Positions 1 to 64,000 of a stretch of DNA of 64,000 nucleotides are shown one piece after another (the first letter of the stretch is position 1; each line of letters starts with the position of its first letter). Made by a program: the position numbers and the translations under genes. This stretch comes from Tieghemostelium lacteum (taxonomy: Eukaryota), in contig LODT01000042.1 in NCBI GenBank assembly GCA_001606155.1, forward strand, positions 79,758 to 143,757, written 5' to 3'. The notes beneath the pieces are model-generated. The model saw only the letters and a program-made list of their open reading frames with translations, did no database searches and was not told the DNA's origin.

Positions 1-8
1 AATTAGAA

Positions 9-1130
9 TTGAATATAAATAGTATAGATGAGAAATTTAACGAAATCTATAGGGCATTTGATACCACTCAATTAAATGTTGACCAATCTAGAATAGTAAA
101 CAATTATATTAAAAATCCCATTGTAGATAATATTTCAGTAACATTATATGAATTACCAACTTTAAATTTTAAATCCATTGGAAATAAATTTGAAAACAGA
201 ATGACAAAAATCAAAATCAAAAGTATATCAAAGAAAGCTTGTCCTATCAAATTTAGTGAAAAATTAGTCTTTGATGATATTCCTATCAACAAATCACAAA
301 ATTTATACTTGTATAACAGAACTACTGGATTGGAGGTATTGGGGCTATTTGATGAATTTAAAGTTACACAAGTACAAAGTTCTCCTGCTATATCACCTGC
401 TTCATTATTCCCCTATTGGCAAACAATGTCAGATCAGAGTTTGCTCTATTTAATAGCAGGTGATAAAATTGCCTATTTGAACAACAAGAAAAATGATCCA
501 ACTTGGATTATTAAACAAGTACCTCAATTATGTGAGTATGAATTCCGTGCATCCATTAGTGACAATAAAGGTAATATATACATGATTGGCGATAAACTAG
601 GTAGTGGTAGTTGGTCAAATATATACACCATGTCAACTGGAAACTTTGAAATCAAACATATTGGTACTATCAAAGGTTACAGTAATTGGCAAACTCTAAC
701 ATTTGGATCTGGATCTTGGTTGTACATTTGCAGTGGGTTCAAAACAAATGTTCATAAATTCAACATTAAAACCTATCAACTTGAATCTTTGGGTTCTTCA
801 ATACCTATAGTTTCTACATCACTTTTAAATACCAGTTATTCATGTTACGCAGGAAATCTTATATTCGTTATCTCTAATATTGAACCAAGATTTATTGTAT
901 ATAACCACAAAGTGAACCGTAGTAAAATTCTAGAATTGGATAGTAAAGTAATCCCATGTCACAACTATAACAATCTTGCCAAAATACTTTACGATTATGA
1001 TCAACATATTTACTATTTTGTAATAGGTGCAAAGTGCATCAGTAGATATAATATTTTACAAAATGAATGGTCAATAGTTCACAAAACTGACAAAATAATT
1101 AGTGTAACTCAATATTTTTCACTGTCTTAA
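9..1130 (+). CDS. Hypothetical protein (373 aa ORF). Possible beta-propeller-like repeats. The start may lie upstream of the window.
   Basis: Long ORF open from the window edge. Repeated G-x-G-S-W segments (GDKLGSGSWSNIY, FGSGSWLYI). No recognisable catalytic motif. Confidence 0.35.
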   Translation: MNINSIDEKFNEIYRAFDTTQLNVDQSRIVNNYIKNPIVDNISVTLYELPTLNFKSIGNKFENRMTKIKIKSISKKACPIKFSEKLVFDDIPINKSQNLYLYNRTTGLEVLGLFDEFKVTQVQSSPAISPASLFPYWQTMSDQSLLYLIAGDKIAYLNNKKNDPTWIIKQVPQLCEYEFRASISDNKGNIYMIGDKLGSGSWSNIYTMSTGNFEIKHIGTIKGYSNWQTLTFGSGSWLYICSGFKTNVHKFNIKTYQLESLGSSIPIVSTSLLNTSYSCYAGNLIFVISNIEPRFIVYNHKVNRSKILELDSKVIPCHNYNNLAKILYDYDQHIYYFVIGAKCISRYNILQNEWSIVHKTDKIISVTQYFSLS

Positions 1131-1229
1131 ATCTACGTTATAAATCAATGTACCACTTTAAAATGTTCATGATAAATAAAGACATGAAATAAGAATCATT
1201 TATATGTTGTAAACTGGTGAGATTAGTAC

Positions 1230-3701
1230 CTATTTATTTGGTTTTGTAATTTCATATCTTTCGTAGCTCATTAGTTGTTGGTTTTCATGTGAATCACTAA
1301 TGAAATTTGGATTCAAAAATAGTACATTTGGGAATTTAGATAGTGAGATATCAAATAGTCTATCCCATTGAGTCTTATCAGTTACAATGAATTTTGTAGT
1401 CATTTTTGGAGTATTAGTTAAAATACCTTTGTAAGCAGTTATATAACGAATCAATAGATTTCTTTTTGCTTCATCTTTAATGGACAGGTAAAATTCAATA
1501 CCATCAAAAAAGGTTGGTAGTGGATCAATTATATATTCTTTACCAGTCAGTGAGGATTTAGTCTTTTTAATCATAAATGTACTTGGTTTATGATCTTTTT
1601 CCTCATCTGTATTGTCATCATCATCTTTTCCACTTGATTGTTGTGGTGGTGGCATATCTACATCAGTACTTGAACTGGTACCATTAACAGACAACAATGA
1701 AGATTGTCTTCTCTCTTTTGCCATAATACGATCTAGTTCCTTCTGAATCTGAGATGGTGACATCTTTTGAGTGTCATCCATTGGTGGTGATATTGGATTA
1801 AAAGTTGGTATATTCTGTTTACTATCTTGTGAACTTTGAGTATTTTGTGGAGTTGTTGCCTTATTCTTTGTATTTAAAGAAGAAGATAAAGAATCTTGTG
1901 AATTTTGACTTGGTAATTTCGATTTTGAATTATTTTCTTGTGATTTAATACTTGGTACTTCAGTCATATCAGAATCTTGAGTGGTAGTTGATGTAGGAGG
2001 TGTAGTAGGATAATTTCTATTTGATACTGTAATTTGATCTTCATCATCATTATCATCATTATCACCACTATTCTTATGATTATTATTATTATTGTTATTT
2101 TTATGTTTTTTAGGAGGTTCTTGTCTATCGTGTTTATTACTATTTGGAGACAATAAATAGTCTACACGAGAATAATTATCAAAAGTTCTTTTGAGGTAAC
2201 CAACACCATCTTTAAAGAGATCATTTACACTTTCACGTTCACTACCTTTCTTTTCAACCACATCATAATCTACAAGGAACCCGTCATTGTAATCATATTC
2301 ATTTGGAATATGACTGTCATCATCAGAGTCATCAGAATCAGGGTTAGCCTTTTTCTTTGATTTCTTTGAGGTGCTAATAGCCTTACTACTCTGACCACTA
2401 TTTGGCTGATTAGGTTTAGTTTTAGTAGGAGTTGGTGTCTTTGGCATTTCTTCAAATTGATACTTTTTAATTGGTACACGAGCCTTCTCTTTGTAACAAT
2501 CATAAATCCATGATTTTCTTACAATAGAACCACCAGATTTCTTTGCTTCTTTGTATTTTGGAGTATCTGCAAATGGTGTAATTAAATGTGTTGCTTCTCT
2601 ACACCAATCAGGTCTGTAATCAGCACCCATTTCCAATGCCTTTTCTCTAATTTGACCTTTTTCAGGGTTAGTTATACCACCAATAACCAACACCACACCC
2701 TTTAAAAGTGATGAAAATGATGGTTTCTCTTTAGGTTTAATCAGTAGGAAATTAGATCCACCATCACTGTCAGTGTCATCATCATAATCCTGTTTGAATT
2801 CTGGTATTGGTTTTTTAATTCTTTCTTTACTACTACTACTTTCAATGCTATTCTTATTATTATTATTATTTTTATTGTTTTGACTATTATTTACAGATTC
2901 TTGAGATTTGTTATTAATTTTTTCTTTTGGATGATCATTTTCATCTTCAGTTGCTTCATCCTCATCGGAAGGGTGTTTTGCTTTTGATTTTGAGTCTACT
3001 TTGATGACATCACCAGGTAGTGGATTAGTGATGACTGATGAAGGTGCTCTAAAATTCATTGCCAATTGAGGGTCTTGTAAGATATCTTGAACTGTTGTAC
3101 CACTACTCTGCAATCCAGTTGGTTTGGTTTCAGTTAACATTTCAGTTGTGGGGACAGTCGACAATGTCCTTTTCAATTTTGGTATATTGACATAGACACT
3201 AACCAGAGCAAGTCCAATAGTATCTTCAATGAAATAGGAAGGTGTGGTACATACAATTCTGAGTTTTTCCCATTTCTGTGAAACAACATTGGCAGAGAAA
3301 CTATCTTGTTCAAATCTCTTGTAACGATTTCTATTGGTACGACTCTTACTCTCTGTTTTAGTCATGAATGTAGTCATTCCTAACAGTACCTGAAATTCAT
3401 TGGATTCCCATGTAGTCTGTCCCACTAAAACCTCTATAAATGCTGATCCTGCATTACAAATATCTAATGCCTTTATAGTTGTTGGTGAAGGAAACTGAAA
3501 TTCAATAACAGCCTTCTCTGACATTTCCTTTGTCTGCCAGATCCTGTATCTGTCATCTGAAAGTACATTATTAGCTCTATGAACTTCATTCTCTGATGTA
3601 CAATAAGTCACACTCATATCTAATTTTTTTGTACCCTCTGGTGGAATTGTATAGTCTGGCTCTGTAGGGCCAGCCATTTGCATATATAAATTCATTTTCA
3701 C
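1230..3701 (-). CDS. xrcc1: XRCC1-like DNA repair scaffold. It has an XRCC1 N-terminal domain and two BRCT domains separated by long low-complexity Ser/Asn/Asp linkers.
   Basis: N-terminus (ALDICNAGSAFIEVLVGQ ... KLRIVCTTPSY) matches the XRCC1 N-terminal domain (human SVDIGNDGSAFVEVLVGS / RVKIVCSQPYS). The central BRCT (VLVIGGITNPEKGQIREKALEMGADYRPDWCREATHLITPF...SWIYDC) and the C-terminal BRCT (FFDGIEFYLS...) are both recognisable. Single 823-aa ORF with an ATG start. Confidence 0.8.
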   Translation of the reverse strand: MKMNLYMQMAGPTEPDYTIPPEGTKKLDMSVTYCTSENEVHRANNVLSDDRYRIWQTKEMSEKAVIEFQFPSPTTIKALDICNAGSAFIEVLVGQTTWESNEFQVLLGMTTFMTKTESKSRTNRNRYKRFEQDSFSANVVSQKWEKLRIVCTTPSYFIEDTIGLALVSVYVNIPKLKRTLSTVPTTEMLTETKPTGLQSSGTTVQDILQDPQLAMNFRAPSSVITNPLPGDVIKVDSKSKAKHPSDEDEATEDENDHPKEKINNKSQESVNNSQNNKNNNNNKNSIESSSSKERIKKPIPEFKQDYDDDTDSDGGSNFLLIKPKEKPSFSSLLKGVVLVIGGITNPEKGQIREKALEMGADYRPDWCREATHLITPFADTPKYKEAKKSGGSIVRKSWIYDCYKEKARVPIKKYQFEEMPKTPTPTKTKPNQPNSGQSSKAISTSKKSKKKANPDSDDSDDDSHIPNEYDYNDGFLVDYDVVEKKGSERESVNDLFKDGVGYLKRTFDNYSRVDYLLSPNSNKHDRQEPPKKHKNNNNNNNHKNSGDNDDNDDEDQITVSNRNYPTTPPTSTTTQDSDMTEVPSIKSQENNSKSKLPSQNSQDSLSSSLNTKNKATTPQNTQSSQDSKQNIPTFNPISPPMDDTQKMSPSQIQKELDRIMAKERRQSSLLSVNGTSSSTDVDMPPPQQSSGKDDDDNTDEEKDHKPSTFMIKKTKSSLTGKEYIIDPLPTFFDGIEFYLSIKDEAKRNLLIRYITAYKGILTNTPKMTTKFIVTDKTQWDRLFDISLSKFPNVLFLNPNFISDSHENQQLMSYERYEITKPNK

Positions 3702-3722
3702 ACAGATATATCTGGTTGTGTG

Positions 3723-6417
3723 TTATTTCAAATTTTTAAAAAAAAAAAATAGATTTTTTCTTGTAAAAGGTATAAAGAGAGAGAACAAAGTTTGTTTTAT
3801 TTTGTCAACATAGAGTATTTTGTAGAATTCATCGACCACATTGGTGATGATATTGGCATCTTTATCGGATGACCAAACAAGAGCTCTGGTTTCTGAATAG
3901 GTTTCTTTACCATTTTCCTGATAGATCATTGTAGATTTGTAGATTTTACCACCATTGTCTACAATGACTGGCAAACTATCATTTTCTTTGGAGAGTCTTA
4001 GAACTGCATCTTTACTGAGTTTCTGATCAGATGGTACATCAACTAATTTGTATTTTACAGCATCTTTTTCATTTTTTATGTATTTCTCTAGATCATTTTC
4101 TAGAATGTTATGATCGGATGGTACGTTAATGATATAGGCTCCATTGTCAATGAGTGCCAAACCATAGGTTTTGTTGGCAATGTATGAGTTCATTAAGAGG
4201 TTGCCTAGTGTCAGTAATGAAGATCCTTGTGTATTGAGATCAAACCAATCAAGTTCACTAGTGAATTCAAAAGACTCGTATTTCTCATTATCAGTGGTGA
4301 GATGAAGTTCACCTTGACTGTCTGTGACTTTGATGACTCTACTATCCCATGCCATTAAATAGAATTGGCTACTGGAGTTCTTGGATTCCAGTAATAGCCA
4401 AGTTTCAGTTTCTATAGCAGGACCCTTTGCCATTTCATACTGACATAGATCATCTCCACGACATGATAAAAAGGATGCTCTGGTGTCTGGAAGAGTGTTG
4501 AAAGGACACATGATAGTCACCATACCACTGTCCTGTATTTTCATGATTTGTAGTGGCTCTTTCCAGTTCTTTTCATTATGTTTACCGAGTTTACTCTTTG
4601 TACCTCCATCAGCACCTACATACTTGGTTTTGGAATTCTCTGTGAATTTCAAAAAGGTAAGGTTAGTTACATCTTTTGGAATAGTGTAAATCTTGAATTT
4701 AGTGTTAGTGTAACGTTTTGGAAGGTCATCATGGAACTGTTCCAGTGGTGACTTGGGTCTAAAGAAAAATATTTTAACCAAAGCAGCCAAACCAGCAACT
4801 ACTGCAAATACAACTGATAACGGTCCGCTCCAACTTGTAAACACCATGGTAGACATTATAAATGCGCCTATAGTTGCAATGGCACCTATTAAGTCCATTG
4901 AAAAAGCACCCCAAGATTGTGATTTGGCATCTTGAACCATATCGTAAATGAGGAAACCCACACTTGCAACCATGAATACTGGCATTGCAATCTTACTTAT
5001 AACTTGACTAACAGTTCCAAAGAGTGCTGTAGTGGCATTTCCAATGAATTTCAGAGGTGATGCAATGATACCTGCGTTGGAGATTGCTAACAGTTTATCA
5101 AAGAATTTGTTGGTGAGATTAGCAACAACACGGAAAATACCACGTGCCAATGAGGTAGTTGAGAAACCAATAAATGTCCCAACGGCGCTGTAGACTGTCT
5201 TGACCTTTTCAACATCACTTGATTGATCCCAATATGCAATTCCCATAACCAAAGACAATGCAGAGGCAGTTAGGAATATAGCGCCCATAAGATTCTCTCT
5301 AACATTCTTAGCAATGGATCCAAGGAAATCTTTTAATTTTCCAGAGAATGTACTGGCACCAGCTTCCAAAATGTATTCACCAATCTTTTCAACTTGATTA
5401 GCAGAGATGATTTGATCATAGTTTAGCTTACTGTATGCAACTACAAGGTCACCTGAAACTACTTGTGCTGTACCAACTTTATTGATCATATCCTTTATCT
5501 GAATGATAATCTCTTGGTTATCAGTACTTATCAAGGCATCATTCAATGATTTTTGTAAAATTGAAGAGAAAATCTTTTGCTTTGAGACATCATTTATATT
5601 TTGGAATACCTCGTTTGCTACTAAGGCATGTGATAGTTTTTGATTTAGATCTTGACTTGTATTACCACTGGTATCGAGTATATCCAATTTTGAACCCCAC
5701 TGTTTCATCATGTTGTTAACTACTTCAATTGGCATAATTTTCACAGTTGTTACCCAAGTAGGCATAACAGTATCCAAAATAAACTGTTTATATTCTTTTG
5801 CCCAATTTCTTGATTTATCTTTAGCATAGAAAATGATATCTGGTACTTTTTTAGCATATGAATAATGGTACAATAAATTGGTTTGATTTAAATAATAAAT
5901 CTAATGATAAAAATTAAATGACTATTAACAAATATATCTATGATTTATCAGTAATTATAAATCTTACTTTTTGAAAATAAATGGTCATATCGGATTCAAT
6001 GATATCAGCATTGACTTTAAATTTCTCTTTACCATTTAAACCTAATGCCAACCAAGGTACAGATAAAGCCTCATACCATTTCTTTACATCGTGATCACTG
6101 ACAATATGTTTAAGTGCTGAGTTTAGATGAGGTTTATCCTGACCTAATAGATTCTTTCTATAATCATCATTCATGAAATAGATGATATTATTGTTAAATA
6201 GTGCTTCACATTCAACTTGAGCTATATCTTTATTATCAACAATGGATGTGATTTCATTTAAATTCTCTAGTGATAATACTGGGGGTTTATGTTTTTTTGA
6301 TTCTGGTTGTGGTTGTACAGATGCAGTTTCATCAGTGATATCATCAGTTCCATTAATTATCTCATCAAATATTGCATCCCTAATTGCGTTAAATTGTGTA
6401 TCATAAGCTGTTGCCAT
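3723..6417 (-). CDS. Paralog 1 of a three-gene family of unknown function. Two exons: join(3723..5900, 5968..6417), about 875 aa. Modules are an N-terminal soluble domain, a helical domain, two hydrophobic helical hairpins and a C-terminal beta domain with xW motifs.
   Basis: ORF 5938..6417 ends ...IYFQK followed by GTAAGA. A 67-nt intron (5901..5967) ends in cattAG. The reading frame then continues ATT TAT TAT TTA AAT CAA ACC AAT TTA TTG TAC... (IYYLNQTNLLYHYSYA) straight into ORF 3723..5873. The same exon junction is conserved in both paralogs. Hydrophobic segments: NLMGAIFLTASALSLVMGIAYW, and MPVFMVASVGFLIYD...IGAIATIGAFIMSTMVFTSWSGPLSVVFAVVAGLAALVKIFFF. Confidence 0.8.
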
Positions 6418-6830
6418 TTATTGTTATTGTTAAATAACAGAGGAGAAACTTTAAATACTCTTTCCATTAGGAATAGATATTTCTGTCGACACCTATGGCA
6501 TCTTTTATGAAATTTTCATTTGATTAGGGTTCTATGAATCACTCAATCAGAAAATGACTTTAGTTTTTTAAAAAATTACTTAAATATCTGAATATGCAGA
6601 ATTTCACAAAAATTAGATATTAAAACAAATCTATAGATATGATCAATTGAGATTTTCTTCATGGATAAATTTGCATGTTATATATACATAAAATATATAT
6701 AAAAAGCAATTAATTTTATTTATCAAAAGATGAGATTAAATTAAAGGAGAATAAGTTGTTACATTTTGAATATTAATATTTGCAATACACAGTTTAAAAT
6801 ATTCATTATGCAAAAATATAAATTATTTTA

Positions 6831-9417
6831 TTAATTTACATGATAAAGGATACGATATTGTTCATCAACAATTTTAGATTTGTAGTCATAACTAGAAGCA
6901 TTTGGCCAAGCTAAGGCTTTTCCAGAGGAATAGGTCTGACCATCTTTTGAAGTTTTATCCATACCTGCTTTGTAGGTCTTATCTCCATCATAGATTGTTG
7001 GTAAAAAGTCATCGTCATTGAGAGCTAAGAAAGCATCATCACCTAGTTGAGTGTTATTGGGTGGTTGTACCAAATGGTGGAAAATAGCACCACTCTTTTC
7101 TTTAATGTATTGAGCAACATTGAAATTGTTTACATCATCTGGCATGTTGATGATATAGGCACCAGTGTTTACCAATGCAAGACCATATTTACTGTTGGCA
7201 ATATATCCATTCATTTTGAGTGAGTCACCGTAGAGTAGAGATGAGGTTTGTGTGTTCAAATCAAACCAATCGACCTCAGAGGTAAAAGTGAATTCGGTTT
7301 TGGTGTCTTTGCTAAGTGAGAATTTACCATCATTGTCAACGGAAATGTATTTGCTGTCCCAGCCGTAGAGGTAGAAACCTTTCTGGTCACCAGCATCGAT
7401 TAGTAACCATGATTCAGTGTTTACTGCTGGACCTTTATCAAAACCGTAGAGGGTAAGGTTATCACTACGACATGAGAGGAAGGATGTTGGAACATCTCCA
7501 TAGCTGTTAAATGGCATGAGCATGGTTACCATGCCACTTTCTTGAATTTTCATGACTTGGAATGGATCTTTATAGTTCTTGTCACCGTCTTTACCAAGTC
7601 TATTGCTACCATGGTCTTTATCAGGAACACAATATTTGTCACCAAACTTGAGATAGGCTAAGTTACTTATGTCACTTGGTAAAGTGTAGATTTTTAGTGA
7701 GGTGTTTTTGTAACGTGTTGGAAGATCATCTTTGAACTGTTGCAATGGTGTTTTTGGTTTGAACAAGAAGATCTTAGCAAGAGTAGCCAAACCTGCAACT
7801 ATAGCGAATACAATACTCAAAGGACCACTCCAACTGGTTGATACCAATGTAGAGAGAACCATATAACCGATAGTACAAATTGCTGCAATGGTATCCATGG
7901 AAAATGCACCCCATGAGTCAGATCTTGCATCTTGGACCATATCATAAATAAGGAAACCTACAGAGGCAACCATGAATACAGGTACTGCAATCTTATTGAT
8001 AAAGTTACTGACAATACCACCAAAGAGTGATGATACAACTGAACTAATGTATTTCAATGGAGATGCTAGAATACTCTCTGATGTGAAATCCATGAATGCA
8101 GTAAAGAATTTGTTACCATATTTGGCAACGATGGCATAGAGACCTTTGCCAAAAGTGGTTGTTGAGAAACCGATAAGAGTACCAACAGCAGATAGAACTG
8201 TCTTGGCTCTAGTTACATTGTCACTGACATTCCAATTAGCAACACCCATGACAAAAGCCAAAGAACTGACAGTCATAAAGATGGTTCCCAGTAGATTGTT
8301 TTTGATGGAAGTTCCCATTGCAGATAAGGCATTTTTGAATTTGTCAGTCCATGTAGTTACACCAGCTTCTAAGACAAGCTCACCAACAGCTTCAACAGAT
8401 GCTGCACTTACAATTTGAGCGTATTGTACACGTGAGTATGCAGATGCCAATTCACCAGCAACAAAACTAGCACCACCAGCTTGGTTCATTAAAGCCTTCA
8501 TGTTATTGATAATTTCTTGATTTTCAGAGGAGTCTTTAGCATCATTTAAAGCTTTTAAAAGTACAGAACGGAAGATCTTTTGTTGAGAGACTACACTCAT
8601 ATTCTTAAAGATCTGGTCAGTCATGATTGCTTGTGATAGTTTTTGGTTGAGTTCTCTTGATGAGTCACCAGTTGGATCCAAAAGATCAAGTTTACTAGTC
8701 CACTGTTTAATCATTAGATTAACAATATCAGTTGGTAATATGGATACAGTTGTCATCCAAGTTGATAATACACTATCCAAGATATAAGTCTTATAATCAT
8801 CAGCCCATTTTTCACCACCATCTTCAATATATGGAATAATAGCTTGTACTCTATCAGCATATGCATAATGATACAATAAATTTGATTGATCCAAATAATA
8901 TGTCTATACCAAACAAATATTAGTATTTAGTTCAAAAATATTGTAATATTATTATTATAAGTACCTTTTGGAATTCAACTGTCATATCAGATTGAAGGAT
9001 TGGGCCATTGACATTAAAGTCGCTTACACCATTTAGACCTAAAGCAATCCAAGGTACAGAGAGATCTTTATACCAATTTTGAACATCTTCATCGGCAACA
9101 ATAGCTTTGAGACCATCTGAGAGTGCAGGTTTATTTGCAACACCAAGTAAATTCTTTCTGTAATCATCGTTCATGAAATAGATGATATTGTTGTTGAAAT
9201 AGGCTTCACAGTCTACTTGAGCCATATCCTTTCCATCAACTACTGAAGTGATGTTATTCAAGTTATCAAGAGACAAAGTCTGTTGAACATTGGCTTGTGG
9301 GGTCTTAGCATGGTCTTGTTTCAACTGATTGAATGCTTTTTCTCTAATTTTTAAAAATTTAGTGAATGAAGCTGATGATTTAGCCTTATTACGTCTTTCT
9401 TCTCTTTTTTTACCCAT
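6831..9417 (-). CDS. Paralog 2 of the family. Two exons: join(6831..8903, 8965..9417), about 841 aa.
   Basis: Exon 1 (ORF 8932..9417) ends ...VEFQK followed by GTACTT. A 61-nt intron (8904..8964) ends in tatAG. Exon 2 begins ACA TAT TAT TTG GAT CAA TCA AAT (TYYLDQSNLLYHYAYA) in frame with ORF 6831..8894. About 55-60% identity to paralog 1 along the whole length. Same hydrophobic hairpins and the same C-terminal FYLYGWDS / EVDWFDLNTQ motifs. Confidence 0.8.
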
Positions 9418-10001
9418 TCTTATCTATATATCTATTTAACTTAATTAAAATTAAATGAATGATTGATTTTTTGAAATTGGAGAATGAATTGAAATAGAAT
9501 CTATAATATATAGTTTCTTGACAATTTAAAATCTTTTGATTCAGATTTTAGGTAATGGGACATCAGGTATTAAAATTAAAGGAATTTAATTATTTATAAA
9601 AATTATAGTGCATTATGATGGGGATTTATGAAAAATTTGAATTTTTCTGTTGTTAGATATTTTTAAATTTTGTTAAATTTGAATCATATGAAATCAAACA
9701 GACAAATGATGAAGAACTTACGAGATATTCATTCAATTAATTTTAAAAAATCTAAATTTTCATAACAATCGACCCTTGTTGTATGTTTGCATGCTCGCAT
9801 TTCAGCAGAATTTCACAACCAATTTGGGATATGATATTTTTTATAAAAGTTATTGATCTATTCATACGAGTGGACCAGACCTATAAAAATACTTTGAATT
9901 TATTTCTCATTCTTCTTCTAACAGTTACTAAAAAATTTTAAATATCTAAATTTAAATTACTTATTATACATTCCAACTTTGTATACAACAAATAAACAAT
10001 A

Positions 10002-18527: not shown

Positions 18528-21500
18528 ATGAATCAAATATTTCATTGTTTTTCTATAAATATAGCAAAGGATAATAAAGATGTAGAAGAGGATGTCGTAA
18601 AAGAACAGCAACAACCTCAACAGACACCTGATACATCAGTAACTGAACTCAAAGAGGATTTAACAGATAGAGACAGTACAGATACAAAACTCTCCAAAAG
18701 AGATCTAAAGAAAATAGAGAAGGAGAAGATCAAAGAAGACAAAGAAAAAGAGAAAAAACAAAAAGAGGAACAAAAACAAAAGGAAAAGGAAGATAAAGAG
18801 AAAAGAGAGAGAGAGGAAAAGGAAAGAAAACTAAAAGAAAAAGAGGAAAAAGAGAAAGCAAAAGAGGAGAAAAAATCAAAAGTTCTTTCTCCAAAATTAT
18901 CAAAACAAATCATACAAAAGACATTTTCACAAGAGAATTTGTCTTTGGATAGTCCTTCTTCTAAACCATCATCTCCTTTGACTATTGTCAGTAACCTAGG
19001 TGATGATAACCAACTAAAGCCAGTTACAAAATCAGATTCCTCATCTTCTTTGGATATCATCAAAGAGGAACCAATAGAAGATACAAAATCCTCTTCTTCA
19101 TTATCACCTTCACCATCACCAATCACAACTAAATTGTCTGATGATCAACTAATTAGTTCACCTCCAACTTCCCCTTCCCCAACCAACAAATCAAGTACAC
19201 CTGGTAGCAGTAGCAAAGATGTTGTAATTAAAGTAACTAGAGCATTCGCAGCTGTTGTACACCAGAATGTTTTACCTGAAGAAGGTGAAAACAAAATGAG
19301 AAACAAAGTAATTAATGAAATTATAAATACTGAAAAAGACTATATATCAGATTTAAATATTATTATAAATGTATGTATACTTTCCTAATCTTACCTTCCC
19401 CACTCTACAGATTTCTAATATTTTATCAAATCAGGTTATTTATCAACCATTAAAAGAATTGAAAATCATTACTGATAAAGATTTGTCAACTATATTTTCA
19501 AATATTCAACTATTGTTGAATGTCAATAAGGAATTTCTGATAGATGTTGAAAAGGCAGCTAATGAGAACCAAGGTGCTTCCATTGGACCTTGTTTTAAGT
19601 TTTTTGCAGAATACCTAAAAATCTATTCCTCCTATTGTGCCAATCAAAAGACATCATCAGATCACATTACACATTGTTCAAAGAAATTCCCAGCATTTAA
19701 ACAGTTTCTAGACGAAAAACATGCTTCACCTGAATGCAGACAATGTCCACTAGATAGTTTTTTAATTAAACCTATTCAAAGACTTTGTAAATATCCATTA
19801 TTATTAAGAGTATGTATAAATTAATATTCATTTCAAGGTTTAATGCAGAGATTCTAATTCTTCGAATCTCAATTTAGGAATTAATTAAAAACTCCAATGA
19901 AAAACATTCTGATATTGTGCCATTGGAAGAGGCATATACTAAGATTCAAACTGTAGTTTTATCAGTAAATGAAAGTAAGAGAAAAGCAGAGGTTTTACAG
20001 AAAATGTACAAGATTCATGAGAAATTAGAGACACAGGAGAAATTTGATTTTTTGACACCAACTAGATATCTGATAAGAGAAGATACTCTCAAAGAACTTA
20101 CTGAGGAAAAAGATAAGGTCTCTGGAAAAATGCACTATTATCTTTTTAATGATATCATTATGCGTACAAAGAAAGACAAGAAATCTATTAAATTAGAAAC
20201 TCTGTTTTTAATTGCTTCCACCAAGGTAAACAGTGAGGAAAATCGTCAAAGTACATTTTGTAATACGTTTGAATTGCAGCAATTGGGTAGTGCTGGTAGA
20301 AAGTTTACTCTGGTTTGCGATTCCTATGAACAAAAGATGGAATGGATTAATGATATAGAAGAACTAATTAGACCCTATGAAGAAGAGTCCATGAGAGAAT
20401 ATGAAAAACTATTGGATGAAACTTTTCTTTATAAGAGATCAACAATTGCCACTACAAGTCCAACTACTACGCCTGAATCACCAAAATCTCTGGCAAGATC
20501 AGCAACCGCAAGTACATTGCAATCAAAAACCTCTTCATCACAGTTATCTAAACCTTTACCACCACCTCCACCAGTACCAAATAAACCTTTACCACCTCAA
20601 CCATCATCAACTCAAACTGAAACTACTGTACAACAAAATATACCAACTTCTCCAAATCCTGTAAGCACATTTAAAAAGAAACCTCCACCACCTCCTACTA
20701 CAAGCACTTCAACAACTTCTACTACAAGTACAGTAGATTTATCAACAGTTGCAAATATTACACCACCTGTAATTCCAGTTATTGCCAAACCTAAACCAGT
20801 TGGCACCAGAAGAATTATAAGTGCACAAATACCACACTCTAATCAAGATGATAATCCATCATCTATATCATCACCTGTCCCCAGTTCAACAAGTGTCAAT
20901 CAAAATAATAACAGTAATTTTAAAAATAGAATTTCTTTACAAGTACCAAATTCTCCTTCATCATCAACAACAACAACAACAACATCATCTACACCAACAT
21001 CTGGTGATTCTTTAAATAAATATCAATTCCAACCAATAACAAAATCAGATTCCAACCCATCACTTGTAAATCCTACCACAACTACACCACACCCTACAAA
21101 ATCCGGAAGACCTTTACCAATTCCAAAACCTTCACCAACAACTGACGAATCTCCTACATCAACTAACCTCGTATCATCACCACCAACAACTAATGTAATT
21201 AATAGTAAAAATAATAGTAATCAAGTGCCATCAACAATGCCAAAATTCCCTTCTATGGCAAATATGAAATCATATGCACTGAATAATAATGATAATAGAA
21301 AATCAGTGTCAACATTTACACCTTCTAAAGCTAGAGATCTAGTTGAAGAGAACAATAGTAAACCAATCAGTAAAGATGACTTATCAATTAAACCATCATC
21401 TACCAACTCACCACCAATTCCACCAAAAATCAATAGAATTATGCCATTACCTCCTACTAGTAGTGGTACTGTATCACCTAGCACTCAAACAGATTCAAAC

Positions 21501-21608
21501 ACCAACAATAGAGATTCAAGACAAATGCCAAAGCCTTTGCCTACAATTCCTCCAGTTGTACCACCAAGCGTCCCAAAAAGAAATTCTGTAATACCTAATC
21601 AAAGATAA
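18528..21608 (+). CDS. Rho guanine-nucleotide exchange factor with DH-PH domains. At least three exons: join(18528..19370, 19411..19809, 19878..21608). It has a KEKE-rich and Ser/Pro-rich N-terminus and a Pro/Ser/Thr-rich C-terminal tail.
   Basis: DH domain motifs (VINEIINTEKDYISDLNII...FKFFAEYLKIYSSYC...FLIKPIQRLCKYPLLLR) are followed by a PH domain (YLIREDTLKEL...MHYYLFNDIIMRTKKDK). Exon junctions at GTATGT..acAG and GTATGT..tttAG are in frame with the three ORFs. The first intron is only 40 nt, which is uncertain. The true start may lie 5' of 18528. Confidence 0.75.
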
Positions 21609-21845
21609 TAATAATAGCATTAAATAACATATCTCCAACCCCATTATACATTTATTAAATAGAAACCAATAGCTTATAAATACCATAAACAAGAGCAAGA
21701 ACAATATTTATTTATTACCAACTATATTGACACTTAAACTTCTAAGTCTATTTTTTCCTAGAAAATTAATTTCCTATTTAGCTTATAGATCTATAAGCTT
21801 CGAATATAAAAAAAAAAAATAGAAATATGAGTAAAATTAATTAAA

Positions 21846-22061
21846 ATGGGAAAACATTCACATCATTCACATCATTCACATCATTCACATCCAAGTTCAG
21901 AAATATCTTCTTTTACTCATGGATCTAATTCTGCTGCAGATGCAATGCATACAGGTTTAGATGTAATAGGTAATACTGGTCTAGCTGATTCAAAGTATAC
22001 AAACACTGGACAATATCAACTGTATCCAATTGGCAATCAGAAAGTTTATCTCATCAAATGA
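21846..22061 (+). CDS. Small His/Ser-rich ORF (MGKHSHHSHHSHHSH...). It may be part of a slightly longer gene.
   Basis: 71-aa ORF with an (HSH)n repeat. A second short ORF (MNEFHHNTGMSPTEQ...) follows in another frame, so an intron, a frameshift or sequence variation is possible. Confidence 0.2.
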   Translation: MGKHSHHSHHSHHSHPSSEISSFTHGSNSAADAMHTGLDVIGNTGLADSKYTNTGQYQLYPIGNQKVYLIK

Positions 22062-22198
22062 ATGAATTTCATCATAATACTGGTATGTCACCTACTGAGC
22101 AGATGCAAAGTGGTATTGGACCTGGTGGATCCCTATTTGCTAGTGATTACCCATAACCAATTTGTTTTTGTTAAATAAATCAATTGTTTTTTATTTTA

Positions 22199-23980
22199 TT
22201 ATTTCTTTAAATATTTAAAAAGTAGATAACCTAAACCAACCACCAAAGTCGAAGATACAATAATATATTTACTGGATTGTAGTACTATTGATTTGTTTGA
22301 AATCTCCATGCAATAATTATTATATTCTTCTATTAATTTCGAATGTGATTTAAGATTACTCTTTTGGGATTTGATTGAGAATTCTTCTATTGTTTTCTCA
22401 GCTTCTTTAGTACGTTTAAGAGTAAAATAGACTTTTGCTAATGTAATATAACTCTTGGGTATTTCCATTCCGGAACATTTGTTGAAATATTTTAAGGAAT
22501 TATGCATATCACCAAGAAGGAAATAGGTTAATGCTAATTCTTCACAAAATGTGTTATAAAAAGTCTTGAATAGTTGGAAATAGGTTTTACAAGCTACTTC
22601 TTGATATTGTATAGCTTTTTTTAGATTTCCCATCGATCTATAGTTAAGTCCAACGTTATGATTAACAAACATATATTCAAAAGCTTGCTTGGACTTGTCT
22701 TTAAAATCTTTCAAACTTTCAGTATATTCCAAAAAAATTTCATTGGATTCTTGAAATCTTTCACCAACCCTTAAATAATTTCCCAAAACTAAATCATACC
22801 ATTGTTTAAGGTGGGGATATTCATCCCTATAATTCTTTATGGATTCCAAGTCTGTACATACTTTCATGAAATTCGATGTACTATCTAATATCATGGTTTT
22901 AAAGAAAATATCAGCAACCATTGTTTTGGTAATAAAATATAAATGTGAATCCTTTTCCAGTGTTATATCTTTAGCCTCTAGATACATAGAGAATATGTAA
23001 AAAACAACGGGAGAATACACTGGGTCAATTGGAAGGAGATCTAGTACGGAGACTATTACCTTTGGTAAATAATCATGATTTCTGTAGTATGTCAAAAATG
23101 CATGTTTAAATACATAATTTTGGCTGTTTTCCACAGATATTGAAAGTAAACCAAAGTTTTCCATTAGTTGTAGAGTTTTGGTTAGTTCACGAGAAGGAAT
23201 CTTCCAAATTTTAGCTATTGATTTTATAAATGAAAAATTCACAATTGTGTTATAAAACCATGCTACGTGGTGGAACATATGCTTACTGAAAGCTTCAGTG
23301 TTCTCTAGTTCCTTATAGATCAAATCCAGCATTGTATCCTGTGCTGGTTTTTCACTTTTTTTAAATTGTTCAATTAGATCATTGGCGTTAGTAATGGAGG
23401 TGCTATGTTTCAAAAAAAATGAAACTAGTTTAATTAGATTAGGTACTCCTTTGGCGATATTTTCATTCAATAACAAACAATCACTTTGTAAAATGTCCTT
23501 ATTGAAGTCTTTGAAAATATCTAAGAGCCAGTTATCTTGAGTGACTGGTTTCATTTCTAAATGTGAAAATTCTTTGTATTCTTCGACATTTGGTTTGTTT
23601 CTCACGACTATCAAGTGTTGAGTCTTTTTCAAAGTGTCTAATGGAATGTTTTCTCTTATGCATCTCCATATATCTTGATCAGTGAGTTCTGCAGATGCAA
23701 AATCTAATGCAACTATCCAATTATCAATGTTTCTGAGTATATCAATCATATATAGTGAAGTGTTATCTCTGTTATTTAAAATTGATTGTCTGAGATCAAA
23801 TTGGTAATGTAACTCTGACAATCTTATTGATTCTTGGTATTCATTATTATATTTATTTTTGTATTCAATAATCAGATCTGTTTTACCAATGCCACTAATA
23901 CCACTAATTAATATTTTATTATTCTCTTGTAAAAGATTTCGTAATTGATTTATATTTTTGCCTCTATTTGTTTCCTCCAT
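22199..23980 (-). CDS. STAND-type P-loop NTPase (NB-ARC-like) with C-terminal TPR-like repeats and a C-terminal transmembrane anchor, 593 aa.
   Basis: Walker A motif ILISGISGIGKTDLII. Walker B-like motif LIVVRNK. The C-terminal half has TPR-like degenerate repeats (YFLLGDMHNSLKYFNKC, LAKVYFTLKRTKEAEKT). The last about 25 aa are hydrophobic (YIIVSSTLVVGLGYLLFKYL). Confidence 0.55.
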   Translation of the reverse strand: MEETNRGKNINQLRNLLQENNKILISGISGIGKTDLIIEYKNKYNNEYQESIRLSELHYQFDLRQSILNNRDNTSLYMIDILRNIDNWIVALDFASAELTDQDIWRCIRENIPLDTLKKTQHLIVVRNKPNVEEYKEFSHLEMKPVTQDNWLLDIFKDFNKDILQSDCLLLNENIAKGVPNLIKLVSFFLKHSTSITNANDLIEQFKKSEKPAQDTMLDLIYKELENTEAFSKHMFHHVAWFYNTIVNFSFIKSIAKIWKIPSRELTKTLQLMENFGLLSISVENSQNYVFKHAFLTYYRNHDYLPKVIVSVLDLLPIDPVYSPVVFYIFSMYLEAKDITLEKDSHLYFITKTMVADIFFKTMILDSTSNFMKVCTDLESIKNYRDEYPHLKQWYDLVLGNYLRVGERFQESNEIFLEYTESLKDFKDKSKQAFEYMFVNHNVGLNYRSMGNLKKAIQYQEVACKTYFQLFKTFYNTFCEELALTYFLLGDMHNSLKYFNKCSGMEIPKSYITLAKVYFTLKRTKEAEKTIEEFSIKSQKSNLKSHSKLIEEYNNYCMEISNKSIVLQSSKYIIVSSTLVVGLGYLLFKYLKK

Positions 23981-24168
23981 TTTGTGATCAAAAAAAAAAT
24001 AGATTTAGATTTTTGTTTGAAATCATTACGTATTTGAAATCATGACGTTATTGATTTCTGTTGATACATGTCTATAAAATTTTTATATACATATTTGTAA
24101 CGTTAAATGAATAGATTTAACAAATGATCAACCTCTAATAAAAATATCTTTTTTCATTTTTTCAAATA

Positions 24169-25803
24169 ATGAACATGTTACCAAGAATTTTAATATTAGA
24201 GATATTAATATTATTAAGTCATGATTATAGATGTAAAAAATTAAAAAACTATTTACAATTTATTGGTAATCTTTCAGTTGTATCTAGAGAGTTCAAAGAC
24301 TATTACATTAAGAGAATACAAGACAACTATATTGATATTAAAAGTTATGATAGTTTTAGTAATTTCTTTAAGATTAGAAATAAAGTTGGAATAAAAATCA
24401 ACTTATTCCTCCATAATATCAGTTTAGTGAAACTGTATCAGTGGGCAATGGAAGACAATCCTCAATTGTACAGAGAATTAGAGATTACAACTCTCTATAT
24501 TAACAGTAAACTTCAAGTACCTACCATCAAACCATCACCACTATTAAAAGGATTTACAGTACTTGATCTGATACTCTCACAAGCATCAGTTGAAAAAGTG
24601 TTCAATGACAACCAAATGGAAGCTTTGAAATCCATATCCTCACTCAAACTAAATTTTATAGAAGAGTATATATATGGTAAACAAAAAGAAAATCCACTTC
24701 CAATTCAGAGGTATATCATAGGGAGGTTATGCCGCATCTCTAGTTTAGAAACACTCCATCTTACAGGATTGGTTGATATACCAGTTGAGTATTTTAAATT
24801 ACTTATAAAGTCACTTCCAATTTTGGAAGTACTGGAAATTAGTATCTCACAAAAGGCAAACGCAGATAGAGATAAACAAATTCTAGATGTACTGGTACCT
24901 TCTAAAACCATAAAAGAGTTGACAATAGCCACATCAATTAACACTCAAACTGTTATTGAGTTTATCAATGCCAATCAGTCTGTTCAAATTCTGGTTTTAT
25001 CAAAATTAATCTTTATAGGAAACAAAGAGTCTCTACCTAGGATCTATAACTCTACGTTAAAGTATCTTAATATAGAGTCAACGGATAAGGCTAATATCTC
25101 TTTTGACAGTTCTATTTATTCTTTATGGGAAGTGCCATCTTCACTACAGTTTATACTACTCCAACAAACCAATGTAATTTTAGCAAAGAAACTGGGATTC
25201 TATCACCCAAACATCACAAATTTTGTTTACAACTGTGACAATGATTTTGAAATTGTTGAAATACTAAAATTACAGTTACCATCTTTGAAAACTATACAAT
25301 TGAACCAAACCCACACCACATTTAATAATTTGGCATATTTTACAAGTAGAGTTTTTCAGAGTTTGCAAAGCAGTCTCTATCTAGTGGAATTTCATTATTT
25401 TCAACAATGTGATTGTAAAGATCTCTGTACACTAATTGTCAATAGTCCACCAACACTTAAAGTCATTTGGTTTTCATATATTAATCATTGGGATATGTCT
25501 AGTATCTCAAAGTCATTGATTTCAAATACCCATTTGATATCTGTCATCTTTTCCTATGTAGTAAGTGCAAAGAGAGAAACCGATAGTGAGTTCATTGAAT
25601 TACTATGCCAAATCATTGAGAATAATCCTAGACTATCTACTATAAAGGTATCTGCACCTTTTAATCAAGAACTACCATTATCAGTTATCACAAGATTCAG
25701 AGAATGTATTGCACAAAACTATCAAAATCTACACTACATTAATCTATTTACTAGATCATCTGAGATTAATAAAATACTACACAGTTACCAAATAGGTACC
25801 TAG
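24169..25803 (+). CDS. F-box-like / leucine-rich-repeat protein, 544 aa.
   Basis: N-terminal LPRILILEILILLSHDYRCKKLKN resembles an F-box. The rest has irregular L-rich repeats of about 25 aa. Confidence 0.4.
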   Translation: MNMLPRILILEILILLSHDYRCKKLKNYLQFIGNLSVVSREFKDYYIKRIQDNYIDIKSYDSFSNFFKIRNKVGIKINLFLHNISLVKLYQWAMEDNPQLYRELEITTLYINSKLQVPTIKPSPLLKGFTVLDLILSQASVEKVFNDNQMEALKSISSLKLNFIEEYIYGKQKENPLPIQRYIIGRLCRISSLETLHLTGLVDIPVEYFKLLIKSLPILEVLEISISQKANADRDKQILDVLVPSKTIKELTIATSINTQTVIEFINANQSVQILVLSKLIFIGNKESLPRIYNSTLKYLNIESTDKANISFDSSIYSLWEVPSSLQFILLQQTNVILAKKLGFYHPNITNFVYNCDNDFEIVEILKLQLPSLKTIQLNQTHTTFNNLAYFTSRVFQSLQSSLYLVEFHYFQQCDCKDLCTLIVNSPPTLKVIWFSYINHWDMSSISKSLISNTHLISVIFSYVVSAKRETDSEFIELLCQIIENNPRLSTIKVSAPFNQELPLSVITRFRECIAQNYQNLHYINLFTRSSEINKILHSYQIGT

Positions 25804-25855
25804 TATTCGTTAATCATTGTATTTTAAATATCTAAATAATGGTATAGTATTTAGT

Positions 25856-27115
25856 TTAGTTTATTGGAACAGGGTTCAAAAGATTAATATTTTCAATGGC
25901 ACCTTCTGGAGAGTGAATATATTTAAGGAGAAAACCTTGAATTTGAGACATGGACAATTGATAATCTTGAATATTTTGTGCAAACTTTTCGCACATGGCA
26001 TTACTGTTGTTGTCTAGGTTATAGAAATGTTTAAATAATTGTCTAGCTTGTTGTTTGGTTGCATTTTGAATGTGTAGTTTTAAGTCAACTCTACCATCAC
26101 GAATAAGAGCTTCATCTAGGAAATCTAGTTTGTTGGTGGTCATAAAGAGTAATCTACCCTCTTGTGATGCAACACCATCAAGTGCATTCAAAAGACCTGA
26201 GAATGTTAATCCATCTGAATGTAAATTATTATTGGATTGAGACTCTTCTATAATCTTTCTCTGCTTATTGAAAGCTGCATCTATATCCTCAATCAATAGT
26301 ATACTCTTTGGTGGTGCATTATTCAATAATTGATTGATTTTCTTGTCGTTCATGTCTTTTTGTGATAGTGATACTATGCAGATATCCAAATTGAGTTCAC
26401 CTGCAATGGCAGTGATAAATGAACTCTTTCCATTACCAGGTGGACCATATAATAGGTAACCTCTACGGTAAGGAATACCTCTGTTTCTGTACCATACTTC
26501 ATTATTTAAGAACTCTTTAATGTCATAGATTACAGTTTTCTTTAAATCGTCAGCTAAAATGACAGAATCGAGAGATCTTATAGTTCTAGGGTTACCAAAT
26601 CTCTGCCAACTTCCACCATCATTCATATAGATGACAGTCTTTCCAAAATCTCTGTTTAATGACAATCTCATTGCATCTTTTATGAGATCTTCCAATATAT
26701 TCTTATTTGATTTGTAACATGTTAATTGTATAGATTCAAATGGTGCACCACTTCCCAAATCAAATTGTGGATCTCTGACTCTATTAACCCACAATGATCT
26801 ACCTTTATACAGAATTCGGTGATTACCAACAGATGGTACAAATATAATTCTAGGATTCTTTCCAACTGAATTATAAGTAGTCTCAGCAGACAAATGATTT
26901 GATCCTTTTATAGAATCATTGCTAGATAACCAATACATCACCCATTCATAGGACTTATCTTTACTATCAATATCAATCTTATAGTAAAAACTGTCATTTA
27001 GTTTCTTTATTAACCAATTTGACACATTTCCAATCAATCCTACGCAACTACCAATTAACAGTATTCCAATACCACTCTTTATACCTTTAACAAGAGCTGT
27101 ATTGTTTAGTTCCAT
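25856..27115 (-). CDS. Mitochondrial chaperone BCS1-like AAA+ ATPase, 419 aa.
   Basis: N-terminal TM anchor. Walker A GYLLYGPPGNGKSSFITAIAGEL. Walker B ILLIEDIDAAF. BCS1 hallmarks LLFMTTNKLDFLDEALIRDGRVDLKLHI and the N-terminal BCS1_N region (NHRILYKGRSLWVNRVRD). Confidence 0.85.
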   Translation of the reverse strand: MELNNTALVKGIKSGIGILLIGSCVGLIGNVSNWLIKKLNDSFYYKIDIDSKDKSYEWVMYWLSSNDSIKGSNHLSAETTYNSVGKNPRIIFVPSVGNHRILYKGRSLWVNRVRDPQFDLGSGAPFESIQLTCYKSNKNILEDLIKDAMRLSLNRDFGKTVIYMNDGGSWQRFGNPRTIRSLDSVILADDLKKTVIYDIKEFLNNEVWYRNRGIPYRRGYLLYGPPGNGKSSFITAIAGELNLDICIVSLSQKDMNDKKINQLLNNAPPKSILLIEDIDAAFNKQRKIIEESQSNNNLHSDGLTFSGLLNALDGVASQEGRLLFMTTNKLDFLDEALIRDGRVDLKLHIQNATKQQARQLFKHFYNLDNNSNAMCEKFAQNIQDYQLSMSQIQGFLLKYIHSPEGAIENINLLNPVPIN

Positions 27116-27329
27116 TCCTGTAATTTCTTCAAATATGAAGTAAAAAAAAATAAAAAATTTTTTTTACATCACAACCTCACCAAACCCACTCTAGTTTTAC
27201 ATTATTTATTATTTCAATATGTTTATTTATTTTTATATTTATAGACTATGGCCATAGATAGAATATCTAAACTGAATAACAGAGATTTGACAATACGAGA
27301 ATGGTAGATTTGAAGTTTTTTATTATTAT

Positions 27330-29600
27330 TTAATTTGAACAAGTTGGTTGATATTTACATTTTTGGGAGGTGGTTAGAATTAGAATACAACGATGAGGTG
27401 ATTTACATGTTATATCAGCACAGGAAATACAAGAATATTGTTTAACACATTTATAGATTTGATTTGATTTTTCTTTACAATCATAACCTAAAGCACATGA
27501 ATTTTGCAAACATGATTCACCTTGATACACATCAAATTCATTTACACAGATATGAGAATCTGGTAAACATATTTGTCCTCTAATACAAATACAATCATTG
27601 TTAACTGTGGTGTTATGTAGAACTTGGGTAGGTGTAATAGAAGATGGCATTGTTGTAGCAGTAGTACCTGTTGTAGCAATACTTGTTGTAGCAGTAGTAC
27701 CTGTTGTAGCAGTACTTGTTGTAGCAGTACCCGTTGTAGCAGTACCTGTTGTAGAAGTACCTGTTGTAGAAGTACCTGTTGTAGCAGTACCTGTTGTAGC
27801 AGTACCTGTTGTAGCTGGTTTAGTGGATGTTGTTGTTAAAATTGGATTAGATGTAAATATTTTAATTGTATCATTAATTATATTTAAATATGAAATTGAA
27901 ATTGTAGCAAAGGATGAATTTCTATTTGTTTTATACAAGACATTGGAGAGACTTTGTAAAAAATTTGGATCTCTATTTGTATTAAATACTTGTAGTTCAC
28001 CATTTGAAATACTAACAACTTCAGATGAAGTAGTATTAGATGAGAATGATAATTGATCAGATGGATCAACACTATCTAAAACTTTAAAAGTAATGAAATG
28101 AACATTACAAGATGAATTTGGATTAAAATTATATTCTAAGAAACGATATTCACCATTGGAGTTATAGGCAATAGAGGTATTAATGATATTCAACGATGCT
28201 GAGATTTTAGTTTTTTCACCAAATAAAATAAAATTCTTACGATTTTTATGAAATTGTACAATTAAATCTTGAATACCATCATTATTAAAATCAGTCCAAG
28301 CTGAAATAGTATCATCTGTGTCTGATATTATAAAACCTGTACAATCACCAAATAATGGAGATGTTTTGATATTTAAATCATAAACAGATGGTAATTTCAT
28401 GGTGGTTCCATAAACTCCCCAAGTAAATTGAGGAGAATTGTTATTTTGAAGATTAGAATAAACACTACATGATATATCAGATAAACCATCTCCATTAATA
28501 TCAACAACATACAAAGAAGAGCATAATACTTGAGGTGAAGAAACATCTTTAACCCATTTAACAACTTCAGTTGAGTTACCACTGTTGATATTAAAATGAG
28601 ATTCCCAAATTCCACCTTGTTTACCATAAATCAAATAAATTGATTTTAAATCCTGATAAACTACAGCCATATCTTGTAATCCATCACCATTGAAGTCACC
28701 AAAACCACTGTGATTTATATATTCCATTTCATTAGCCTGTATATCCATTGTAAAACCAGCTGTACCATGTAATACTGGATTATATGGATTTGGATAAATT
28801 TTTAAACCAAAAACAACAGTAGCAGGACCATAGTAAAGTGTTACCAAATCATCAATACCATCATTATTCAAATCTCCACAACCAAAATTTTTAGTATGTC
28901 CTCTATTCATAATATGTCCAAATGTTCCATTTGATACAAAGTTAATATCAAATTTACCAGAATTGGTTGGAAACTTTTTACCATTATCAAGTCCATAGAG
29001 AACATAAACAGCATCTATGGTATTAAATATCAAATCTTTTATACCATCTCCATTATGATCGCATATAACTTGATAGGAAGCGTAGTCTAGCGGAGTATAA
29101 ACATAATCAATTATAAATCCATCAATTCCATCAAAATTTGAAAAATCATTCTTATATGGTCCTGCATTGCCATAAATTATTTTTAATTGTCGGTTTCGCA
29201 TACGAATTATAATTTCATCATATCCATCATTATTTAAATCTCCACTTATAAAGATATTCCAAATATCCTTTTTAATAATGTCAATACTGAAACCATTGAT
29301 ACTATCAATCATTGAAACTTTTAAAGGTCTCTGTCCACCATATCTTGAAATATCACCAAAAAATACATAAACTTTGTCCGTTAAAATATGAGAAATTACA
29401 AAATCCTATAAAATTTTATTATGGTTAGATTATATATTTATACATGAAAAAATTTTCAACTTAAAATCTTACTTGTTTACCATCACCATTAAAATCAAAA
29501 CCTCCTTCTTTAGTTTCAAAATAAAATTCATCTAAACCATAACTATTAGAATTATTAAAATTTTCTGGTGTTGGGAAACCAATATTTATAGATATCTTTA
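27330..29600 (-). CDS. Integrin-alpha-like cell-surface protein. It has multiple FG-GAP repeats, a Thr-Gly repeat stalk and a C-terminal Cys-rich EGF-like module. At least two exons: a 5' exon ending at 29473, a 67-nt intron at 29406..29472, and exon 29405..27330. The start codon is unresolved.
   Basis: FG-GAP calcium-binding loops DLNNDGYDE, DHNGDGIKD, DLNNDGIDD, DFNGDGLQD, DINGDGLSD, DFNNDGIQD. (TTGTAT)n repeat. C-terminal Cys-rich module CICIRGQICLPDSHICVNEF...CALGYDCKEK...CISCADITC. The upstream exon reads ...FETKEGGFDFNGDGKQ|GTAAGA. Confidence 0.65.
27655..27830. repeat. In-frame 18-bp minisatellite (ACTGCTACAACAGGTACT-like units), about 9 copies, encoding the (TTGTAT)n stalk of the FG-GAP protein.
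   Basis: Directly visible tandem units gtagcagtacctgttgta on the + strand. Confidence 0.8.
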
Positions 29601-30014
29601 GAATAAAAATTAGGAAGATATATATATACATGAAAGAATGAAATATAATAAAGATAATTTTTGAAGAGAATAGTGTTAAATATGTCTTTTACATAAAATG
29701 TGTTTAAAAAGTGTGTGATAAAAATTTACATATTCACTATAGGAAGTGTACTAGATTATCATTTATTTATAAATCACATATGAAATATTCCACTATAGCT
29801 TCTGTAGATTTTACAACTTTTTAATTTTATTATTTAATAATTTGAAAAATGTAATGTGACCAAAATATTTTAGTTTAGAAAATCAAAGGTTAATTAATTA
29901 CTGAATGAGTATTATTAGGTATACTTTGGAGAACTATCATCTTCTAGATTGTTGTCTAATAATAAAGAGAAATCAGGATCCATTTTTACAATTCTACTTT
30001 ACATTTACATATCC

Positions 30015-30420
30015 AAATTTCGAAGTTTTTTATTATTATTTAATTTGAACAAGTTGGTTGATATTTACATTTTTGGAGGTGGTTAGAACTAGAATACAAC
30101 GAAAGGAGATTTACATGTTATATCAGCACAGGAAATACAAGAATATTGTTTAACACATTTATATATTTGATTTGATTTTTCTTTACAATCATAACCTAAA
30201 GCACATGAATTTTGTAAACATGATCCACCTTGATACACTTCAAATTCATTTACACAGATATGAGAATCTGGTAAACATATTTGTCCTCTAATACAAATAC
30301 ATTCATTGTTAGTTGTGTTGTTTTGTAGAACATGAGTAGAGGTGATTGGTGGAGTACCTGTTCTAGCAGTTGAAGTGACTGGTGGGGCTGGTGATGTTGT
30401 ATCTGTAGTACCTGTTATTT
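30015..30420 (-). pseudogene. Duplicated 3'-terminal exon fragment of the FG-GAP gene. It covers the Cys-rich EGF-like module plus the 3' flank, and no upstream exons are present.
   Basis: About 340 bp at 30015..30360 is about 95% identical to 27305..27650. Translation on the - strand gives ...NECICIRGQICLPDSHICVNEFEVYQGGSCLQNSCALGYDCKEKSNQIYKCVKQYSCISCADITCKSPFVVF*. It is preceded by an acceptor-like aataacAG. A + strand gene begins only about 150 bp further on. Confidence 0.55.
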
Positions 30421-30563
30421 TTATATTTATGGAACCAAATTCTCATTGATTTAATTGTGCACAGGATATTTCGTAAATTTGAGAACTGAAAAAATCAAAG
30501 GAAATTTTTTTTTTTAGGATTTTTGAAATTATCCACTAACCACAATTTCTGATAGACTGTAAA

Positions 30564-33500
30564 ATGATCAAAAATATACTATTATTAATTTGTATAGTAT
30601 TGATTGGAATTGTAAAATCACAACCTACTAGTAGTATTTGGACAGGTGAACAATCAAATAATTTTCATTCCTTTTTGAATTATAATCCAACTGGTATTCC
30701 AGGTGTAAATGATACAGTATTAATTGATTTGGCAAATGCTACTGTATACTCAAATTACCCCGATACAATTACAGTATTGAATCTATTAGTTGGAGCACTT
30801 AGTAGAAATGCAACATGTTTATTACAAATAAATTCACCATGTACTATTGGTAATATGTTGTCATTGGAATCCAACTCCACTATAAATACTTTCCAATTCC
30901 CTTTGAGTGTTGGTACTTTACAAAACTATGGATATTTAAATATCGCTGGTACCACTATTAATGCTCAATTTATCAATCAAGGTCAAATTAATACCATAAA
31001 TGGTATGTATTTCAAACTACCCCTTTCTATAATTTACACTTTTTAACACCACCTACTTTTTTTTTCATTTAACCCCGCCCCACACATATCACTAGGGTTA
31101 GATATTATTCTTCAAGGATCTTTTGTCAATTCAAATCAATTTAATATTGATGATTCAAAAGTTACCATTTCAGCACCAACCCAACTTGAATTAGCAGGTC
31201 AAATTTTAATAAACAATGGCTCTCTTACTCAACTTGATGTAGGTATTATAATATTCAAATTATAAAAGTAGAAACTAACCTATATATATCAATAGGATTT
31301 GAGTTTAAGCAATACATCAAGTATTACGATGACATCATCAACAGTTAACTTAAATACAGATAATACAGTAATTTCATTATACGACACATCATCCATCAAT
31401 GTTAATGATCAATCACTATTCACATTGGGTAATGTGACTGTAAATCTAAATGATAAAGCAAAGTTAATTACTCAAAATTCAAATTTAGTCTCCACCAATA
31501 ACCACTTGAATCTCTATGTATGTACTATCATAACCATACTATAATTCTAGAGTGTTTATATATGTAATCTAATATCATTTAAAAATACTAGTTAAATTCA
31601 TCAGTAAAGATTGAAACTACACAATCATTCTTTAATAATGGTTTTATTCAAACTTATAATTTATCATACTTTTGGTTTGATAATTGTGAAAGTACATTCA
31701 CTAATAACTATGTAGTACTAGCTGATGATTCTGCACTTTATTTTGATAACACTACAAAAGTTACAATGTCACCTAGTTTCATGACTTTTGATGATAGATC
31801 TGCATTATGGGTATACCAAACCCAGATTTCTACCACTACCGATACATCTTATTTAACATTTAATGTATGTCTATTTTATAGAATTACAATATATATTAAA
31901 ACCTATACTAATATTTATACTGTCTATTATATAGGATAACTCAACATCACTAATTGAAAATAGTTCATTTAATTATATAAATTCTTATATTACTTTAAAT
32001 GACAATTCCAAATTTACATTAAATCTAACTACACCTACAATATTAGATAATACCAATATCATTGTTAGTGATACCTCATTTTTATCATTAATTGGTTTGA
32101 CAACTGGAAATTTCATTTTAAATACCTCTGTAAGTGTTACTAAAGATTGTAATGTTGGCTATGATATTAGAATACTAATATATGGTATTTAGGATTCAGG
32201 ATCAGCTCAATTTGAACAGAGTACTATTGATCACTCAAATTTCATGTATATTAGTGGAAATAGTGCATTGACATTAAATAACTCAACATTGAATGTATTG
32301 GTAAATTCTACTTTGAATAGTGACGCAACAACTACATTATACCTATTCAACAGTATAATGAACATAAACAATGGATCATTGTTAAATGTAAATGGTGAAA
32401 TTTCTGTAAATGTTGGGTCAACTTTAACTATTGATAATCCAACTACAATTGGAACATTATCACTATCTGCATCAACTGTTGATCTAAATAATGATTTGAC
32501 TGTAAATACATTGACACTATCAGAAAGTACAATGGCACTAGATTCAAGTCTAACTGTAGATGGTTCATTTAATTTAGTTTCTTCATCTAAAGTTTCTTTT
32601 ACACCAAAATCAACATTTACACAATCCAATGGAATTGTTAATATTACATTGTCTTCGATAACATTTGAGGCTGAAGCCGGTGTAGTCTCAGGATTATTTT
32701 TAAATGCCACAATGACCAGTAACCAAAAGGGTACAGTTGAGATTGGAAATGGTCAAATTCTACTAAATGGCACACAATGGAAGTTCACAGCTGGAGATAT
32801 ATCCATCATCACACCAATATTCAACTTGTACAATTCCCAATTGTCAAATGGTGCACAATCAAAAATGATGTTTTTCGCACCTGTACAATTCCAAGGTACT
32901 TCTTCATCTCTCTCCAATAGTGGGTTCATGTCGCTTTCGTCAAGTGTCTCTCCAAACCAGTCACAAGGTACATTCACCAACAGTGGTACTCTTTCAACAC
33001 CAACTGGTAATAACATAACCATAGGAGTCCACTTAACCAACAGTGGAAATGCTACATTCTCTTTAGTCTCCATCTACAATTACACTCAAACCAAAGGTAA
33101 CACCTATTTGGAAAATGGAAAATTCTCATCTCCATCACCTATCCTCATCAACGGTGGACAACTACAAGGATCATCGAATATCTCAGGTGACTTGGTTGCC
33201 AACGGAAACTCTATAATCGGTAGTAACACAACCATTACAAATCTCATCATCTCAGGATCATTCAATCACTCTGTGAATGCTACTTTGTATCTGACAGTTG
33301 ACAGTGCTACCAATATCTCAGTGTTCACAGTTGGAGGTCAAGCCAACATCCAAGGATCCTTATCCATCTTTGTCTTGAACCCAATAGACAAGAACGCCAA
33401 TCTCACTTTGCTCTCATTCGGATCGGTTGTAGGTAACTTCTCCTCTGTAAATATACAATTCCCCAACAATGATGAAGATGATGAAAAATGTCAACAAGTC

Positions 33501-33692
33501 TATACTCTAGCTGACAAGATTATTGTAAACTTTGGTTGTCCACCACCCAACAAATTGTCACCTGGTGCCATTGCCGCAATAGTCTTTGGTTGTCTTGCTT
33601 TTGTTTTAATTCTAGCTGGTCTTGGTTACTTTGTACGTCGTTATTATCAATCTCAAAAAACATCTGATGAACACTCTCCACTTTTAAATTAA
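30564..33692 (+). CDS. Secreted type I membrane protein rich in Asn/Ser/Thr, consistent with a parallel beta-helix / adhesin-like fold. Six exons: join(30564..31002, 31096..31238, 31296..31517, 31592..31864, 31935..32129, 32193..33692), about 923 aa.
   Basis: Signal peptide MIKNILLLICIVLIGIVKSQ. All five introns are GTATGT/GTAAGT...AG, 57-93 nt. Exon joins keep one open frame with no stops across all exons. Repetitive N-x-(S/T)-rich beta-strand-like segments (NSTLNVLVNSTLNSDATTTLYLFNSIMNINNGSLLNVNGEISVNVGSTLTIDNPTTIG...). C-terminal TM segment AIAAIVFGCLAFVLILAGLGYFV, then a short cytoplasmic tail. Confidence 0.6.
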
Positions 33693-33775
33693 CTTTAATA
33701 AACACCTCCTCTTCTTTTTCTCTCTTTAGTTTATTGTAAACTCCTTTAAATCTAAAATATGCAACCTTTATTGAT

Positions 33776-35245
33776 TTAATAATTAATTTTATTAAACTGA
33801 ATAATTAAGTCAAGTAGGTCGCAAACAATATGTGGTAACATATGGGGAGATGATGACTTTACGTGGATTTTGAGATTACCAGTTTCATATTTGAAAGTAT
33901 TTTCAACCAATACTTTTACAGAGTGATCAGTTTCAGCATAGTAAATTGAAATGAATTTAGAACTGTCCATATTTCTTTCAACTTCAAATACATTGTTATT
34001 TGAGAATATCAACATTAGAATATCAGGATTAAAATTATGTATTGGAATTTCATAGGATTCCTCACGATATTTTAGATTCCAAATTGTTTGGAACTGTTCC
34101 CGTGTCATGGGCTGTGTCTCTTTTAGATTGTACTTGATATCTGGTTGCAAGCTTAATGAATAAAAACAGTTTTTGATATCAACCAATTGCAATAGTAAAT
34201 TATTTCCTTTGGGAACTATAGCAGGATTTGTTTTAACCAATGGTATAGAAAGTATCTGGCCAACTCTATGTTCCAAAGGGACAAAAGAATCTGGTACCAA
34301 GAAACCATGTTGGTTTTCATGGATTTGTATTTTAGACAGTGTAGTACTAGGGATAGTTGATAATTTAAGTACCAATGCATAGCCTTCATTGGTAAAATGA
34401 ATAGAACAATCTAAACCATAGGAGTTTGGAGAAAACTTAGGTTTTTTATCTTTTGCAAAATGGAGGTAAAGTTTTAGATGATCAGGATTTACAGTGGCTC
34501 CATTCTCTAAGGTTATGATTGGTAGTATTTCATTTTTAGCCCAAGTATATCTATATTTTTGCTTCTCCACTCCTTGATTGGCAAGTCTAAATACCACTCT
34601 ACCTTGGTTAAAAATAATCAATAGAATTTGATCTAATATCCTGGAGGTTGAGGTATTATCAAGAGTTAATATATTATAAAACTCTGAATCAGTTGTTTTG
34701 TTTTTCTTATTATTATTATTATTATTATTATTACTGTTTTTGGATATAGTTATTTGTTCAAAATATTTTTGAATGTAATTGATTTTATCATTTTGGTAGG
34801 TGTCTTGACTATCCAAAAGTGATAAGAAATTCTGTTGTTGGGTGATTTGGTTTTCAAAATGTGAAATTTTTAGACAATGAAGTTCAGAATTCTCATCATG
34901 ATGGCTTTTTAATTGTTTTTTTAGGTCAACTTGTTTAATATGGAGTTGGTCATGTAACTCTTTAAAGATACCATCTATAAGCCCCATTTGTTTGTCATGG
35001 TGAGATCGAACATGTTCCTGAAAATCATATTCTTTTTTGGCTTTAATTTCATTGAATAATTTAAATTGTAAGCTGGGCTCCTCTTTTAGTTTCTCTGATT
35101 GCTCTTCTAACTCTTTATAATAATCATCAGTATCTTTAATTTCATGGGTACTATGATTGGCAAGGCACTTTGTACACAATAATTTACGGCAACTAATACA
35201 GCACAAAACAAATGATTTTGAATGCTCTTCACATGAAATTGTCAT
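33776..35245 (-). CDS. B-box zinc-finger / coiled-coil protein with a C-terminal domain of unknown fold. It is TRIM-like but has no RING. 489 aa. Paralog of the gene at 57504..59088.
   Basis: N-terminal CEEHSKSFVLCCISCRKLLCTKCLANHSTHEI (B-box C/H pattern). Heptad-rich coiled coil with the shared motif IFKELHDQLHIKQVDLKKQLKSHHDENSE. Poly-N stretch. Confidence 0.55.
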   Translation of the reverse strand: MTISCEEHSKSFVLCCISCRKLLCTKCLANHSTHEIKDTDDYYKELEEQSEKLKEEPSLQFKLFNEIKAKKEYDFQEHVRSHHDKQMGLIDGIFKELHDQLHIKQVDLKKQLKSHHDENSELHCLKISHFENQITQQQNFLSLLDSQDTYQNDKINYIQKYFEQITISKNSNNNNNNNNKKNKTTDSEFYNILTLDNTSTSRILDQILLIIFNQGRVVFRLANQGVEKQKYRYTWAKNEILPIITLENGATVNPDHLKLYLHFAKDKKPKFSPNSYGLDCSIHFTNEGYALVLKLSTIPSTTLSKIQIHENQHGFLVPDSFVPLEHRVGQILSIPLVKTNPAIVPKGNNLLLQLVDIKNCFYSLSLQPDIKYNLKETQPMTREQFQTIWNLKYREESYEIPIHNFNPDILMLIFSNNNVFEVERNMDSSKFISIYYAETDHSVKVLVENTFKYETGNLKIHVKSSSPHMLPHIVCDLLDLIIQFNKINY

Positions 35246-36110
35246 TTTATAAAAATAGTAATATTATCTAATTGTATATATAAAAGCTTTGAATTAAAAT
35301 GAAAAATTCATTTGTAAACTAATATATGCAATTTGATAATGATATTCCTATTCCTTTGGGTTTTTTTAAATTGAGTGATGTGGTAGACATATATAAATGT
35401 GGTAAAATTTTATAATCAATAAGAGTGGCTATATTAATATTGTAGGTAATAGTTTAGTTGAATTAATTTTTTGTTTTTTTAGTTTTATTTTGTATCAATG
35501 AGGTGAGTGAAAGGATGTACAAAAACTGTGGTGTGGGATTGAACTTTACTTTTAAAATAAAAATAAATCAACAATATTTTGGTTTTTATTTTAAGGTATT
35601 TTTCAGGTTATCATGGGTTAGTATATGAATATATCTCCTCATCAGTATATGGTGTATTCTAACAAATGTTTTTAAACACAGTATGTGCAACTAAAGTATC
35701 ACACCGAAATCAAATTTGAACATAGATGTACTATGAAATATTGGGAATCTGCAATTAAAAGTCTATTTTTAAAATCCTAAAAAAGTCAAGTTAATAATAA
35801 ATATTCACTCCAAATTAATTATTTCTATCAAGTGTGTAGTGAACACACTACAATGACATAATTTTAAACGACAATTAAAAAAAAAAAAAAAAAAAGTGGT
35901 ATTGAGTAAATGTGGTGTTATTATGAATTGGAATTCATGTGTTATAATGGTCACATGTGAAAAACTATCTGACCACCTCTTTATTATTAGATTTCTTGTT
36001 CTTGAAAACACAAGAGATGAAATTTTATTTTATTTTTTTTTTTTTTATATTACTGCAGTTTCAGATTTGAAAATAATTAAAATTTTTAATATATATATAA
36101 ATAAGTAATA

Positions 36111-37753
36111 ATGAAAAAACTAAATGTCCAAGACAATAAAGAAACAGATAAACTATATACAACATCAATAGATGCTTTGAAATCATTATACAGAAATAAA
36201 ATTAAACCATTGGAAGCTCTTACAAGGTATGTGTAGAGGTCATGACCGTATACCAAAATATACGAGAGCGAGAGACTAACAGATAGATTTATAATTTGTA
36301 AAGGTTTGGTGAATTCCATTCACCATCACTTAGTGACAGTGACATTGATGCAAAACCAATGGTACTATTGATAGGACAATACAGTACTGGAAAGACATCA
36401 TTTATACAATACTTGTTAGAAAGAGATTTCCCAGGCCTTACAATAGGTCCTGAACCAACTACAGATAGATTCAATGCTGTAATGTACGGCCCAGACGACA
36501 GAATAATACCAGGAAATACAGTATGCGTACAAGAAGACAAACCATTCAAGGCATTGGCACGATATGGAACTGCCTTTATGAACAAGTTTCAGTGTTCACA
36601 TTGCAATTCACCTATACTAGAGAAACTGTCTTTTATTGATACTCCTGGTGTACTTTCTGGTGAGAAACAGAGGATTGGAAGATCTTATGACTTTCCAGCT
36701 ATTGTAAGTTGGTTTGCAGAGAGATCCGATATGATTCTGTTACTATTTGATGCCCATAAATTGGATATTAGCGATGAGTTTAAACTAGCTATAGAGTCAC
36801 TAAAAGGTCACGATGATAAGATTAAAATTGTGCTGAATAAGGCTGATAAGATATCAGCTCAACAGTTACTTCGTGTCTATGGGTCTCTGTTGTGGAGTTT
36901 AGGTAGAGTCATACCAACTCCAGAGGTTATGAGAGTGTACCTGGGATCCTTTTGGAACCAGACACCACTCCAGAACCCAGAGACTGAGAAACTACTTCAT
37001 GACGAGATGGTAGATCTCATTAAAGAACTGCTACTACTACCCAAGAACGCAGCAGTCAGAAAGGTAAATGACCTAGTAAAAAGGGCAAGGGCTGCAAAGG
37101 TCCACGCCATCATCTTGGGTCACCTTAAAAACGAGATGCCAGCTGTTTTTGGTAAAGAATCCAAACAGGCTGAACTCATAAAGAACCTCGACCAGGAATT
37201 CACAAAAATCGAGAGAATGTATAACCTTCCCGCAGGTGATTTCCCAAATGTCGACAAGTATCGTCAGATTCTTAAAGTTCATGATTTTAGTAAATTCCCA
37301 AAACTCAATCCAAAGATGATTGAGTCGATTGATGAAGTGTTGGCCTATGATTTCCCAGAACTTTTGAATAGGTTCCCTGTTGATGGAAGTCATAAACCTA
37401 CTCAATATGAACTGAATCCATTTGCTATTGATGAATTGGACCCATCAGAACGTTGGAAACTCTTTGAATCTATTGACAAACCAAAGTATATGCAGATTTT
37501 CCATAGTTTGGAACCACAAGATGGAAAAATCACAGGTGCTGCTGCTAAACCTACTCTACTTACCAGTGGACTTCCTAATGATCTTCTAGGTCGTATATGG
37601 AAACTCTCTGATATTGACAGAGATGGTCGTTTGGATCAAGATGAGTTTTGTCTCATTATGCATTTGATTCAAGTTAAACTTCAAGGTTATGAAATTCCAG
37701 ATCAATTACCAACCTCTTTAATCCCATTTACCAAACGTGGAGGTATGTCTTAA
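36111..37753 (+). CDS. EH-domain-containing protein (EHD/RME-1 family dynamin-like ATPase). Two exons: join(36111..36226, 36304..37753).
   Basis: Exon 1 MKKLNVQDNKETDKLYTTSIDALKSLYRNKIKPLEALT(R) is joined via GTATGT..gtaaAG in phase 2 to RFGEFHSPSLSDSDIDAKPMVLLIGQYSTGKTSFIQYLLERDFPG... This matches human EHD1 ALKELYRTKLLPLEEHYRFGAFHSPALEDADFDGKPMVLVAGQYSTGKTSFIQYLLEQ almost residue for residue. The C-terminal EH domain carries the EF-hand DIDRDGRLDQDEF. Confidence 0.9.
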
Positions 37754-38903
37754 ATTAGTCTCAAAAACCATTATTATTGTACATTATAGGATAATTTATA
37801 TAACCAGGTTTAAGAGTTATATTCATTTTATTTATTAGTTCTTACTTCTTCCCCCATTTCTTCCTCTTTTTTTTTTATTCTCCTTCATCCCCTTCATTTC
37901 ACTCCATCCTTCTTCTTCTTCCTTTTAGAAGATATAATAAAATTAAGAGAATTAGTTTTTTTTTTTATTTGTATAAATATATACTTTTACTTTTATATTA
38001 CCTATATTAGAAATTTTAATAATTATTAACAATTTAATATATTTAGGATATTTGGAGACTGAAGAATCTAATAAAGGTAAGAAGAAATCAAAGAGTTCAT
38101 CTAGTAGTAGTTCAATGTCATCTACCACAACCTCTACTAGAACTTCACACTCAGGTGTAGAGAAAAAACATAGAAAACCTTCACTGTCAACAATACTAAG
38201 AGGTTCAAAAGATAAAGAATCTAAAACACAACCATTATCCAACAGTGGTGAATTTATGAATGTATCAAAATAAATTATAATATCGCTACCTGTTTGTAGA
38301 AATTTACAATTTATGATAAATAACCTTTAGTGAAATTGCAACAATGCTATTATCTGAAATGTAAACCTTAAATTATTTTAAAAATTGTGTTTGTGAAATA
38401 TTTGAATATTTTCAAAGTTACCAAATTGCTTCTCAAAGTCAGCTTTGATGAAGTGTAGTATCTGTTCTAGAAAGTTTAATAGCTTTCTGTTACACCATAG
38501 TGTAACAAACTATAGATAATTTATTTTCAGAGGAGGTATTTATGACATTGAGAATATGACTTGTCTATTCGTCAAAATTACCAAATTGCATTTACTCTGT
38601 ATTGCACTACTATCAGAGTACAAATAGTGCTCCTCTTTACAAACAAATTCCAAATAAAACCCTGATATCATTTTATTATTATAACTATTTTAAATTATAA
38701 TAATCTTTAAATTTAGTGATATTCTAACAGAAAATTAATACAAAAATAAAAAGTGTTCTTAAATTAAAAAAAACGAGACATATCGAAATTTGAATTTTTT
38801 TGAATTAAAATTGATTAATTTTTTGCGACAGAAAATTTTTGATTAGATTTTTTTTACAGTTTTCTTTTCTCTCTCTCTTTTCGAAACTCAACTCGTCGAC
38901 AAA

Positions 38904-39559
38904 AGTATGTATAGAGTTGGATAACTTATCACCAGAGATTTGGAATTAGGATATTAATCATCGAACAGTGGGTAAACCAAATGGTATTAGAACAGCAAGA
39001 AAATTACGTAACCATCGTCGTACTCAAAGATGGAACGATAAAACCTACAAAAAAGCACATTTTGGTACTGCCTTGAAAGCTAATCCATTCGGAGGTGCTT
39101 CCCATGCTTCTGGTATCGTCATTCAAAGATTAGGTATTGAGGCCAAACAGCCAAATTCTGCTATTCGTAAGTGTGTCAGAGTTCAATTAAAGAAGAACGG
39201 TAAAAAAATTACCGCCTTCGTACCAAACGATGGTTGTTTAAATTACATCCAAGAGAATGATAAAGTATTAGTTGCTGGTTTCGGTCGTTCCGGTCACGCT
39301 GTTGGTGGTATGTATCAAAGAAAAATACACACTTAAGAGAGGAGGAAAGGGGAAACAAAAGAATTGGATATTATACAGGAAAATACCTCACTACTCTTAC
39401 TTGTGTATATATTAAATTTAAAATGTAGACAGAGTTTACTGATATTGTATTTATTTGCAAATTATAGATATTCCAGGCTGTAGATTCAAGATTGTTAAAG
39501 TCTCTTCAGTTGCTTTAATTGCTATTTACAGAGGTTTGAAAGATAAACCAAATGTATAA
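38904..39559 (+). CDS. rps23: 40S ribosomal protein S23 (uS12). Three exons: join(38904..38904, 38969..39307, 39468..39559), 143 aa. The ATG is split by intron 1 as A|TG.
   Basis: ...[112 protein letters not shown]|[30 protein letters not shown] is near-identical to eukaryotic RPS23. Intron 2 is GTATGT..ttatAG in phase 1. Intron 1 runs GTATGT (38905) to gaacAG (38968), leaving only the A of the start codon in exon 1. The spliced length of 143 aa equals that of human RPS23. Confidence 0.85.
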
Positions 39560-39734
39560 ATTATTAGGTTTATTGAAATAAAAAGTCTTTTGAATACTTA
39601 AATTTGGGTTATACTTTTATATTTTATTGGAATCACATGTTCTGTGAATTAACACAAAAGCAAATATTTATTATTATAAGGAGGTTTTTTTTTAAATTTA
39701 TATTCAAATGATTATTTCAAAATAGAGATCAACG

Positions 39735-41204
39735 ATGGGTTCAGTTGAAAGTAAACCAAAATATATATTTATAGCTCACAATCAATTAAAGTTACCTAAT
39801 ATAATTGTAAAGCAAATAATTACATTTCTAAATGATATTAGATTGTCACTAGTGTGTAAATATTGGTTTTGTTTTATAGTACCTTATTGTGTGAGGTCAT
39901 TGGAGTTGAATTGGGGGTCAATGAGAAGTCTCATTGGAAATTATAGAGACCATTTAGCTGCTATTTATAAAAACTATTTAGAGAGAACAGAGAAAGCTAT
40001 TAGAGATAGAGATCAGTTTTCATTGGAGATCTTTAAAGAGTTTAAATTCAATGTAAAAAAGATACATTTATTAGATGGAAACCCTGATGGTATACTAGAG
40101 TTGATGGATGTAAACACAGACATGTTCCCCCAACTTAGTAGTTTGGAATTTTCTATCAATACAAATAGTGACTCTAATGGAGTTGGTCATTTTTTAAGTC
40201 AGTTTATTATACCTTTTAGAGACAAACACAGGATAAGAGAGTTGAAAATAGGTACTTCATTTTATCTTTTACCTCCACTATTGGTATCCTATATCCACTC
40301 TATAGAGACTCTGAATTCATTCAGTTTCAAATATTGGAAAGGACCTTTACCATTTCATGGTGCAATACCTTTTCCTACCAAATCCAAATTAACTAGGCTA
40401 ACAGTGTTTGGTGACAGTGCGAGCAATAGTGGATACCAATCAATAGAAAAGTTTGATAAGTTAAGTCAAGTGGGTTTAAGGATCCCATGCTCATTACCAG
40501 ATTTCAGGAGAATACAAGAGGGTTTTGCAATTAGAGGGATACAGAGATTAACACTGTGCAGTATGGTGACATATACTGAAAGAAATGTTATAGATAATTT
40601 ATTTTCAGTTGTTTCCTCTACATTGGAATGGTTGAAAATCGAGGAAACACCTTCAACACCCTATAGCTCAGAACGTGCATTGATACTCTTACAAAGAGTA
40701 TCTTCACTGGGACTCCTACAAACTCTGAAATTAAAATCATTGCAGATGCCAAGTGATAAACTCAGTGAGGTAATCTCAAAGAATGTAAGCTTAAGTAAAT
40801 TTAATATCTTTATGCAACTAACGAAACTAAGTCTACGTAACATGTCCTATAATGTTCCAATTATCAGCTATTTGGCATTCTCAAAGAATTACATTGCTAA
40901 TCTGACAATTGACTATTACCAATCGGATATATATGAGTTGGGTGTATTTCTAAGGAGATCAGTAACCTTAAAGCAATTGAGAATTACTCTTCACCAATCT
41001 CATGATTACTCTAAATTGGAAATACCCTATTCAACCATTGTACAGGCACTATCTAATTCTAAATCATTAGAAATTTTCAAGAGTTGTCTACCAATCCCAA
41101 TGAGCCATTTTGAACAAACCACACCTTCCTTAACTGTAATATTAAAAAAAACAAAACTATTTGTAGATAAAAATAAAATAGATTATTCCAAATTTAGGTT
41201 TTAG
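39735..41204 (+). CDS. F-box-like / leucine-rich-repeat protein, 489 aa.
   Basis: N-terminal LPNIIVKQIITFLNDIRLSLVCKYWFCFI resembles an F-box. The remainder is L-rich and repeat-like. No close relation to the F-box/LRR gene at 24169. Confidence 0.4.
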   Translation: MGSVESKPKYIFIAHNQLKLPNIIVKQIITFLNDIRLSLVCKYWFCFIVPYCVRSLELNWGSMRSLIGNYRDHLAAIYKNYLERTEKAIRDRDQFSLEIFKEFKFNVKKIHLLDGNPDGILELMDVNTDMFPQLSSLEFSINTNSDSNGVGHFLSQFIIPFRDKHRIRELKIGTSFYLLPPLLVSYIHSIETLNSFSFKYWKGPLPFHGAIPFPTKSKLTRLTVFGDSASNSGYQSIEKFDKLSQVGLRIPCSLPDFRRIQEGFAIRGIQRLTLCSMVTYTERNVIDNLFSVVSSTLEWLKIEETPSTPYSSERALILLQRVSSLGLLQTLKLKSLQMPSDKLSEVISKNVSLSKFNIFMQLTKLSLRNMSYNVPIISYLAFSKNYIANLTIDYYQSDIYELGVFLRRSVTLKQLRITLHQSHDYSKLEIPYSTIVQALSNSKSLEIFKSCLPIPMSHFEQTTPSLTVILKKTKLFVDKNKIDYSKFRF

Positions 41205-41539
41205 ATTTGAAATAACAACTTGCACAAACCCATCAAGTGATTTTTATAGTAATTGTTTATTAGATGCATAATTTGCAAAACAAAATGGTATTTCAAATTA
41301 TAAAGATAATGGTTCAATTTTAAAAATAAATATTAGATATTTTGATAGGTGATCCCTTTATTTGAATCTGTTTTTGACTCAGTTATGTTGAATTTTCTTT
41401 ATCATTAGAAATCACATTTATATGAGATGTTAGATAATAAATAAAAAACCATAAAACACAAGAGAGGGGGGAGTGAAAATTTGTATTGTATTTTTTAAAA
41501 ATAGGTTAGCGATCTATCTGATGGAGATAGAATAGGATC

Positions 41540-42663
41540 TTAAGGAATAACAACTAAACCATTAAATGGAATACATAGGATATTCTTTTCTTTACAACTG
41601 TGACCACCAAAAGAATATTCCAATGAACCACCATCGATGTTGTAGAATTGAATGACATCAGAATCATCAGGTTTCTCTTTTTTAGAGGCATAAGGTACCT
41701 CTACAATGAGAGTGTCACCAATGATAACCATAGAACCTGGGAATCCACTAGATTTACCAGATTCAGTTGTGTTACCTACAATTTGAATATGTTGTTTGAT
41801 GCTACCGTAGACATCCATTTGAACGACTAGATCATGTTCATAGGATGGAACACTAACGAATATTTGGTCGTCGTCAGTAATCAAAATGCCATTATAGGCA
41901 ATTCTGTCAATGACAGGGTCAAAAGTCTGCCATTTCTCTTCCTCATACAGGTAGACAAAAATCTCATTTACATCTGGAATCCAGATATTTCCTTTAGAGT
42001 CACCAGCAATACCCAATGTCATATTAAAACCTGAGTTGGTGAGAGTCTGTAAATGTGTTCCAGAGAGATCATATACAAATATACCAACTTGGTAATTATA
42101 ATCACAAGCTGCATTTCTACTGATTACATATATTCTTTCATTTGGTAAATCAATATGTAATTTCTCCAGTGCACATCCCATCTTGGGTGTATTATGAGTA
42201 GCCAAGTCCATCCAAACACCTTGAATATCACCTTTAGTATCTGAATAATAAATACCTCTTTCACCATCCAAAATCAATAAAGTCTCTGAATTTAAGAATC
42301 CAATATCCAATGGAATTATAAAATTTAATGTACCATTATCCTATTATTATACATTATGTAAGTTTTCTTTGTAAAGATTATAATATATATCTATAGAATA
42401 GATGATCATACATTTTTAGCGATCATTGAATAATTGAATACATTGTCACCGTCTGTTGTAAATTCGAATAAAAAGTATGGTTCAAATGACATTGGATCTG
42501 TAATTAATAAGTTACCAGATTCAAAGGTTTTGGAGGATTCTAAATAGAGAGTAGGTTCTTGTGTTGATGGATAGGATCTTAAACCATAAACACATGATGT
42601 AAAGAATAATACAAAAATTATTATTTTACTGTACATTATTATTATTATTATTATGTTTATCAA
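41540..42663 (-). CDS. Secreted protein with a predicted beta-propeller (NHL/SGL-like) domain. Two exons: join(41540..42340, 42412..42663).
   Basis: Exon 1 has a signal peptide (MYSKIIIFVLFFTSCVYG) and ends ...AKN|GTATGA. A 71-nt intron ends in ataatAG. Exon 2 starts GAT AAT GGT... (DNGTLNFIIPLDIGFLNSE) in frame with ORF 41540..42310. Repeated hydrophobic beta-strand blocks with Gly/Asp turns. Confidence 0.5.
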
Positions 42664-42929
42664 TCAAATAAAGAAACACAAGTAGTGTGGGGTGGTTGAT
42701 TCTTTTTTTTGAGAGGCTTTGATGTAATGGATTGGTCCTTTCGGTCAATAAAAAAAGTTTTTTTTTTATTTTTTTTGCATTATTGACTGTTGATTCAAAG
42801 AGATATTTTATAAATTTATTCCGATTGTTTGTTTAAATTCGGAAAACAAAGGTTAAAAGAAAATTCTTGCATTTTACGTGTGTGTTCTTTTTTTGACTCT
42901 GGAGAAATATCTAATTAGATAATGAAGAA

Positions 42930-45707
42930 ATGATTTTAAATCTATTCAAACAAAATAAATTCAGTAGTAGTAATTTAAATTATTATTTCAAAAGACACTA
43001 TACATCGGTGATTACACCACTGAACCAGAACCCACCAACCATCAGTAATGTCAGAAACATATTTTTAGATTATTTTGAAAAGAATAGACATCAGAGGGTT
43101 GACTCATCTCCTTTGATACCTGACAGTAACGACAAGACACTGTTGTTTACGAATGCCGGTATGGTGCAATTCAAGAACCAGTTTACAGGTATAGAAGAAC
43201 CAAAATACAAACTGGCAACCACTGTTCAAAAGTGTGTTAGAGCTGGTGGAAAACATAATGATTTGGAAAATGTAGGTTACACTGCACGACATCACACATT
43301 CTTTGAGATGTTAGGTAACTTTTCATTTGGAGGTTACCAAGATGCTAAAAGAGATTCCATTAAATTAGCTTGGGATCTGTTGACGAATCACTATAACTTG
43401 CCTAAAGAAAGACTTTTGGTTACTGTTTTGGAAGGTGATGAAGAAGCTGCTGACATATGGAGAGATGAAATTGGTGTGCCTTCAGAGAAGGTCTTGTACA
43501 AGGGCAAGGAAGATAACTTCTGGTCTATGGGTGATGGACCTGGTCCTTGTGGACCTTGCTCTGAGATCTTCTGGGACTATGGAGAGGGGCAGGAAGTGGA
43601 TGGTGAACGATATTTAGAGATTTGGAATCTGGTGTTTATGCAATACCAGAGAACTGCTGATGGAAATCTAGTCCCTCTACCAAAGATTGCAGTGGATACT
43701 GGTATGGGTCTAGAGAGAATGACATCGGTTTTACAAGGTAAAAAGACAAATTACGAAATTTGTCTTTTTAGAAATTTAATTGATCAATTTAAACAGTCTA
43801 TTCCTAATCAAACTGACAGTGGTAATAGCGTAATGTTGGATAAAACAGAGACATCTTGTAGAGTTATAATTGACCATTTGAGATCTATATCATTCTTGAT
43901 TAGTGATGGTGTTATACCTGTAAATGTTGGAAGAGGCTATGTTTTGAGAAAGATTATTAGACGTGCTTTATCCTATGGTATGATACTAGGGTTTCATGAA
44001 CCTTTCTTATATGGATTAGTACCCATGTTGGTACAGGAGATGGGTGATGCCTATCCACAGTTGAGAGAAAGATCTAAAGAGATTCAAAATGTCATTAGAA
44101 ATGAGGAATTGACATTTTATCAGGCAATTCAAAGAGGTATACCTCTGTTGAAGGAGTATATTGCCAATGGACAGTTGAATGAAGATAAAGTGTTTCATCT
44201 ATATCATACCTTTGGTCTGCCTTTGGAGATCTCCGAAGTCATTTCCAAACAGAACCAAATACAATTAGACTGGGACAAGGTAACAAAGTTAATTGACAAC
44301 ACCAGAGACCTATCAAGATCTTCAAGTCAAGTTGGTGGATCTCAAGCAGGGGCCATTGCAGTTCCTGATGAGGTTTTAAAATGGAAAAATGATAAAATAT
44401 TTCAACCAAAGTTCAGTGGGTATATTGATTACCATCTAGATAGCCAATCAGTCATTGGAAAATCTTATATCAATACCTCTGATCATTTGGTATATCTGTC
44501 ACTTTCCAATTCTAGTTTTTATGGAAATTCTGGTGGACAAGTTGGAGATACTGGTGTAATTGTCAGCAATGGCAGAAAATACCAGGTTGTAAATACCATA
44601 AAACCATATGACCAATCACTGGTACTTGTAGTCCAAATTGACCCTATGGTGCAATTGTACAGTGATATTGAAAAGGATCTTAGTGAGGGTACTTCTGTAA
44701 TTAGTACTATTAACCTACAGGCTAGAAAGCAAACTACCATTCACCATACTGCAACTCATTTACTCCACAGCGCGCTGAAAGAAGTTCTTGGAAAGACAGT
44801 AAACCAAGCAGGTTCTTTTGTGGGTCCTGAACTCCTCAGATTTGATTTTACACACACTAGTAAACTCACTCCAAAACAAATTCAGCAAATTGAGGATTGG
44901 GTAAACCATTCCATTGCAAAGGATATACGATTACATACTCAAGAAATACCATACAGTGAAGCATCAAAATCCGATGCCATTCAACTTTTTAGTGAAAAAT
45001 ATGCAGATTTAGTTAGAGTTGTTCAAGTACCTGGATTCTCTAAGGAGCTTTGTGGAGGTACACATGTATCGAGTACTGGTGAAATTGGACATTTTAAAAT
45101 AATCTCAGAAGGCAGTATAGCAGCAGGTACTAGAAGAATTGAAGCTGTGGCTGGTAGAGCTTATACTAAATGGTTGGAGGCCTACTTTAAATCAGTTCAA
45201 ACTCTTTCTGATAAATACCAATTCCCTCTACAATCACTAGAGAAATCCTATGAGAAACTTGTACAGCAAACCAAAGACCAAGAAAAACAAATTCAAGAAT
45301 TAAATCTAAAAGTTGCATTACTTACAGCCTCTTCAAATCAAGGTAAAATCATGAACCAAGATTGCTTTGTTCACTATGTAGATTGTGAAGACAAAAAAAC
45401 ATTGGCAACACTGGCTGGTAACCTATCTAAATGTTCACCAGAACACACTCACATCATTGTAACACCATCGCTAAAGTTGATGCTGTCCAAAGGTAACAGC
45501 CAGTGCAGTGGTACTGATCATTCTGCAGATATACTATTAAAAGATTTATTAAAATCCATTGGAAAAGGTAAAGGTGGTGGAGGTAAACAAATTGCACATG
45601 CATCCTTTGGTGAGCAAACATTGTCTCCTGTTGAATTGTTAAATGAAATTTATAAATCTACAAACTGTCTTGAATGCAACAAAAAACCATTCATCTTGAA
45701 CCTCTAG
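42930..45707 (+). CDS. Alanyl-tRNA synthetase, 925 aa. It has an N-terminal presequence-like extension, so it is probably the mitochondrial isoform.
   Basis: Class II AlaRS motifs FTNAGMVQFKNQF, HHTFFEMLGNFSFGGYQ, ALSYGMILGF. Editing-domain motif HTATHLLHSALKEVLG ... CGGTHV. C-terminal DHHA1-like region. The N-terminal MILNLFKQNKFSSSNLNYYFKRHYTSVITPL is basic and hydroxylated, like a mitochondrial targeting peptide. Confidence 0.9.
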   Translation: MILNLFKQNKFSSSNLNYYFKRHYTSVITPLNQNPPTISNVRNIFLDYFEKNRHQRVDSSPLIPDSNDKTLLFTNAGMVQFKNQFTGIEEPKYKLATTVQKCVRAGGKHNDLENVGYTARHHTFFEMLGNFSFGGYQDAKRDSIKLAWDLLTNHYNLPKERLLVTVLEGDEEAADIWRDEIGVPSEKVLYKGKEDNFWSMGDGPGPCGPCSEIFWDYGEGQEVDGERYLEIWNLVFMQYQRTADGNLVPLPKIAVDTGMGLERMTSVLQGKKTNYEICLFRNLIDQFKQSIPNQTDSGNSVMLDKTETSCRVIIDHLRSISFLISDGVIPVNVGRGYVLRKIIRRALSYGMILGFHEPFLYGLVPMLVQEMGDAYPQLRERSKEIQNVIRNEELTFYQAIQRGIPLLKEYIANGQLNEDKVFHLYHTFGLPLEISEVISKQNQIQLDWDKVTKLIDNTRDLSRSSSQVGGSQAGAIAVPDEVLKWKNDKIFQPKFSGYIDYHLDSQSVIGKSYINTSDHLVYLSLSNSSFYGNSGGQVGDTGVIVSNGRKYQVVNTIKPYDQSLVLVVQIDPMVQLYSDIEKDLSEGTSVISTINLQARKQTTIHHTATHLLHSALKEVLGKTVNQAGSFVGPELLRFDFTHTSKLTPKQIQQIEDWVNHSIAKDIRLHTQEIPYSEASKSDAIQLFSEKYADLVRVVQVPGFSKELCGGTHVSSTGEIGHFKIISEGSIAAGTRRIEAVAGRAYTKWLEAYFKSVQTLSDKYQFPLQSLEKSYEKLVQQTKDQEKQIQELNLKVALLTASSNQGKIMNQDCFVHYVDCEDKKTLATLAGNLSKCSPEHTHIIVTPSLKLMLSKGNSQCSGTDHSADILLKDLLKSIGKGKGGGGKQIAHASFGEQTLSPVELLNEIYKSTNCLECNKKPFILNL

Positions 45708-46071
45708 AAACTCAAAATAAAATAATTTTGATTATTGTAAAATTTTCTTTACTTGTTGTAAAAATACTAAAGCACAATACACATACAATATAGGACCAAA
45801 CACAGGAAAATCTAGAAATTTAAAAAATGTCACTATTATCCCACAACTAAAAGCACAACAACATTTAAACCAATAATTAAATTCTACATATTTGTTAGTT
45901 TAAATTGATATATATTTAATATGGTATTACTATTTAGACATATCCATCTAGGTATGGGGTAATTTGAATAGTTTTGAAGAAATGATTTAATAGACTGTAC
46001 CATAGACATCTATATTGGTAAAAAGTTGAGAAATTTAGAAAAAACAATAATCAACGTTGGTTTTATAAATT

Positions 46072-46782
46072 TTGATTTTTGTTTTTTTGATTGACCACAT
46101 CGGAGAAATATTTATAAAAAATATGACAGAACCACAACTCTATAAATTAAATTCAAGTCATGCAGAAAAAATTATATATATAAATACAAAATCATTTGAA
46201 AAAGATCCATATGTAAATTATATGTACTATGAAATTACAAATGAAGCAGAAAAGTTACAATTTAATAGATATCTTCAAGGTGCATTTGTAAATCAAACAA
46301 TTGATTATGATTCTAGTTATTCATTGGGTGAAGATATTCAAACTATGGCACTGTTACTGCCACCTCATAAACCATGGCCTGAAGATCGTTGGGAAGAGTT
46401 TACTAAACATCAAGAAAAGGAATTATTATCTAGAGGTCTAACTACAACATTTGAGAGATTTGTTCAATTGGAAGAATTTCTCTCTGAAAAGTTTTGTCAA
46501 TTCAATGCCATTGAGGGTTACTATTTATTGATTTTATCAACTGATCATAGATTCCAAGGTAAAGGTTTGGGATCAAAAATGTTAAATCAACTCTTTAAGA
46601 TATTTGATGCTGAACAAAAGAGTTGTTATCTTGAATGTACTAGTTTGTATATGGTTCCTTTTTATCAAAAGCATGGATTTAAAATACTGGGTCAAGATAT
46701 GTTGCCTAAAGTTGGTGACATACCCGATGATAAATTAGTAAAAATTACATTTCTTAGAAGAGATCCTGAACCTTTACAATAA
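46072..46782 (+). CDS. GNAT-family N-acetyltransferase, 236 aa.
   Basis: Motif A: YYLLILSTDHRFQGKGLGSKMLNQL (R/Q-x-x-G-x-G/A). Motif B-like: YLECTSLYMVPFYQKHGFK. Confidence 0.55.
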   Translation: MIFVFLIDHIGEIFIKNMTEPQLYKLNSSHAEKIIYINTKSFEKDPYVNYMYYEITNEAEKLQFNRYLQGAFVNQTIDYDSSYSLGEDIQTMALLLPPHKPWPEDRWEEFTKHQEKELLSRGLTTTFERFVQLEEFLSEKFCQFNAIEGYYLLILSTDHRFQGKGLGSKMLNQLFKIFDAEQKSCYLECTSLYMVPFYQKHGFKILGQDMLPKVGDIPDDKLVKITFLRRDPEPLQ

Positions 46783-46829
46783 CGAATAAATATATATATA
46801 CACGCGCATTCGTTATAATATAGGTTAAT

Positions 46830-49336
46830 TTATTTAATTTGGGTTTGATATATTGTTTCTTCTTTTATTGGTTCTCTAGGGTATTTATCAAATACCATTA
46901 ACCATGCAAAGAATATCAGTATTCCAACAGTTGCATATACAAATATAATCTCTCTGGGTGTCATTAAAAACTCATCTAACATTACACCACACATTAGTTT
47001 CGATGTGATATTGAATACTGTCAGAATACCAAATTCAAATGAAAATACTCTACCTCTGACTTGGTTAGGTAGAAGTTGTTGTAAAATAGATGAACTGTAT
47101 AACCAAAGTATACATGTAGACGATGATCTGAGCGTATTAAATATCAAATAGAATGGTAAACTATTTGAAGAAAATCCTAAACAATAAGTACATACAAACT
47201 GTAAAAACTAAATTTCAAATAATTAATATTATTTTCATGAAACAATTAAAACATAAAGATACTTACGAATCCAAATTTCAATATTGCATTATGATTCTTT
47301 GGTAAATCTTTTACAATTCTTGCAAATAGGAATGGAATGAGGGTTATACCTAGACCCCCACTAGCCAGTATGATACCAAGACTCAATGAGGAATCATGTC
47401 CAATTTTAAAATTAGTTTCAGCAATTCTAATGTGGATTGTGTCTATACCACACCATACTGCTGCACCACTAGCCTTTACAAATGTCATTGCAAATACATA
47501 TTTGTTATCAGAAAGAAATTGAAATCCTTTTTTATACATTCCAAAGTACTCTGAAACCACTTGTTTAAAAGGTTTAGGTTCTTCAACAACCTTTGGAATT
47601 GGTTCTAGTTCTATATGACCTTGTGCCCTCTCACTATCCAAGGCATCCAATGGTATGGGTTGATGTTGTTTGTATCTTGGATTAATCTCCAAAATTGATT
47701 TAGTTCTGAGATATAAACTAAATACAAAAACTGCAGATAAAATATATGTAAAGCAGTCTATTATAAAATTTACATTGGTGCCTAGTGAATAGCTTATTAC
47801 ACCACCTAGAGATGCTCCAATTAACATCATAGTTGAATAAGTGGATTGGTCAACAGCATTGGCAGTTATGATATCTTCTTGTGGTACTAAACTAGGTAAC
47901 AAAGCTGATTTGGCAGGTTGAAAGAACGAACCTACAGAAAACTGTATAAACGCAATGAGATAGAGTAACCATATTTTAGATTGAGATTGTATTAGTAGAA
48001 ATAGTAGCACAACTATCGCCCTAACAATATCAGCAGTAATCATTATAAATCTTCTATCAAAGCTATCAGAGACCACACCAGTCAATGCTTGTAAAAGGAA
48101 TGGTGGTGATTCTCTAAGTACCAAGAAAACAGATATCATTATACCACTGACTTCGTATCTTGTCAGTAATGTCAAACATGCCAACTCATTAAACCAATCG
48201 CCCATCAATGATATCATTGCTGACAACCAATATAACAGATAATTTCCATTTTTGGCTAATAAATGGTAATATGGTGTACAGCAATTAAATGATTTAATGT
48301 CATTCATTGAGTATCCATCTTCATCTATAAAATTATCTAATATTCTATTACTATTCTCTCGTCTAGGTTGTTGTTGTTGATGTTGGTATTGTCTTTGTCT
48401 TTTCTTTTTTGGGTGTGGTTGTGCTGTTTTTTCAAATGGGTTTCTTTGGGGGTGTGGTGCATTGATTTTTTTGTGTTTGATATTGTGATGCGCTTTGGTT
48501 AGAACAATGGCTCGCTTACATTGTTCATTGTCATCTTCAGAAGAGTCTGAAGCTTCCTGTAGTTGATGTGGTTTATCAGCTAGTAATATTGCATTTCCCA
48601 AATTGGGTGGATGTTGATGATCCAAATCAGACTCATCAAAGTAATTGTCATAGTCATATTCCTTCTCTGAAACTTGTATCTCTTCTTGATGGAATGGATG
48701 ACTAAACAATACATGTGAAGGATCATCGTGATGTATTGTATGTCTTGGAGCACCTTCTATAGAAATCTCCAAAACACCATCACTGTAATATCCCTGTGTT
48801 ATCTCTAATTGACTTTTGTTTCTCTTTAGAGGTGGAGGGGGATGATATGATCCAGTCTCCGACACCACCGATCTCTCAGATGCTGTTGAAGACTGTAAAA
48901 AATGAACCTGGTTACTATGAAGTGGTGATTTTGTAGGTGTTGTAGTTATGCTAATTGGTGGAGTAACTATTATCTGTGTATTTGAAGGTGATATTTGAGG
49001 TGTAGTAAATGTATTTTCAATTTCTTTTTTATCTATATCTTCAATGTTTAAAAGTGGAGTTTTTATGTGTTTATGGGTTGTATCCTGGTCAATATTTTCT
49101 GTGCTTAAAATGGGTACAGTTTGTAATTCTAATTCATCATAATCATCAACTGAGATACTATGTGATGATTGTTTGATTTCAGAAATATCATTTTTATCAA
49201 ATTGTGATGGTTGATTGTCAGACAGTGACAAACTATCTGAACTGTCCCTATGACCTTGATCAATGGGTAATAGTTGATCGTGAATTGTGGATTCTTCTTG
49301 ATTTAATCCATCTTCTGTTTCGTCAAAATTAATCAT
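46830..49336 (-). CDS. Major-facilitator-superfamily transporter with a roughly 350-aa low-complexity hydrophilic N-terminal extension. Two exons: join(46830..47207, 47267..49336).
   Basis: Upstream exon ends ...LKFGF|GTAAGT. A 59-nt intron ends in aaatttAG (an alternative AG lies 9 nt further on, also in frame). The downstream exon FLQFVCTYCLGFSSNSLPFYLIFNTLRSS... continues in frame into ORF 46830..47147. Typical MFS helices are present (LYWLSAMISLMGDWFNELACLTLL, GVVSDSFDRRFIMI). Confidence 0.65.
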
Positions 49337-49884
49337 TATCTTTTGACATAAAGTGAGATATTATAAAATAAATAAACAATGTTATGAGGTGGTAATTATT
49401 ATTCCACTTTTTTTAATAATTTTTTTTATTTTTTAGAACCCGAATCGCAATTATAAGCTAAAAATAAACACTTCGTTTTTTTAACATTGTTTAAACAACA
49501 CACAAAACTAGTATTATATAATTAATTTAAATTATTTATTTATATTAGAAATGATTTTTTCATATGTAAGGTTTTGTCACTTCAGAAAATGATGTCATTT
49601 CTTGTTTCATCAATATCTTATTTTTGAAGCACAAAGACTTTCCAACCATCCAAAAATTAATTTAAAAAAAAAAAAATTAAAAATATTTGTAAAATTTAAT
49701 AATATCGCCACTTCAGACACCCCGACATAAAAAATATAACAATGAGTTATTATGATTATAATTGCATTGTATGTATTAGAGATTTTGGAATTTTTGAGTG
49801 TTAGATGATAGACAAACAGAATGTTAATGTATCGATAATGATTGAGAATAGGTTGTACTGCCAAATGGTAAATCTATATACCTG

Positions 49885-50815
49885 ATGGTCCAGCAAGACA
49901 CTTCAGTACTACAACTAAAGAATTTAATATTAAAATCAGCATTGGGAGGTGTAGATACTGAATTTGGATCCAATTCATCTGTTGATAGATTTCAGTTATC
50001 AACAAGTACAGACAGTTCACAGATTATAAAGGCAGTGAATTGGACCAGAGTTGTAAATATAGATATTGTAAAGAAAATGTTTCCCCATGGTTTAGTAGTA
50101 TCCATTGCAAAATCAAATGGAGCTACTACCAATAACAATACGAATAATAGTAATATTCTGAAATTCTATGTGATACTTCAGAGTGTTCCTACAACGCTTT
50201 TGCAGACCACTGTAGGAACATCTCCTACACCATTAGGCGGCATAAACAAAGCCAATAAGGCATCAGTAGCAGAACTAAAACACAGTTTTAATACAAAATT
50301 TGAAAAACATCTACAGAATCAAAAGTCATTTGTAAAAAAGAACAGTACTGATAATCTAAACAACTATAATAACTCAAATGGAAGACTAGAGAGACTTGTA
50401 GAAAAAGAGATTTCAGTAACTTCAAATAACGCACCTAGACCACAACTTAGAAAATCTACATCCAATTCCAATCTACAAGATATTTCCTATTTCAAAGAAA
50501 TGGTAAAGAATCAAACTAAACCAGTAGCACATGATAATTCACCTTTAGTAAACTATACCAATAATAACAACTACAATAACAACAATAACAACTATTTTAG
50601 TAACAATAGTAAACAAATAATACAACCAAATGTTCCAGGTCAATTAATCTATCAACCTACATCCAAACCAACTATATCTTCCAAATCCACATTAGAATAT
50701 AGACCAAATTCACCATCACCTGTACAAATTAAACCAAGATCAGATTCATTGCAAACTAAACCTACCTATTCAAATACTAGTTCTCAAAATATCTATTATT
50801 CACCACCACCACAGC

Positions 50816-50853
<38 letters not shown>

Positions 50854-53800
50854 AGTTATTATTCACCACCTCAACCTCAACAACAAATTTCAACACCTCC
50901 AATAACAGTTTCACCACAGCAACCAGTTACACATAAAATTGATGATTTTTTGAATATGGAAGAATTGGAAAAGAAATTGGAACAAATTCCAGATACTAAT
51001 CATGCTCCTATAATGAGAAAGAGATCTTCATCATTTTCATTTTCATCACCAACCTCATTGATACCAACATTTACAAATTTGTTGAGTGGTAATACATCTC
51101 AACAACAACAGCAACAACAACCAAATAATTATTCTACTTATGGTGGTGTTAATCAATATCCTATATCACCTAGACTACAGACAAGACCAGAATCTATAAC
51201 ACCACATTTTATGTCATTTAAACGACAGTCATTGAGTGACCCTATCATTATCAGTGGTGAATTGTACAAAAAGAATAGAAAAATGTCATTGGTAAACTCT
51301 TGGAAAAAGAGATATTTTATATTAACTAGCCAGAAATTGATTTACTCTGCAACTCATTCGGATAGACCTATCAAAGAGTTGTTACTATCTGACTTTGTTT
51401 TGAATATCGGTGGTGACATTACTAGTAAATACTATTGTTTCTCACTGGTTACCAATTCGACACTTAACCAGAACAGCTATACCTTTGGTACTGAGGATGA
51501 AAATCAAAGAAAAGAGTGGATCATTGCAATTAACATTGCATCGAAGACACTTAATACCAGTATTGATACAGTTGCATTAGAGCTCATTCCAATACCTCTA
51601 AAGAAACCTATGGAATCCGATACACAATACCACAAGAAAATGCCATCTGAAATTCGTGTACATAATCAGTCACAAGAAATTAATCTATTTCGTCTAAAGA
51701 TGATCAAGTTATTCAAATTGACTAGTCAATGGACTATAAAATCTGATCATTTATATTCTGAATATGGACCTTCTGCACCACCTTCAATGTCCTCTAGAGT
51801 CAACAGTAACAGTAGTAGCAGTAGTACCAGTAGTTCAAGTTCTTTGAAATTGAATAACTTCTATACCAGTCCAACTACCAATAACACCGTAGGCTCTGTA
51901 ATGTCAGTTGGAATCAGTTCATCACCATCCTCAATACAAAGTGATTACATTAAACTTTTAATCATTCACAATGGACTGAATATTAAAATCAAAACTAGTT
52001 TGAATCAAACAGTAGAGACGCTGTTTAACATCCGACCTGATTTATTTAATAACGCACCATTGAATTGGGGTCTCATGGTACTAGGTTCAGGAGAATACAT
52101 CTTCAATCACACCTTAAAACTCCATGAAATATCCTATATACAAAAATGTAAAAGATTCAAAAAGACACCAAAATTCACAACTATTGAATTCCAAAACTAT
52201 GTTAAATTGTTTCAAGTTAATACTATGAAACCTAAAGATTGGACTGATTTCCAGTCTACGATGCACCAATTTGAAGAACTGGATCTGACTACAGGATACA
52301 TTGTCAGAGGAAGAAAATCACTTCCACATGGAGTTGAAAAAACTAAATTGGTTCTTAACATTCTATCATGTTCCAACTTGAAACCCATTCTTTCAAAATA
52401 TTACCCTGCCAATATGATCCCAAAAATACCGGTATTTGTAGAGATACAAGTTCTCTATGGTGAAGATCTGTTGGCAAAGTCTAAAACCACATCACAAACA
52501 CTTCCATGTGAATGGAATGAACAACTGTACATTGATATCAATTTGGTAGATTTCCCCAAAGAATGTGTATTTTTAGTCAGCGTCTATTCCAAGCCGATAT
52601 CATCCGAACAGATACTGTTGGCTCAGTATCCTCACCAGTTCTTGACATTTGACAATAAGAAAGTGTTAACTAATGAGTTTGATATTCTACTCTTCCCCAT
52701 ACCACAAAAGAGTGCATTGAATAACCTTATTGTTGAACAACCTGTACAAATGCAACAGAACAATGTTGCCTATGCTCATCAGTCTATTCAACAGCATCCA
52801 ACAGACATTATACTCAAAGTCAAGATACCAGGGTTCCCCAACCAATCTGTATACTTTGAAGACCCTGAGTATGTCAGAGGTAACTACTCCAATCCACAAC
52901 TACCAAATGAAAATGAAAAACAGTTTATTCTCAGTCTCTTAAGAGTTCCCAGATCCCATCCTAACGAAAAAGAAAAATCACTGTTATGGAAATACCGATA
53001 CTATATAAGAGACCAAGTACCCAATCTCTTACCTACTCTGTTGTATAGATACAGCATGTTGACATTTACCTCAAAGACAGAGGTTTATGAAGTACTTAGA
53101 GATTGGCCAGTGCTCGCACCTTCTTATGGTTTAGAACTCCTTTCTATGGACTACATTGACGAGAAGATTCGTGACAAGGGTATAGAATCTATCAATCAAT
53201 GGACAGACTCAGAACTATATTTGTACCTACCACAGATACTACAAGCTTTGAAATATGAGCCTAGTCACTACAGTTCATTGGTATGCTTCATTATGAAGAG
53301 ATCACTTTGTAACCCTTATAAAATAGGTCAACATGTATTCTGGTTGTGTTCCAATGAACTTACTTATGAACCACCTAAACCCTACCACCACGTCATTCGA
53401 TACAAACTACTAATGGAGGCTCTCTTAGAAGGTCTTTGTCTTACAAATTCCAATACCAATCAAAATGCACTTCCATTAGGTCAGTCACTTCTCCACCAGT
53501 ACCTTATGATTCAAATTCTCAAGCAAATCAACTTGGATATCATCAAAGAACCTGATAAGCAACAGGTTATCCTTGAGACTCGTTTGAAAGCACTCCCTAA
53601 CAAATTCACATTACCCACCCATCCATTGAATGAATTTAACTCATTTATCATTGAGGAGTGTAAAGTAAAAGACTCCAATGCAGCTCCACTGTGGCTTGTC
53701 TTCTCGTCTATCAATCCACAAGCAGATCCTATAAAAATTATTTTTAAAAAAGATGATGTTAGACCTGATGAACTGTGTCTACAGATATTCTCACTAATGG

Positions 53801-54471
53801 ACAAGATACTAAAAGTAAATAACCTGGATTGTCACTGGACTATATTCAAGTGTATGTCTGTTGGTCCTGGTCTGGGTCTCATTGAAGTTGTACCCAATTC
53901 AGTGACTCTTGCTGACTTTATGAGAGATACTATAAAGTATCCATCCATTGAGCAATGGCTCAGACAAAAAAACCAAGATGACACCACTCAGCAATATATA
54001 GATATTTTCTTGAAATCCTGTGCAGCTTACAGTGTTGCAACATTCATTCTGGGTATCTATGATAGACATAATGACAATCTAATGGTATCGGAAACTGGTC
54101 ACTTCTTCCACATTGATTTTGGATATTTCCTTGGTAAAGCCACTAAATTCCTTATATTTGAAAGAGAAACCACTCCATTCGTCCTAACAAAGAATATTGT
54201 ACAAATGCTTGGTAACAGAGAAGGTGAATTTAGAAATCTATGTTGTCAAATCTATAATATTCTTCGTAACAATTCCAGAGAACTTCTCAATTTAATTTCA
54301 ATGAATATTAAAAACCTAGGACAACAAGGTTTTGATTTGGTAAAAGACAGATTGAAATTAGAATTAACCTCTGAAGAGGCTGATAACTATTTCACCTCTC
54401 TTATTAAAGCTTCAAAATCCAATATAAGAGCTGAACTAAACAATGTCATTCATGTAATGGTACATCCATAA
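49885..54471 (+). CDS. Phosphatidylinositol 3-kinase, 1528 aa. It has an N-terminal low-complexity/polyQ region and a PH domain, then C2-like, PIK-helical and catalytic domains.
   Basis: Catalytic motifs GIYDRHNDNLMV and HIDFGYFLG. Activation loop and helical PIK domain (LWKYRYYIRD...). PH domain: SGELYKKNRKMSLVNSWKKRYFILTSQKLIYS...RKEWIIAINIA. (CAA)n polyQ at about 50806-50860. Confidence 0.85.
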
Positions 54472-54886
54472 AATATTTAAATAAACCAAACTTGATGACT
54501 GTATCATATCGTATTTATTATACCAACAAATGTGTGTTAATAGCATCAACTAGAGTACTAACAAAAGGAGTCTTATCTATTGTAAATGGTCCTTCACTGT
54601 ACTAATTTATATTAGCAATTGGAACTTCCTTTTGGCAAGATATTATAATATTTCAATTCCACCTATTAATTAAAGTTTCTTTAAGGATATGAATTCTGAT
54701 TTTTTTTTTTTGTCCAGTACGAATTTTTTTTCAGAGTTCTAAGAAGCACCAAAACCATTCCAAAACATTCACACCGAAACATCATTTTTTTGATTTCAAA
54801 TGAATGAAACCTATAAATACTTTTTAATTTATTTTTATTTTAATATCAAAGTAATTCAAAGTAATAGTAAATAATAATAATTAAAA

Positions 54887-55738
54887 ATGTCAAATATTGT
54901 AAATAATAATAAAGTATGGTTTATCAGTGGTACCTCCTCTGGAATTGGTTTAAATTTAGTACAAAAACTTTTATTAGATGGATATAAAGTTACAGCACTT
55001 ACTAGATCACCAGAGGAATTAGAAAAACAGGTATCAAAAGATAAACTTGATAATCTATTAGCAGTAAAGACTGATATCACCAGTGAAGCCAGTGTAAAAG
55101 ATGCTGTAGAAATGACAATTAAAAAGTTTGGTAGAATAGATATAGTTGTAAATAATGCTGGTTATGGTTTCTTGGGGGCAGTTGAAGAGAGTACTATAGA
55201 TGATTTTAAACAAAACTATGAAATTAATCTATTTGCTGTAATTAATATTGTTAAACAAGTTATGCCATATTTGCGTAGTCAAGGATCTGGTTTGATATTG
55301 AATGTAGCTTCATATGTTGCTTTTGCAGCACTTGTTGGCAACTATAGTGCTTATATTAGTAGTAAATTTGCATTGAATGGTTTCACAACTGCTTTAGATC
55401 AGGAGGTTTCTAAATTTGGTATCAGATCAGTGTTAGTATCCCCAGGTGGTTTCAGAACTAAATTTGTTGGTGGAAATCTTAAAGTACCAAAGAATCCAAT
55501 CCCTGAATACAAGACTACAGAATTAGGAGCATATTTCAACTCAGTTGATGGAACCCAAAATGGAGATCCTGAAAAAGCAGCCTTAGCATTCATTAAAATC
55601 TCTCAAAAAGATCCAAAAACCTTACCATCCAATATATTCTTTGGTTCAGATTCCTATCAAATTATGAAAGCTCAAATTGAGAAACTAACAAAGGAGCTTG
55701 AAGAAAATAAAGAATTAACCTTTTCTACTGACTTTTAA
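54887..55738 (+). CDS. Short-chain dehydrogenase/reductase (SDR family), 283 aa.
   Basis: Cofactor-binding motif ISGTSSGIGLNL. NNAG motif VVNNAGYG. Catalytic motif YSAYISSKFALNGF (YxxxK). Confidence 0.85.
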   Translation: MSNIVNNNKVWFISGTSSGIGLNLVQKLLLDGYKVTALTRSPEELEKQVSKDKLDNLLAVKTDITSEASVKDAVEMTIKKFGRIDIVVNNAGYGFLGAVEESTIDDFKQNYEINLFAVINIVKQVMPYLRSQGSGLILNVASYVAFAALVGNYSAYISSKFALNGFTTALDQEVSKFGIRSVLVSPGGFRTKFVGGNLKVPKNPIPEYKTTELGAYFNSVDGTQNGDPEKAALAFIKISQKDPKTLPSNIFFGSDSYQIMKAQIEKLTKELEENKELTFSTDF

Positions 55739-56543
55739 CAAAATGGAAGTTAACTCACATATCATAAACTAAATCAATATTAGTGTTTTTTTTATTTGGG
55801 ATCTCAATTTGAAAATTTTGATAAGTTATGTACAGATAAAAAGTCGATTTGAAATTATATCTGTTATTTTACTGAAGATAGTATAGATTGTTTATACAAT
55901 CAACTTGTGTATTGTGTGTGTGTTTGTGTTAAAAATGTGATTTGTGTAAAAAAAAAAGATTCTAATTTGTAAAATATCCTACTTCAACTAATGGTAACAA
56001 AAATAATATAAAAAGAATAAAAGAAAACTATTGGACGGTGATCGATAATTAGAGAGTGGCTTTAGCACAGATTCAAAGAAATAATTTGCAGATATTTCTG
56101 GATCAGTTGAAGAAAAAATACAAAAAAAATAAAAAATTTATTTTTATCTTTGCCTAAACTCCTTTTTTAAACTCTTAAGAAATCGATTGGTTTTCAATCC
56201 TTGAATTGTTTTATTAATTAATTAATAATTAATCAATGTTTATTAAGATTTCAATCGACATTACGCTCCAATTATCATTAATTACCCCATCAAAGATGAT
56301 TTGAAATCCAAACCATTTTTTAATCAGTTTTTGGTAGTATTGATCTACCTTACTGATTGGAAATTAATAAAGATATCATTCATATGTGAAAGAATCCACT
56401 TTATTTTCGACTTATAAATAGAATTTAGAAAAAGAAATCACATTAAATTTTTTTCTTTCTCTATATTATTTAATATTCTTAAACTTAATAATTATCTCTT
56501 TATTTATTTATTTAAATATATATTCAATTAACTGCCTAAAAAA

Positions 56544-57437
56544 ATGGTTTTACAAGATGTTGTAGTTAAAGAAAAATTCTTTTTTAAATTATGGAATGGA
56601 TACGAACCAGGTTACATTTCTGGACTGATGGGTATTTTATCTCAAGATGAATTTAATAGAATTCTAAAGGAATATAACAAAGCTGCTGAAAAAGCTATGA
56701 TTAATTTGATAGTTTATACAATCAGTGCTATTATAATTTCTATAGTCCCAAGTGTTACTATAAAAATGCAAATGAAAGGAATGCCACCCCTTACCAAAGA
56801 CAGTTTAAACAATATTCAAGAAATGAAACCAATCATCACATTTGCATGTTTAGTTGGAGGTATAGCTCTACCAATTGCTGCCTATAAAATCTATAGAACC
56901 ATACAGCTAAACCGAGATCTCACCAGAATTACTAAGATATTTAACAAGGAATTTGAAACCAGACAAATTGTATTTAACAGCTCTAAAAAAGAATATATGG
57001 TCAAAGGTAAAAAAGAAATATCTTATGCTCTGTCTATTAGTTACAATGCTACCGTAGGTGCTCCAATAAATACTACCATTTATGCTACTCCTTCGATTAC
57101 ATCTAGCGGTGCTACTATCATTCATCCACCTACTGCTACCATTGTGACTCCGATGAATACAAGTTATGGTCATATTCCACCACCCGTATATCCACAGCCA
57201 TCTTTCCCTCAACAACCATCTTACCCACAACAACCATACCCACAACAACCATACCCACAACAGCCATACCCACAACAACCATACCCACAACAACCATCTT
57301 ACCCAACTCTCCCAAGAGCCCCATCACAACAAGTTCAACAAGTTCAACAACAAGTCCAACAAACTCAAGAAAAAGTTCAACAGACATCTGATTATGTTCA
57401 AATGGAAATGGATACTTTCTCAACTAGTGAAGAGTAA
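56544..57437 (+). CDS. Membrane protein with a prion-like C-terminal (PQQPY)n repeat, 297 aa.
   Basis: Two hydrophobic helices (LIVYTISAIIISIVPSV, ITFACLVGGIALPIAAYKIY). C-terminal PQQPSYPQQPYPQQPYPQQPYPQQPYPQQPSYP, encoded by perfect 15-bp tandem repeats at about 57225-57300. Confidence 0.4.
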   Translation: MVLQDVVVKEKFFFKLWNGYEPGYISGLMGILSQDEFNRILKEYNKAAEKAMINLIVYTISAIIISIVPSVTIKMQMKGMPPLTKDSLNNIQEMKPIITFACLVGGIALPIAAYKIYRTIQLNRDLTRITKIFNKEFETRQIVFNSSKKEYMVKGKKEISYALSISYNATVGAPINTTIYATPSITSSGATIIHPPTATIVTPMNTSYGHIPPPVYPQPSFPQQPSYPQQPYPQQPYPQQPYPQQPYPQQPSYPTLPRAPSQQVQQVQQQVQQTQEKVQQTSDYVQMEMDTFSTSEE

Positions 57438-57503
57438 AATATTAATTCCATATATGTAGTAATGTATTTAATAGTAAAAAAGAAATAAACAAAATCAAAT
57501 TAT

Positions 57504-59088
57504 TTATTTAACAATTTTAATTATTTTAACTTTGTCCCATTTATCATCGTAAATTCGATATTTAAAGAGATAATCTGGATCAGTGTATTGGTATTGAAAA
57601 GTTATGATATTATTGTTTAGATGTAATTTAAAGTATTTAAATTTCAGGTTGTCTAGTGCCAACGGTGGATCTGCTAGTTTTGTAACTTTACTGGTCTTAA
57701 TGTCATAGACTATCAGACCGAAGACACCTTTAGCAGTGACTATATAAATTTTCTCATTAATTTCATCTAAAAGAGATGCAGCACAATGTTCATCTGCCAA
57801 CACAATTTCGCATTTAGATTGTTTAGTCACCAGATTAACAATATCAATTCTGGTTTGAAGTGTCTGTGTATCCGATTGAACTACATACAGCGTCTCTTTT
57901 GTCTTATCCAAGCCACCATAAATCTTGTCAATAAACACATTGTCATTGAGTGACAATATCAGTTTTTTTCCCATGGTATTAATATCAATACTGTATATGT
58001 CAATACCCTTTTTAACCTTGTCTATAAACCCAACACAATAATATACAATCTCTTTCGCCTCATCAAATACAGCTGAACGTCTGACATAGTTTTTCTGAAA
58101 GTAAAAATCACCATTTTCAAATTTTGGCACACAAAAGGGTTTAACTGTAAGTGTGTAGTATTTACCATTCACCATATGATATAGTTTATCTTCAAACAAG
58201 ACATCATTTATACAATAGGAATTGTTTTCTGTGACTTTACTGGTATTCTTCAGTGACTCTGATGTGTTATTAATGATATCCACTCTCTCCAATTCATGAT
58301 TATTCAAAAAATTATAGAGATATACATTTCTAGGGTTCATTTGAACTAGTTTCATTGTTTGAATCTCTGATTCCATACTATTTAATTTTGCTTTAAATTT
58401 GAGGAAATCCAATCCATCCCTCTTCTCAATCTCTCTTAGAACCTGATTGAAATTCTCTAGAAATTCAATCTGCTGTTGTTGGTCCTCTTGTCTTGTCTGA
58501 CAACCATCACTACCATCAACATCCACAATTGAACTATCAATCAATTGTTGATGTAGCGATAGAAATTGCTCAAACTTTTGTATCTGATAGTCCAATTTCG
58601 AAGTTGATTCTATAAAAGATTCTGTATTATCATCGAAATAGGACTTTAATTCCCTCTTTAGCTCTAGTTCTTTAAAATGAAGTTGATCATGTAACTCTTT
58701 AAAATGCTTATTGATAATATCCAATTGGGTTTCATGATGCAACTGTACCTCTATTTTATAAACTTCTTCATTCAGTATCTTTTGTTGCGTCTTATTGTTT
58801 ATCTGCTGTTGAATAGTTGCAAGATACTCTTTACTCTTATTTAGCTTTGCACAATAAACATCTTCAAAATCAAATAATTCATGATGTTTATGTTTATATG
58901 CACATTTTGTGCAAACTGTTGTCTTACAATCTACAAATTTCATATCATATTGCCAATTTAGTAAATACAAATTAATTCCTTTAAAATCCTATTACTATGG
59001 AAAACATACTATTATCACAGTATAGACTAATTGGTTTAAGATGATAGCCGTCAGCGCACTCTGTGACTTTTTCTCCTTCGTCTTGCAT
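57504..59088 (-). CDS. B-box zinc-finger / coiled-coil protein, paralog of the gene at 33776..35245. Two exons: join(57504..58930, 59010..59088). The B-box is split by a phase-1 intron.
   Basis: Exon 1 MQDEGEKVTECADGYHLKPISLYCDN ends with A|GTATGT. A 79-nt intron ends in tttgtAG. Exon 2 ...NCKTTVCTKCAYKHKHHELFDFEDVY is in frame with ORF 57504..58970. The spliced B-box CADGYH...LYCDNNCKTTVCTKC..H..HH parallels the single-exon paralog CEEHSKSFVLCCISCRKLLCTKCLANHSTH. Shared coiled-coil motif HFKELHDQLHFKELELKRELKSYFDDNTE. Confidence 0.6.
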
Positions 59089-59257
59089 ATCCCTATGAAA
59101 AATTACTCTAAAAAAAATTTTTTTTTATCATATTTATTTAACTCATTTGATATTATATTTAATTATTTGGAAAGATAGACTAAAGTGGTTGTTTATTATG
59201 ATTAATGTTTGTGATAATTGCAAATTTTTTTAAAAATACTTTGAATTTTTTCCAACA

Positions 59258-60122
59258 ATGAACACAGATAATAATCATAATACACAACCAACAAGTTTTA
59301 ATGATAATGATATACCGAAAGAACATTGGAATAGTGAATCAGTTCAAAAATGGTGTAAGGTAATAGGAATACCTTATTCTGATATTAAACTTATTCGTGA
59401 TAATAATATTAAAGGGAGATGGTTAGTTCTAAAAAAAGACAACAAAAATTCAAGTTTCTGCTAATTCAGCTTTTGAAATATATTTAAAGTTCAACCCCAA
59501 CCCCACCAGTACTGGTATGTCAACTAACACCTATCACTAATTATACTTTTGTATATTAGATTATTATAATATATTTTTATGATAGGATGATATTAATACA
59601 CTTTTATAACAGAGTTAAAGTATAGTCCTGGTAAACCTCTTCAACCAACAACACAACCATAACTGAGGAAAACATTAAAAACTTGATATCTAAGGTACAA
59701 GGTATTGATGATTCTGTTGCTGAGTCTATTGCTGAGCAACTTGTTTCAAATTTTATCAACCAATTTGATCTTATTCTTCAAACCTTAAATGACATTGAAC
59801 TGAGACCAAAGTATTTTCCCAACTGGAAGGATGGTCAAATTTTTCAACTTAGAAATATTTTGGAGTCCCCTGGTATGTAAATAAACACCAATCACTAATA
59901 TAAACACATTTTACACTTTTATACTAACATATTTTGTAACATAAACTTAATTATAGGTTTTACAGAGTTTATAGATATGACCTATAATATAAACCCTACT
60001 TACAAAAGTATCATTGAAGAAGAAGAGAAAATAGTATTAGACTTAAATATGCCTTATGAAGGAAGAGATAATGAAATAGAAGATATTGTAGAAGTTTATA
60101 AGAATAACAATATACCAGAAAT
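59258..60122 (+). pseudogene. Truncated, degenerate copy A of a tandemly duplicated SAM-like gene.
   Basis: Exon structure parallels copy B (same GTATGT donors and conserved intron sequences). Exon 1 has internal deletions and a premature stop (…WLVLKKDNKNSSFC*). Exon 3 diverges from copy B after ...YKNNNIP at about 60120, where an unrelated antisense gene fragment begins. Confidence 0.5.
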
Positions 60123-60134
60123 CTTTTCCTTGTA

Positions 60135-60480
<346 letters not shown>

Positions 60481-61069
60481 TAATCTTCTCCATATCAAGA
60501 TGAAATAAAGGAAGATGATAATGAAGAGTTTGAACCAAATGAAGATGACTCCATCTACACTCAGAAAACCAGGTTGTTCTTGGATGCAAAGTTTGATTAC
60601 ACAAAGATAAAAACCCAGATCAATTCCAATTACGAGCACATGTACACTAATACTTGGAATCCCTTACATGATCCATATTTATTGAAGCACCCGGATTCTG
60701 AACCAAAAGATCTTCCTGATTCTATCAAAACTCCTACTGATTTCTTTACTCTTTGATGATCTAGTGAAAGACCTGACCCTAGCTTCTAAAAGGTACATAG
60801 ATTATAAAAACCACATTAAATCCTTCTATTAAACCATCATGAAGGAAATGGAAGTTGCAGAAACAGATATTAAAAAATAGATTGTAGATTTCTTTGTGTA
60901 AGACTTAAGTTATATTAAGGATAGTTATATTAAGTTCTAAAGTGTTATATGTATCTTTAATGTACTATAGACCCTACTGAACCACAATGGTTAATGTTTA
61001 TTATATGTTTATTAGAGACCCTAGATCTCTTAATATTACTATATATGGAAATGTTACTAGTTTTGTCTA

Positions 61070-62478
61070 TTGTTCTATACTAAGACAAGTTACCTAAACA
61101 GACCAATGTCTGACATCTTTGTGCTTGGTCTCTATCGCGTTCCTACTGTATCAGACCATTGGAACAATTCAGATTTTTTTATAAAATCTCTGGAGCCAGT
61201 GTTTCCATTTTCTAAATGGAAGTTTATACATCGTGTTTTACATTGTACCGGATTCTATAACGACCCAGGCTATGAAAATCCAGTGCAAGATACAGACAAC
61301 TCCACATCCATTGAAACTCTTTTAAATCAAGCAAACAAAAATAATGTAAAAATTAATGATTTAACTTGGCTGATTAATCACTGTAATTTAAAGATCAAAA
61401 AGCATTATTCTCATATGTTGGTATTGGCATTGGATGATGATCTTTATAAATGGACCGGTAGAGGAGGAACTAAAAAGTATTTACCTGCAAAAGCAGATGG
61501 CATTGGTAACATTTTATGGAAACTGGCTGACGAGAATAAATATATCTTCCATTTTGAAGTAGAAAATTATGTAAAACGTAATCTAAATCCAAACGAAAAA
61601 TTGAACCAAATAATATTAAAGTAGAAGCTGCAGTTCCAAATGGTCTATTTTGTTTTGTAATAGATGCTGGTATTCTTGGATCAGTTGAAAACGCTGAATA
61701 TCTACATTCACAAGGAAGATTTTTCATTGTTTCTGTCTCATCCACCAGAATTAAATCAACTCTAGATCGTGTTCTTGACAATGCCAGATCTAAAAAGGTT
61801 GTAGAGAGAATATCAGGGGATGTAGGAACTGTTCTTTGTGGTATCTCTCAAGATGATATTGTTAGTATAGCATGGAAGGCAAAGAGAGATAAGATTGTGT
61901 ATTTTTACACCAACATATCTAATCCTTTAGCAGCTACAAACAAACAACAATCCTATTATCCTCGTATTGCCTCTGTATACAACTATACTCACAACTATGT
62001 TGACGTAAGTAAAATGATCGTTAATAGACACAGAAACATACGCAGAGCAAGAATTTATTGGAGATCTATTTTTAATGATATTTTTAACATAATGCTGTTT
62101 AACTCCTTTATTTTATATACTCTCGTAAGTAAAAAAAATCAACGTTCATCACTATCTTACAGGGAGTATAAAAAATCAATTGCCTCAGACATGTCATTGA
62201 AAGTGAATACAACACCTACAACCACTAACACTATAGTCTTTCCTGAATTGATAAATTCAACCAAAAAAAGTGTAAATATACTAATTGCACACTGTTTGGA
62301 TCAACCAAACACTCAAGACCCACCTCCCAATGTGTTTGCCACAAAGAGAATTATCACACCTATTGTGCAGTTGCTGTTCACAACCCTAACATGCAAACGA
62401 AAAGAAAAAACACCAACACCACAACAAATAATAATATTATGGATAATAATGAATCTAATGTATAATTTCTGCCTATAA
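61070..62478 (+). mobile_element. Degenerate piggyBac-like (PGBD/DDE_Tnp_1_7) transposase remnant. It is split over at least three frames and is N-terminally truncated.
   Basis: ORF 61070..61624 contains KWTGRGGTKKYLPAKADGIGNILWKLADENKYIFHFEVE, which resembles the piggyBac F(K)GR..KQYMPNKP.KWGIK.W.LADS.TGYVYNFEVYTG block. A shifted frame at 61624 onward (…GLFCFVIDAGILGSVENAEYLHSQGRFFIVSVSSTRI…VYFYTN) and ORF 61897..62478 (RIYWRSIFNDIFNIMLFNSFILY, compare piggyBac W..R.FF.LLD.A.VN.YILY) continue the same protein order. Frameshifts imply inactivity. Confidence 0.55.
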
Positions 62479-62657
62479 ATATATAAATAAATAAATATTC
62501 TATTCCTTAATCCTTAAATCATAGTACTGTTTTTGCCTTTATTTTGTCCTTTTTTGCCACTTGTGTCCATTTTGGCACGGATTCACACTTTGCTCTCCAG
62601 ACACTTTAAATAACCCTTAAGGGTTATTTTATTTTTTTTTGTGTTCTTAATTAAAGC

Positions 62658-63732
62658 ATGAGCACAGATACACAACCAACAAGTTTTAATGACATTGATA
62701 TACCAAACAAACATTGGAACAATGAATCAGTTCAAAAATGGTGTAAATTCATTGGAATACCTGAAAAGGATATAATAATTATTAGAAATAATGAGGTAGA
62801 TGGATTCTGTTTAATATTTGAACATAAAAATGGAAATTTAGGCAAAGTATTAAAGGATTTAGGTGTATCACTCCCTTCTTCAGCTAGAATTCGTGCAAAA
62901 TTCCCACCTATTCAGCCAACTACAACCACAACTATAAGTACTGGTATGTAAACTAACACCTATCACTAATTACACCTTTGTATATTAGATTATAATATAT
63001 TTTTATGATAGGATGATATTAATACACTTTTATAACAGAGTTAAAGTATAGTCCTGGTAAACCTCTTCAACCAACAACTACAACCATAACTGAGGAAAAC
63101 ATTAAAAACTTGATATCTAAGGTACAAGGTATTGATGATTCTGTTGCTGAGTCTATTACTGAACAACTTTTTTCAAATTTTATCAACCAAATTGATCTTA
63201 TTCTTCAAACCTTAAATGACATTGAACTGAGACCAAAGTATTTTCCCAACTGGAAGGATGGTCAAATTTTTCAACTTAGAAATATTTTGGAGTCCCCTGG
63301 TATGTACATAACACCAATCACTAATAGAAACACCTTTTACGCTTTTATACTAACATATTTTGTAACATAAACGTAATTATAGGTTTTACAGAGTTTATAG
63401 ATATGACCTATAATTTAAACCCTACTTACAAAAGTATCATTGAAGAAGAAGAGGATATAGTATTAGACTTAAATATGCCTTATGAGGGAAGAGATAATGA
63501 AATAGAAGATATTGTAGAAGTTTATAAGAATAACAATATACCTGCTTTTATTAGAAAAGTGAAAGCAATACAAAATTATAGATTACCACTTGTAACTGTA
63601 ATATATTACATTACTATATCGAGAATTACTATATATGTAATCTATTATGCTTACTACAATCTAATAATAATTAGTAATCTTACTTCCATTTATAGAATAT
63701 CTGTAATCTCTAAGAAAACTATAAATACTTAA
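62658..63732 (+). CDS. SAM-domain-like protein, copy B (apparently intact). Three exons: join(62658..62943, 63039..63299, 63383..63732), about 298 aa.
   Basis: Exon 1 (…EHWNNESVQKWCKFIGIPEKDIIIIRNNEVDGFCLIFEHKNGNLGKVLKDLGVSLPSSARIRAKF…) has the sterile-alpha-motif pattern W..L.SIG...Y...F....IDG..LL.LT..DL..LG......RI. Phase-1 GTATGT..AG introns of 95 and 83 nt link the three listed ORFs into one frame. The low-complexity tail of exon 3 may hide a further intron. Confidence 0.5.
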
Positions 63733-64000
63733 ACAATCCTAATAAACACAAGACTTTTAATAAGAACTATAATCTTATATATTATACAATCTTAATTATA
63801 TTTCAACTCTTAATTTTATTACTTTGTTATTCATATATATATAATCATTATATCTTAAATCAGCACTATAAATTATTACATGGTGTCTATCCAAAAACTT
63901 GTACATTAAAAAATTACGCCGATGAAAAAACATTAATCTATTAGAAAAATTAATAGATTAATAAACAAATCGATAAATTGAACTAAGTTCATTTTAAAAT

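What the first reader, a model, noticed from the sequence alone, without database searches (positions are those of the whole stretch)
61070..62478. piggyBac-like transposase remnant
Three consecutive ORFs in different frames reproduce the order of conserved piggyBac transposase blocks: the block spanning the first catalytic Asp, the second half of the DDE_Tnp_1_7 domain, and the W..R.FF.LLD.A..N..IL helix. The frameshifts and the missing first approximately 100 residues indicate a dead copy. I do not remember piggyBac-superfamily elements among the classical dictyostelid DNA transposons (Tdd-4/5, DDT, thug), so this may be an unreported family. It might also be a domesticated PGBD-like gene in decay.
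Basis: partly seen in the sequence, partly recalled or inferred. Interest (0 to 1): 0.6.

Follow-up and report, generated by a model that had tools for sequence, protein, structure and literature searches.

The report
Dead piggyBac-like transposon copy
This is a broken, immobile copy of a piggyBac-type "cut-and-paste" jumping gene in the social amoeba Tieghemostelium lacteum. It is ordinary in itself, but it belongs to a family present across social amoebae that I could not find formally described.

Summary
Window 61070-61624 matches Pfam PF13843 (piggyBac transposase) at E=6.4e-13. Stitching the frames extends the match to the end of the profile (E=8e-19).

The window comes from Tieghemostelium (Dictyostelium) lacteum. 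The remnant is larger than reported, about 60500-62465 on the + strand, with a probable degenerate right end at 62610-62627. It retains an N-terminal region, all three catalytic Asp codons and the C-terminal Cys-rich domain.

It is dead:
- three frameshifts (~60752, ~61621, and the A7 run at 62263-62269);
- two in-frame stops (60830, 60878);
- a 204-219 bp interrupting block;
- 5' truncation against an unrelated hydrolase gene fragment.

T. lacteum carries at least three more diverged copies. Two are visibly disabled and the third is known only as a truncated gene model.

Relatives occur in D. discoideum, D. citrinum, D. purpureum, Heterostelium album, Acytostelium, Polysphondylium violaceum and Synstelium. 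Copies in H. album and D. discoideum carry TTAA or ATAA flanks and conserved 12-13 bp terminal inverted repeats (CCCYTAAAGTGT). This favours a true transposon family over a domesticated gene.

The main piggyBac survey lists no dictyostelid. Verdict: new member of a known kind, with modest interest.

The parts
60500..62465 (+). Whole piggyBac-like transposase pseudogene: 5'-truncated, three reading frames, final stop codon at 62463-62465.
60502..60753 (+). Remnant of the N-terminal region (frame start mod 3 = 1). It ends in two TGA stops at 60754-60759, and a frameshift lies near 60752.
   Evidence: tblastn with the conceptual N-terminus of L003, summed E=7e-14; alignment A1.
60746..60898 (+). 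Continuation of the N-terminal region (frame mod 3 = 2), with in-frame stops TAA at 60830-60832 and TAG at 60878-60880.
60898..61116 (+). Block that interrupts the ORF. It is flanked by the direct repeat TCTTTGTG. It is also intron-like: GTAAGA at 60898 to ACAG at 61101, 204 nt, in frame. It carries a left-end-like sequence, TTAA|GTTCTAAAGTGTTAT (60930-60948), and the subterminal motif CCACAATGG (60982-60990).
61102..61621 (+). First half of the DDE_Tnp_1_7 domain (frame mod 3 = 2). The first catalytic Asp codon is 61433-61435, in LALDDD. A frameshift follows at about 61621.
   Evidence: PF13843 E=6.4e-13; alignment to T. ni piggyBac D268.
61621..62262 (+). Second half of the DDE domain (frame mod 3 = 1). 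Second Asp codon 61663-61665 (VIDAG), third Asp codon 62002-62004 (NYVDVS), and the YWRSIFNDIFNIMLFNSFILY helix at 62056-62118.
62263..62269 (+). A7 homopolymer run where the frame changes from mod 3 = 1 to mod 3 = 0.
62265..62465 (+). C-terminal Cys-rich domain (frame mod 3 = 0): KKCKYTNC...CVCHKENYHTYCAVAVHN. It matches the invariant Cys/His columns of the family.
   Evidence: Alignment A1; tblastn third frame.
62560..62627 (+). Probable degenerate right end of the element. It contains the subterminal motif CCAAAATGG (reverse complement, 62567-62575), ACACTTTA (62601-62608), the terminal ...AAGGG (to 62623) and the flank TTAT (62624-62627). It overlaps a perfect 22-nt palindrome at 62608-62629.
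   Evidence: Similarity to the D. discoideum L004 right end scores 22, against 6.4 +/- 3.1 for shuffles (0 of 500 reach it).
60130..60515 (-). Unrelated alpha/beta-hydrolase (proline-iminopeptidase-like) gene fragment with an in-frame stop. It marks the 5' truncation of the transposase remnant.
   Evidence: PF00561 E=7.2e-9; translation.
59280..60116 (+). Upstream copy of a tandemly duplicated host-gene segment. The partner copy is at 62668-63542, 82-100% identical. Together they bracket the 2.55-kb mosaic that holds the remnant.

Best explanation
The region is a fossil copy of a piggyBac-like DNA transposon in the Tieghemostelium lacteum genome.

An intact element of this family works as follows. 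It encodes one transposase with an RNase-H-like DDD catalytic core (PF13843) and a C-terminal Cys-rich DNA-binding domain. The protein binds the short terminal inverted repeats (consensus CCCYTAAAGTGT), excises the element and reinserts it at TTAA, duplicating those four bases. The excision and reinsertion chemistry is inferred from the known piggyBac mechanism, not tested here.

The window copy can no longer do any of this. Its original 5' end and start codon are gone, replaced by an unrelated hydrolase gene fragment. The ORF is broken by three frameshifts and two stop codons. A 204-219 bp block interrupts it. Only a degenerate right end survives.

The copy diverged from its T. lacteum paralogues while still under purifying selection and was inactivated later. 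It is now decaying neutrally between two tandem host-gene paralogues.
For: What is shown:
- Identity of the domain: PF13843 at E=6.4e-13 and 8e-19. The T. ni piggyBac structure 6x67 is the only PDB match to the family profile (E=1.6e-4). In that alignment D268 and D447 fall on the family's conserved Asp columns, where the window has Asp codons. All three Asp codons are present in the window.
- The Cys/His pattern of the C-terminal domain is conserved.
- Source organism: exact matches to T. lacteum proteins.
- Disabling lesions are mapped.
- No protein near 100% identical to this copy exists in the 5.8-billion-protein database, so it is not annotated as a gene.
- Other T. lacteum copies: DLAC_04420 has one in-frame TGA (L001). 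The DLAC_11821 locus has two frameshifts (L003). DLAC_09271 is known only as a truncated 354-aa model.
- Transposon hallmarks in relatives: H. album L002 has ATAA|CCCCTAAAGTGTG...CACACTTTAGGGG|ATAA around the intact 681-aa PPL_11147. D. discoideum L005 has TTAA|CCCTTAAAGTGT...ATACTTTAAGGG|TTAA around an 851-aa ORF. D. discoideum L004 has a right end ...ACACTTTAGGGG|TTAA. D. purpureum L006 has a solo end.
- End-like sequences in the window are significantly similar to the L004 end.
- A neighbour-joining tree places the window copy with two other T. lacteum copies.
- Between the window copy and L003, pN=0.23 and pS=0.73, a ratio of about 0.1.
Against: - No intact pair of terminal repeats and no clean TTAA duplication flank the window copy. 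The right-end assignment was made post hoc and needs an 11-nt inverted duplication, or one gap and two substitutions.
- The copies within T. lacteum are old and few (44-67% amino-acid identity, synonymous sites saturated). No young multi-copy burst was seen, so recent mobility in this species is not shown.
- I could not retrieve the DLAC_09271 locus or scan the whole T. lacteum assembly. Copy number and true termini in this species are therefore unknown.
- Low dN/dS between paralogues is also what diverged host genes would show.
Confidence: 0.88

Rival explanations
1. A decaying domesticated host gene. On this reading, a piggyBac-derived (PGBD-like) gene served a cellular function in dictyostelids, was duplicated, and this paralogue is being lost.
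For: - The family occurs in many dictyostelid genera, with only a few copies per genome.
- The catalytic triad and the Cys-rich domain are conserved.
- Paralogues diverged under strong purifying selection, with dN/dS about 0.1 and saturated dS.
- The window lies in a gene-dense region of ordinary genes.
Against: - Relatives in both clades keep conserved terminal inverted repeats and 4-bp flanking duplications. Domesticated genes normally lack these.
- End-like sequences persist beside and inside the window copy.
- Every T. lacteum copy whose DNA I could read is disabled.
- There are two paralogous clades per genome, and one subclade is specific to T. lacteum.
Confidence: 0.08
2. A working gene that only looks broken. 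On this reading, the frameshifts are assembly errors in homopolymers and the interruptions are introns.
For: - One frameshift sits in an A7 run at 62263-62269.
- The 204-nt block 60898-61101 has GTAAGA...ACAG boundaries and preserves the frame.
Against: - Two in-frame stops (60830, 60878) and the frameshift near 60752 are not in homopolymers.
- The shift at about 61621 cannot be an intron. The candidate GT...AG intervals there are 51, 54 and 63 nt, all multiples of three (read).
- There is no start codon. The N-terminus runs into a hydrolase fragment on the other strand.
Confidence: 0.03
3. Chance similarity, or membership of another transposase superfamily.
For: None. The second half of the domain does not hit PF13843 on its own.
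Against: - E-values of 1e-13 to 1e-99.
- The only other Pfam hits are below their cut-offs: Omptin and Ourmia_CP.
- The only PDB match is T. ni piggyBac.
Confidence: 0.01

Closest known systems
Trichoplusia ni piggyBac (IFP2; structures 6x67/6x68)
   Same: - Same PF13843 catalytic domain, with the Asp triad in the same order.
- C-terminal Cys-rich domain.
- In the dictyostelid relatives: TTAA target duplication and 12-13 bp terminal repeats that begin with CCC. Dictyostelid CCCYTAAAGTGT compares with T. ni CCCTAGAAAGATA; the T. ni sequence is from my own knowledge. The 13-bp repeat length and TTAA are given in PMC5381638.
   Different: - Very distant in sequence: the family profile matches 6x67 at only E=1.6e-4.
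- The dictyostelid proteins have long acidic or low-complexity N-termini.
- The window copy is non-functional.
piggyBac-like elements (PBLE) surveyed by Bouallegue et al. 2017 (PMC5381638), including the Entamoeba invadens element, the only amoebozoan listed
   Same: - Element architecture: TIRs of 12-19 bp, TTAA, single ORF.
- Rare non-TTAA flanks such as ATAA are reported there, and one is seen here in H. album.
   Different: - No dictyostelid element is in that survey.
- I did not compare the sequences with the Entamoeba element.
Domesticated piggyBac genes (human PGBD1-5, Paramecium PiggyMac, Tetrahymena Tpb2)
   Same: Same domain. Databases auto-name the dictyostelid relatives 'PiggyBac transposable element-derived protein'.
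   Different: Domesticated genes lack terminal repeats and are single conserved host genes. The dictyostelid family keeps TIRs and TTAA flanks, has several paralogues per genome, and this copy is a pseudogene.
piggyBac-like fragments reported in Dictyostelium giganteum (bioRxiv 10.64898/2026.03.01.708701)
   Same: Short, fragmented piggyBac-like copies in a dictyostelid, noted there as not reported in D. discoideum.
   Different: That report rests on tblastx hits to Repbase only. It gives no element structure, termini or family definition.

Membership tests
piggyBac superfamily transposon (PBLE) | Transposase with a DDE_Tnp_1_7 (PF13843) domain | tested here: met
   E=6.4e-13 for the ORF at 61070-61624. 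E=8e-19 over profile 49-349 of 349 for the stitched translation.
piggyBac superfamily transposon (PBLE) | Catalytic Asp triad (T. ni D268, D346, D447) | tested here: met
   Asp codons at 61433-35, 61663-65 and 62002-04. The first and third align to D268 and D447 in the HMM alignment to 6x67. The second is assigned from the family alignment and the Pfam match, so it is inferred.
piggyBac superfamily transposon (PBLE) | C-terminal Cys-rich domain | tested here: met
   The third frame at 62265-62465 carries the Cys/His residues that are invariant in the family alignment.
piggyBac superfamily transposon (PBLE) | Terminal inverted repeats of about 12-19 bp that begin with C | tested here: inconclusive
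   Window copy: the original left end is lost. The right end is degenerate (62610-62623, about 12 of 15 matches with one gap). An internal left-end-like block at 60930-60948 has GTT where CCC is expected. Family: met in H. album L002 (13-bp perfect repeat) and D. discoideum L005 (11 of 12).
piggyBac superfamily transposon (PBLE) | TTAA target-site duplication | tested here: inconclusive
   Window: TTAT follows the putative right end (62624-27) and TTAA precedes the internal left-end-like block (60930-33), so there is no clean pair. Family: TTAA on both sides in D. discoideum L005, ATAA on both sides in H. album L002, and TTAA at the L004 and L006 ends.
piggyBac superfamily transposon (PBLE) | Several copies in the genome | tested here: met
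   At least four T. lacteum loci: the window, DLAC_09271, DLAC_04420 and DLAC_11821. They are only 44-67% identical to the window copy. The full genome could not be scanned.
Autonomous (active) element | Uninterrupted transposase ORF with a start codon and both ends | tested here: not met
   Three frameshifts, two stops, an interrupting block and 5' truncation.
Domesticated PGBD-like host gene | No terminal repeats or target duplication; a single conserved orthologue at a syntenic position; intact ORF | tested here: not met
   Relatives keep TIRs and flanking duplications. There are several paralogues per genome. The window copy is a pseudogene. Synteny was not tested because no genome-wide DNA search for eukaryotes was available.

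The most novel reading that the evidence does not exclude
The window copy is one fossil of a previously uncharacterised, ancient piggyBac-like transposon family of Dictyostelia. The family has two clades. Its termini (TTAA|CCCYTAAAGTGT) are conserved between Heterostelium and Dictyostelium. Structurally complete copies (an annotated full-length ORF, both ends and flanking duplications) in H. album PN500 and in recent D. discoideum assemblies may still be mobile. If so, they would be a native TTAA-specific cut-and-paste system in a model organism whose classical transposon catalogue lacks piggyBac.
Probability: 0.5. Interest if true: 0.45.

Novelty: new member of a known kind. Interest (0 to 1): 0.3.

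Why it matters
The window copy itself is genomic debris and has no consequence for the cell.

Its value is as a pointer. The dictyostelid transposon repertoire as usually listed (Tdd-4/5, DDT, thug, plus retroelements; my own knowledge) does not include piggyBac, and the main survey of the superfamily lists no dictyostelid.

The related loci fetched here show that a real piggyBac-like family exists in several dictyostelid genera. It has TTAA or ATAA flanks, conserved 12-13 bp termini, and apparently complete copies in H. album and D. discoideum. That would:
- extend the known host range of the superfamily;
- correct database labels that imply domestication;
- possibly supply an endogenous TTAA-specific transposase and end pair for genetic tools in Dictyostelium.

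None of this is surprising in kind, because piggyBac elements are widespread in eukaryotes.

Tried and rejected
- Intron as the cause of the frame change at about 61621. The GT at 61571 pairs with AGs at 61621, 61624 and 61633. These give intervals of 51, 54 and 63 nt, all multiples of three, so none changes the frame. Rejected in favour of an indel (read).
- Retrieving the DLAC_09271 locus and the annotated context of the window. The look-ups for P0001 and for three window ORFs found nothing on record.
- Profile search through the word index. It was swamped by low-complexity N-terminal words and gave only 3 hits. The full HMMER scan replaced it.
- Searching the window for the H. album terminal repeat with up to 3 mismatches. 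Nothing lay near the remnant. The end-like sequences emerged only when the TTAA flank was included in the pattern and from subterminal motifs.
- MAFFT alignment of the 3' regions of three species. No useful alignment.
- Sensitive blastn of the 219-bp block and the 3' flank against the fetched loci. The output was almost all AT-rich noise. The only useful hit was the L004 terminus.
- Left end of the D. discoideum L004 element. A TTAACCCCC lies about 430 bp upstream of the ORF, but it shares only CCCC with the right end. Left unresolved.
- The palindrome at 62608-62629 as a replicated piggyBac hairpin intermediate. A transposon-end hairpin would give GGG-TTAA-CCC, not the observed CCC-TTAA-GGG. 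Rejected as stated (inference from the published mechanism).
- tRNA-gene targeting, as in dictyostelid retroelements. There are no tRNA genes in the window.

Full report

ORF 61070-61624 hits Pfam PF13843 (DDE_Tnp_1_7, the piggyBac transposase domain). The E-value is 6.4e-13 at 49.2 bits, against a cut-off of 22.4, over profile positions 49-183 of 349.

Three-frame translation shows where the homology continues:
- It runs in a second frame, open from 61583 to 62478.
- It then moves to a third frame from about 62265 to a stop at 62463-62465.

Joining the frames raises the Pfam score to 68.6 bits (E=8e-19) and extends the match to the end of the profile. The second half alone gives no significant PF13843 hit.

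tblastn with dictyostelid homologues reproduces the three frames in order, with a summed E of about 2e-99 and 66-72% identity to DLAC_09271.

Three corrections apply. The third frame holds the Cys-rich C-terminal domain. The 'missing' N-terminal residues are mostly present upstream in damaged form.

**2. Where does the window come from?**

Three window ORFs are exact matches to Tieghemostelium (Dictyostelium) lacteum proteins on one 540,962-bp contig: DLAC_10248, DLAC_10256 and alanyl-tRNA synthetase KYQ89034.

The surroundings are ordinary genes: a PI3-kinase, an MFS transporter and a short-chain dehydrogenase. There are no tRNA genes.

**3. Anatomy of the remnant**

Alignment with full-length relatives and tblastn with N-terminal queries put the remnant at about 60500-62465 on the + strand. 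From 5' to 3':

| Coordinates | Feature |
|---|---|
| 60502-60753 | N-terminal region, frame mod 3 = 1, ending in two TGA codons |
| ~60752 | Frameshift |
| 60746-60898 | Frame mod 3 = 2, with in-frame TAA (60830) and TAG (60878) |
| 60898-61116 | Interrupting block |
| 61102-61621 | First half of the catalytic domain; first Asp codon 61433-35 |
| ~61621 | Frameshift |
| 61621-62262 | Second half; Asp codons 61663-65 and 62002-04; conserved helix 62056-62118 |
| 62263-62269 | Frameshift in an A7 run |
| 62265-62465 | Cys-rich domain |

Supporting calls are 5, 46 and 66.

The family profile's only PDB match is T. ni piggyBac (6x67, E=1.6e-4). In that alignment T. ni D268 and D447 align with the family's conserved Asp columns, which the window's first and third Asp codons occupy.

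Upstream of about 60500 the homology stops. The minus strand at 60130-60515 encodes a fragment of an alpha/beta-hydrolase that looks like proline iminopeptidase (PF00561, E=7e-9) and has its own in-frame stop. The copy therefore has no start codon and no original 5' end.

The frame change at 61621 cannot be an intron, because all candidate GT...AG intervals there are multiples of three (read).

No protein close to 100% identical to this copy exists in the databases searched. It is therefore an unannotated pseudogene.

**4. Local context**

The remnant and the hydrolase fragment form a 2.55-kb mosaic (60117-62667). Two tandem copies of the 5' part of a three-exon host gene bracket it: 59280-60116 and 62668-63542, 82% identical in exon 1 and 97-100% in the rest. 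The upstream copy breaks off at 60116.

Inference: the transposon copy was truncated by the rearrangement that created this patchwork.

**5. Relatives elsewhere**

A word-indexed search found four relatives:
- T. lacteum DLAC_09271 (62% identity, a 354-aa model);
- T. lacteum DLAC_04420 (45%);
- a 703-aa EukProt protein (47%);
- Heterostelium album PPL_11147 (35%, 681 aa).

A full HMMER scan with their alignment found 1011 hits at E<=1e-3. The top named ones are all dictyostelid:
- D. discoideum KAM9968961 (938 aa), KAM9974063 (851 aa) and KAM9974620;
- D. citrinum;
- D. purpureum, two proteins;
- Synstelium polycarpum;
- Polysphondylium violaceum;
- Acytostelium subglobosum;
- T. lacteum DLAC_11821.

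T. lacteum therefore has at least four copies. DLAC_04420 has one in-frame TGA just before the first catalytic Asp (L001). The DLAC_11821 locus has two frameshifts (L003). I could not fetch DLAC_09271 DNA.

An unbootstrapped neighbour-joining tree gives two clades:
- Clade A holds all T. lacteum copies, the EukProt protein and D. discoideum P0009.
- Clade B holds D. discoideum P0154, D. purpureum P0011 and H. album PPL_11147.

The window copy sits in a T. lacteum-only subclade with L003 (67%) and DLAC_09271 (64%).

**6. Transposon or domesticated gene?**

The decisive evidence comes from the flanks of the relatives.

- *H. album:* the intact ORF is bounded by ATAA|CCCCTAAAGTGTG ... CACACTTTAGGGG|ATAA. 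This is a 13-bp perfect inverted repeat with identical 4-bp flanks, bounding an element of about 2.7 kb.
- *D. discoideum L005:* the 851-aa ORF is bounded by TTAA|CCCTTAAAGTGT ... ATACTTTAAGGG|TTAA, about 3.16 kb.
- *D. discoideum L004 (clade A):* the right end is ...ACACTTTAGGGG|TTAA. The left end is unclear.
- *D. purpureum L006:* a solo end, TTAA|CCCTTAAAGTCT.

These features match the published definition of piggyBac-like elements: TTAA with rare variants such as ATAA, TIRs of 12-19 bp, and a conserved first C (PMC5381638). The family is, or recently was, a real transposon family.

**7. Are ends left in the window?**

A direct search for the terminal repeat found nothing near the remnant. 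Two end-like sequences exist nonetheless.

*Downstream of the stop codon.* Read on the minus strand from 62627, the sequence is ATAA|CCCTTAAGGGTTATTTAAAGTGT...CCAAAATGG.
- It aligns to the L004 right end with score 22, against 6.4 +/- 3.1 for shuffles (0 of 500 reach it).
- The spacing between TAAAGTGT and CCAAAATGG is 33 nt, the same as in L004.
- I take GGG|TTAT at 62621-62627 as the probable degenerate right end (post hoc inference).
- It overlaps a perfect 22-nt palindrome centred on TTAA at 62608-62629.

*Inside the ORF.* The interrupting block contains TTAA|GTTCTAAAGTGTTAT at 60930-60948.
- It matches the L004 terminus at 16 of 19 positions.
- It also contains CCACAATGG at the same offset (52) from its TTAA.
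- Its score against L004 is 26, against 9.8 +/- 4.1 for shuffles (2 of 500 reach it).
- The motif CCA[AC]AATGG occurs only three times in the 64-kb window, and two of those are these sites.

The block is flanked by an 8-bp direct repeat, TCTTTGTG. It could also be read as a 204-nt in-frame intron. Its origin is unresolved. Three possibilities remain:
- filler copied from an element's left boundary during repair;
- a nested fragment;
- an intron.

**8. History of the copy**

Over 228 aligned codons between the window copy and L003, pN is 0.23 and pS is 0.73, which is saturated. The dN/dS ratio is about 0.1.

Most of their divergence therefore accumulated while the transposase was under selection. 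The handful of disabling lesions are late events. This fits long-lived, low-copy transposon lineages that died separately. On its own it would also fit diverged host paralogues, which is why the domestication rival keeps some weight.

**9. Comparison with what is known**

- *What it works like:* a piggyBac-type cut-and-paste element. The mechanism is inferred from the family, not tested.
- *Membership:* the protein criteria are met (domain, triad, Cys-rich domain). TIRs and TTAA are met for relatives but inconclusive for this copy. Autonomy is not met.
- *Literature:* the superfamily survey lists only Entamoeba invadens among Amoebozoa. A 2026 D. giganteum preprint notes piggyBac-like fragments 'not reported in D. 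discoideum'. Other full-text searches found nothing on dictyostelid piggyBac elements. Database names ('PiggyBac transposable element-derived protein') are automatic.

**10. Verdict**

The finding is correct and ordinary in kind: a dead member of a known superfamily. The family context is modestly new, with conserved termini and structurally complete copies in other dictyostelids. Interest is 0.3, and novelty is a new member of a known kind.

Noticed in passing
window 60130-60515 (- strand): Fragment of an alpha/beta-hydrolase that looks like proline iminopeptidase ([10 protein letters not shown] motif; PF00561 E=7e-9). It has an in-frame stop and unrelated sequence on both sides, and it abuts the 5' truncation of the transposase remnant.
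   Followed up: partly
window 59280-60116 and 62668-63542: Tandem duplication of the 5' part of a three-exon gene with GTATGT...CTAAC-type introns and no Pfam hit. Exon 1 is 82% identical and the rest 97-100%, which suggests recent duplication or gene conversion. The upstream copy breaks off at 60116.
   Followed up: partly
window 60898-61116: Block interrupting the transposase ORF, flanked by the 8-bp direct repeat TCTTTGTG. It carries a piggyBac left-end-like sequence (TTAA|GTTCTAAAGTGTTAT, 16 of 19 matches to a D. discoideum terminus) and a subterminal CCACAATGG motif. It can also be read as a 204-nt in-frame GTAAGA...ACAG intron. Origin unresolved.
   Followed up: partly
window 62608-62629: Perfect 22-nt palindrome AAATAACCCTTAAGGGTTATTT centred on TTAA, unique in the window. 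It overlaps the putative right end of the element and lies 29 bp upstream of the ATG (62658) of the next gene. Removing an 11-nt inverted duplication would restore the terminal repeat ACACTTTAAGGG.
   Followed up: partly
L002 9782-12493 (Heterostelium album GL290995.1): Structurally complete piggyBac-like element around PPL_11147. It has 13-bp perfect terminal inverted repeats (CCCCTAAAGTGTG) and identical ATAA flanks instead of TTAA.
   Followed up: yes
L005 3856-7024 (D. discoideum JBTAPF010000008.1): Element of about 3.16 kb with TTAA on both sides and terminal repeats CCCTTAAAGTGT / CCCTTAAAGTAT around an 851-aa transposase gene. piggyBac is not in the classical D. discoideum transposon list (my own knowledge; says 'not reported').
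   Followed up: yes
L001 1096-1098 (Logan ERR3252989; T. lacteum DLAC_04420 locus): A single in-frame TGA splits an otherwise open ~755-codon piggyBac-like reading frame just before the first catalytic Asp. The annotated 379-aa model starts after it.
   Followed up: partly
L003 ~1041 and ~1550 (Logan ERR3252994; T. lacteum DLAC_11821 locus): A fourth T. lacteum copy, 72% identical in DNA to the window copy, with two frameshifts. It also has a Thr/Asn-rich low-complexity insertion in the catalytic domain.
   Followed up: partly
L004 607-2235 and 3913-5541: Two called genes of identical length (542 aa, no Pfam hit) in tandem, directly upstream of the D. discoideum clade-A transposase gene.
   Followed up: no
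window 57177-57305: Array of repeats with a 15-nt period (CCACAACAACCATAC-like) that encodes a Pro/Gln/Tyr-rich repeat, inside ORF 56544-57437.
   Followed up: no
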